NCBI GenBank assembly: GCA_030390025.1
Contig: CM059437.1
Span: 72,168,001-72,232,000, forward strand
Reading direction: 5' to 3'
DNA from: Squalus acanthias
Lineage: Eukaryota
Length of the DNA stretch: 64,000 bases
Shown: positions 1 to 64,000 of the stretch, piece by piece
Layout of the letters: the number at the start of each line of letters is the position of its first letter
How positions within the stretch are numbered: position 1 is the stretch's first letter
Notes under the pieces: model-generated
What the model was told of the DNA's origin: nothing
Databases searched by the model: none
Seen by the model: the letters and a program-made list of their open reading frames with translations, nothing else
Position numbers and translations under genes: made by a program

Positions 1-975
1 GGATGGCTACAGCATAGGGATTCAGCAGCAAAAAAGGTGAAAGGTTAAGGGTTGGTTATGTAAATACAGGCCTGTAGGTAGGTTTTGTTTATAGAACTGC
101 ACTGGATGTATTTTTCATTCAAATTTCACCGTAGGAGTTTTGATTGTGGCGTTCCACTACATTTTCAATTTTTTTTGTAGTATTTTAAGTTGCTTGAAAT
201 GTGTCCTTTTATGGGCAGTGTTTACGTACTCATTGTATTATTATGGTCTGCATGTTTCTTCAGAATATTAAATATACATTCTGTCCTTTCACTCCCGTAT
301 GTTTCCCGCTCGAACAGTCATCTACCTACCCAACAGGCACTGCACTTCAAACTAATTCAGTTAAATGAAGCACTCGGAGAATTCGCAATCCAAAATGGTG
401 CTATAAAATGATAAGTACTATTTATTAATATTCACTTCCCATTCTGTCTATAACACTGTCTGTGGAAAGCCACTTTACTCCTATGAACCAAGTGATGACC
501 TTTTCTAACTGTTCACCAGTTGAGATAGGGATGAATTGCGACACTGAAATGAGTTGAATAACTAAAATTGGAAGTTGACAGACAAGGCTGAACACAGCAG
601 TTGTGAGTGATCACTCAAACACTCAGATTTCGTACAGTTCGGTTATTAGTGAAATAAACAACCGAGTGCACTAGCTGTTATAAACATCCCCAAACACCTA
701 GAATCAACAACCTCCATTAAAATCACCAAAAATTAAATATCTTTAAACATTTAGCAAAAAATACCTGCCCAGATAAGAGGGGGAAAAATGACCATGTGTT
801 ACTGCTGTTCCTTCAATAGACAACAAGCACCAGCTCTAGTAGGACACTGGCCTCATGTACATAAAGCAGAATGGCTGGGCACGGAACTTACATTGTGTGT
901 TATATGTTCCATTGCATATGTATGATTCTTAAGAAAAAAAAGTAGCATATGTTTGCAATAATTAGCATTCCCACG

Positions 976-1625
976 CTAGGGAGGGTGGGGGAAATCAGCC
1001 AGGTTTCTCGCTCCTTCTTGAGAAGTGCACACCTGCGGATGTCTGGTGAGCACAGAATCGGCTCTTATTGGTTGAATGGCTTGTTGGCACTCACTGTCCA
1101 GGCTCATACATGAAGTACGGCAGATTGGGTGGGACACCTGAAGGCTGCGACTGCCTGTGCAACCGTGGGATACCAGAATGCGGTCTCTGCCTGTAACCGT
1201 GGGATACCAGAATGCGGTCTCTGCCTGTAACCGTGGGATACCAGAATGTGGTATCTGCCTGTAGCCATGGGATACCAGAATGCGGTCTCTGCCTGTAACC
1301 GTGGGATACCAGAATGCTGTCTCTGTCTGTAACCATGGGATACCAGAATGCTGTCTCTGCCTGTAACCGTGGGATACCAGAATGCGGTCTCTGCCTGTAA
1401 CCGTGGGATACCAGAATGCGGTATCTGCCTGTAACCATTGGATACCAGAATGCTGTCTCTGCCTGTAACCGTGGGATACCAGAATGCGGTCTCTGCCTGT
1501 AACCGTGGGATACCAGAATGTGGTCTCTGCCTGTAACCGTGGGATACCAGAATGCTGTCTCTGCTTGTGTAACTGCACCCTATTGAAACAGAATTCATTC
1601 AGGAGGAGGAAATGGGGGGAAAAAA
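976..1625 (+). mobile_element. Deu-domain SINE (SacSINE1-like), interrupted by a minisatellite
   Basis: Contains gggaaatcagccagg...cactcactgtccaggctcatacatgaag, recognised as Deu-SINE core. The SINE tail (cattcaggaggagga...) resumes after about 1570. Confidence 0.65.
1161..1568. repeat. 34-bp minisatellite, 12 copies
   Basis: Unit aaccgtgggataccagaatgcggtctctgcctgt repeats with period 34 (starts 1161, 1195, ... 1501, 1535). Confidence 0.97.
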
Positions 1626-2334
1626 TTAAAAATTAAATTTTAAAACAGGGGGAAGAAGCATATCACACAGTGCAGTAGTCTGAACTGTGGATAAACTGCA
1701 AATTGATCCTAGCCGATAGTCCAAATAGCTTTCAGTGCTCTATCCAGTTCAGCACTTAGCCATGACACACAGCCAAACTGGATAGATTTTAATAATGAGT
1801 CACTGTGGATTCTTAGATGTCAAATTCAATAAATATTTTAGAAAGCTGAGGTACTCCAATTCCCTGAAAGTGACTTTTTCTTTTCTTCCTTTCAAAATTG
1901 CCATTTTAAACTGCAAGGCATAAAAATACTCTTGGGAATAACAGAATAAAAATAGACTGCCAGAATTAGACTCCAAGAATCTCCACCAAAGGCATTCAGG
2001 TAATGAGGACATGTTTAGAAGCATGTGGGATTAAAATATTGTAGAGTGCAGTAAAGTAGGTCCTTTAAAAGTTCTGAAGCTCTTTACTTGAAAAAGACTC
2101 ATGAATCTGATGAGAGAGGTGGAGCAATTGATGATTAAAGCACAACCCACTTTATTTTCCAATTTTCACCCCTCATCATCTGAAGTCAGTAACTCACACA
2201 AAGGGCAGCCTGCAGCATCTCACTCAATCATGTCCTCAACTGACGTACTTTTCTCGGCAAGGATTTTGTGCTTCCCTAAAAGGGGCACTGAGGCCAATCA
2301 CAGCACAGACTGAGGGTCAAACTGGAGACGACAC

Positions 2335-2700
2335 TACAACAACAACAACTTGCACTTATATAGCACCTTTAAAGTAGAGAAACATTCCAAGGTGCTTCAC
2401 AGAAGCGTAATTAGACAAAAATGGACACCGAACCAAAGAAGGAGATATTCGGAAGGATGACCAAAAGCTTGGTCAAAGAGGTGGGTTTTAAAGAGGGTCT
2501 TAAAGGAACAGAGGGAGGTGGATAGGCAGAGGGGTTGATGGAGCGAATTCCAAAGCGTGGGGCTTAAATGGCTGGAAGTGCAGCCGCAAATGATGGGACG
2601 AAGGAAGGGGAAAGATATACAAAAGGCCAGAGTCAGAGGACCAGAGAGTTTAGGGGATGGGGGGGCTGTAGGGCTGGAGGAGTTCACATAGATAGGAAGG
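2335..2700 (-). mobile_element. L2 LINE 3' fragment
   Basis: Minus-strand peptide PTLWNSL...FKTLFKTHLFDQAF and (ttg)n tail. Confidence 0.85.
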
Positions 2701-2704
2701 AGGA

Positions 2705-2894
2705 AAGTAAATTCACCCACTGAGCTTGTAGATTTCTTACAGTTTTCTCTCAATAGAATTTTCATTTTTCCTTTTAAGTTAACTTAAACTCCAAAATAAT
2801 GTTTAAATCCTGTGCGTCAATTCCATAAGAAAAATGAAAATTCTATTGAGAGAAAACTGTAAGAAATCTACAGGCTCAGTGGGTGAATTTACTT
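2705..2894. repeat. 66-bp near-perfect inverted repeat (fold-back/MITE-like)
   Basis: 2705-2770 is the reverse complement of 2829-2894 with one mismatch; spacer about 58 bp. Confidence 0.9.
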
Positions 2895-2982
2895 CCCCGC
2901 CCCACTACACACAGCACAGAAATCAGTTATTATGCAATGTAACCATTTTAAAAACAAGCCAAATCCATTTGAAAAACACGTT

Positions 2983-3168
2983 GGGGTAAAGATTCATCTT
3001 GGGCGGTAACGCAAAACAGGCGGTATCACATCGACCGCCTGATATACATACCACCCAATATTCAGTCCATTTGCAGTCAATAAAATTGGAGATCAGGCGA
3101 TGAGTATAACAGGCGGTCGATCCGATACCGCCTGTTCTGTGCTCCAGCCTAAGGTTAACTTCTACCCC
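2983..3168. mobile_element. Palindromic MITE, Harbinger-like GGGGTA termini
   Basis: ggggtaaa...acaggcggtatcacatcgaccgcctg is mirrored by caggcggtcgatccgataccgcctgt...ttctacccc. Confidence 0.7.
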
Positions 3169-3385
3169 TTTACCTTTACTCTGCCTATAAAGGACAACTG
3201 CTCGTGGAAAAAAAGCTGCAAAGTACCATTTTGTGTTCCGGAGTGCAAGTTTAGGCCGCTCTCCAGTCAGCAACAAGAAGAGTTTCAAAGTTTACCCTTT
3301 CCAACGTACATCTGTAAAAACTAGTCAGGTTCACATTTTCTTTTTTACGAGCTACAAATGCAGGTCAGATTCAGATTGTGAATGC

Positions 3386-3680
3386 GAGTCAGGTTCACAC
3401 CCTTCCATGTACGGGCTGTGAACGCAAGTCAGATTCACACCCTTCCATGTACGGGCTGTCAACACGAGTCAGATTCACACCCTTCCATGTACGGGCTGTG
3501 AACGAGAGTCAGATTCACACCCTTCCATGTACGGGCTGTCAACACGAGTCAGATTCACACCCTTCCATGTATGGGCTGTCAACACGAGTCAGATTCACAC
3601 CCTTCCATGTACGGGCTGTGAATGAGAGTCAGATTCACACTCTTCCATGCATGGGCTGTGAATGAGAGTCAGATTCACAC
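3386..3680. repeat. 40-bp minisatellite, about 7.4 copies
   Basis: Unit gagtcagattcacacccttccatgtacgggctgt(g/c)aac.., period 40. Confidence 0.95.
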
Positions 3681-4099
3681 TATTGTTGAGGATCGGGAAG
3701 TTGGTAATCTACCCCCATGGAAATAAAAATCAGGCAGTTTCTAGAACAGACGGCTGATCTGCAACACCAGTTTTACACCTGGGGCAACAAGTTGAAAATC
3801 TGCCCCATGGCAGCCAAGTGCCAGCTTGCCTCAGTGGCCAGCCTCTCTCACAGGTTCCCCCCAACTATACCCTCCCTCACCTACACAGGTCAGGCCTATC
3901 ACTGGTAAAGAGAAAGGTTAGAAGAAAGATGAAAAGAATGTTGTCCAACATCTACATGTTTAAATACCCGTGCAAGTCAAAACTGGTTTCCATATCCCTA
4001 TCAATACTGCTTATTACATGCGGTCATGTAGTGGCTCACACTGATTTTCTTGCTCCCAATGTTCTCCTTGCTGGATGGCAATGTCTCATGCTGGGGTAC

Positions 4100-4460
4100 A
4101 GTTCCACATGCACTAGCTGCCCTCCAGTACCTCACACAAATGTCCCACTTCATGCATGAGCCTTGATGTGTGAATAGTCTATTCAACTGTAGTACATAAA
4201 CAGCCAAGCCCAGTCCTGCTCTCATTCAACATCCCATACGTGTACTTTCCAGTTGGGGGTAACTGGACAGCGATCAGGAGTAGATACATTATCTAGATTT
4301 TTTCCCCCTCTGCCTAGTCTAAGGGCAGAGAAGGCAGTTACTTGTAGAGTCTGGTTGAGATCAACTAACTCAGCATATACAATGATGGAACCTGGCAGCT
4401 TTCTATTGTACTTGATTCAGTACCACGCAATCTGCCCATTTTCTCATTGATTCATAGGGG
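4100..4460 (-). mobile_element. Deu-domain SINE, diverged
   Basis: Reverse complement of the same SINE as at 976 (cttcatgcatgagcc...cagccaagcccagtcctgctctca...ctggacagcgatcaggag). Confidence 0.6.
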
Positions 4461-4950
4461 AGCCAATCTGGTTTAGGTCTTCATTGAATGTTAATACAAA
4501 AGGGATGATAATTAACCCTTCAGTGGTCTGTTTAGGATAATTGAAATTATCCTGAGTTTTATAGTGCTGAAAATTACAGATAAGCAGCTCAGATAATACA
4601 AACGTATTATTTAATTAGAATAAAACAGTTTTTAAAAGATAACGTGCAGTGCTGAAAGTTGGGTCAGGATCACAATGCACATTCGCACTCTCACATGCAA
4701 AGTGCCTTCTGACTGGACATTTGCAGCTTATTCAAATGAAATAATCTAATAAATTCAAGTGGGTGCAATCAAACGAAGCAATAAGCAAATGCATGTAACA
4801 AGATATATAACATTAAAACAACCGGTTTTATTTTCCTCTGAAAGCACTAACTATTTGTTCCACAACATTTTCCAAAACCCCTTTTATTCAGCCCTTCTAG
4901 AGATCATTTTCTGAATTAACATTCCTGTCAAGTGGTGTAAAAAAACTTAC

Positions 4951-5012
4951 CGCCTTCAGCAACTTTCAGCTCGCAGTCCATATAATCAAACATCTCCACT
5001 GTAAGCTGGAAG
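4951..5012 (-). CDS. hip1r: HIP1R coding exon 7 (62 nt)
   Basis: tgttgcag|CTTC...GGCG|gtaagt; translates FQLTVEMFDYMDCELKVAEG. The YMDCELK motif matches HIP1R rather than HIP1 (YLECELN). Confidence 0.95.
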
Positions 5013-5160
5013 CTGCAACAACATTATTTTAAAATCTTAATGTTGGGTCGACAACAAAACAAATTAAAATGAATGCCAACTTTTCCATATGCATCTAATT
5101 ATTAAGCAGAATCGCAGCAGAAAGTTGATTACCTACAACAGAAACAAGATGGCTGATGGC

Positions 5161-5642
5161 CCAGCCCACCCACGTACACACACCCTCCCTCCCCGACCCA
5201 GGACACGCCCACCCACCCACACACACACCCACCCTCCCTCCCACACCAATCCAGGGCCCACCCACCCTCCCTCCCTCCCCGACCCAGGGCACGCCCGCCC
5301 ACCCTCCCTCCCACACCAATCCAGGGCCCACCCACCCTCCCTCCCTCCCCGACCCAGGGCACGCCCACCCACCCACACACACACCCACCCACCCTCCCTC
5401 CCCGATCCAGGACACGCCCACCCACCCACACACACACCCACCCTCCCTCCCTCCCTGACCCAGGGCACGCCCACCCACCCACACACACACACACCCTCCC
5501 TCCCTCCCACACCAATCCAGGGCTCACCCACCCACACAACCTCCCACACCCCCAGCACCCAACCACACCCATCCACCCACCCGTTCACACTCATCCAGTA
5601 CCCACCAACCCCCACCCCCCCAACTCCCAGGGCCCACCACCC
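5161..5642. repeat. C-rich compound minisatellite (G-rich on the transcribed strand)
   Basis: Alternating units ccctccctccccgacccagggcacgcccacccacccacacacac and ccacaccaatccagggcccacc. It produces the spurious P/H/T-rich and G/W/V-rich ORFs. Confidence 0.95.
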
Positions 5643-6594
5643 ATAGTCATTTCTAGTCGTTTTTCAAAATAAAATCCCAATTTTGAACAGAAAGCAACTT
5701 ACCCTCCCCTATAATAAAATATTCAGTATTGATAACTGAAGCCATGCAGGAATTATTTCTCGAGCATCATTTGGCACAGGCTGACACACAGAGACAGCCA
5801 AGCCCACCACTGCACCTTCCTCCGGCCGAGAGGGAGACAGAGCCTGTGCACACTACCCCACAAAGGACCTTATTATCGGGCACGTGAACAACTATTTAAA
5901 AAAATAATTAAAACATGCACATATGGTGGTGCTAACAACACCGCTCAGCAAAGAAATAACCCACCGAGACATTGGAGGAGCCATTGTTTCAATCTATTAA
6001 AGACAGTTGTGTGCACCTGGTCGAATCCTTCTTAATGTCAGACAGTCACTGCAATAAAGTTGACTTCAGATGAAGACAGCCTGACCTATGCACTCAACCA
6101 CTACAGTCATTCCCAGTATAGTGAACTCATCATCCAGGTTACCAAAAACATTCACAATTATACACACACACAAAAAAATCAAAATACAGGCAAAAACAGT
6201 CAGCATGCCTTTAGTAATAAGGGATCATTCACACCTTACAAATGTCTTGGATTTCATTGAAGACATGGCTTTAATCTGAAGTGCCCATTAAGTCAGTGGG
6301 TGGTGGATGCTATGGACACTTTTATATTTGGTGCTTCTGTAGTCTGGATTATGGGAGTGCAATATCTCTGAGCTGCTATTCTGCTATTACATTTGGAGTG
6401 GGGAGCTAGTCTCTCCTATTATACAAAGCCCCATAGACTGCAAGCACAAGATACAGGCTCACTGCCTTTATGTTACTAAAAGCAGCTCCTTTATTCCAAT
6501 AGCAAAATACTGCGGATGCTGGAAATCCGAAATAACAACAGAAAACGCTGGAAAAACTCAGCGGGCCAGACAACATCCGTGGAGAGAGAAAGAG

Positions 6595-6631
6595 AGTTAA
6601 CGTTTCAGGTCGATGACCTTTCGTCAGAACT
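6595..6631 (-). ncRNA. Minimal type I hammerhead ribozyme motif
   Basis: AGUU-CUGACGA-a-AGGUC-auc-GACCU-GAAA-CG-UU/AACU: intact core, stem II, palindromic ACGU stem III, 4-bp stem I. Confidence 0.75.
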
Positions 6632-6766
6632 GGGAAGAGCCGGAAATCAAATAGATTTAAGGCTAGGCTCTTAATGTCTCTTCATCTCCCCCTTTGTTCC
6701 TTTATCCCCTCCCCCTTTTCCCAGCTTTACCCTGGCCTTAAATCTATTTGATTTCCGGCTCTTCCC

Positions 6767-6803
6767 AGTTCTGACGAAAGGTCATCGACCTGAAACGTTA
6801 ACT
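6767..6803 (+). ncRNA. Minimal type I hammerhead ribozyme motif
   Basis: Same 37-nt motif on the + strand: agtt ctgacga a aggtc atc gacct gaaa cg tt aact. Confidence 0.75.
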
Positions 6804-7109
6804 CTCTTTCTCTCTCCACGGATGTGGTCTGGCCCGCTGAGTTTTTCCAGCGTTTTCTGTTGTTATTTCCTTTATTCCAATGGCAGGATCACAGACCCAC
6901 ATATTCGTGGGTCCATGATGCCATCAGGAACAAGGAGCCATGCTTGTTTGCACCCTTTTGTGCAGTCGACACAAAGACTGGATCTTCCCCCATCAGCTGC
7001 ACTCAATGTATAAGCAGTTTCGTTTCAGAAAGGGGGATCACAGCACACTTTCCGTGACGGTGATGGCTCATGAAATAAATATGGAACCAACTAAAAAACA
7101 AGGTGGCAA

Positions 7110-7980
7110 TAAATGGCCATGGGTTATGGTGGGGAATAATGACTAGCAGAGTTTACACGTGTCTGTACTTGGTCCTGTGCTATTTCACTACCTTTATGAA
7201 TAATCTAGAAGCGATCAACATTAATATTTACAAATTTTACACCAACTGTACCAAGTGGAGCCAAGTCCATTAATACTCAAAAGAGACTCAGTACTTGGAG
7301 CAAAGACTGACCAAAAGACACTTTTACAACGTCAAGAGGGTCCTGGGGAAACAGATTTGAAATGGCGTCCTGCACGCTGAGCAGCAAGTGGAGGACAGTA
7401 GCTCCCAATCAGAAGACCAGAGACTTAGGATTTCAATCCCAAATAAATGGAAAGAATGGGGCTCCATACTTTTTGTTTTAAATAGGACCTGGAAACAGCT
7501 CACAAGAAATGTGGGTTTCCAATGCCATCAGATCTCTGAAGGTAATATTCTTTATATTAGAGTGCTAATTACTGCCGAATTGCCATGCACCTGCCGTGAC
7601 GGCACTCCTTTAATGCGAAACCACCATTAGTGTGTACAATGACAAGTATTGCATTTAGCTGCGATAGTCATGATCTCAATATAGGGTAATTATTGTGTAG
7701 TCGGAAAATATCTGCAGTATTATGGACTGGTCCTCGAAAATATCCATTCACAGCGCAATACGAATCAAGAGTGTTAGGACACAAGAGAAGCGTAGAGTGC
7801 AGGTTCGAGCGGGTAATGTTAATGGTATCATTTGTCAGCTCACTCACTTAGAAAATTGCATCCAGTTCTTGTTAACTTACCTCCAAAAAGAGAACAATGC
7901 TCTACAGAAAGTACAAAGAATAATGATAAGGATGATCCCAAGACTCAAAAAACTTTTGGTGGGTATATTTTCCTTCGGTC
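7110..7980 (+). mobile_element. Highly decayed CR1 LINE fragments
   Basis: Degenerate RT-region DNA (gtacttggtcctgtgctattt) and peptide HLENCIQF...ALQKVQRIMIRMIPRL. Confidence 0.55.
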
Positions 7981-8881
7981 GCTAATCTGAACGAATAAGT
8001 TTCCTAATTTTATACATGTGCTGACTTTTTCCACTGGCATTAGAAACCAGCTGGAAGTATAGCCGTTTGTGAAGCTAGAATAATAAGCAACTTTCACTTT
8101 TCTACTTCTACCAAAGTATCCTTGGCATCCAAACCACCTCTTGTATAAACTGGATGAATGCTGCACTTGAATGGAGCAAGAGTCACACTGAAATAAATTT
8201 GGAGGTAGCACAGTGCAATCAGACGCACATTCTCCTTCTGGTGCTCCAATATGTGCAGAAGCCACGCTGGAATGTACAGTGAGTATGCACCATCCATACC
8301 AGCAACGGAGACACTCTGCAGACACATTAAAACATAAAAATAGGACTATTCAACAGAGTCCACAACCTGAATTTCATTCACCTAATACTCCAATGTAAAC
8401 AGGGTATTATGGAGCTCACACTATATATATATATATATATTGGCAAACTATTTTACTTTTTGAAAAATGAGGGAGCGATTTCAAGGTCAGGAACTAATCT
8501 CAGGATTTATAAAGCATTCATAAATCACCGGAGATCTGCTCACAGTTCAGGGCATTATTGAAACTACTTAAAGAGATTCCAACCACATCATTTAATTTGA
8601 GAATTAGCAAAACAGATGAACTAGGTTGGTGTTAAAAATATAGCAACTTAGTCATGTTACAAATTTACAAAAATACTCCTTCAATCACATCTGGGCCAAG
8701 TATTCATGGTCGATAAGGATTCACATATATTCTGGCCACTCCCGTCAGGAAGGTAAAGATTCTCTGAAATTGGAACACGCTTGCAAATCCAGGAGGGATT
8801 GAGTTACCCGCCGAATACGAGTCCCTTCAGACCAATTAAGAGCATCATGATCAAAACATTCCGTGACCTGGTCAGACTTAC

Positions 8882-8958
8882 ATGTTGTTTACATCTGTGC
8901 CAGAAGCTTTATCCAGCGTTTCATCAGTCACCTCCAGATTTGGTGGGAACTCTGGATG
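8882..8958 (-). CDS. hip1r: HIP1R coding exon 6 (77 nt)
   Basis: tgctttgcacag|CAT...AACAT|gtaagt; translates HPEFPPNLEVTDETLDKASGTDVNN(I) versus HIP1R HPQFPAGLEVTDEVLEKAAGTDVNNI. Confidence 0.94.
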
Positions 8959-9685
8959 CTGTGCAAAGCAAAAGCAGAAAAGAAAACTGATCAGAAAATG
9001 TCCTTATTTGGGTGTCGATATATATCCGATTGGATTCCGCCCTCTCCCAGTTAGTTAGAATTCTAAAGAATGGAAATCTATTTCCTTCTCGTTTATTGAA
9101 TTAAATTTAGCAATAACTCTATGGAGAAAATTGCATCCTATCTCCTTGATCACCTCTGCCTATTACTTTTCTCAGTGCCTCTCACTGGCACCATTTCATG
9201 ACTCCTCCACTATTCTGGTTTGATTGCGGGTCGGGAGAAGCACCCCTGCTCCTCCCAGCTCCACGTTCAGGTTAAGTATATTTTAAATACTTACCTTGTT
9301 GGTTGCAGCCTGCAGCAGACCCTTCAAGGACCGCCTGTTAGGCTGCATGTTGACATGGTTTTCCTGAACGCAGCCAGCCCAGCACTGGCTGCGCTCAGGC
9401 CAACCCAATATTGCAGAGGTGGGGGGGGGGGGGGCTTCAAACAGGTATTAGGCCCCTTATTTGAATATGCAAAGGGTTTACGCTGGTTTTAGGTGCAGGC
9501 TCTGGACACAGTTCTTTTCCCTCCACCAATATGAAGGGCAGCGCACTTCCAGCTCATAACTAGCGTGCATTTCCTGCCTGCCATATTGAAGGATTAGGAG
9601 GCCATTTAGCGCCCGTTCGTGGTCGAATTTCTTGGCATTTGGATCTCTCAAAGTGTAGTGGGCTGGGTTTCAGTGAGCACAGATA

Positions 9686-10200
9686 GTAAAACGTCCCAAG
9701 GCACTTCACAGGAGTGTTATCAAACAAAATTTGACACCGAGCCACATAAGGAGATATTGGGGCAGATGACCAAGAGCTTGGTCAAAGAGGTAGGTTTTAA
9801 GGAGCGTCTTAAAGGAGGAAAGAGAGGTAGCGAGGCGGAGAGGTTTAGGCAGGGAATTCCAGAGTTTAGGGCCTTGGCAGCTGAAGGCACGGCCACCGAT
9901 GGTTGAGCGATTATAATCAGGGATACTCAAGAGGGCAGAATTAGAGGAGCGCAGATATCTCGGAGGGTTTTGGGGCTGGAGGAGATTACAGAGATAGGGA
10001 GGGGCGAGGACACGGAAGGATTTGAAAACAAGGATGAGAATTTTAAAATCGAGGCGTTGCTTAACCGGGAGCCCCTGTAGGTCAGCGAGCACAGGGGTGA
10101 TGGGCGAACGGGACTTGGTGCGAGTTCGGACACGGGCAGCAGAGTTTTGGATGACCTCAAGTTTACAGAGGGTAGATCGTGGGAGGCCGGCCAGGAGTGC
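9686..10200 (-). mobile_element. L2 LINE 3' fragment
   Basis: Peptide LLAGLPRSTLCKLEVIQNSAAR...GGRAFSCQGPKLWNSLP...LKTYLFDQA. Confidence 0.92.
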
Positions 10201-10209
10201 AGAAGTGTT

Positions 10210-10500
10210 GGTAACCAGAGGACACAGATTTAAGGTGATTGGCAAAAGATTCAGAAGCCACATGAAGAAACTTTTTTTTTTACACAGCAAGTTCTGATCT
10301 GATATACGCCTCCGGAAAGGGTGGTGGAAGCAGATTTAATCGGAACATTCAAAAGAGAATTGGATAAATACTTGAAGGGAAAAATTTTACAGGTCTCAAG
10401 GGAAGGAGCAGGAGAGTGGGATTAATCAGAGAGCTCGACCAAAGAGCCGGCACAGGCACGATGGGCTGAATGGCCTCTTTCTGTGCTATATCATTCTATG
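10210..10500 (+). mobile_element. CR1 LINE 3' end
   Basis: Peptide TRGHRFKVIGKRF and CR1 tail gggctgaatggcctc...cattctatg. Confidence 0.88.
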
Positions 10501-10669
10501 ACACTGTGTCCTGTAAGCTCTTGCTTGATTTAGTCATTAATGTCATTATATCTGCAGATCTATGTACACAATCTCTGCTTTCACAATTTATCACATGAAC
10601 AGTCATTACTGTAACATGTTTGAATGCATTAATTCAGACCTTTCGGACAAAGCTTAATTACTGAATCTT

Positions 10670-11108
10670 TAAGAACATAAGAAATAGGAGCAGGAGTGGG
10701 CCATCCGGCCCCTTGAGCCTGCTCCACCATTCAATAAGATCATGGCTGATCTTCGACCTCAACTCCTCTTTCCTGCCCGATCCCCATAGCCCTTGATTCC
10801 CTTAGTGTGCAAAAATCTATCGATCTCAGTCTTGAATATACTCAATGTTTCAGCATCCACAACTCTCTGAGGTAGAGAATTCCAAAGATTCACAACCCTC
10901 AGTGAAGAAATGCTTCCTCATCTCAGTCCTAAATGGCTGACACCTTATGCTGAGACTATGCCCCCTAGTTCTAGACTCTCCAGCCAGGGGAAACAACCTC
11001 CCAGCATCTACCCTGTCAAGTCCTCTAACAATTTTTTACATTTCAATGAGATCACCTCTCATTCTTCTAAAGTCCAGAGAATATAGGCCCATTCTACTCA
11101 ATCTCTCT
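10670..11108 (-). mobile_element. CR1 LINE 3' end
   Basis: taagaacataagaaataggagcaggagt... is the reverse-complemented CR1 tail, followed by RT C-terminal sequence. Confidence 0.9.
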
Positions 11109-12581
11109 AAAGCTGGAATTCATATGTAACCATCCACCTGGAACTGGACAATCAATCAGGATTCCTGCTTGTGATCGCTGTCCAGTGACTCCTGTCGGAA
11201 AGTGGATGGACACTGGTCGAGGTCAGGATCAGGCTCAGCTGTAATGCTTCCATTCTTGGATACATTTTTAAATATTCAAGTCGGGAGATACTAGATGCAG
11301 GATTTTACCTGCAAGTTTTTGACTGTACTATAATCAGGAAATTAAAGCCAGACACATCGGGCCAAAGACAGAAATATTGACTAAACACACTTTCATAACC
11401 CACATGATAGGAATTACTCGAGAATTCAAGTTTTAATTGTTACCTTTGGATTTTCAGTAGTTGAAACCCCAAAGGCCAGTACACAAATTTCCTCAGATAG
11501 CCAGGGAAGGTGGAGGAATTCCCCCTGCTGTACCACAGGAGAATAGAGATGTATAATCACCACTGCAGTCAATAGGACCAGAAACAGATTGCAATGGGGA
11601 AAAAAATGCATACACTACCCCGAGGACATTAGGAAACATGAGGATATCTGGAAATAAATAAAATATGATTATTGGAGTGTATCTAGCTCCAGCTGCTGAC
11701 AACTGTTCTTGCAACACCAAGAAACAAGTGCATACAAATGCTGAGTTGTCCTAAACTGTAGCAATGTGAGTCTGTACCTCTCTTTGGCACTTTCCCACTA
11801 CACATCCGATTGCAGAGTGCAAAATCATCTCTTCCAACCTAGCTTACTGGGTAACCAATCTCCATTTTCAGTTTTACTTTTATAGCATATTGAATTTCTT
11901 TTAAGTTTGTGTTAAGCTACCGATGATGATTAGAAGAGCTTAACAGGATAATTCCATTTGGCAACACAAGTGCAAAAATAAGAGGGTCCCTTGGATTTTC
12001 TGTAGTTACTGTATAGCTTCTGATAACATCTGTTCTAATATTCCATATAAAATGATGCAGGAAGAATGAGGAATGGCCAGCATACTCAGAATTTCAAAGT
12101 GAAGGATATACCTTTGTTGCTGTTAATTTTTTAAAATAACTTTGTACTGTGGCTCAAAAATTGGCTGGGATTCTCATTGGTGCCCAATATTCAGCAGCCT
12201 GAGGGTGTGTGGACATCAGGTGAGAACGAGGTCAGCCTTTTTTGCAATGTGCCTACACGGTTGAATAACCTGGCGACACACACTGTCTACACTCATACAT
12301 AAAGAATCGCCACAGAAGATCGACCAACATCAATGGAACCATACCCCAGCAATGAGTCAACATCTTCAGCAGAGGAATGGAGAAAATTGGATGAAAATAA
12401 ATTCCATTCTAAAGGGAACAATTACAGATCACTCATTACTGGATTTGGAGCTCAGATTATTGAGGCAATGCAAACTAGTAGAATAAATCCATTTCAAGAG
12501 AACTCAAAACCCACAAATTGTCCTGACTGTACTGAATCATTTTTAAAACTGTCCTAGCAAAAAGAGAAACCCCTACACGCA

Positions 12582-12773
12582 TCAGCCTTGGCTCAGTGGT
12601 AGCACTCTCTCGTCAGAGTCAAAAGGTCATGGGTTCAAGCTACACCCTAGTACATAATCCAGGCGGACACTTCAGCGCAGTACTGAGAGACAGCTGCACA
12701 GTCAGAGGTGCTGTCTGTCAGCTGAAAGGTTATCAGAGGCCCACCTGCCCTCTCAGGTGAGCGTAAAAGATCC
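12582..12773 (+). mobile_element. tRNA-derived SINE, 5' half, cut off by a Gypsy LTR
   Basis: A box tggctcagtggt, B box ggttcaagc; colinear with the full copy at 17781. Confidence 0.85.
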
Positions 12774-12967
12774 TGTGGTAACACAATCCAGCTTCCTGTG
12801 ACTCGAACTTTATTGCATCACTTCCTGTGATTAGTCCAGGATAAATACTGGACTGATCAGTTGGATCCTGGAGAGGCATAGAGTAAGACCTCTTTTGTAT
12901 GTAGCACCTTTTTAGTTGATTAAAGCTTACTTTAAGTTCACCACGCATAAGGCTCATTCTTACGACA
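12774..12967 (+). mobile_element. 5' LTR of a Gypsy retrotransposon (194 bp)
   Basis: TG...CA ends with terminal inverted repeat TGTGGTAA/TTACGACA, ATTAAA poly(A) signal at 12919-12924, directly upstream of a gag ORF. Confidence 0.8.
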
Positions 12968-13045
12968 ATTTAATCAACTTTGAAAAACTTCGCACTCAAA
13001 CTTTTTGGACGAACTCGGAACTAAGGATCCAGGGAATCACCCATC

Positions 13046-13764
13046 ATGGAAAACATCCTTAAACCATCGCGTCTTGACTTGGACCCAAACACCCCAGCAG
13101 CCGGTAAGGTGTGGAAACACTGGTATCGCACGTTTGACAATTTTCTTGAATATTGCAAGGCTGATGATGACTCAAAGTTGCGGATACTCATCAACTGTGT
13201 CACCCCGAATGTATTTCAGTATGTGGAGGAATGGGGCAGTTACGAGGAGGCAATTCGGACGCTTAAGAGACTATATACTAAGACACCGAATGAGGTCTAT
13301 GCCAGACATCTACTAGCTACAGCCCAACAAGGGCCGGAGGAATCCATTGATAAATTCCTCCAAGAGCTTTGCAGACTTAGTATGGACTGTAACTTTCAGG
13401 CGGCCTCAGCTGAGCTGTACCGTGAAGAAATGATCCGTGATGCTTTCATCTGCGGGCTTGCCTCCCCATTTATACGCCAGCGTCTACTGGAAAGTAAGAC
13501 ACTTGAGCTTCAGAGAGCTTATGACATGGCTTGCTCTCTAGATCTGGCAAAAAAGAAATGCAGACCTTTATACAGTGCCCAGACCTCGGTCTACTGCCTT
13601 AACTACAGTCAGGCAATTTAAGAGGCCACAGGTGAACTCTATTAGGGAGGTCTTTATCCCTGACGATCAATCTGATGACTTCACTGATGAAGAGGATGAT
13701 GACCCCACTGTGGCAGCCTCTTGGCAATCTAAGAAATGCTTCTTTTGTGGTGATGAGTTTCACT
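13046..13764 (+). pseudogene. Gypsy gag, frameshifted and 3'-truncated
   Basis: Peptide MENILKPSRLDLDPN...ARHLLATAQQGPEESIDKFLQEL...IRDAFICGL. One extra A near 13549-13558 shifts the frame, which continues to a partial zinc knuckle CFFCGDEFH cut by a LINE. Confidence 0.88.
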
Positions 13765-14840
13765 GACTGGAGTCATACCAAGCACAAAGGAAGATGGTTG
13801 TGGTGGTTGAAGGTCAATCATCACAGCCCCAGGGCATCGCTGCAAGAGTTCCTCAGGGCAGTGTCCTAGGCCCAACCATCTTCAGCTGCTTCATCAATGA
13901 CCTTCCCTCCAACATAAGGCAGAAATGGGGATGTTCGCTGATGACTGCACAGTGTTCAGTGCCATTCTCAACTCCTCAGATAATGAAGCAGTCCATGCCC
14001 GCAAGCAAGAAGACCTGGACGATATTCAGGCTTGGGCTGATAAGTGGCAGGTAACATTCGCGCCACAGAAGTGCCAGGCAATGACTATCTCCAACAAGCG
14101 AGAGTCTAACCACCTCCCCTTGACATTCAATGGCATTACCATCGCTGAATCCCCCAACATCAATGTCCTGGGGGTCACCATTGACCAGAAACTTAACTGG
14201 ACCTGCCACATAAATACTGTGGCAACAAGAGCAAGTCAGAGGTTAGGTATTCTGTGGTGAGTGTCTCACCTCCTGACCCCCGAAAGCCTTTCCACCATCT
14301 ACAAGGCACAAGTAAGAAGTGTGATGGAATACTCTCCACTTGCCTGGATGAGTGCAGCTCCAACAACACTCAAGAAGCTTGACACCATCCAGGACAAAGC
14401 AGCCCGCTTGATTGGCACCCTATCCACCACCTTAAACATTCACTCCCTCCACCACCGGCGTACTGTGGTTGCAGTGTGTACCATCTACAAGATGCACTGC
14501 AGCAACTCGCCAAGGCTTCTTCGGCAGCACCTCCCAAACCCGCGACCTCTTCCACCTAGAAGGACAAGGGCAGCAGGCGCATGGGAACACCACCACCTCC
14601 AAGTTCCCCTCCAAGTCACACACCATCCTGACTTAGAAGTATATCACCGATCCTTCATCGTCGCTGGGTCAAAATCCTGGAACTCCCTCCCTAACAACAC
14701 TGTGGGAGTACCTTCACCACACGGACTGCAGCGGTTCAAGAAGGCGGCTCGCCACCACCTTCTCAAGGGTAATTAGGGATGGGCAATAAATGCTGGCCTT
14801 GCCAGTGACGCCCAGATCCCATAAACGAATAAAAAAAAAA
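13765..14840 (+). mobile_element. CR1-group (Zenon-like) LINE, 5'-truncated, with poly(A)
   Basis: RT motifs VPQGSVLGP, FADD, YKAQVRSVMEYSPLAW; ends cccataaacgaataaaaaaaaaa. Confidence 0.9.
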
Positions 14841-15424
14841 CTGTTACAGGAAGTCTTACACTTACAGGTAAGTGTTTGCTATGCACAAGATTTTTAATAA
14901 AAACTTCTGTTTCTTCCTCCAGATATGCTTTTGTGACACTAAAGTTATAAGTACAATTTATTTTATGTTAATTACACACCAAACGTTTATGGTCACAAAA
15001 AAGGCAGATGTTATTTTGCATAAAAATGGAATGTTCACTACTTCACAGGGCATTCAATCGTCAAATAGTTGCCTGCAGGAACCCCACCTTCCATAGACAA
15101 CTATTGGAAACAGATATTTCATGTCAATTGCCTACATAACAACTAAGTTTCAAAAGTCATCTATTAGATGTGAACTGCTATGGGACATAAAAGGCACAAT
15201 ATAAATGCCAGTTCTTCCCATATTACCTGGTTTGATCCAGCTAACACCCTTTTTTGTTTTATGTGGTCAATGAAGCATAATTCAGATACATTAACATCAG
15301 CAGACGAGGTGCGCATGAAGTTCTTAAAACATTAAATTTAACACAAATAGTGCATCTGGATATCTCTCTTCAGAAAAAAATCCAAATAAGGCATGTCATT
15401 CAAATAGTACAATGAAGTAAATAC

Positions 15425-15505
15425 CTTTTTATGAAAATCCATCTTGGTCCCGAGAAGTTTGACATAGACACTTGCCAGCTGCCCGTACCGATCATGCATA
15501 TGGCC
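15425..15505 (-). CDS. hip1r: HIP1R coding exon 5 (81 nt)
   Basis: ttcctctag|GGC...AAG|gtattt; translates GHMHDRYGQLASVYVKLLGTKMDFHKK versus HIP1R GHLHDRYGQLVNVYTKLLLTKISFHLK. Confidence 0.93.
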
Positions 15506-16830
15506 CTAGAGGAATTTTTTTAACAAGATTTGATCACAAAATTAAAAAGATACAATCCTAAAAAGTAAAAGATACCTTATAGCATTTAAAAACAAATTCT
15601 ACATAAAGGATTTGATTTTAGCAGTAATAGTAACAAAATAACGTATAAATTTACAAGCTACTTTATTTAATGGATAGTTCTCAAGAGAATATGTAATCCA
15701 TATCCAGCACCATCTCTGTATTATCTCACTCAAATATTTGTGACCATTAGTTTCTAATAAATACAAGAGGTTTGGTTTATGAACAATATTTTCCCCTTTA
15801 ACTGCTACATACCCGAAGGCCTCAGATAGTCCCAGTACCACTTTGCCTTGTGTGCAAACTGAATGAACAGTTATCAGTGTACCAATTTTTGCTTGTTCCC
15901 AAATTTTTTTAAACAAACACCGCTCTTTATGACCTGAAATTCAATCTGACGTGAATAGCGTATGAGATATAGTGTGCTACAGGGCAAACAATCCGCTGTC
16001 CTATTATAAACTTGTTACCGCATAATGCATAGGATTGCACTGCATCTCCCATCACTTCAGAAGATGGATCAGATCAGCCATGCAATGCTTTTTCTCCACA
16101 ACTATTGAATGAATTTATTCACAAATGGAATTCTTTTACAGAAGCCAGCAGCACAGATGAGATAAAAACATTATCAGACGCCCTGAGTCAGGAGACAAGA
16201 TTCCAAGGGGTTAGTTAAACAAAACCAGTCAGAGAAGGCTCTGACTTCTTACAGAACTTGAGCTGAAAAAATTGTGAGAAAGGAATATGCAATTTTGTTC
16301 CTCAGCGAAAACAGAATACAGTCTTTGCAAGAATCATATAAACACAAGCATAGGGAGCTTAATTCATCCCTGTGCTTCATAGCAAGACAAACGAAACTGC
16401 TGATATACAAATACATGTTTCCATATTCTTAGTTCACTTGCTCTGAAAGCTGGTCTGTCAGATAAAGGTGATGGGCTGAACAATACTAACAATTCTTACA
16501 ATCTACTAGTCAATCGCCCATGGTGATAAAGCAGGGTTAATTAGACCAAGGCACACAAACCCCATTTTAAAGTCATACATTCTAGCCTTATTTTCATTCT
16601 GAATTTATAAAGGATATTGCCTATATAAACTTGTCACATTGTAATTATGCCCTCCAGCCAGTGATGGTGCTACAGCATCTCTACTGGCGGGTGGGGTGAA
16701 TTACAGCAATTTTCATTATAAATGTGGATTTTGGAATTTATAATGGGAAACGTTGACAGGGAGTGCACAAAGGCATAAGAATTTCAATAATTACAGATTG
16801 CTGGATAAAAATGTAACCCTAATTTACATT

Positions 16831-17208
16831 AGCAAAATACTGCAGATGCTGGAAATCTGAAATAACAACCGAAAATGCTGGAAATACTCAGCAGGTCAGG
16901 CAGCATCCGTGGAGAGAGAAACAGAGTTAACGTTTCAGGTCTGTGACCCTTCGTCAGAACTGGAAAAAGTTAGAGTTGTAACAAATTTTTAAACAAGTGT
17001 AGGAGGCAGGGAAAGGGAGAAGGGGAGAAAAGAACAAAAGGGAAGGACTGTGATAGGATGGAAGGCAGGAGAGATTAAAAGACAAAAAAGGGATGACGGT
17101 GCAAGGCAAAATGAGATGGTAATGGGACAAGTAAAGAAACAAAAGATGACTCTAGATGAGGTGTAAATGGCAATGGCAGAATCATCAACAGCTGCCATGT
17201 GAGAGAGA
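16831..17208 (-). mobile_element. Penelope-like element 3' terminal fragment
   Basis: Reverse complement of 21775-22148. Confidence 0.9.
16925..16961 (-). ncRNA. Minimal hammerhead ribozyme motif (intact core)
   Basis: AGUU-CUGACGA-a-GGGUC-aca-GACCU-GAAA-CG-UU/AACU. Confidence 0.72.
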
Positions 17209-17780
17209 AATAAATAAATAAAGTTACGCAATTAGATATGAATATTTGCATGAATTGCATGATATTCATGATCTGGAGATTGATTCCTTCCCATTATTTG
17301 GATAATGTTTTACTGCTGGGCTTTTATATAACTTTCAACGTTGCCCCATTTTTAAACTACATTTAGTTTACTCTGGACTTCACAGTACATAGGGCAAACT
17401 TTAACTCAGCTAGCAAAACCATTAAAAACTATTATACTCAGGGTTTCCTCTGGTGAGCTTACTGTCGTCCACCACATTGACACTGGCTTTACTGCACAGC
17501 TGCATCAACAGTGCTGGCTGGCTGACTCAGTGTAATTTCAGTTGATGGGAGGGTGAACAGAATGTCACAGCATTCCTGATGTGCACCCTTGTGGGCATAA
17601 CTTATAGGATATTTTTCCCTTGGTGGCTGCTTCGCTGGAGACTCAATTTCTATATATAGAATAACAGATGGTCGAGAGTATTGCAAGGGTCTATTTGGCC
17701 CTGAAATAGTGTTTAGCCAGAATGTGAACAATTAAAGTTTATATACAACTCCAGAAGCAACGAGAGGAAACGTATATATG

Positions 17781-18250
17781 GTGTCAGTCATGGCTCAGTG
17801 GTAGCACCCTTGCGTCTGAGCAGACTGGTGAGCTCAAGCCCTACTTCAGAGACTTGAGCACAAAATCCAGGCTAACACTCCACTGTAGTACTGAGGGAGT
17901 GCTGCATTGTCGGAGGTGCTGTTTTTCGGATGAGCTGTTAAACCGAGGCCCCGTCTGCCCTCTCTGGTAGACGTAAAAGATCCCACGGCACTATTTCGAA
18001 GAAGAGCAGGGGAGTTCTCTCCCTGGTGTCCTGGCCAATATTTATCCCTCACCCAACATAGCAAAGAAACCAGATTATCTGGTCATTTGTTGCATTGCTG
18101 TTTGTGGGACCTTGCTGTGTGCAAATTGGCTGCCTGTTTCCTACATTACAACAGTGACTACACTTGAAAAGTACTTCACTGGCTGTAAAGCACTTTGGGA
18201 TGTCTTGGGGGCGTGAAAGGCGCTGTATAAATACAAGTCTTTCTTTCTTG
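17781..18250 (+). mobile_element. Full-length tRNA-derived SINE with L2-like tail
   Basis: Pol III A box tggctcagtggt, degenerate B box, tail ggcgctgtataaatacaagtctttctttc. Confidence 0.9.
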
Positions 18251-18654
18251 ATACCATAGTGATTCATCCCTAACCATTAAACTTCTTTTTTTTTTAAACT
18301 TACTTGCCATAAAATGTTTATTTTTGACCTGTCCATGCAGAGAGAAGTAGTTTTGGGCACAGGCTGCAGTCTTTTACTTCAGGAAAGAGGGCAAATTGAA
18401 TGAAGGTGTTGTTGCAGCTCACTATATCATGCCCCAGTGACCAGCCATAGGAAGAGCTCTGGAAATGGGTTGGCCGCTCAAGGGGGCTGAGAGCAAGGCC
18501 CCAAGCATGACTGGATAACAATACGGAGAAACTGGAGGGTGGGTGCACTTCATTGGAGAACACCAAAAAAAAAAGACTCCATATTACAAACTGCAAAAAG
18601 TTATATTTTTTTTTTTAAAAAGCAGGGATTCAGTATGCTGTATTTAATCTATAT

Positions 18655-19070
18655 TTTTTTAATTTGTTTTTATGGGATGTGGGCGTCGCTGGCGTTGCCC
18701 ATCCCTAATTGCCCTTGAGAAGGTGGTGGTGAGCCGCCTTCTTGAACCGCTGCAGTCCGTGTGGTGAAGGTACTCCCACAGTGCTGTTATGTTGGGAGTT
18801 CCAGGATTTTGACCCAGTGACAATGAAGGATCGCCGATATACTTCTAAGTCAGGATGATGTGTGACTTGGAGGGGAACTTGGAGGTGGTGGTGTTCCCAT
18901 GCGCCTGCTGCCCTTGTCCTTCTAGGTGGAAGAGGTCGCGGGTTTGGGAGGTGCTGCCGAAGAAGCCTTGGCGAGTTGCTGCAGTGCATCTTGTAGATGG
19001 TACACACTGCAGCCACGGTACGCCGGTGGTGGAGGGAGTGGATGTTTAAGGTGGTAGAAGGGGTGCCAAT
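18655..19070 (-). mobile_element. Zenon-like LINE 3' end
   Basis: Reverse complement of 14440-14840; ORF 18705-19016 gives a near-identical peptide. Confidence 0.92.
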
Positions 19071-19810
19071 AAATATCCATTGCCTTTTACTCCTAAAGTG
19101 TCAACTTGGCACCACTCTGCTTACTATTTCAAAACCACCCAAAACAGGCAGTAATTCAAAGGAAAGTCCAGCCCACTGTCACCTCTGCTACATATTGCTG
19201 TGGCCCTTTTTTTCTGGCTTTTCTTGAAACAGAGAAAGTGTAAATAGCATCGAGGTGAAAGTGTTCAAATAGGTGCTGATTTCCTATTAAAAAAAAAATC
19301 CTAACTTGGAAATGCAAATATGGTTTGCACAATGACTAAGGGGATAAAAACTGCAGCACATTCGGGAAACCATACTTTTGGGTTTCCCGTCCATAATGCT
19401 TCCACCAGAGGGTGGGAGAAAATTGGAGGGGGTTGGGAAGGTCACACAATTCATTTAGAATGAGTTGGTCTGAAAATCACTTTATGTAGCTGCTTTCATA
19501 TTCAATTTAAATATTGCAGAACATTGATATTATAAATCAATTACCTACTCTGTAAGTCTTGCCCATCTAGAACTATACTTCCTTTATTACTATTGATCCA
19601 GGGTCAAACCGAGAAAGACATCTTTCACTTTAGCAAGCTCCTGTGTGGAATAAAAGCTCTCGTGAGATAATTGGATAATGGTTACTGTTGCAAGATCGAA
19701 TGGCTGTGATATAGGATATTTGAGCAAAATGAACTCTTTCAAAAAAAAACAAATCTGGCTCTGAATTGATCCAGTGAATAGCTGAGTCATGCCAAACAAA
19801 AGGTGGTTCT

Positions 19811-22148
19811 GGCCTCTTACCCTCTCTAGATCTTTTCATTGCTAACTGCCGGCATGACATCGGCCGTCTCAATTTCTCTGCTCCCCTCACTCACTCCAGC
19901 CTACCTCCCTCTGAACTTGTAGCACTCCATTCTCTCCGATCCAACCCTAACATTGTCATTAAACCTGCTGACAAGGGTGGTGCTGTTGTTGTTTGGCGAA
20001 CCGACCTCTACCGTGCGGAGGCTGAACGCCAACTCTCTGACACCTCCTCCTACCTCCCCCTGGACCATGACCCCACTACCAAACATCAAGCAATCATTTC
20101 CAAGACTGTCACAGACCTCATCTCCTCTGGAGATCTTCCCTCCATGGCTGTCAACCTCATAGTCCCCCAACCCCGCACAGCCCACTTCTACCTCGTTCCC
20201 AAGATCCACAAACAGGGCTGCCCTGGTTGACCCATCGTTTCAGCCTGTTCTTGCCCCACGGAACTGATTTCTTCCTATCTTGACTATTTTTTCTCCCCTT
20301 GTCCAGTCTCTTCCCATCTACACTCGAGATTCTTCTGACGCCCTCCGCCACTTTAACAGTTTCCAGTTTCCTGGCCCCAACAGTCTCATTTTCACTATGG
20401 AAGTCCAATCCCTCTACACCTCCATCCCCCACCAGGACGGCCTGAGGGTGCTCCGCTTCTTCCTCGAACAGAGGCCCAACCAGTTCCCATCCACCACCAC
20501 CCTCCTCCGCCTGGCTGAACTTATCCTCACATTGAACAACTTCTCCTTTGACTCCACTCACTTCCTCCAAATTAAAGGTGTTGCTATGGGAACCCGCATG
20601 GGCCCTAGCTATGCCTGCCTTTTCGTGGGATATATGGAACATTCTTTGTTCCAGTCCTACTCAGGTCCCCTCCCTCACCTCTTTTTCCGGTACATTGATG
20701 ACTGTATTGGTGCTGTTTCCTGCTCTCGCCCAAACTAGAAAATGTTATTCACTTTGCTTCCAATTTCCACCCTTCCCTCACTTTCACATGATCCATCTCC
20801 GACTCTTCCCTTCCCTTCCTCGACTTCTCGGTCTCCATTTCTGGAGGGGTAGACTATCGTCAAACATCCACTACAAGCCCACTGACTCCCACAGCTACCT
20901 GGACTACACTTCCTCCCACCCCGCTTCCTGTAAGGACTCTATTCCATTCTCCCAGTTTCTCCGTCTTCGCCGCGTCTGTTCTGACGAGGCCACCTTCCAT
21001 ACCAGTGCTTCCGACATGTCTTCCTTTTTCCTCAACCAAGGATTCCCCTCTACCGTGGTTGACACGGCCCTTGACCGTCTCCGTTCCATTTCCCGCACTT
21101 CTGCTCTCACCCCTTCCCCTCCCTCCCAGAACCACGATTGGGTTCCCCTTGTCCTCACCCTTTCACCCCACCAGTCTCCACATTCAACGGATCATCCTCC
21201 GCCATTTCCACCACCTCCAGCGTGATCCCACCACCAAACACATCGTCCCCTCCCCCCACTTTCAGCATTCCGAAGGGACCGCCCCCTCTGCGACACCCTG
21301 GTCCACTCCTCTATCACCTCCAACACCCCTTCCCACGGCACCTTCCCGTGCAAGCGCAGGAGATGCAACACCAGCCCTTTTACCTCCTCCCTTCCCACTG
21401 TCCAGGGCCCCAAACACTCCTTCCAGGTGAAACAGCGATTTACTTGTACTTCTTGCAATTTAGTATACTGTATTCGCTGCTCACGATGCGGTCTCCTCTA
21501 CATTGGGGAGACCAAACGCAGATTGGATGACCGCTTTGCGGAACACCTCCGTTCAGTCCATAAGCATGACCCCAAGCTTCCGGTCACCTCTCACTTTAAT
21601 TCTCCGCTCCACTCCCACTCTGATCTCTCTGTCCTCGGCCTCTTACACTGTTCTAACGAAGCTCAACGTAAGCTCAAGGAACAGCACCTCATCTTTCGAT
21701 TAGGCACTTTACAGCCTTCTGACTCAACATCGAGTTCAACAATTTCAGACTATAACCTCGACCCCCATGTTTCCTTTTCTCTCTCACATGGCAGCTGTTG
21801 ATGATTCTGCCAGTGCCATTTACACCTCATCTAGACTCATCTTTTGTTTCTTAACTTGTCCCATTACCATCTCATTTTGCCTTGCACCATCATCCCTTTT
21901 GTCTTTTAATCTCTCCTGCCTTCCATCCCATCACAGACCTTCCCTTTGTTCTTTCCTCCCCTCCCCCCTTTCCCTGCCCCACACTTGCTTAAAAATCTGT
22001 TACTTCGCCAACTTTTCCCAGTTCTGACAAAGGGTCATCGACCTGAAACGTTGACTCTGTTTCTCTCTCCACGATGCTGCCTGACCTGCTGAGTGTTTCC
22101 AGTATTTTCTGTTGTTGTTTCAGATTTCCAGCATCGCAGTAATTTGCT
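19811..22148 (+). mobile_element. Penelope-like retroelement (RT plus GIY-YIG endonuclease), 5'-truncated and frameshifted
   Basis: RT motifs QIKGVAMGTRMGPSYACLFVG and FFRYIDD; HYKPTDSHSYLDY; GIY-YIG NLVYCIRCSRCGLLYIGETKRRLDDRFAEH; terminal repeat carries a mutated hammerhead (22020-22056). Confidence 0.95.
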
Positions 22149-22149
22149 A

Positions 22150-22940
22150 TTGAAGGTGGTTCTGGTTCAGTTCCTGGTCTGCAGGGAGTGCTAAATTACC
22201 TGACCTCAGCTGGGGTGTCATTCGAGATGCTACAATTAAGCTCAGCAACTCTAGATTGTCGGGGGTGGGTGGTGGGAGGGAGGGGAACATCAGCCCAGGA
22301 TCCAATGGAATTGGGCATTGGGCAAGGACAGATTTGGGCTTGGCTCTCACACTTCAGGGTTGACTAACCTGCGACATTCACTGTCAAGAATTGCACATGA
22401 ATAATGGTCACTTGAACAAGGTTCGGGGGAGGGGTCAGTCACCCAGCATAGGAACAGGAGTAGGCCATTGAGCCCCTCGAACCTGTTCCACCATTCAATG
22501 AGATCATGGCTGATCTGCGACCTAACTCCATATACCCGCCTTTGGCCCATATCCCTGAATACCTTTAGTTAACAAAAATCTATCAATCTCAGATTTGCCA
22601 TTTGCAGATGAGAGTTCCAAACTTCTACCACCCTTTGTCTGTAGAAGTGTTGCCTAATATCACTCCTGAAAGGTCTGGCTCTAATTTTTAGACTATGTCC
22701 CCTAGTCCTAGAATCCCCAACCAGCAGAAATAGTTTCTTTCTATCTACCCCATCGGTTCCCCTCTATATCTTGAAAACTTCGATCAGATCACCCCTTAAC
22801 CATCTAAATTCTGGGGAATACAACCCTAATTTGTTTACTCTCTCCTCGTAACTTAACCCTTGAAGTCCGTGCAGCCATGGAGCTGTACCTCAGCAAAGAC
22901 GCAATGCATTCAGAAAGTAGTGGAGCAAATTGGTGAGAAA
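22150..22940 (+). mobile_element. Deu-domain SINE containing a minus-strand CR1 3' fragment (22447-22870)
   Basis: SINE core cactgtcaagaattgcacatgaataatggtcac; CR1 tail cataggaacaggagtaggccatt; SINE tail resumes at gcagccatggagctgtacc. Confidence 0.65.
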
Positions 22941-23074
22941 ATTAAAACAAAATGTTAAATTATGCCTGTGATAATGAGACTGACTATTTTGAGTGTTTTT
23001 ATACTTTTGGTTTTAGCCCATAAATACATTTAACAATTGTGATAGGTGGAAAAAGAATTCGGGAAGACACAGGA

Positions 23075-25150
23075 TACCAGAATGGACAAAGAGGTGGAAG
23101 ATGCAATTTATTGTGGATGTGTGAGGTAATACATTTTGAGAGCAAAAAACAAGGAATGGGAGGATGCATTCATGTGAAAGGACATTGAAGAGTTTGGATT
23201 AACAGAGGGACCTAGGGGTTCCAATACATAATTCCCTGAAAGTATGAGTGCAGGTAGATAAAGCCATAAAAAAGGCCAACAACATTTGGGTTATATAAAT
23301 GGGGCAAAGAGTAAAAGAGTAAAGAAGTAATGATAAATACGTACAACGTGCTGTTAGGTCACAGTTAGACTTTTGGATGCCCCAATTTAGTTGGAGCATA
23401 CTGAATAGATTCGCCAGGATGCTGCCAGGGATGGAAAACTAAAGTTATGCAGGGAGACTTGAGATACTCAACCGATTCCTGGGATGAGAGGGTTGACCTA
23501 TGAGGAGAGATTGAGTAGAATGGGCCTATATTCTCTGGAGTTTAGAGTAATGAGAGGTGATCTCATTGAAACGTATAAAATTCTTAGAGGGCTTGAGAGG
23601 GTAGATGCTGAGAGGCCGTTTTCCCCTGGCTGGAGAGTCTAGAACTAGGAGTTATTGGGCTGGATTTTGCCAATGGGGAGCTTTTGGAGGCGGGACTCTC
23701 ACTTGTCGGGTTTTAGTCCCGCCTCCATCAACTTCTGGCCAACCCACGCTATTTTCCCTTGATTGACCTTGTTAAGCCCGCCCAGCGGGCTTAGCAGGCC
23801 AATTAAGGGGAAGCCAGTTACAGAGAACGTCAGCATATGACGTTTCATCTGTCAAAAAAATTTGACAGATGAATTGTCATCGTTTGACAGCTCTGTGAAG
23901 CTGTCAAACACTGACATTCTATGTTGTTTGATGAGTTCTTGTATTCAAGACTCATCAAACCTCTTTCTTTAGTAGAAATTAAATGGTTGTTGCATTGGAG
24001 AATGCAGCAGCCATCTGTCATCTCTGCCGGTGAGATGCGAGACTCTCCGCATCCTCAACGATTGAAGCCTGCAGGAAGAAACAAAGGTAAGTAAACATTT
24101 TCTATCACTTTCCACTCACCTCACATACTGACCTCTCCACACTTGCACCCATCACTTACCTTCACAGCGCACTTTTGCACCCCGCAGACCCCTTGCTCGC
24201 CTTGCTGACCCTAGCGGGGTTCGCAGCCTTTGGGAAGCCCGCACTTGTGTGGGTAAAATGGGGATAATCCTCTTATCTGCCTGTTAAATACCTGTTAACA
24301 GGCAGTTAAGTGGCTGTAATCCCCTTCCCGCCTCCAGGAGACGGGACCCGGCGCGGGTCGGCTACCCGCCTCCTGGGAAGATGGCATGGAGGCGGGTTGG
24401 GGGCGGATGGGCACCCGCCCCCAGATTCTGCCATTTTCCCGGCAGTCCCGCCTCCAAACCCACCTCCCCAGGGCTGGCAAGATCGCGCCCATAGTCTGAG
24501 GATAAGGGGATGGCCATTTAGGACTGAGACAAGAAGAAATTTCTTCACTCAGAGGGTTGTGAATCTTTGCTGTGGTGCTCAGTCGTTGAGTATATTCAAG
24601 ACTGAGATCAAAAGATTTTTGGACAATAAGGGAATCAAGGGATATGGAGATGGGGGCGGGAAAGTGGAGTTGAGGTAGAAGATCAGCCATGATCTTACTG
24701 AATGGCGGAGCAGGCTCGAGGGGCCAAATGGCCTACTCCTGCTCCTATTTCTTATGTTTCTTGTGTTATTATACTAGGACTATTTCCCCTGGAGTAAAGC
24801 GGCTAAGATGAGTCTTAAGAGGTTTTTAAAATTCTGAAAGGTTTTGATAGAGTGAATAGAGAAAGACTATTTACTTTGGTCAGAAATGAGGGGTTATCAC
24901 AGAGTGCAAGGAGAGAGTCCTTTACACAGAGGGTTGTTGGAGCATGGAATACTTTCCCAAAGGGAGTGGTTGAGGAAAAGACAATTGCACTTTCTACAGG
25001 AAAATTGGATAAATATTTGAAGCAGATGAAGGTGCAACGCAGTGGGGAGGGAGCAGAGCAGTGGGATTAGTTCTGGATTACTCTACCATCGTGCTGGCAC
25101 TGATACAATGGCAGAAAGGCAGCCTTTTGTACTGAAAACTTCTATGGTTC
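23075..25150 (+). mobile_element. Old CR1 containing a younger CR1 (about 23470-24762)
   Basis: Two CR1 3' tails (24720-24762 and about 25110-25150); the degraded outer RT sequence is continuous across the inner copy. Confidence 0.75.
23657..24490. mobile_element. Harbinger-type non-autonomous DNA transposon inserted in CR1
   Basis: TIRs GGGCTGGATTTTGCC and GGCAAGATCGCGCCC; the CR1 sequence rejoins across it; 3-bp flanks att/ata. Confidence 0.75.
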
Positions 25151-25729
25151 TATTTGCATATCTGTTTAATAAATAATTCAGTAATTTTGTATTGAGATGA
25201 ATAACCTTCAGAAATAGCATATCTAATATAAAACTAGCTGCATAGACAGCTAAATATGGCATGAATGTAATTTCTGTCCATGGTTCTCTTGTTTTTGCTG
25301 TTTTTAAATAGCAATTGTGAGCTCCACACTCAAAACAGAGGTTACACTGTTACTAACAGCATATTTGCTCAGAAATGAGACAGATGGTTTACTGCCACAG
25401 GACCTCTTTGGAGGGGACAAAGTATTCTGACATGCTAATGTCTTGACTGCCAAGTCATTAAGCGATAATATACAAGAACTTTTCTTGTAATCCCATCAGG
25501 ACATGCTGTTGGAAGAAGGCCGTTTGCTTTTGATACGAGAAAAACTATTGAAATGTGCTTTGGAATAGGTGTGAATGAAATGGGTTAACGTCTATTGTGG
25601 GTTCAAATTATGTCAAATAGCCCAATGTCTATTTAGAATCCTCATTAAAACCCCATGAGGTCATCCTCATGTCTTTTTTTTTCCTATCTATAATATATTA
25701 AAAATTTACTTCCGCACACTTCCTGTCAA

Positions 25730-25910
25730 CTGTTTTCATTATAAATTCCTATGTCCATACTCATAATGGAAACTGCCTATGTAAACGTTGTCTTGTAGTT
25801 ACACCCTCATCCCACTGCCACCACTGGGAGTAGGTGTTCTTATCGCGAGGAAAGTTTACATAGACAATTCCATTATAAATGTAGACATAGGAATTTATAA
25901 TGGAAACAGA
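25730..25910. repeat. Diverged palindromic element (about 57-bp arms)
   Basis: ctgttttcattataaattcctatgtc...ctatgtaaac is mirrored by gtttacatag...gacataggaatttataatggaaacag. A related half-copy lies at about 16700-16762. Confidence 0.75.
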
Positions 25911-26292
25911 AAAATAAGGGCAGAATGCAAGGCTTCAAAATGAAGACTGAATTACATCTGAGCTGCCTGGTCCAAATATTCCCCCACTCCTCTAACTTAC
26001 TTCATCTGAAGACGACACTTTGTCTTGACTCCTCATGTTCAATGCCACATCAGATCAACGAGTAACATATTAAAAATCTTACACCTACATGCACTTTTCC
26101 TCTACAAAACCTAAATGGCATATTTTGTCAAACTTGCGTGTCAACATTTTTCATTTAGAAATCCCCAAGCTCACATCGGTCATGGAAACTGCAGAAAAAC
26201 TGAAGAGGAAAAAACATGAATGCGTTTCTAAAAACGATTTCAGGCCTCATCCTTCTTCATTAGAACGTCACAATCTTCAAGACTCATCTTAC

Positions 26293-26349
26293 CCATAAAT
26301 TTCCCATTTCACGGATATTACTTTTATGCCTGGTGAAGTCGTGAAGAAC
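26293..26349 (-). CDS. hip1r: HIP1R coding exon 4 (57 nt)
   Basis: cttatttctag|GTT...TGG|gtaaga; translates VLHDFTRHKSNIREMGNLW versus HIP1R VLHDCQRYRSNIREIGDLW; phase 0-0. Confidence 0.93.
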
Positions 26350-28110
26350 CTAGAAATAAGTAGAAGCAAATTTTTATGACACAAGGAATCATTTCTCTAA
26401 AAGACATTTGAAACAGTAAGAATATCAGACAAAACAAACCTCTAAGAAACTGGACTGGCTTTCAGGGAAAGAGGGATGAATCCTGCATCCCGACACCTGC
26501 AGGTTCAATTCATAGAGGACAGCAGACCCGCCTGATGACCCAGACTGCAAAAGGCGCTTCAGTTTAGCTCACTCTTGACAGTCTTCGAGATCAGGGTATG
26601 CACTTCTGGATAAACTGTAAATATTATCAATCTTGAAACTGGCAAGGATTGAAGTAGCAGATAACCGAATGTGTAGGTAATTTCAGTGTAAAGTACTGCC
26701 TCCCTTAAATATTCTGCATAATTTTAATGAAATAGTCTCCTGGCTTTACAAAGAACGTCTTCATTGTGCACAAAACACAAAATATTGTAAATTAGACAGA
26801 GACACTTTTACATTAAGCAGGCGCGTTCTTGCATAGAGTATCCACGAACCATTGATTTCCATACAGGTAGTTTTGCTGGAGCATATTTTAAAATGGCCGT
26901 ATCATTTTTTTCACCATTAAAACATTAAAAGTGCAGGAACTACAGGTAGTTTGTTTTCCTAATTTATTTAAGAGCCTATAGATATTTTAATATTAGCAGT
27001 GGGGCTCCAGTAAAGCAATGTTCAAGAGGAGACTTCAACCTCTGAGCATCGCACTAACTTTTTTCTTTAAGTGTACAAGCATGATATCAGTCTCTGTTGG
27101 AAAGCAGTGTTTTCCATACCTTTGACCTCTATTCTTGGGAGCTGACTTTTCCTGGATCCCATGTGTGGTCTGAGGCACATGGATCAGCAGCAATGGGGGT
27201 TCCATGCAACCTGCCACCAACAGCACACTATCAATATAAAGGCACCTTGTGAAATGCCTCCCCGAGTTCCCTCATCTCCTCAAGCTACAAACTGCCTGCA
27301 GCCAAACAACTTTCTCTCATGGTACATTCATGCTATAACATTGTTGGAAGCCAGCCTTGCTTCACAATGATGCTGCTGTTACAGAATAAATGCACCCCGA
27401 GAAGAGGGGGTTTACGTGTGACGTAACTTCAGAGGAAACTCCAGAGAAACGGTGTTTACGCCATTTCTCCGACTTTCCGACGATCTTCCAAGGTTTCAGC
27501 AAATGATCAGGAGAAGCCCCATGTAAATTCCAGCCAGAGGTTATTTTGCGTGGTACGCCTGCTGCTGCCAGCACACTAGAATACAACGAGGGAGAACTAT
27601 AGGCCTCTGATGGAAACCAGGATGCAACTATCCCCGAGAAGAGGGGTCAGGACTCAACCTTACCAAGAACGAAGCAGAGCGAGAGATTCCCTAGAGGAAG
27701 AAGTAGCACTCTGTATCCCTTCAGAGTCACTTTAACTTTGTACTAAATGCTAAACTAGTGACGTGTGAACTCATTAGTCTTCCATCAAGATGGACTTTCA
27801 AGCATGCCAGCAATGAATCTCCTTTGATCACCAACCCCCTTTTCCAGCAAGCATCTCTGGACAAGTTTAGCAACTTAGGGCAGTGTTCCAAAAAAACTAT
27901 ACCAACACACTTTAAACTTGGCCATCTGGTTTAACAAGACCATCCCGGATTCTTTAATAGATAAACTATATGGAAATCAATGCTAGCCAGCACACTTTCC
28001 CCGAAATGATAATCTGCTCAACTTCTGCCCCCACTCCGCTTTGAGGCAGAACAAAGATAGTTAGATCACAGAGAACCATATCCACCACATATCATTGCTT
28101 TATATACTCT

Positions 28111-28822
28111 GGGGTAAAAATTGGGTAGCACCCCCTTTGGAGGCCTTTGGGGCGCTACCTTCGCCGGGGCGGTAGTTTTAGCGCCCCGAATAAGTTAGCA
28201 CCCCCGCGGCCGATTTTCCCAGGTAGCGCCCCGAGAGGGAGGAGGGGCGCTACTGGAAGCACCCTGTGTCCCTCTTGGGGCGCTGCGAGCTAATATTGCG
28301 GCATTTCGTGGCGCTGCGGCACGTCGCGCCGCGGTACAACAGGCCTTCCTCCCCTTATGAAAGGGGAGGGGCCTGGCGCAGTGCATCCCGGCGCCCAGCT
28401 GGGCCACCAGGGATCGGACGTGCCGGCAAATGAGTCTGGCACTCAAGAGAAGTGCTGGGCTCATGGAGAGCAGCCGGCACCTCGCGGGGGGGCTTCACGG
28501 GGGCCAGCAACAAAAATGGCCGCCCGCCACCTCCCCTTTAACTAGCGCCGCCCTGGCCGCAGGTAGGCCCCCCTGACCCCGGCAGACATAACATCCGGCG
28601 GTAAGTCGGGGGGCGCCACCCAATATTACAGCCGGGGTGCAAGTGGGGCGCTGCGCATGGCGATGACGTCATCGTCAGCGGCGCTAACGGTTAGCACCAC
28701 CGCTAACCTCCCGCTGAATTTCGCGGGAGGTCTTAACAGCGCCGCGCCGTGCCCAGGCGCTAGTTGATTTGCGCCCCATTAGCGCCCGCTAACGGGAGGC
28801 GCAAATCAACCGAATTTAGCCC
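28111..28822. mobile_element. CpG-rich Harbinger-type MITE, TSD TCT
   Basis: Termini GGGGTAAAAATTGG and CCGAATTTAGCCC, flanked by tct on both sides; GC and CpG content far above the flanks. Confidence 0.8.
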
Positions 28823-29035
28823 TCTCTATATTGCACGTTAGGTCTTAGAATTACACTCAAGGGATCTGTAAATTGAAAATGAAACTCACTCCATTTATTA
28901 AAAATACATTTAATTTATTTAACAAGATTGCTGTGATAAAACATTAAAAAGTATTATTAAAATGAATGACCCAACAGTCCCTGATTTTGACCACTCTTAC
29001 AGAAGAACTTCATAATTAGATAAAAAGTGACTTAC

Positions 29036-29178
29036 ATTTGGATGTCCATCTCTCAGGACTTTGTGTAGGACATGACAGAACTTCCAGCTCATGATGGAGC
29101 TGCTGGATAATGGAAGACCAATGGCGTAGGACCAGAAGGTAAATGCCCCTTTCTCATGGTGTGTTCCCAATATAATTC
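29036..29178 (-). CDS. hip1r: HIP1R coding exon 3 (143 nt)
   Basis: Translates (R)IILGTHHEKGAFTFWSYAIGLPLSSSSIMSWKFCHVLHKVLRDGHPN, near-identical to HIP1R. Donor is gtaagt; acceptor is AT (U12 intron). Confidence 0.95.
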
Positions 29179-30570
29179 ATTCAAAGGAGTCAAGGAAACA
29201 CACAAGTAGTAGTTTAAAAAAATAGCATAGCTGAATCATTTAAAATTAATATGCATCTGTCCCACATTCCCAGCTCCCAGTGATGAGTATAATCACAAAT
29301 TCTGCTTTAGTCTCCAAGGAACATTCAATAAGATCTAGCAGAATGTTCTTTGAGAAAGATACAAGATTAGAATAAGATCCTCCTCCGAGAATAAAATTCT
29401 TTCATTCCACAAAGCAGGGAATTTTCATCCCATTTATTCAGTCAGATTCAGTAGTTTGAGGTGGGAGCATTCAAGGAAGAGACAAACTTAGGACCAGTCC
29501 CCGGTTTAAGCAAACTTTACCATAGCTTAATTCACTTGCAGCCTTAAACAGCCATCACTCTTAAAACAGTATCACACCCCCAACTCAATATTTAGAAAAT
29601 TAAACGCTCCATTTTTGTTGTTGCTAGAAGCAACCTTATTTGGGTATATACTTGGGCTGTGCACTCATTTCCTGATCAATTATCACAAGAGTTACGGTTT
29701 AGTGAAAAAGAGGGGGGAAAAACAGGATGTGACATAATGTCAAGTGGAAAGTCTGGGTAAATTACAGACAGACAATCATGTGGTCAAAATTGGTGCTTAA
29801 TTTTTGCAAGTACGGATGAGGAATTTTCAAGAGACCATACATATCTAATTCCTTCTGGATAATTGTCATCCCCTTTACATTCCCCCTTCAACTTCATGTG
29901 CATGATATCATGTGCATGGGCACAAGTTAATAAAGGATAACAGATAAAACATTCAAATTTATATCAAAGTAATCAGTGTGTGAACAAGTAGAAAATAGAG
30001 ACAAAGTACTTTATTTATATATCTTAAGACAAATCTCTGTATAAGTGTGGCCATGGAATGGGAAAGAGAGTGGCAGACACAGTTGATAACACATTTCCTT
30101 TCTCTTCAAGGAGTAGAGTTCAAACCCAAGCTCGAAAGATGGGATGAAAGACTCACTTCATTGCCAGCTTCAAGGTAGCTCCAGCCCAGTGTCCTGTGGC
30201 CATGGGTCCAAAGTACAAAATGGTTAACAAATTAGCAATAATCAGAATACTAATAAAGGATGGCTTGGTATGGGGAATGGGAACATCACATCGATACAGT
30301 AGAGAGAGTTTCCAGGCTGGAGTTAAAATGCACGATGGGAGGGAGATTTACTCTTCATCTCATCTATACTATACCCAAATATATGTTGATAGTTGGTCAA
30401 AACAGAAAAAAAAATTAATTCCCAGGCCAGCCTATTCCTCATTTGAGGAGTACAGAAGTTGACCAATCAATGAATAGAGTGACCATAGTAAGTCATAAAA
30501 TGGACTTTACTGTGAGTTATTGATATGAATCTAGGAAGGAACATTTTTTTTTTTAATATAAAAAGGATAC
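29179..30570 (-). other. hip1r: U12-type (minor spliceosome) intron 2 of hip1r with GT...AT termini
   Basis: 5' splice site GTATCCTTTT (30570-30561). Branch site TTTCCTTGAC (29198-29189), branch A 12 nt from the 3' end. No AG between branch site and exon; the frame is kept only if the intron ends ...TTTGAAT. Confidence 0.9.
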
Positions 30571-30634
30571 TGCGTGCATGCTTTTCTTTGACGGGTACCT
30601 CCTGGTTGTTAATAGCTTTGCTGATGCTGGCAGC
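30571..30634 (-). CDS. hip1r: HIP1R coding exon 2 (64 nt), start of ANTH domain
   Basis: Minus strand reads ttttttctcttccag|GCTGCC...GCACGCA|gtatcctttt and translates AASISKAINNQEVPVKEKHAR, matching recalled HIP1R AISISKAINTQEAPVKEKHAR. Exon number assumed from the mammalian gene structure. Confidence 0.95.
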
Positions 30635-32697
30635 CTGGAAGAGAAAAAAAGATAGCAACTGTCAGCTCGATCTAAACACGGGCATCAGCAGAACTCAGAC
30701 AGTTTGAAGCTATGGGAACTGGATGGAGGCAGCTTTTCAAAAGAAATTTCAGCTGAATCTCCTAACCTCACTCATTACACAGTCATTGTAATGCTACCGT
30801 ACAGTCCAGATCCACCATACACAGCAACAGTAAATTAGGGAGGTGGGGGGGGGGGGGGAAAGAGCTTCATTTGGCCCAATCTCAAGACCAGGAACTGGAG
30901 TGGGAATCCAAACGATGCACAAGGCAAGAAATGCTTCAGTTTGCTTAACATGCACAAGATCTGCCTAATGGAAAAGTCAGCTGGAAACCATACATTTGTA
31001 TGAATTGTGATTCAATTGATAGCTGCTTTTTCTAGCCTTGTAAAAGTGGTCTTGGGTGTCTTTGTTTGTAATGAGCGCTACAGAAACGCAGGCCGTTGTT
31101 GTTAAGCAGCTTATGCTGTGTGCACTCACAATCTGAAAGACAAGTACCTTTTGACATTTATTAAGAAGTACAATATTGAGCGCTAAATAATAAATGTCAT
31201 TATTACTAAAACAAGCTGGCTAATTTTTTTAAAAAAAATACACAATGCACACCAAGTAGGCTACTGTCGACCAGTTCTTCAGGATGTGTTTTGCAGAAAG
31301 AGTGAAACCTCCTGGATCCTGAAGACCAGATGGTCTACACTTCAGATGGATTCATAAAGTGTAAGAATCCTGTTCTGATGTTTGAAAAATTGTTGTCTTC
31401 ATCTTTTTGTCAAACTGTCGCTCCCCTCCCTAATGCCACCTTCCCTTGGTCTGGCGGATAGGACACTCTGGTTCATACACATCTTTAAGAGCACAGTGAA
31501 TGCTCCTCTTTAGTGATCCTACAATCAGTCATGTCTTGAGTGTAGTAGGAAGGGATTTCCCCTGCCCTCTACTTCAGTTTTCTCTCCTGTTCCCGAAACA
31601 GAGGGAACTTATATGCTTGTAACATACAAGAGGAGTCCAAACAGTTCTCTTTCATGGTTTAACTTCCAGGCATGCGATGGAAAGGATTCCTTCAGCCTAT
31701 CTTTAAAATCAAGCTGCAAGGTGGATTTGTGGCAAAAAAGGGAAGCAGTTGCTGTGAAGGAGGCCTCCATGCTATACAACAAGGTCACCTAGTACCCTGG
31801 AGGAGGAATCAGCCTCAAAGCCTCTCACAAGGATTTGGACTATAGCTGGTAATGAGAAAACCTGATACGCAGCACAAGACTTGGATGTCTAGAACATCAT
31901 TGTGGCTGGCACAGCACAAGCTGCCCCATGTAGGTCCTTCCACCTTGCTGAAGGCGGATGTCTGGTAATACTCCAGGGCACTGTTGGTGTTCAATCAGCC
32001 AGCCTGGCACATTGATGGGACCTGGAGAGGTAAATCTGCCACTAGGGGCTAGGATTCTTCTCAATCAGCTCCACATAATGTGGCAGGCCAAAGCCCTAAT
32101 GAGTAGGCTGCTACTGTCTGGACAAACAGTGAGAAGCTTATCAGTGATCTGCAGTGGTAGGCGGTGTGGTTTTAGCTGGTTATCCATGCAGTATCCATGT
32201 GCAAACTTGGAGGTTCCTAACCCTTGGTTCTGCTAACCTGCATCCAAGTTCTCTGGATTTAGGATATCCAAATGATGAGAGCGTGTCTACTCCATATTAG
32301 GTTAACAGAAAGTCTACAGGCAAGTCTAGATCTCTCAGTAGCTGAATAGGAGACTCAAAACATGGTGATGAGATCTGTGCGTGCCAGATACCTAGCTGAT
32401 CGCAATAAAAAAAATCTAAAAGCAGTGACACCCCCGTCATCAGGGGAGTCTAAGTACTAATGTCAGTCAAGGCGGAGATTCAGGGATTTAAATTCTGCCT
32501 CCTACTCAAAAAGGAATGGTCTACTGTTGTAGCTTCCAGCACAGTTCTGTACTTAAAAAAACAAACTTTTCTTTATTCAATTGCAAATGATTTAATATTC
32601 TAAAAGAAAACAGACATGTTAATATTTTTACCATAAATAACTCTCAAATTTAGACATTACAAATTTCACAACTGTACAACTACTCAATAAATGCTTA

Positions 32698-32794
32698 ATA
32701 AAAACAGAAAATGCTGGAAATACTCAGCAGGTCAGGCAGCATCTGTAGAGAGAGAGAGACAGAGTTAATGTTTCAGGTCAATGACCTTTCATCA
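32698..32794 (-). mobile_element. Penelope-like terminal fragment (hammerhead truncated)
   Basis: aaaacagaaaatgctggaaatactcagcaggtcagg...gtttcaggtcaatgacctttcatca. Confidence 0.85.
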
Positions 32795-35700
32795 ATAAAT
32801 CCTTAACGGTTTCTGGGAATGCAATTTGCCACGGTTATAATACATTAATATTTAAAGAAAGGAGAATGTTCCAACAACAGTTCCCGTATATGTTTATTAC
32901 ATTAGAACAGTGACTACACTTCAAAAGTACTTCATTGGCTGTAAAGCACTTTGGGACGTACAGAGGTCTTGAAAGGCACTCTATAAATGCAAGTTTTTCT
33001 ATTCTTCTAGTGCAAGACATTTGTTCTGAAATCCTAGGGCTGCAGTCCATGGATGTAGAAACTGTGCAAGATGCACTAGATTCACGAGATTGACAGAGAT
33101 TATTGAGTTTGCTTGTCGCTGTAAAGTGAAGGTTATCAGTGGCTCAGAAAACCCTATGAAGAGTTGAAGCCTGGCAACTCCTACATTTCAGCAACGCAAG
33201 AAATAGTTTCTAAATTACAGCTCCATTTAAAATTATTTGCACTCTTCACGTAGTTATGCATTATGGGTACCGATGGAGCATAGCCTCCTGGAACTTCCTT
33301 GATCTATAGTCAGGGTGGAAATTCTTAAGAATTCTTCTTGAAATTAGTTATCGTTTTTTTTTTTCTCACCTCCCCCAGGAGCTAGTATTACTATGGGTAG
33401 GGGAGGGCTGCACAAAAAGGTTACACCATCTAGTGGATAGGGTCAGCACTGATGGGCCCAATGATTTCTTCTCTTCTTTTCAAAGGTTCATTGTCATTTT
33501 TTTTAATGGAACGGTTTCAAACTATAACAGAAAGCAGCATCTTTTCTATGGAATGTTGCATTGGGTGGACTTTGAATCGGTGAGTTTATTTCATCCTATT
33601 CTACTTATGTCACAAGTACAAATTATCTGACACTAAATCAGGCACCGTAAGCTATCAGGTAGATCAGCTTTTCGGAGAAGAAATGAAGAAGAGACATTGA
33701 GGCACTATGGAAGATAGACCGAGAGAAAGTCATATACTCCTGGAGGCCAAGTTCATCAAAATCAATAGCAGCCACCATATAAGTTGAATGTAAAAGATCC
33801 AGGGTGCGCTCCAGCCCACTGAACAGGTTAACTGTTAAAGCCCTAGTGGTACAACCAAAACCCACCAGGTACTGACACAGCCAGCAAGAGCAGCTGTAGG
33901 CACTAGAGTCACTGCCACTATCTGGAATCAGTCTCCAAGGTCATCCACATCCCAACCAGCTCAGCCACTGCTACAATCTATTAGATTATACCTTTCACAC
34001 TGTTTACCATGAACATAATGTATGTCAATGGTGTTGTAACCAAACAACAACTGCAATAACATTAAAGAAACGCGGAATATAATGGAATGTGCCAGTAAAT
34101 ACTGCTTATCCATTAAATGCTTATGAAAATTCATTTTTGTATTCTGTGAGCGAGTCAACAGGTCCTCATGGTGAACTACTCTTAACTAAAGCAGCTTCCA
34201 TGGGCAAAGATTTAATACTAAATTGATAGATCTGGAGCCTTTAAAAAGGTGCAGATCAACTCTCAACAGCACTAAGCAGGCACAATAGCCACTCATCTCC
34301 ACAACTGTGTGGATGGAGAATAAATTCTGAGGCCCTAAACCAGGAAGGCAAATACAAAACAGTATGTCACAAGAGCTGCACTGACATTTCATATCAATAA
34401 ATTTTTATGACTGGTTGTCAGGGGCTAGAGTCTACCCGGCAACCTTTGGAAGATATCACCAGATTTTTGTGGATCACATGACTGAAGGAGGAGGTTATAT
34501 CAGGGTTATAAAACATACCAGCTGCATATCAGGAGCCACAGAACAGGAAATCTTTCAACCATGTGACAAAGAAAAGCTTTAGATCCCGAGGTGGCTCTGC
34601 CTCACCTGGAATCTCGCACAGTCTTCCCACTGGAAAGTTACAGGTATTTAAACTTAGATAGATTTAAATTTATTGGCCGCCCGATTTTCTTTACCTGATT
34701 TACTGCGGCAATGTGAGGGTGGATGTTACACTGGAAAGTTTCCAGGCCGGATTTATTGGTCACTTTACTTCAGAGAACCCCGAGCATATAAAGTTGGTGG
34801 TGGGATTCCACAGGAAGGGCCCGTTGCCATGGTTATATGCTGGCTTGGTTAGTCATGTATAGCTGCGCCTCACCTATGAAAAAGGTCACCAATCACCACG
34901 GTTTAGATCCCATATTAGGTGAAACTAACCGGTTATGTTCTTAGGTAATCCGCAAGTTAAAGGAAATAAGCCACCTCATGGAGCAAATCTAGATTCACAC
35001 ATTATTATTTATGCCTTAGAACTGACTAATTATCCTCAAATTTAGTGCAGGTATATGTCACGTGAAGCAAATCTGTTATAGTACACCCCAACCAACACGT
35101 GATCATAATATGTAGTACAGACTTCTTCACAACGACCTCAACATAATGAAAGAATGGCTTGGTTCCAGCTATGAAAAGTAAAACCTGAGCACCCCAAGGC
35201 AAAAGACAAACTCGTCACATGCGAGATGCATAAATGGGAATTGGTCAGTAAACTGCGAGAGATTTTGAAGCTGAATGGTAGGTGGCTGGCAGTTCGACAA
35301 AGTGAGCAGACGAAAGCAAGGGGAATTATGAGGGCAAAAGTGAGAGCAAGAGTCAAAGCAGAATCGGACAAAGAGCAAGAGTGCGAGCTGGAGACACCAC
35401 AATTCAGAACGCATGTGTTCATGTGATTCAGTACCCAGTCTACAAGGAGACCGACTACAGCCTGGACATTAAATGGTTTGGTATATTTCTGTGGTTGGTT
35501 GGAAGGAAGGTAGGACTTGCAATCATACTGTACCGTTTTAAGCATGTGTGGCACTGGATTGAAAAGGATATAAGAGAGATAGGTATGAGAGAGAAAGCAG
35601 GCGAAACGGCTGATGGACAAATCAAGCTACAGGAAGTTCTAGCTGACCGTACCAGAAAATATTTACATTAATGACATAATTTTTGTTTGTTTTTGATTCA

Positions 35701-35935
35701 GGCCCAAAGGAGGGCTGGCTAGAGCTCCAGTGCACATCGTGAAGGAATACAAGAACCAGCCCAAACTGCAATATGGAAACCAGGATATCGCCCCTCGAAG
35801 AGTTTGTTGTTCAACATCATCTTTTGCACAAGAAAGTCTGGCTGACATTGTTTCCTGAATGAAGACATTTTAATACAGCAATGCATCCCAGATTATTTTT
35901 TTCCAATTGACATCCAGTTCTAGAGGAGCAGAAAT

Positions 35936-36580
35936 TTTCTCCAATTAAATATTGGGAAGACTGAAGCCATTGTTTTCGGTCCCCACCACAAACTCCGTTC
36001 CCTAGCCACTGACTCCATCTCTCTCCCTAACATCTGTCTGAGGCTGAACCACACTGTTCACAACCTTGGTGTCATATTTGACCCTAAAATTAGCTTCCGA
36101 CCACATATCTGCGGCATAACTAAGACCGCCTATTTCCACCTCCATAACATCGCCCGTCTCCGCCCTTGCCTCAGCTCATCCGCTGCTGAAACCCTCATCC
36201 ATACCTTTGTTACCTCTAGACTTGACTATTCCAACGCACTTCTGGCTGGCTTCCCACATTCCACCCTACGTAAACTTGAGGTGATCCAAAACTCGGTTCC
36301 CGTATCCTAACGCGCACCAAGTCCCGTTCGCCCATCACCCCTGTGCTCGTTGACCTACATTGGCTCCCAGTTAAGCAACGCCTCGATTTCAAAATTCTCA
36401 TCCTTGTTTTCAAATCCCTCCAAGGCCTCGCCTCGCCCTATCTCCGTAATCTCCTACAGCCCCACAAACCACCCCACACACATACACACAGATAGATATC
36501 TGCACTCCTCTATTCTGCCCTCTTGAGCATCCCTGATTATAATCGCTCAACCATTGGTGGCCGTGCCTTCTGTTGCCTTG
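35936..36580 (+). mobile_element. L2 LINE fragment
   Basis: Encodes QLNIGKTEAIVFG...AETLIHTFVTSRLDYSNALLAG; same family as 9686-10200. Confidence 0.9.
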
Positions 36581-37063
36581 TTGTTGTTGAGGACTCAGGG
36601 TGAAGGTCCACAGAGGGATATCACCAACTTACAAATGAATGGTCAAATCAGGAAGCTGTCATTAGGTGCTGTTAAGCTTGCAATTTTAAAAGCCTAAAGA
36701 TTGCAGATAGAAAGAAAGACTGAGGGAAATGAAGAGTTCTGTTCCAGTTTTAGAAATTTTGCAAATTAGTGATAGTGATACAGAAGGTGTTAAGTTTTGC
36801 AAATAATGTAACAAGTCACACAGAAGGCAATTTCCAAATTACGACATTAAAGAGCGAGATTCTCTCCTCCCCCGAGTTGATGGTACTGAGCCAGCCCAAA
36901 TCTTTGCCAGCTTGGTCCAGTTTCAGCCAACATTGCCACTTGCAGCAGACAGCGGATAATCCCGATCTTTTACACAGCACTTTCAACGGGGCCCTATTCA
37001 CTCCTTTCCTGGAGGCATTGTTACCTTTGTAATGTGTCCAATCTCACTCACTTAGGAGACAAG

Positions 37064-37169
37064 GGGCGCAAAATTGGGCTCGCTAGTAGGCGTTACGAGT
37101 GCCGTTCGGGGACCGAAAGCGCATCGCGATCCCCACACCCGTTTTTGGGGGTTATCCAATTTAGGCCCC
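37064..37169. mobile_element. 106-bp Harbinger-type MITE, TSD AAG
   Basis: aag|GGGCGCAAAATTGG...CCAATTTAGGCCCC|aag. Confidence 0.65.
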
Positions 37170-39914
37170 AAGGTGCTTTTAAATTTGGCACTTTGATTGT
37201 TCAGATCACAGGGCCAATGTTCCACAGTGTGCTACGTTACACAGTGAGGCTACTAAAACCAGCTCCTTTATCCTGACAGCAGAATCACAGGCCATGAAAA
37301 CATGGGTAAGGGAAGTAGTTTTAGCAAAGTGAAGCTGGAACATGGATGTCAGTTTTCTGCAAGGCCAACTGTAAAAGTATTCAATTTAATAGTAATTGGT
37401 TTAAAAATATTAGAGTGTTACCTCACTCTTGACATAAACACAGCTCTGTTAATTTAAATAGGGCTCCTCTCTGTCTCACTCTTTCTGATCATAAATCTCA
37501 CTCCCAATATTTTCCCAGTTGATGTCAATCAACTCTGAATGATGTTCGGTGCCAAGAGATGAAGATGCAGCACAAATTAACTTAAAGCAAAACGTTTTAC
37601 TGCGTGCAAGCGAAGTCTGGAGTATTACTTCAGCAAGGACAACTGTACTGAAATGTTACAGGCACATTAATCGTCATGATTCAGAGGACATTCCGACTGC
37701 TGCTACAGAAATTTACAACACAAGAGAAAATAGGACGGATGGGTGATATGAATAACTGCAGGCTTCAGAGGCTGCTATGGAGGCAGGGAAAGCTGCAGAC
37801 ACTGGGGAGCTGTTTACAGGAGTCCGATGTACTCAATATGAATACATGCAGCCGGCCCAGACAACACCTTGCAGATCGTGTTAAGCCAGTGATTTTCAAA
37901 CTCTTTAATTTTGGTGGCCCCCAGCAAAAAATGACTACACTCCCAGTAAACCCCCACCCCCTGTCCTAACGGCAAAAGAAAACGTCAGCTACCCAAAGTA
38001 AAACAGTGCCATCAATGCAGCAAACATTAAATATACAGCAACAGAAAAAAATACAGCTGGGCAGAAATCTGATCGCCTTCTGGATCCCACTGGAATCACC
38101 CTTCCAAAGCTCTTGGGGGGGTCTCAGGCTCCCTTTTTGATAACTTATTGGATAAACCTCTTCCTTCACTTGTCCCCTCCCTCCATACAGGCAATCACAC
38201 AGCGGGTTTTGCAGAACTGTTTTTGAACATTGGGAATTTCATGCACAAAATCTGTACTGTAAGCAGCTTGAAATCTAGTTTTTTTTTTCAACAAAAAAAT
38301 TGGCCAGACTAGAAGAAAATTGTGATTTTTTTTTTATATACAAATGCTGAAGACTAAAGCAATGTTCACCATCTTCACACGATACCGAACAGCGTTTACT
38401 GATCTCTGTACAGACCCACAACCAAAGTTTAAATGTCTGAAAATTCTTCCATGCATTATACTTATCCATTATGACTTTTCCTATGGGATACAGGTAATGC
38501 TACCAATGCATTTCTACCCCAATGTCTGGTAAACTGTACATTCATATTTACAGTACAATTGAAAAATATAATTGTTCTTTTAGATTGAAGCACTGGTATT
38601 TGGATCTCTTCATAAAAGGTTTACTGGTCTTCAATAGGAGGGAGTCTTTGGCTCAGTGATACCATTCCCATCTCAGAGTCAGAATGTGCAGTCTTCGAAC
38701 CCCGCTCCAGGCTCCGGCTTGGAATTCTGGGATGACTTCCAGGGGGATACTTGTGTCTGGTGGGTGTGGGTGACCTCCCCTCACCTTTCTCACCATACAG
38801 GACTAACTACCATATCGGCTGGTATAAAGATGGTTACTTCCATGCTTATGTTGCAACCTCTCAGACTGTGTGAACCCTTCCACTACTTAACACTATTCTC
38901 TCCATGGGAAGATGTGAAAATATGAAAAACAAAAATAAACTGCCTCCAATTTTTTTTTGCTAAATTAGAGGTGAACAAATAAATATACACACACACACAC
39001 ATTGAAGAACCTCATCAATTCATCATCTTTGTTTAACTGCCACTTGTGTTCCAAAGTAGACTGGATTACTGGAACATGGCTGATATTTGAAAACATCTCC
39101 TTGATGTCACAGCATTTTGGGGATGAAGAGTAGAATGATAGAACTGGAACTTCCCAATGAGCATCCCCTCCTCTCCCCAAATATCAACACATTTCTTATT
39201 GCATTCTGCATCTTCAGTCTGAAGAGCACTTTAAAAAAAAATGCAAAATATACATTACGTACTTGACCTCATTTAACACAAACGGTCTTCTGTGCCCCTC
39301 ACTAATTCAGATCCAGAAAGCTGTTGTCTTCAATCGGCTGCTACTTGGTTTAGGATTTCATTTACCTTATGATACCAGCTGTTTGTCATCAATAAAAATT
39401 TGTATGTGAGGGACAGTGCACCTAAACACAACCCAACAATGAGTTATTGTACGCCTTCTACCAACAGCTGGTATTTCTCTCAAAGTACTGTAACTCATTC
39501 AAATTGTGCCCAGCTTCACTATTCACTGGGATGGCATGTTCTGCCAAGTTGCCATAGTGATATGTTAATAGCTTTAACACAATGTTAATTAAAAAAAAAC
39601 TTTTTAGCAATGTCCTCTATGCTCATCATTTTACACTAGATTGAAGCAAGTCCTATATTTCACATTGGTATCCCTGCACACTCAGATTAGCTGGAATTCA
39701 TGTCCTTATACCCCGTTCACACTCTGTGTCTGATGCCACTATCAGCTTTTAGAAGGATGGAAACTTTGTAACATCTGGAATGGAGGTACAAAATCTCACG
39801 GGTGATTTTCACCCCAGCGCGAGACTGGAATCAATGCAGTGCAAGTCCTTCCCATCCATCCCAACATTTACATCAATCACATAGGGACCAACCAGTGTGG
39901 ATAGTTAAAAGCCC

Positions 39915-41040
39915 ATGGGATCCAGGGCAAAGTGTCAAGTTGGATTCAAAACTGGCTCGGAGACAGGAAGCAGAGGGTAATGGTTAATGGGTGTTTTTGT
40001 GACTGGAAGGCTGTTTCCAGTGGGGTTCCGCAGGGCTCAGTACTGTACTAGGTCCCTTGCTTTTTGTGGTATATATCAATGATCTAGACTTGAATATAGG
40101 GGGTATGGTTAAGAAGTTTGCAGATGATACTAAAATTGGCTGTGTGGTTGATACTGAAGAAGGAAGCTGTAGACTGCAGGAAGATATCAATAAATTGGTC
40201 AGGTGGGCAGAACAGTGGCAAATGGAATTCAATCCGGAGAAGGGTAAGGTAATGCATTTGGGGAGGGCTAACAAGGAAAGGGAATACACATTAAATGGTA
40301 GGACACTGAGTAGTGTAGAGGAACAAAGGGACTTTGGAGTGCATGTCCACAGATCCCTGAAGGTAGCAGGCCAGGTAGATAAGGTGGTTAAGAAGGCATA
40401 CGGAATGCTTGCCTTTATTAGCCGTGGCATAGAATACAAGAGCAGGGGGGTTATGCTTCAACTGTATAAAACACTAGTTAGGCCTCAGCTAGAGTACTGC
40501 GTGCAGTTCTGGTCACCACATTACAGGAAAGATGTGATTGCACTAGAGAGGGTACAGAGGAGATTTACAAGGATGTTGCCGGGAGTAGAGAATCTTAGCT
40601 ATGAGGAAAGACTGGATAGGCTGGGTCTGTTTTCCTTGGAACAGAGGAGGCTGAGAGGAGACCTTATTGAGGTGTATAAAATTATGAGGGGCATAGATAA
40701 AGTGGATAGAAAGGACCTATTCCCCTTAGCAGAGGGGTCAAAAACCAGGGGGCACAGATTTAAAGTAATTGGTGGAAGGTTTAGAGGGGATTTGAGGGGA
40801 AATTTCTTCACCCAGAGGGTTGTGGGGGTCTGGAACTCACTGCCTAAAAGGGTGGTAGAGGCAGGAACCCGAACCACATTTAAAAAGTACCTGGATGTGC
40901 ACTTGGGATGCTGTAACCTGCAGGGCTACGGACCAAGAGCTGGGAAGTGGGACTAGGCTGGATAGCTCTTTGTTGGCCGGCGCAGACACAATGGGATGAA
41001 ATGGCCTCTTTCCGTGCTGTAACTTTCGATGATTCTATGA
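39915..41040 (+). mobile_element. Young CR1 LINE, 5'-truncated; 299-aa open RT C-terminal frame at 40057-40956
   Basis: Peptide YINDLD...KFADDTK...LVRPQLEYCVQFWSP...TRGHRFK; tail gattctatga. Confidence 0.95.
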
Positions 41041-43549
41041 TAATACTCAAGCGTGCGGTTGGATTAAGCTGTGTTTGTAATGAAGAGCCCAGCCGTGGAG
41101 AGGTCACAATGAAAACTTGTAACTGGGCCAGATCACTTACCTCAGACTCTAGAACACAAACTTCCAGCACTAAGTCGTGCGCAATAGAGCTTTGAATAAA
41201 AATATAAGCGACTAAATGAGCCTACCCAATTCGGTTTAATCCTTTCTGTAGCACTTCAACTGGAGGATCTTACATTTGAAAGTTACAATTAAACTTGTTT
41301 TCAATCATTGGGAAGTCTCGAAGACTATTAAAACTGGCAAATAATTTTTATAAAAACCACGATCCTTCTGGTTTTCCTCCCTTCCCCAAAAAAAATCACG
41401 CAACAGTGGAAAATACAGTGCTGAGGGAGTGCTGCATTGTTTGAGATGCCATCCTTTGGGTGGGAATCAAATCAAGGTCCCACCTGCCTTTTCTGATGGA
41501 AGATCCCATGGAGATAGCTCTCCCTGAAAAAAACAACCAGAAGCAGATTAACTGGTTATTCGTCTCACTGCTGGCTGTAGGATCCTGCTGTGCTCAAAAT
41601 TGCTGTTGCATCTGCCCACGTATCAATAGTGACTGCATTCCCAAGTCATTCACTATATGTGACGCACTTTGAAGCATTTTTTTGACAGACCTAAGGTGCT
41701 TGAAAAAGGTTTTCTTTTCATTCCGAGCAAGTGGTTGTTTAAAAATGTCCTTAAAAATACTCCTTCCACACTCCAGAAGTCCTACCATCAAAGTCAATTA
41801 CATTCTAAAAAAAGATGACATTGTAACAAAGTCAGTGTTGCAGTAGAAGTTGTGTGACTATCATAAGTACACAAAAGGAAACAACCCCCCCCACATACGC
41901 ACACAGCCTGGTCAGCCAGTTTATTAAAGAAACACTCAGGAGAAATATCACTAATCCAGGTCATGAGGCCGAGCTGGTACAGAGACTGCATTCAACAAGT
42001 TCGTTGTGCAAGTTGCACATGCCTTCTACCTCAAGTTGCTAACACAGACCTGCAGACCAACAGTTTGGTTGCTCTTTATGGAAGCTGAAAAGAGATCAAA
42101 TAGCTGTCGTCTGAGATTCACGTAAAATACATCGCAAAATTCAGTAGAGATACATCCATATTTGCTCTACATCATCCTTAATCAAGCACTTAGCTAACTT
42201 CAGAGGTTAATGGCTATCTAGCACTCTTTTCAAACTAGTAATGAAGCTGCTTACCAGCAAATTGGAGTATCACAGCTGCTGTTTAAGGCAATACCTTTTA
42301 TTAACAGAATAGGTTTTTAAAACTAAAAAAAGACAAAAGCTTGACGTTAAATTAACTCTCTCTCATGACCGCAAGCTTTTATAGGTCCCTCCCATGAGAT
42401 GTCTGACACTGAAGATGAGCACAAACCCTTTGTAATTAGATATGCGAGTATAAGAAACTGTTGCCTGGTTCTGTATGTTCTCTACCTAGAGAGAAAATGT
42501 GAACAATCAGATGACATTCAAACAGAAGCAAGAGCAGAAAAAAAATTAAAGTTTTTTACGGGGCTAAAAATAAACTGACCTTTTTTAAAAAGTATTTTTA
42601 AATTATAAATGAGTGAAAAAAAATTATTTTTTTTACTTTTTTAAACCCTTATGCTGGTAAAAGCAGGCCTTGCTTTTTAAAGATTTTTAAAGGTTTTCAG
42701 TGGGCGGAGGTTCTGCAGAAAGCGGAACTCTCCGCCCGCGGAGGCCCTTCTCCCGGGCAGGCGCCCGATCTGCCAAGAGGATTCTTGACAGACCGGAAAT
42801 GCCGGTTTTCAGTGTATGCGCTTCGCATGCCTGAAACCGGCACTTGCGAGGTCCCTACGGGTGTGTACACAGCTCGTACACACCCGTGGGGATCGGAAAA
42901 TACGGGCCAAACTATTCTTCAAGCAACCAATGCAAATTTTAAATCATTGCTCACAAGTGTAAATTTTGCTACAGTGAAAGCAACCAGTGCCACCAGTGAA
43001 ACTCAAGTACAATTAATGTACGATACCTTTCTGGATTAATTATACATGCGTGAAAGCCCCTACACAATTAGGAAGTGAAATAAACCAGCTATGCACCACT
43101 GCTGTATCAGATTCTGCAATGATGTATACAGTCTGAAATGGATAAAATGTTTTGTTTGTTGAGAAGGGAGAGAGCAAACTTTTGAAACTATACTTTTTGC
43201 ACTAATGTTACTGTACCTTACAGCACCTTGTGGAACCTTACCCTGCAAGAGTTGGCACCTTCAAGAGAGGGGCAGACAAGAGAGAAGAAATTAAGTAAAG
43301 AAGAGAAATTAGGTAAAGAGGGGGGGAAAAAACTACAAAAAGGAACCACAAAACATTAAGAGCTTGCAATGAAATATTATTTGGCTTAGGTTTGTTACGT
43401 TTAATTACACATACTAATTTTACAGGACTCTTGGCATATATCCAAAATAAACTTATTTAGGACCAACCTACGACAATTTTAAATCTAATAAATTTGCTAC
43501 TAGAAAGGAATGGTGTACTTTTCCAAGGGAGAGCAGAATCCATTTATTT

Positions 43550-44326
43550 CATAGCCTCCAAACACAAATAGATTTGTACCACCACCTCCACTACATCGTT
43601 GCTCAATTAACCAGCTCTGGAGTCAATGTTTGAGAGGCTGTAAATGCCAGGTTGTAATTCATAAGAGTAATTTGTTTGATTCCAGAAGACATTAGCAGTT
43701 ATCGTGTTCACATTAGCCAGCGTAAAATGCCCGTGTTATTTTAATGCTGTTGATGAAAACAGTAATTGGTGTCACTTTTTAAAAAGCTACCCGGGTTTTC
43801 TGCCGCAGTCGAGTTCAATTCAGGTTCAATGTTCCTGAGTTGTCAGAATTAGTCACTGAGTAGAAGTAACCAAACAAGTTAAGTGACCAGCTCAGATTTC
43901 TCACTGATGCACAACAAGGTTGTTAACACTGTTACTGAACTGGTTCAGGCTCCCATAGACCAGGCAACTGCCTTTATTCTCCTTTTAGGCAATCAAGTTC
44001 AGAAGACACACCCTATCTTTTCGGAACCATTGAACCTGGGCCCATCACTAGAGATAAAACAAAACTATCTTGAAAAGATACAGAAGACAATTCTGTTTCT
44101 GAAGAAGAGTCTACACCTAAAACGCCAGTCTGTTCTCTCCACAGAATTTGCCTGGCCTGCTGAGTGTTTCCAGCATTTTCCGTTTTTGTTACTAATTACT
44201 TTTATGAAAAGATTGCTGTATTACAGCCCGGCATTTACAGTCTCGCAAATTGGCGCCAGAGTTGGTTAAATGAGGGACAGTGTAGTGGAGGTGATGGTAC
44301 AAATCCATTTGTGCTTCAAGCCACTG
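43550..44326. mobile_element. Old DNA-transposon relic with about 110-120-bp terminal inverted repeats
   Basis: 43563-43672 aligns as reverse complement to 44194-44313 (tgtagtggaggtg.tggtacaaatc.atttgtg; ggcatttacag). A decayed Penelope tail is nested at about 44095-44190. Confidence 0.7.
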
Positions 44327-44628
44327 TTTACCATGTTATGTTCTCCACATTGAGAGTATTAAAAGTCTTAATTATTAAAATGAAAGTTTTGTTTAGGAAT
44401 GTCTCAAGAATTTAGTAGTTCTTAATAAAACTTTGGACATTTTTCTTCCAGTCCTCTGTAAAATGAACAAGCTTACAACAGTAGCAACTCAGATGGGTAA
44501 ATGGGGCAGCACTGATCCAGTTCATTCGAAATGCTGCTGCCCAGCAAGGTCAAGACCTGCGCTACCTTCCTTACATTAATGAGAAGTCGCACAACACCAG
44601 GTTATAGTCCAACAGATTTATTTAAAAT

Positions 44629-44664
44629 TACAAGCTTTCGGAGCTGTCGCTCCTTCTTCAGGTA
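44629..44664 (-). ncRNA. Minimal hammerhead motif of a second Penelope-like family (fragment 44583-44664)
   Basis: UAC-CUGAAGA-a-GGAGC-gaca-GCUCC-GAAA-GC-UU/GUA; palindromic AAGCUU stem III. Confidence 0.7.
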
Positions 44665-45881
44665 GGGTAGCTGTGAGAGAATCTCCCAGAATTCACAATA
44701 TAAACACAGAAAAAATGTATTCAAATCTTTCCCTACATCAAAGACACACTAAGAGTTACAGCAATTATCGAAGAGAGAGTCCTGTCTAGGGCTCAATGAA
44801 TATACAGTGCCAGTGTGCAGTTTCAGTGGGGTTAGTGGGATAAATAATTCCATGCTATTCCTATATTCAATACTCTGGTATAAAAGGCATGAGGTGTATT
44901 TTTTTTTAAAGCAAGCTTTACTCTAGAATAAAGTATTCAGTACAAGCAGAGCTTGAAAAACCAAGTAAAGGTAGACAAAATTTGTCATGTACACACCTGG
45001 CTTCCAGTTCACAAAGACACACTCTCACACCCTATTGCTATTTACGTCACTGGCAGCATTCTGTCAGTACTGCCTGCCTCAGTACAACATTAGGAAATAC
45101 TAACCTCTTTTGGCAGGCTACATTCCTCACTGTTTTTAACAGCACGTTGGCACAGATATGGCTTGCTTTATTCCGGCTTCCTCCTAATGTAAACACAGCA
45201 ACACAACCCAGACCACCAATTCAAAATCAGACAACACCAAGCTTATTCTAACATTCAACAGTTCTGTGCGACTTTTTTTTAAAAAAGTTAAGCATGAATA
45301 TACAGTTTGAGTTATTTAACAGCAAACTTCATGTCATTAATCTAAAGGACATCTGTCCAAATAGACAGAGCTGAAGCAGGGTTTTCAAACATGGCCTTTC
45401 ATTCCTTCGTGTCTGCACTGTTCCTCCTCCTTGGGCCAGATTTCTTTTCAGCTTTAACACAGACTGCAGTGTATTATCACAGGTAAATGACACAACGTAT
45501 AAATTCAATAACATGTCAAGTTGGAGAGTGTCACAAAGCTTCGGCATTACTGAATACAAGCATGAAACTCATTCCTCATCAATGTTAACCAAGTTCCAAA
45601 ACACATCGCTTATAATTTACTCCAACTAGTGTTACTCTAAAGAATATGTAAGAGTTAGGCTGTTTTTATAGTTATGAGTTTAGTGCTTTCAAGTCAGTTC
45701 CAGCGGAATTGATCACTATTGTTTGCCATAATGGATTTGTCAAGAAAGTAGAATTCATGATGTTATGTGCCAAGATGAAGAAGCAGATGGCAGGAACAAC
45801 AGCTTTTATGAAAGAAAGCCCTTGGATATATGAAGGCTGAGATGCATCTCAAGGGCTTTCACTTACAAATCAAAATATATT

Positions 45882-46105
45882 GGGGCAGACTTTGTGGTCG
45901 GCGGCGGACCTATAGAGTACGCCGCCGGCATCCGAATAGAATACGAACTTACCTGATGAAGACCCTCCTTCGTAAACTTGCTCTCTGGTGCTGTGTACTC
46001 GAGGGCAGCGTAGTAGCCCACGGATCCCAGCGTGTGCAAAAACGTACCTGGGATCAGATGGGCCTCGTGCTCCAATCAATAAACCAAAGGGAAAGTGTCT
46101 ACCTC
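45882..46105. mobile_element. CpG-rich MITE-like element
   Basis: GGGGCAGACTTT ... AAAGTGTCTACCT imperfect TIRs around a CpG-rich core. Confidence 0.45.
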
Positions 46106-47104
46106 CAATACTGGTAACATTCTTTATATTGCATTTCACCCAATGTTATATTTTTTACAGAATTATCTGCAATTGGATGTATTTTCAGAATAATTAGAAG
46201 GGCTAGGAGAATAAATAGTTCCAAAATGACCCTCTCACACACACACACACACAAAATTATTTGGGAATTAATTCTTAAAATCTAATTTAGGTATTAGAGT
46301 TCTGATAAATCGTTCAAGCTCTATGAAATTTCATATAAAATACATCTATAAGAAGTGGAAATATCTGACAGTATTAACATGTACAGGTGATACAAACATA
46401 AATACAACAGAGCCCAAACAAAGATCTAAAAAATCTGTACATTAATCATTGGAGGTGTTCCGGACAGGTTTACAATTCATTATATTATATTAGGGATGGG
46501 CAATAAATGCTGGCCTTGCCAGCGACGCCCAGATCCCATAAGCGAATTAAAATAAAATCACATTCCGGAGCTAATAGAATGAGTAACTGTCTCTATCTAA
46601 TCCCCTTACGCTGATGTAAACAGGCCCTGTGCCTCTTTGCATCAGCCGTAAAATTTTCATACGCAATTGCTGGGCAGTTGGTGGGCAATTAGCCCAACTC
46701 TGCGCCAGCAATTGGGATTTTCAAGGCAGAGCGGATGATCTATCAAGTTGTAACTTGACAGATCGCAAGTTCAGGATTTAATCCCGAACTTGCAGTCCAT
46801 TTCAAAAGGTGGTACGACAGCATACTCAGAGTACACCGTCATACCGGCCGCAAATTCTAGCCCATTATTTTAACCCTTGTAGCTCGTTAATAAAGTCATA
46901 TTTGGAATGTGGAAACTGGGTACCTCATCTTCAAAAGAACACATCAGACAAGAAGAGTACCAGGATGATTTGGGAACACAAAACAGAGTTAAAATAGGCT
47001 GACAGAGCTGAACTTATTCTCATTGGAGAAAAGATTGTTGGGGGACATTGTACTAGTCTTTAAAATGCTGGAAAGGAGAGATAATTTGAATGGAAGGTGG
47101 CTAT

Positions 47105-47632
47105 TTAAACCCCAAATCCAGAACTCTTATCCATGCCTTTGTCACTCCCAGACTCCTCTCCATAAACTTCAGCTCACCCAAAAGTATGCTGACCACATCC
47201 TATCCTGCACCAAGTCCCACGCACCCATCACCCCTGTGCTTGCTGACCTATATTGACTCCCAGTCCCCCAACGCCTTAATTTAAAAATATTCCTCATGTT
47301 TAAACTCCTTGATGGCTTCATCCCTCCCTATCTCCAAAACCTTCTCCAGCCCTATAACCCTCTGTGTTGCTTCAATTTTGGCACCTTGTGTATCCACCAC
47401 TCCCTATACGACATCACTCCAGCCGTGCCTTTAGCCATCTAGGCTTTACTCTCTGGAATTCTCTCCCTAAACGACTCCACTTCTCCCCCTTTATGACCCT
47501 CCTTGAAACCCACCTCTCTGACCAAGCTTTGACCGAATATCTCCTTCTTTGGCTTGGCTGATTATGCTTATGTGAAGCAGCTTGGGACATTTTTCTATCT
47601 TAAAGGTGCTTTATAAATGAAAGTTGTTGTTG
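47105..47632 (+). mobile_element. L2 LINE 3' end
   Basis: Peptide TLIHAFVTPRL...RAFSHLGFTLWNSLP; tail ataaatgaaagttgttgttg. Confidence 0.85.
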
Positions 47633-47734
47633 AAGTAGAAGTCAAGTTCCAATCTGACAAGTTTCTTCTCAGTGCAGTAGATAGGAAGAATAGAAATTGC
47701 TGGTCCATAAAAATTATTTAACGCTTTTTAAAAA

Positions 47735-48030
47735 TAATTTTGTGCACAGGGTGTAGCCAACATTGGCAGTGCCACATTTACTGCCCATCCCTAGTCGTCC
47801 TGAGAAGGTGCTGGGTGGGCTTCTCCTTAAAACATTGCAGTCTGTGAGGCTGAAGGTGCTCCCTCGATGTAGGGAAGTCCAGGATTCTGACCCAGTGACG
47901 ATGAAGAAATGGCGATATATGTCCAAGTCAGGACGGTGTGTGACTTGGGAGGAGAACTTTCAGGCAATGGTATTTCTATGATATTGATGCTCTTGTCCTT
48001 CTCAGTGGTAAAGGCTGTGGGGCTCGCAGG
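47735..48030 (-). mobile_element. Decayed Zenon-like LINE 3' end
   Basis: Degenerate match to 18655-18950. Confidence 0.75.
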
Positions 48031-49682
48031 TTCGGTCAAAGTAACTCTTTTAAACAGTGCCTATGAACACCTGGTTGCAAAATTAATTGAAGGTTCAAAG
48101 CAGGCATGGTAGTCAATGGGATGCTATGGACACAGCGTTATTCTGACCATAGGAATGTGATGAGATGAATGCAACAAATGTGTATGTTTAATGTTCGATT
48201 GATATCATGGGGTTTTTAAACTTATCACCTTTGGAGGACACGGACAGGTAGAAATTTTACCTGCGTTATTCACCTCACTTAAAAGTAATTGATGGTGCAA
48301 ACTGTACAGTAACATGGTCCATTAGAAGGACAAGAGTGATTGGTTAACTGGGCTTTTATTGTTCCACTTCCTTATCTATGACCGTACTTTATCTATGTTG
48401 AAAATGCAGAAGTGACAGCTTCTTCTAGTCCTGCCCAATGGCTGATCATACTGAGCACCAATTTTACAGTTACAAATTTTATTAAAATAAAGGGCAGAGT
48501 CATTTTTTGGATAAGAATTTGAGATTAAGGCCATAAGGTGTATGCAAAGGCTTATCCTGGAGTATTCCTTTAATTAATATGTCAATTGATGTCTTTTATC
48601 TCGTTTGTGCACTGACACAGAACCAGAGTCTGGGCCTGAACATTGGGACACCAAATTGGTGAAACAACCTAGTTTATATTACAAGAGATGAGAGGTGTCT
48701 AACTTTTGCTCAATTGCACATGTGGCAACCTGAAGTTTGTTGGCACATATACGATTGATTTGCTTCACTTCTTTCAACTCTATTACACCAAGAGAAGCCT
48801 AATCACACACAAGTCCTGCTAAACCCATTTACAGGAGGCTGTGGGTGTAAAGTTTAACAAAAAAGAGTAGACGAGAATTGTAAATAAATGGCAAGATTTC
48901 TCCTGGTCGCTATATGTAGCACCATTAGTTCATGTGTGAGGATTTCCTCTGTCCTGTATTTCAAGGGAAATAATAAACACATTCTTTTACAACAACTCTA
49001 CAATTTTGCCGGCAATAGCATACACAAGAAATATTTATTTATGATGCTCCTATACTTAGTAACCAAATAAATCCTTCTCCCAAGGTTGACAAGACTGGTG
49101 GCAAGCAGAAGATGACCAAAAGGTAGGTTTCTTGCACACCTCTGATTGTAAATAGGCCGAAAAGGAAAAATGCACGGAGGGGATTATTAAAGACTGTGAT
49201 GGCTTAATTAAAGGCCAATTGTGTTAAGATCTTGTTTCCTTGCACAGAGGGGAATAAAAATAAAAATAATATTCTGAACTCCCACGCAGAACAGAGGTCA
49301 GTCATAAGAAATAACTACTTATGGATGTATCAACACAGCTAGAACTTAATGTTCAAAAATAATTAGTGGTGGTGCATCCCCTTAGTGATCAAACCCCCGC
49401 TGGGAGCTCCAATCAACCCAACTTCCATTGGCCGACCTGACACACCTGATTCCTACCAGCAGCCTTAAGTATTTAATTTCTATCTTTACAAAGATAGCCT
49501 TAGAACTATGCTCATCCTCTCCATATTAAGAGTGGCTGACTTGTCAGCCGTGTTTATTTGAGTGTATGAGTTGTCAGTCGGAGTTGGACTCAATCAGGGC
49601 AACGCACCAGATATTCCAATCAAACTTTTTAAACAGGACCTTTTCTATCCCAGTTCGTAAAACAGGCTCTGTAAAATCTTTA

Positions 49683-50890
49683 ATTAAAACAGAAAATGTT
49701 GGAAATACTCAGCAGGTCAGGCAGCATCTGTGGAGAGAAACAAATTTAATGTTTCAGGTCGCTGATCTTTCATCAGAACTGGAAAAAGTTAGAGATAGAA
49801 CAGGTTTTAAGCAAGTACAGAGGCAGGGAAAGAAAGAACTAAGGGGAAGGTCTGTGATAGGGTGGAAGGCAGGAGAGATTAAATGACAAAAGGGATGATG
49901 GTGCAAGGTGAAAGGGAATGGTAATGGTACAAGTAAAGAAACAAAAGATGGGTCTAGAGGAGGTGTAAATGGGAACAGCAGAATCATTGCCAACAGCTGC
50001 TGTCTGAAAAAATGGGGGCAGTGGTTATGATCTGAAATTGTTGAACTCAATGTTGAGTCCAGAAGGCTCTAAAGTGCCTAATTGAAAGATGAAGTGCTGT
50101 TCCTCGAGCTTATCTTGAGCTTCATTGGAACAGTGTCGGAGGCCAAGGACAGAGAGGTCATTGTGAGAGTGGGGCGGAGAATTGAAATGACAAGCGACCG
50201 GAAGCTTGGGGTCATGTTTGCGGACTGAAGAGGTGTGCCGCAAAGCAGTCACCCAATCTGCGTTTGGTCTCCCCAGTGCAAAGGAAGAAGCAGAGGGCCC
50301 TCAGGATGTCTTGATGGGAGATGGAGGTGTAGAGGGATTAGATATCCATGGTGAAAAGGAGACGGTTAGGGCCAGAAAACTGGAAACTGTTAAAGTGGCG
50401 GAGGACGTTGGAAGAGTCACGGATGTAGGTGAGAAGAGACTGGACAAGGGGAGAAAAAAGAAAGAGAGTTGAAACAGGGTGAAACGATGGGTCTACCAGG
50501 GCAGTCCTGTTTGCGGATCTTGGGAAGGAGGTAGATGCAGGCTATGCGGGGTTGGGGAACTATGAGGTTGGAGGTCATGGAGGGAAGATCTCCAGAGGAG
50601 GAGATGAGGTCAGTGACAGGCTGGGAAACAATGGCTTGATGTTCGGTGATGGGGTCATGGTCCAGGGGGAGGTAGGAGGAGGTGTCAGAGAGTTGCTGTT
50701 CAGCCTCCGCACGGTAGGGGTCAATTCGCCAAACAACAACAGCACCACCCTTGTCAGCAGGTTTAATGACAATGTTAGGGTTGGACCTGAGAGAACGGAG
50801 TGCTGCAAGTTCAGAGGGAGTAGGTTAGAGTGAGTGAGGGGAAGCAGAGAAATTGAGATGGCTAATGTCACGTCGGCAGTTCCCAATGAA
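49683..50890 (-). mobile_element. Penelope-like element with internal deletions
   Basis: Reverse complement matches segments of 19850-22120 (HDPKLPVACHFNSPPHSH...); hammerhead at 49744-49780 is decayed. Confidence 0.9.
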
Positions 50891-50964
50891 AAGATTTAGA
50901 AATACTTGCTGTTTATGTTGAGTATGTGCCAATTTAGCTGCTTGAGAAGAGGGGAATGACCAGA

Positions 50965-53560
50965 GAACCATGGAGGTTTATAGCACAGAAGGCGGTCATT
51001 CACCTCATTGTATCTCTGCTGGCTCTTTGCCATTACAGATGCATCTTAATTGGCCGGTTTTCTCTCATTCCCATTTGGCAAAACAATGTTCAATAAAAAA
51101 AACTTTAAATTCAGTGTTTAGGAAAAAAAATAAACAGAGAACCTTGCAATGGGACTGTAAGTCATTTGTGCATAGCAGAAAGAAAATGGGTCTCAGGCCA
51201 GATTATTTCAGCACCCCACTCAATATCCATCTTAATTTTAACCTGACAGTTTCTTTCCTTTAAACAGCTGCTAATCCATACTTGATACCCACTGATCTTA
51301 GTTTGCAAAGTAATCTCTTGGGCAGTACTTTTATCAAAAGCTTTTAGGTACACTACATCATTTGGCTTCTTGCGCCACCCCACTCCACCTCCAAGTTGAT
51401 TTGGGATGCCATATTAAAAACAGTCTATGTGGTTAATGGGGCAAATTTTATCCCATCTGAACTAGTGCTGCCTGTTGTTTATTAGGTTATTTTCATACAG
51501 GCACATTTCCATTCTACTTCCATTAGTTATTCAATTATTAAGGCCAGGCCAGTGGGTCTGTAGTTGTCAGATGTTGCCTTTCTTGAAAATGGAAACCACG
51601 TTTGTCCATTTCCAATCAGGCAGAATATCCCAGTGTTGATAGACTCCCTCAACAGAACGATCAGTAATTCGCAACACTGCCTTGTGTCTCCCAAGTACCC
51701 CGAGGTATAGTTAGTTGATCAATTGAAAGGGATTTATTGGCTTTTAGCCGTTTGAGCCCACTAGAACCTTTGTTTTGCTAATGCCACAGCCCCAAATAGC
51801 ACACAGTGGGCTGGATTTTGATACTGGGGCGGGTTGGGATCGTGTCATCCGCATTTCGTGTTATCCACCCGCCTGCAATTGGATGTGGGAGATTGATGCA
51901 ATTTTCACTTAATTGGGCAATTGAGTTCCAGCATGTGGGAACCCATGAACCAATTAGTGGTTTCAGTCTGAAAGTCGCCTCTGATGATGTCATCATTGCA
52001 GGTCAGAGACTGCCTGGTCTCAGCTGTGAGAGGACCTGGATGCAAAATGAGCAGGAGAGAGAGAGAGAATTTTTTTTGCAACCAAGTCCTCCCAGGCAAC
52101 TTTCACACTACCTTCATCACATCTCCGTTGTAATAGTGGACCTGCAGCTGATAGTCAGCTATCCACTTGTGCTCCCGCCAGGTTTCACTGGCGTGTTTCA
52201 CATCAGGCGTACTTCACGTCGGAAAAGGGTTAAGCTAGCTAAAACGTTTCAAAATGGCATTACAGAGCCAATTTAGGGCTTGTTAAGGGCTTTAATGGCC
52301 TCTCCCGCCTCTTGGAGGTGGGACGGAGTCGGGAACCCCGCGACCGATTTTGTCAAAATTGCGTGAAGGCGGGATAGAGTCGGGATGGGGTCGGGACCCC
52401 CTAATCTGCAACTTTAACCCCCCACACGCCTCCAAACCCGACTCCACGGGTCATTGAAAATCTAGCCCATAGTGTGTTTGATGGTATAATGTCATTTTCC
52501 TCGTTGGTAAGTGCCTCCAAACAGCAGTATTTAGCATGTTTACTATCTCCTGTACATTCCCATTTTCTACTCCATATGGATTCCATAAGGTTTTGATTTC
52601 CTTTCAGACTACCCACATGACATTAGTTTTGGGGGGGAAAAAACGGAATCTTCTGCTCAATAGCTTTCCGGTTCTTCTTGGTATCCATCGTTTATTTTCT
52701 AACCAACTTCTGTATAAATCTCAGTGCAGTGGATGCCGTTTCCTTTCTCCCTACAAGTTTTACTTTTTTTTCCTTAATTTCCCATTTGATCATTTGCCTT
52801 CCCCCTTCTGTACTTTGGTATGTACTTTTCCGACATGTCCACACAATTTTCAAAGGACATCCATTTATACTCAACCAATCTATCCTTGAATAGTGCCAGT
52901 CTACATTATCTGGGGCTCATACTCTGTCAAACTAAGGTTGAGTTTGTGAGTCCCATCACAAACTAAGGCCTGCACTGTTTCCCCAAGTGAGATTAAATAT
53001 TGTTGTACCATGGTCTTCATCCCCTAGCAGTTCAAATACTTCTACTCCTTGAATAGTGTCTGGGGCATTCTCAACAACCAAGTCAAGTTAAGAGCCACAT
53101 CTCATGAGCTCCCTGATTCACTAATTCAGGAAGCAGTCATGAACTACATTGATGAGCTCAGAATTGTCCAGACTTGGCCTTCCAATTTATGTTGGGCTGG
53201 TTGAAGTTTTCCATCAGTACTAGCTTCCTTGTCTCACTCATCATTCTGATCTCATCATAAAATGACAACTCATTCTCTTTATTTTGGTACTCAAACTCTA
53301 TAAATCTTGTCTTGGCCCTTATTCAGCCAGAGAATTTGATACTACAACCTTTTTTGTGTTGCAACTTCCCAGGTGTCACTTGCGTGTAATACAACCCCTT
53401 TACCTTTCCTGTCCACATTGAATGGCCTATACATTTGCAGGTTATATCCATTCCCACCATTCTAGGTTAACTTTGTTAGTGTGATCCTATGACATCACAA
53501 TTGCCAGGGGCCACCTTTGCCTCGAGATTCCATTTACAATTATACACGAGATGCTATAAA
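50965..53560 (-). mobile_element. Long, highly decayed CR1 LINE interrupted by a MITE
   Basis: Peptide remnant DVVYLKAFDK on the minus strand; CR1-like tail near 50970-51010. Confidence 0.55.
51808..52468. mobile_element. Harbinger-type non-autonomous DNA transposon
   Basis: TIRs GGGCTGGATTTT and AAAATCTAGCCC; same terminus class as 23657-24490. Confidence 0.75.
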
Positions 53561-55016
53561 CTGGCCTCTAATCTCCGACTTGCTGATGACCATTACATCT
53601 GGATGAATATGCCACAATAGTAAAAGTGGACTTGGATCCAGTTTTAGTTGTTTAAAAAAAACCAGACAGAATAGGTTTATCCTTGATCACAAAATTCCAA
53701 CACAACTGTGATATTGTTTATTCTTAGATGAAGTGTGGCTACAATCCTTACGCACAGGTAGTTTTGGTTGACTGCTGAGCAAATTAACTGGTTTTCATGA
53801 CTCTTGCGATCAACACAGCGAGTTCCTGATCTCAGTCGGGTCACCCTGGCAGATGCTGACTGGAAGCCAAGTGCTTCCCCAAAAGAAAAGATCATCGGTC
53901 CAATCACACTTACACAGTTACTCGCAGATAGCAAGAAAACAACACTTTTGGAGACGTGGGAGCAGCTCTCGGAGGGGAATGTGACACACGGAGATTCTAA
54001 AGAGGGGAAGGTAAGTAAACAAAACACTCCTAAATGCCCTTCATTTATCAAGTAACCTTCTGGCCAAGAAGGATAATGGCACTTTCATATATTTTTTTTA
54101 AAAGACTAATTGCATTTTAAAAAGGCACAAAGGTAGATTATTCTCAAATCAATGGATTGAAATTATTCTCCTTATCACAAGAATACAAATGAAAAACAAA
54201 CAAAAAAAAAATCACGCAATAATCACAGCCAAAATCAGAGAGTGGGAACCCACTGTGGGGACTTCCGACTGATGCACAAGATGGTGCTTTTACACACAAG
54301 GTCTATCTAGGAATTGCACATTTCTATTCTTAGCCAATTTGAAGTACAACAGGCTTCTTGAGCAGAGATGACAATTTTCTACTTAGAATCCAATCACTAT
54401 CTGCAGAGATGTGTACTGAATACATTCAAAGTGACAATAGGAACGTTAAGTAAACCACTTAGTGTTCCCTACATCACCTATTGTAGCTGCTGTAAAATTG
54501 ATCAATGTGAAGACTTGCTAAACTCCCAGCAATTTTCATCAGTGGTAATAACAGAAACACGAAAGAATCCAAAAAAAACATTGATCAGATGCAGCTCAAA
54601 AAATTACAGAGTCAAAACAGTTTCAATCAGACTATGAAAGTTACTAAAGAGCTGGAGTTACCACCAAATATTAATCAAGAGCATAATATTAATGTCTAGT
54701 TGTGAAGATTCTGACAATATATCAATCTCTCAGGTAGATCATTAACTGTTCATATCACACGTTAGAGCTTCTGTGATTCAGAACCAATAACGTGGAATCA
54801 TACCACTCTCCTAATGACTTAGGCAAAGGCACCAGCCTGTGTGGTACTGAGCACTACAGACCAGAACATCCCAAGATTCAATTCCCGGTCTGTGCTGAGT
54901 TGGCCATCTCAGCTGGGCTGTATGTGGGGTGCTACAATTTCCCTCAGCATCCTTGGGCTATGGTAGGGGGGGGGGGTGAATAAGATTATTAGCCATGGTT
55001 CTTACTCTTGATCCTC

Positions 55017-55700
55017 ATGCCTTTAGCTGTCTAGGCCCCAAACGCTGGAATTCCCTCCCTAAACCTCTCGACCTCTATCTCATCCTTTAAGATGCTCCTT
55101 AAAACCTCTCTCTTTGACCAAGCTTTTGGTCATCTGTCCCAATATCTCCTTATGTGGCTCGGTGCCAACATTTTGTCTGATCACGCTCCAGTGAAGCGCT
55201 TTAATAAGTTTTACTATGTTAAACGCGCTAGATAAATGTAATTTTAATGTGGTTATGTGTGTGGTCAGAGGAGGAGTTACCCTCTGTAGGCACGACTGCC
55301 AATGGTGGGGTAAAGGGAAGGAAGGATGCACAAGAAGCCAGAGCCAGAGGAAGGGAAAGTTTGGAGAAGGTTTTAGAGTTGGAGGAGGCTGCAGAGATAG
55401 GGAAGGGGGAGGCTGTAAAGTGATTTAAAATACGAGGATGTGAATTTTAAATTGGAGGCATTGGGGGACCGAGAGCCAATGTAGATCAGCAAGAACAGGG
55501 GTGATAGGTGAGTGGAACCTGAGGCAGCAGAGATTTGGAGGAGCTTAAGTATACTGACCATGGAGGTTGGGAGGCCAGCCAGGAGACATGGGAGGCCAGC
55601 CAGGAGACATGGGAGGCCAGCCAGGAGAGCAATGGAATAGTCATGTCTGGAGGTGATGAAGGTATAGATGAAGGTTTCAATGGCAGAGAGGAAAGATGGG
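55017..55700. mobile_element. Two opposed L2 fragments (+ 55017-55250, - 55255-55700) with an internal 21-bp triplication
   Basis: L2 3' ends facing each other; gggaggccagccaggagacat repeated about 3 times at 55569-55628. Confidence 0.8.
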
Positions 55701-57814
55701 GGCCATACCAAAGGAAACAACCAAGATGAGAGAGTAAAGGTTTTGCTGGGGAGAAGGGAAACAATGATGGAAGCGAGGAAGTGGTTGAGCAGATCGATGG
55801 CTGCAGAAGTATGGTGGCAACATTTTGTTTAGGACACCGACCAATCAGCATTCACTATTCACAGGCCAATGCTGTTCTATTGCCACCCACTAGGAGGTAT
55901 GCTAGAGCTGCCAAACGCCAATTCCTCCTATAGTTTTCTCTCCCTTTTTTGCAGAGCAACAGCCAATCTCCACACGTTAGGACAGCAGACTGGGAACTCA
56001 GCATATGGAAATTTGAGAGATTCAATCTGCATCTTATCGCCCTACAGCTCAGCTCATTGAAGCTTCAGTGCATTGCCCGCATCTCAATAAGCTTTCTCGT
56101 AAGGGAGGCTCACCATATTTACAACAGACTTTTTATTGAAGATTTAAAGTTAATTTGTTTTTATAGATTTTGGTTGGTTTTATGAGCTTTTTTTGCCTGA
56201 ATGGTAATAGAGTGCATCACTAATATCATCAGGGAACTGGCTCTGGGAAGTCATTGCCTCAAAAAAGCAAGAGAGCCAAATTAACATAGATTTAAAGTGA
56301 CAAAAATCACTGAAGCATCCAGAGTTAATGACTGCATCTTCTGTTGTTGATACTGCTCCTTCACACTGTCTAGCTCAGTAAGTCCGCCAAGCCAGATCCC
56401 CTTGAGGTTTAAAACACTCACTGTTCAAACAAAAATATTCACACACACAAAAACATCCAACAGAAATGGACAGGAAAAGCATGAAATAAAATCTGAAACC
56501 AAAATTCTTTATAACCATTTGATCTTTAAAAAAAAAAGTGCATATGGCAACATTTGTTCTTTATAAATATGTATTTGTACTATGCAAATCCTTTTCCAAT
56601 ACCCTCTCTATCCTCCCCATTTTATCTTATTTTCTGTTCTCCTTCCCAAGGCAGTGACTCTTCCTAGATAATGATCACAAGTGGGAACACCAGCTGATTT
56701 GTTTCTCCTTCCCTAACCAAGAGACAACAAGGCTGACTGTAGTCACAACACCACTGTCCAGACTGAGAACAGCTAAATCAAGGATCGAACCTAGCACCTT
56801 CCCAGTCTGGATGGTTGAGTCAAGTCACACTGCACCATCAGGGGAGGTCCCTTTCACACTACTTCAATAACTGGTGTCAACTCTTAGGGAGATTATTCAT
56901 ACTTTTTCCAATATAGAGAAAAAGCCCATTGAGAGTGTAAATCCAAACCGCAGTTTTCAAAACTATTAGATCTGCAACTGATCCAGCAACATGAAACTGT
57001 TAGACACGAGTCAAGCAAAGGATTCTTACACTCGAGTATTAATTAAAACACCCTCTGTGTACAGTACCCAATAGTTACAGGTCCTGGAAGTCAAAGGTTC
57101 CTTTCTAACCAGGACAGCCTCATTTCCTTTCATTTTACCACACCACAATTCAGAATTCAGGAGCACACAAGATCTTATTCATGTGCGCAATATCAATGGG
57201 CTCCCTTTATATCTTACACTTACAGCACAAAGTATAAATATGCACAGATGCAAGTGGGGATTCTGCAGCGTAAGGCTCATCACAAAACAGAGCATGAAGT
57301 GTTCCTAATCATAACATAAGGGTGTGTGTAACATTTTTGAATTAAGACTGAGACTCCATGAAGAGCCTGCCTGTTCTCAATGACTGGCTTTGGGCACAAG
57401 CCTGTTTGTCAACTAAAACTTGCGGAGTTCAACGTCTCATTTGTACCCATTCCAACCAGTTAAGAACTAGCCTATTTCTTTAAAAAGGAGATTTGATTGC
57501 AATACTTCAATTTAAAATATCCTCTCATCCACTTGGGCTTTAGTTCTAAAGCCCAGCACCTTAATTTGAGGCTATCGCTGCACCAATTATTCCATTATAA
57601 CCATCTTAAATGATTTCAAAATATGCAATTTTTTCCCTTAAGTTTAAAATATATAATAAAAGAATTGTAAAACTAATTAAGACAGGGAGGAGCTGAGCCA
57701 TTCAGTTCTGAGGGAGGATTTATATCTGAAGCATCAACTGTCTTTCGGTCTTTTCCTCGATCGATGCTGCCTGGCCTGCTGAGTTTCTCCAGTGCTTTCT
57801 GCTTTCGTTTCAGA

Positions 57815-58200
57815 ACCAAGGAGGCCCCAGGTTCAAAATGGCGGGTGCCGAATTAACTCATCTCTGCCAGGGTCACCACAATTGAACTCACTGTCTGGAT
57901 TAGAGTGGGAAGAGGCAAGAAGGAAAGAAATGAAACTGCTTGGGTGAGGATAGGATCAGGCTTGGCTGTGATGCCCATCATGGAAATCTAGCCTGGCACT
58001 CATCGTGTAGCTTCAACAGCGACAATAAACTTCTATTTATATAGCGCCTTTAATGTAATAAAACATCCCAAGCTTCACACAAAGAATGGCTGCTCGGGTG
58101 AAATACTGAGGGCACATTGCACCCATGGAACTGTATCGCAACAAGGAATCAGCATGTTCAATGGAAGAGGCCGGGGGCGGGGGGTGGGGGGGGGGGGGGG
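57815..58200 (+). mobile_element. Deu-domain SINE carrying a 55-bp L2-tail insertion
   Basis: SINE core gggtgaggataggatcaggcttggctgtgatgcc; insert 58016-58070 flanked by agcttca on both sides. Confidence 0.65.
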
Positions 58201-59002
58201 GGGGAAGAGATTTGGTATAAAAATTGAGTGCAAAAGGTCATAAAAAGCCAAAGAGCATTCTATTATTAAACAAATAAAGCTGCAAGTACTTTTGGGTTCG
58301 CTTCAGAATTACTGTTGCAACCCTCAAACAATTACATGGCAGAGATACCGTACACATAAAATAACCACCTTCCTTCCACCTACTTTCACTTTCTACGCAT
58401 TTCTCACAGAATATTAAAGAATGAAATGTCATCCACCCACGATATAACCATAAACCATTTCCTTTTGTTCACACTAGGACTGGTCAGAGAGCAGCATCAA
58501 TTATTTGCATCTAAATTGATAAATTTTTCCAGCATCTACAACCTCTGCAGACTGATGGCTGACAAAAGGCAGGGTTTTTTTTTAAAATGGCACCGTTTAA
58601 TCATTTCTACCCCATTATTATCTAAAATCAAGATAGATATGTTACACAAACAGCCCAGATCCAACATGATCCTACTGAATTTCACATGAGGCACTTTTCC
58701 GTTACTGTAAAAATATGTATGTCTAACACACACTTGAGTTTCAAACCCATTTCCCAAAGTGAAATGGTGCATGTTTTACGCCAAAATCATTTTAAGTTCT
58801 TCTAGCATATATCTGGATTTTGTGAGCCATTTTTCAATGTAACAGTGTGCATCTGTATACCAGAAAAGGGCAGCATCTTGTACTATTCTCAATAGTACCA
58901 CGAGTTCAATATTGATTGATCTTTGCTAGATCAATGGTATGGTCACCACAATTGACCTCAATATCCCACAATAGGAAGAGAGAGGGGAAAAAATCCTATT
59001 TC

Positions 59003-59720
59003 CAACAACAATTACATTTGTACAGCACTCCCATTGTAAAAAAACATCTCAAGGCTGTTTCACAGGGAGGTGGACAATGAGCAGTAAAGAGAGCAATTGG
59101 GAAGGAGAAGGGAAGGACACACCAAAGGTACAGTCAAAGATTCTTTTTTAAAAAGAGGCTTTTTTATGCAAGGAGGGAAGGTAAAGCGATTTTACGGAGG
59201 TACAGTATTTCTGGAAACAGGGATATAGTGATTGAAAGATCAGTCTCCGTTTTTGGAGCAGGAGGGTAGGGGATATGGCTGGAGAAGATTTCTCAGACAG
59301 GGTGGAGTGGGGGGGGAGCAATTTGAAGGATTTAGAGGTTGATTTGCTGAGTCACAGGGAGGAGTGTGCAGAATTCTGTGTGGAAGAGAACTCGGCAGAA
59401 AGCACTGGATTAGTTGAATTTTGTGATGGATAGGTGGAAGTACGGATGCTGGCAAGAAAAGCATTTGCGAAAAGCAATTTTTGAAGTGCTGAAGGCACAA
59501 TTAGGGTTTCAACCTATTCCGTCTGGGGGAGGGAAGCAGGAACTTGGGTGAGCAATGTTCTAGAAGTACAAGGATGTGGCATGACAACAGACCAGATGTG
59601 GAGCAAAAAAATTCACCTCAGTGTCCAGTGAATGCTGAAGCTGCAGAACACCAGACTCAGCCCGAGCGGACAGCCGGGGAAAGTGATGGCGTGAGAGCCA
59701 GAGGCACATCGGATTCACAA
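59003..59720 (-). mobile_element. Decayed L2 LINE
   Basis: caacaacaattacatttgtacagcac tail and minus-strand peptide PPCLRNLLQPY. Confidence 0.55.
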
Positions 59721-61159
59721 AAGCAGAAATGGTTAGGTTCGGATTTACCATGCTGTGCCACAAGAAGCAACCTCAAATATATACAAATCAATTTAAATTG
59801 AAAATCTATTACAAATATTAGAGAGGCTAGATCATGGGCAACCATGCATTTTGATAAATATCGCATGTGATGCCACCATAAGGCATTTATGCAGTCACAG
59901 AAATACTTGTACATCAAAATATGCCCTCTATTTATAACATGTCCCCTATTAATAAAAGATGTCTTGGTCTTCCAAATAACATGATAAACATATCCACAAG
60001 AGAAGCTGAACAGGCAACTTTATGGGTGATCTAACCATGCATATTCTATTTATAATACTGATAATATACAGAGATTAGTGTTCCTCTGTACCAACCAGTA
60101 AAATGAATCCCAATGTCCATTTTGACTAATTACTTGCTACATTATTATTTCTGGCCGAATCACATAGAAGCGAACCATCTGTACAAGGTAAGAAATATTA
60201 TATGTTTATATTAATATACTACTCAGAGGACATTGATAAAATGTTCAGTCTTTTCTCTCACAACTTATGGACGTTGTCCCAAACCCTTGTTGCAGTAAAG
60301 CACTGCGTACCGTGCGTTATACAGTACAGTAGGTTTTCAGCTAAAATAAAAGGAGGATTTGAATGAATATTCTTGCAGTCCAAGAAAAATATTGAAGCCG
60401 CTTTTTGATATCATTATTAACAGAATTGTCCTGGCATTTCCCAACACAGATGTTATAAAAGTTATATTATTTCCACCGGTGCAAAGTGATTTCAACTGAT
60501 TTCCTTGGTGTGAGAAAAATAACTCACTAAAATTAATTTCTAATCAGATGAAAACATACAAGTGTTACAACCGGATAATGTGGAGAAATGATAAACACCT
60601 CCACTCGTACAAGCAAATTATAACCCACTCATGAGTTTCATCAGCGGAAAGGTTTATCAGATCACACGGTTACCCATATATAATCTTGACGTCTTAAGAG
60701 CTGTAATACATCAATTCATCCTCACAATAGACGTAGAAGGGAAGGAGGATATTGTTTTCTTAGTGTAGTTAACCTTTTGTTTGAATGTTAATGTTTTAAT
60801 TGGAGATAAGTTTGTTAGTCTGCATTGTGTACCATTAAATAATTCTCTCATAAAATATCATGAGTACCAAAGAACAATTTACAAAGGCTGGATGTACAAT
60901 TTACAGGATTCAGATCCTGTGATAACCATTGTTCTTGCCTGTACTCACAAGCACCATTTATCTCAAGAATGTTGAAAATAAAGGTGAGGCTAACTCTGAA
61001 ATGTACATTGTGATCAAGGGCATGGTGGGGAGATTGAACTTGAAATGTATTACCTACACCCAGAGTGGATAATACTGATGGTTATAGGGAAGAGTATAAT
61101 AGCACATTATCTGAACACAAATTCAAAAGCCTTCTACTTATTTGGGAGAGGGAGATGGA

Positions 61160-64000
61160 AATATAGGAACAGGAGAAGGCCATTCAATTAGATCATAGCT
61201 GGTCTGTACCTCAACTCCATTTACTTGCCTTTGTTCCATATCACTTGCTACCCTTATCCAACAAAAATCTATTGATCTCATTCTTGAACATTTCAATTGA
61301 CCCACATCCACCGTCTTTTGGAGGAGATAGATCCAGATTTCCAATACCCTTTGTGTGATAAATGCTTCCTGATTTCACTCCTAAATGGTCTAGCTCTAAT
61401 TTTAAAATTATGCCCCCTTCTTCTGGATTCTCTCACCAGAGGAAAAAGTTTCTCTCTATCTACCCTATCCAATCTTTTTATCATTTAAATAACTTGACTA
61501 GACCACCTCCTCAACCTTCTAAATTCAAGGGAATGCAAGCCAAAGTTGTGCCACCTGTCCTCATAATTTAACCCATTAAGTCCTGGTATAATTCTGGTGA
61601 ATCTGCGTTGCACCTCTTCCAAGGCCAATATATTTTTCCTGAGGTACGGTGCCCAAAACTGAATGCAGTTCTCCAGATGGAGTCTGGCTAAGAGGCTCTG
61701 TACAACTGAAGCATTTCAATTCCAACCCCCTCGAGATAAATGCCAACCTTCCATTAACCATGTTGATGACTTTTTGTACCTATGCACAATCTTTTAGTAA
61801 AATAAGAACATAAGAACATGAAATAGGAACTGGAGTAGGCCATTCTGTTTATCATTATTATTATGTGGACAAGCCACATGACTACTGTGGCAACAAGAGC
61901 AGGTCAGAGGCTAGGTATTCTGCGGCGAGTGTCTCACCTCCGGACTCCCCAAAGCCTTTCCACCATCTACAAGGCACAAGTAAGGAGTGTGATGGAATAC
62001 TCTCCACTTGCCTGGATGAGTGCAGCTGCAACAACACTCAAGAAGCTCGACACCATCCAGGACAAAGCAGCCCATTTGATTGGCACCCCATCCACTACCT
62101 TAAACAAACATTCACTCCCTCCACCACCAGCGTACCGTGGCTGCAGTGTGTACCATCTACAAGATGCACTGCAGCAACTCACCAAGACTTCTTCGGCAGC
62201 ACCTCCCAAACCTGCGACCTCTTCCACCTAGAAGGACAAGGGCAGCAGGTGCATGGGAACACCACCACCTCCAAATTCTCCTCCAAGTCACACACCATCC
62301 TGACTTAGAAGTATATCGCTGATCCTTCATCGTCACTGGGTCAAAATCCTGGAATTTCCTACCTAACAGCACTGTGGGAGTACCTTCACCACACAGACTG
62401 CAGCGGTTCAAGAAGGCGGCTCACCACCACCTTCTCAAGGGCAACTAGGGATGGGCAATAAATGCTGGCCTTGCCAGCGACGTCCAGATCCCATAAGCGC
62501 ACAAAAAAAACAACCCCATAATCTGGGGACATGGACCCCTAAATCGCTTTGCTCCTCCACAGCTCCCAGTCACCATTAGGAAAATAATCCGATTTGTCTT
62601 TCTGAAATCCAAAGTGGATGACCTCACACTTCCCCACATTGACCTCCATCTGCCATAGTGTTATCCACTCACTTAATCTGTCTATGTTCCTTTGTAACTT
62701 CCTGCTCCCATCTACACACTTCCTGGCCTTCTAACTTTGTGTCATCTGCAAATTTGGATGTACGAATCCCTATTCCTTCATCCAAGTCATTAACATATAT
62801 GGTGAAAAGCTGAGGCTAAACTACAGATCCATGGGGACCACCACTTGTCACATCCCGCCAGTCAGAAAACAAACTCTTTATCCATAGTCGCCGTCTCCTA
62901 CCTCCAATCAATTACCAACCCATACCACAAGGTTTCCTCCAATTTCACGTGCTCTCATTTGTACAATCTGTGTGGAACATTATCAAATGTCTTCAGGAAG
63001 TTCATACAGACAACATCCATATACTACCCTATCCACCTTGCTAGTCACCTCTTCAGGAAAAAAACCATGAGTGACACATGACCTACCCTTCACAAATCAG
63101 TGCTGACTCTTTGAGCCGCTGAAACTTGTCTAGCTGCTTTGTCACTCTGTCTCCATTGATGCATTCCAGTAACTTCTCTACAATTGATGTTAAACTGACA
63201 GGTGTGTAGTTACCTGGTTTCCCTCGCCCTCTCTTAAATAATGGAGTGACATTTGCAATGTTCCAATTCAAGACGTAATTCCTGAACCGAGAGAGCTTTG
63301 GGAAATTATGACTAATGCATCTGCCATTTCCTCACCTATTTCTTTTAATACTCTGGAGTGGAAACAATCAGGTCCTGGAGATTTGTCTATCTTAAGTTCC
63401 ATTATTTTCTTCATTATAATTTTCTTACTTATATTAAATTTACTAAGCAACCCCCCTCCCCCCCCAACTAATTTTTAGTTTCCTTGTACCACTGGTATTT
63501 GTTCTCTTCCTCCACTGTGAAAATGGACATAAAGTACTCATTTAACAAGTCTGCATTTTCTTATTATCCATTATCATCTCACCTGTATCTGTCATTAATG
63601 GGCCCACATTCCTCACCACTCTCTTTCTCTTAATATATTTAGAAAAACTTTTGCTGTTAGCTTTGATATCCCTTGCCAAGTTGTTTTTCATATTCCCTTT
63701 TTGTCCCTCATATTGCTTTCTTTGTATCTCTTTGTTGCTTTTTAATAGCTCTCTAGACTGCTGGATTTCCATTTTTCCTTGCATTTGTGTAAGCATTTTC
63801 TTTTAGCTTGGTACTGTATCTTGCCTCATTTGTTGACTATGGTTGTATAACTACACACTTTTAAGGGTATGTATTGGTTTTTTATTGTATCAAATACTTC
63901 TTTGAATACTTCCCACTGTTTGTCTGTAGGTTTACCCATTAACAGTTCAACCCAGTTTACTGCAGTCAACTTATTTCTCATCCCTTTGAAATCTGCCTTA
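61160..64000 (-). mobile_element. CR1 LINE fragments (61160-61850 and 62515-64000)
   Basis: Minus-strand peptides RRRGHNFKIRARPF, WNIANVTPLFKRG...PGNYTPVSLTS, KSPGPDCFHSRVLKE, ARDIKANSKSFSKY. Confidence 0.88.
61864..62510 (+). mobile_element. Zenon-like LINE 3' fragment nested in CR1
   Basis: YKAQVRSVMEYSPLAW motif; tail gggatgggcaataaatgctggcc...poly(A). Confidence 0.92.

Follow-up and report, generated by a model that had tools for sequence, protein, structure and literature searches.

The question raised by this locus is how a Ty3/Gypsy retrotransposon begins reverse transcription when the sequence behind its 5' LTR is complementary to the LTR itself. In the window, by which we mean the whole stretch of 64,000 nucleotides from Squalus acanthias that was analyzed, the 11 nucleotides AGTTGATTAAA at 12914-12924 are the exact reverse complement of TTTAATCAACT at 12969-12979, and extension on either side gives a mismatch. 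The LTR terminates with ...ACGACA at 12967 and is followed by an A at 12968. A TGG tRNA-type site is absent after the LTR in the window copy as well as in every positive relative described below. From the composition of the sequence, 1.1e-4 exact matches are expected by chance. An earlier sequence-only reading had drawn attention to the 11-nt self-complement, to the missing TGG and to an ATTAAA within the pairing 11-mer. The coordinates turned out to be exact, both duplex arms were intact in 30 of the 30 closest copies, and the hexamer was indeed found within the 11-mer (Table 1). The locus is what is left of the 5' end of a young Ty3/Gypsy element in which the site behind the LTR pairs with the element's own LTR, and we consider it probable that the clade primes reverse transcription from a cut 5' piece of its RNA in the manner of Tf1.

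The window element is the 5' end of a young and abundant Ty3/Gypsy family. It matches full-length copies at 99.3% up to 13763, where the similarity stops, and the remainder of the element is absent from the 64-kb window. The LINE fragment that follows appears CR1-like from a reading of its sequence, a label that stops short of clade level. A search of the own genome yielded 1,094 candidates, and the 40 that were scored were all 99-100% identical; a 23-nt LTR probe had 4,069 matches in the genome. Twenty copies were taken whole. They are 4.3-4.9 kb long, their two LTRs differ at 0-2 sites, and all 20 contain both LTRs, a polypurine tract (PPT) followed by AA before the 3' LTR, and an identical primer site. 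A perfect 5-bp target duplication was found by script in 18/20, and an unbroken ORF of 1,316-1,325 codons in 5/20. The single gag-pol ORF encodes two CCHC knuckles, protease, reverse transcriptase (RT), RNase H and integrase. The PR-RT-RNase H-IN order of the family protein (Pfam) is the Ty3/Gypsy order, and its nearest solved relative is Ty3 Gag-Pol (E 4e-57). The gag part had no Pfam family match, and NCBIfam profiles were uninformative. Two sister families are present in the same genome. Three contig sets from RNA runs cover the element; they possibly represent DNA, and contigs cannot show starts.

Table 1. Features of the element and its immediate surroundings (positions in the window).
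Feature	Position	Strand	Basis or remark
SINE-like host repeat, insertion target of the element	12582..12773	+	71% over 203 nt to 17783-17982
5' LTR, TG...CA, 194 bp	12774..12967	+	limits fixed by 20/20 two-LTR full-length copies
TATA-like box GATAAATA, putative	12840..12847	+	74 nt upstream of 12914
Arm pairing with primer-binding site; inferred 3' part of self-primer (10 pairs)	12914..12923	+	complementarity and covariation
ATTAAA, poly(A)-signal-like hexamer, candidate	12919..12924	+	inside duplex
Inferred first base of cut template, last base in minus-strand strong-stop DNA	12924	+	break points of faulty copies
Small predicted hairpin directly 3' of inferred cut	12925..12937	+	centroid fold
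2-nt spacer AT, LTR end to primer site	12968..12969	+	mirrors AA between PPT and 3' LTR in full-length copies
Primer-binding site	12970..12979	+	pairs with 12914-12923 and does not match the CCA end of a tRNA
gag-pol 5' part, 718 nt	13046..13763	+	one-base frameshift near 13549
LINE 3' fragment with A-rich tail, truncates the Gypsy element	13764..14840	+	RVT_1 match E 1.6e-7

Several further features were seen in the window and in the family. Minisatellites lie at 1090-1633, 3337-3720 and 5167-5590 of the window, with periods of 34, 40 and 33-53 nt, respectively, and broken RT and GIY-YIG-like reading frames at 19778-21801 probably belong to a Penelope-like element. At G000 C1:562300-575063, four LTR matches with a spacing of 4,247 bp form a tandem array of elements that share LTRs. 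Seven loci (L159, L165, L177, L184, L186, L189 and L199) represent a subfamily in which a copy of LTR nt 1-40 is found before the polypurine tract, about 30-70 nt upstream of the 3' LTR. Among 121 proteins, the RT active-site motif (P0001 residues ~629-632) reads YxDN in 90 cases and YxDD in another 24, and the family is evidently active.

Covariation between the primer site and the LTR, which the sequence-only reading had singled out as informative, was quantified across relatives. The metagenome set comprised 80 loci, 32 of which contained the gag 5' end and 31 of which were testable; the 48 loci without the gag 5' end and L068, with too little upstream DNA, were left unscored. A blind scan searched for a 10-pair stem beginning 2 nt after any CA, and shuffled upstream regions served as control. 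Perfect 10-bp pairing was found in 21 of the 31 testable loci, always in the same register (LTR end + 2 nt), and six further loci had 9-9.5 pairs. The four misses each had just 93-121 nt upstream of gag, and one of them has its partner in the 3' LTR. Among the shuffled controls, 10 pairs were obtained in 0/285 and 9 pairs in 17/285. Wherever both LTRs were complete, the CA picked by the scan was the LTR end. Sister families of the same genome showed perfect pairing in 4/5 loci.

The pairs were then compared base by base in 20 representatives, which were chosen among the positives and stem in many cases from few assemblies, so that they are not 20 independent tests. Duplex positions 1-10 were Watson-Crick paired in 198/200 cells; positions 3-8 and 10 vary on both arms, and position 9 is always G-C. 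The 15 distinct decamer pairs scored 9.87 with their own partner versus 6.39 with swapped partners, a value reached in 0 of 100,000 permutations. Two nearly identical elements, L055 and L080, differ by one matched change present on both arms. In the relatives, pairing exceeded background up to position 15 (0.55-0.90 vs 0.33-0.41) and was at background from position 16. Several loci share one assembly, and therefore the number of independent families is below 20. Judged by these alignments, the pairing is conserved through compensatory change across the clade. In Ty3, according to the accessible text of PMC7472051, the primer site is inherited and not copied from the primer; hence, the matched changes observed here may reflect selection, copying, or both. 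Minimum-energy folds of the 20 representatives contained the central duplex in 16 cases and lacked it in four. Stems inside the loop were common, a consistent third duplex with the leader was not found, and in the folds of many relatives a hairpin or stem begins just 3' of the position equal to the inferred cut. L064 (178-256) has a leader hairpin that is flanked by a duplication of the LTR end and the primer site.

Next, the clade was placed. At E 1e-50, 967 relatives were retrieved; the 120 listed are 46-80% identical, and the named hosts among them are crustaceans, a tunicate and cnidarians. No chromodomain was found in the family protein at E 0.1, nor in the precomputed Pfam lists of 120/120 listed relatives, and the GPY/F module was absent in 121/121 proteins. 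Viral contigs contained no relative. An RT-RNase H tree was calculated from 70 rows (42 clade members and 28 others), none of which is a named element. The tree is unrooted and from a quick search, its in-group was set by identity, and it omits L129 together with 78 out-group segments that were nearly redundant. All 42 clade rows lie on one side of a branch with 100% SH-aLRT support, and the only two chromodomain-bearing RTs, from 44 out-group proteins among 47 proteins scanned, fall within the other 28 rows. The proposal that the element is no chromovirus thus held in an RT phylogeny, albeit an unrooted one with no named rows, in which the clade is split from the two chromodomain-bearing RTs. 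As a sequence-based result, the tree argues against chromovirus membership, while it stops short of naming the clade or proving an independent origin. The mechanism appears Tf1-like, but the element is not a member of the Tf1/sushi group. With its short LTRs, one compact ORF, a pair of CCHC knuckles and hosts among aquatic invertebrates, the clade presumably resembles Mag or Cigr-1. The comparison with the Mag lineage and the Cigr-1 and MolGy clades of metazoan Gypsy elements (PMC6238403) was based on such general features, and the accessible part of PMC6238403 nowhere mentions a PBS or primer.

Faulty integrated copies allowed the cut site to be approached. Among the 4,069 LTR matches of the window family, 25 loci lacked the A at LTR nt 150 (12923). 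Twelve of these loci, representing seven elements, were rearranged there, and 13 had point changes. At the control positions, rearrangements were found in 0/1 loci at nt 151, in 0/4 at nt 144, and in 1/14 at nt 140, where only C/G variants were scored and the single case was a deletion in the 3' LTR only (L208); the 13 loci at nt 149 comprised one 7-nt and one 1-nt deletion as well as 11 point changes. Five of the seven rearranged elements carry an identical deletion in both LTRs (nt 130-150 or ~17-150), as a wrong first strand transfer would give. Five of the seven break points carry 3-8 nt of microhomology, so that they do not fix the exact base, and the repeated deletions may descend from one another. 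In L178 and L181, nt 151-194 are joined to the U3 end without homology, and the joint runs through two bases that match the AA beside the polypurine tract. In the sister family, 14 loci were picked for their right-hand junction only, and five of them have a fixed left junction, which lies in four cases at the base equal to 12924 and in one case two bases further (determined by eye). These five loci are solo-LTR-like, bear target duplications and restart the U5 copy at five different U5 points; four of the five join without homology.

The primer site itself is also the start of aberrant products. Six loci of the window family differ at the base after the primer site: three run on as the LTR reverse complement, one jumps into gag using a 7-nt microhomology, and two have point changes. 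A run-on probe in the sister families had retrieved the 14 loci mentioned above, which continue from the primer site as the LTR reverse complement. These 3 + 14 run-on copies indicate that DNA terminating at the primer site does indeed anneal with the 11-mer. Judging by the break points, the last base of minus-strand strong-stop DNA is likely the complement of A12924. Together with a single cut, this end would place the primer end at 12923 and leave a spacer of 2 nt; the U3 end independently shows a 2-nt extension, the same length as the predicted spacer. Integrase end processing removes two bases. Thus, the 11-nt complement of the sequence-only reading stands, whereas its primer length probably does not: a cut at 12923|12924 would give 10 pairs and a spacer of 2 nt. 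We also considered whether untemplated additions make nt 150 a hot spot of point mutations. It stood out against nt 144 and 151 but not against nt 149 (13 vs 11 loci), and the idea was rejected except for two elements changed in both LTRs. No matching primer-site change was found among about 14 5'-LTR variants at nt 144-150. In L158/L159 and L165/L166, both LTRs lack the paired arm while primer site and leader are normal, and such copies would be dead ends unless primed in trans. L141 (1319-1668) and L145 (1288-1677) are integrated fold-back products consisting of LTR, primer site and inverted LTR, with two U3 ends.

From the observed pairing, its fixed register, the compensatory changes and the shared break point, we infer the following cut and extension steps. 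The RNA of the element would fold such that 12914-12924 pairs with 12969-12979. One cut at 12923|12924, presumably by the element's RNase H in analogy to Tf1, would create a 3'-OH on an RNA end held to the primer site by ten pairs. Synthesis by reverse transcriptase would then proceed through the 2-nt spacer, U5 and the remaining part of R as far as A12924, and the resulting 46-nt strong-stop DNA would jump to the 3' R, which would end slightly past the ATTAAA. Several observations count against this scheme. Point changes at nt 150 do not stand out against those at nt 149, the 5'-LTR variants at nt 144-150 show no matched change in the primer site, and most break points carry microhomology. 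The fold of 12914-12990, which includes the duplex, has an ordinary overall stability (z -1.54; 21/200 shuffles as good), and some folds of relatives lack the duplex or a consistent third one, as described above.

The length of the primer depends on where transcription begins. Candidate starts are 12914, which is initiator-like, ~12909, where pairing reaches its outer limit across the clade, and ~12870, which lies 30 nt downstream of the TATA-like box; the corresponding candidates for the primer length are 10 nt, ~15 nt or ~55 nt. In two sister families, a canonical TATAAATA occupies a comparable place and precedes the paired arm by 90-92 nt. The TATA-like box of the window copy points to a start near 12870; the primer would then have a long unpaired tail, unlike that of Tf1. 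The inverted-arm end of L136, 29 nt past the TATA-like box, was tried as a start and rejected, as it falls at an 8-nt microhomology. Four inserts of a sister family, in L149, L152, L153 and L157 (around 1437-1690), have LTR nt 161 as their first base, terminate with an inverted LTR and bear flanking target duplications; nt 161 could mark the 5' end of an RNA or else a site used cryptically by integrase. A probe at sister-family nt 159 yielded one deletion in 24 loci. Because the nt-161 site resembles an integrase end and nt 159 gave 1/24, no start was derived from them. An excess of junctions was not found at LTR nt 140 of the window family or at nt 159 of the sister family.

Three other explanations were weighed against priming from a cut 5' piece. 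Self-priming might use the 11-mer of the 3' LTR, at the far end of the RNA or on a second RNA, and 12924 would then be the transcription start and not a cut. Four faulty loci from three events (L146, L147 and L154/155) run through the whole inverted 3' LTR and on into the polypurine tract and the internal region, as copying of a long 3' primer would produce, but re-annealing of plus-strand strong-stop DNA to an RNA, at its 3' LTR, yields these products as well. We regard a 3'-LTR primer as unlikely, since it needs a start beside the primer 3' end by coincidence, which a single cut explains for free, and a cap-derived extra C is absent at four clean junctions (L144, L156, L178 and L181). In two elements whose LTRs both differ at nt 150, the primer site has no matched change, which also speaks against it, although this test is weak.

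The poly(A)-like hexamer lies within the duplex and could by itself account for selection on pairing; the only role of the duplex might be to hide the poly(A) signal of the 5' LTR or to shape the leader, with priming by something else. In most families, the last bases of the paired arm form a poly(A)-like hexamer, and the partner of the arm is found only at the RNA 5' end. However, every positive keeps the register of LTR end + 2 nt, many families have a non-canonical hexamer (GTTAAA, TTTAAA, ACAAAT), and some families have a separate AATAAA. As, in addition, no alternative primer site exists and the break points at 12923|12924 are left unexplained, hiding as the sole function seems improbable to us, although the duplex may well serve this purpose in addition to priming. 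Priming by an internal tRNA fragment or another host small RNA, with the LTR match being secondary, has a parallel in the half-tRNA priming of Copia lineages, as described in the accessible part of PMC6317226. Yet the primer site has no TGG, each of the 15 decamers fits its own LTR and not those of the others, and L055 and L080 changed in a matched fashion at one base, so that we give this explanation hardly any credence. Self-priming without tRNA in a Gypsy lineage outside the chromoviruses is thus the likely reading of these sequences. This core of the earlier proposal is upheld by covariation, break points, the lack of a chromodomain and the RT tree, its 11-nt primer is probably to be replaced by one with 10 pairs, and its start at 12914 is one of several candidates.

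In Tf1, RNase H cuts between bases 11 and 12 and so releases the first 11 bases, which are the paired ones (PMC7175516, accessible text), and a 'pretzel' of three duplexes has been described (bioRxiv 10.1101/2022.12.06.519325, in the part available). The present clade resembles Tf1/Tf2 of Schizosaccharomyces pombe, Tj1 and Tosmo in that the primer site directly follows the 5' LTR, is complementary to the LTR over about 11 nt, and belongs to an element with a single ORF and the Ty3/Gypsy domain order. Unlike Tf1/sushi elements, it has no chromodomain and neither a GPY/F nor a Tf2-type SH3 module, contains two CCHC knuckles and mostly YLDN in place of YxDD, and its RT is on a branch of its own. 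Unlike in Tf1, the inferred cut lies one base inside the duplex, the start is possibly upstream of the paired arm, and the third duplex of the 'pretzel' is not clearly present in the folds. The named hosts of the relatives are crustaceans, tunicates and cnidarians, in contrast to S. pombe, the host of Tf1/Tf2. Self-priming has also been predicted for plant Tcn1 chromoviruses and the Copia lineage TAR (Houba/Osr-1) from primer-site/LTR matches of at least 10 nt (PMC6317226, accessible sections). These are likewise predicted self-primers, but with plant hosts and from another clade or superfamily, and in the same sections the predictions come without break-point evidence for the cut site.

As far as the accessible parts of the sources go, self-priming is tied to Tf1/sushi, Tcn1 and the Copia lineage TAR (PMC6317226, PMC3601003, PMC6934838, PMC5006619, PMC4600332, PMC5341516, PMC7175516, PMC5371799, PMC7472051, bioRxiv 10.1101/2022.12.06.519325). 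In the literature that was searched, which excluded most subscription papers, Repbase reports and GyDB pages, no description of self-priming in a metazoan non-chromovirus Gypsy clade was found. Self-priming in the TAR Copia elements implies that the trait has arisen outside the Tf1/sushi group. We tentatively raise the possibility, which is open to considerable doubt, that this widespread animal Gypsy clade evolved self-priming independently of Tf1/sushi, with a primer end that overlaps the poly(A) signal, with one duplex both hiding that signal in the 5' LTR and yielding the primer, and with a primer that is perhaps a longer capped piece (~15/55 nt) paired at its 3' end only.

If self-priming holds true, there would be a second, chromodomain-free clade that extends from cnidarians to this genome of vertebrate size. 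Priming without tRNA would then be a trait that evolved repeatedly, and the cutting of an RNA duplex by RNase H could be studied in a second system. Such elements would offer 3' tRNA fragments no tRNA primer site to target. Their faulty integrated copies would represent a record of reverse-transcription intermediates, and as these copies map the cut to one bond, they make a bench test specific.
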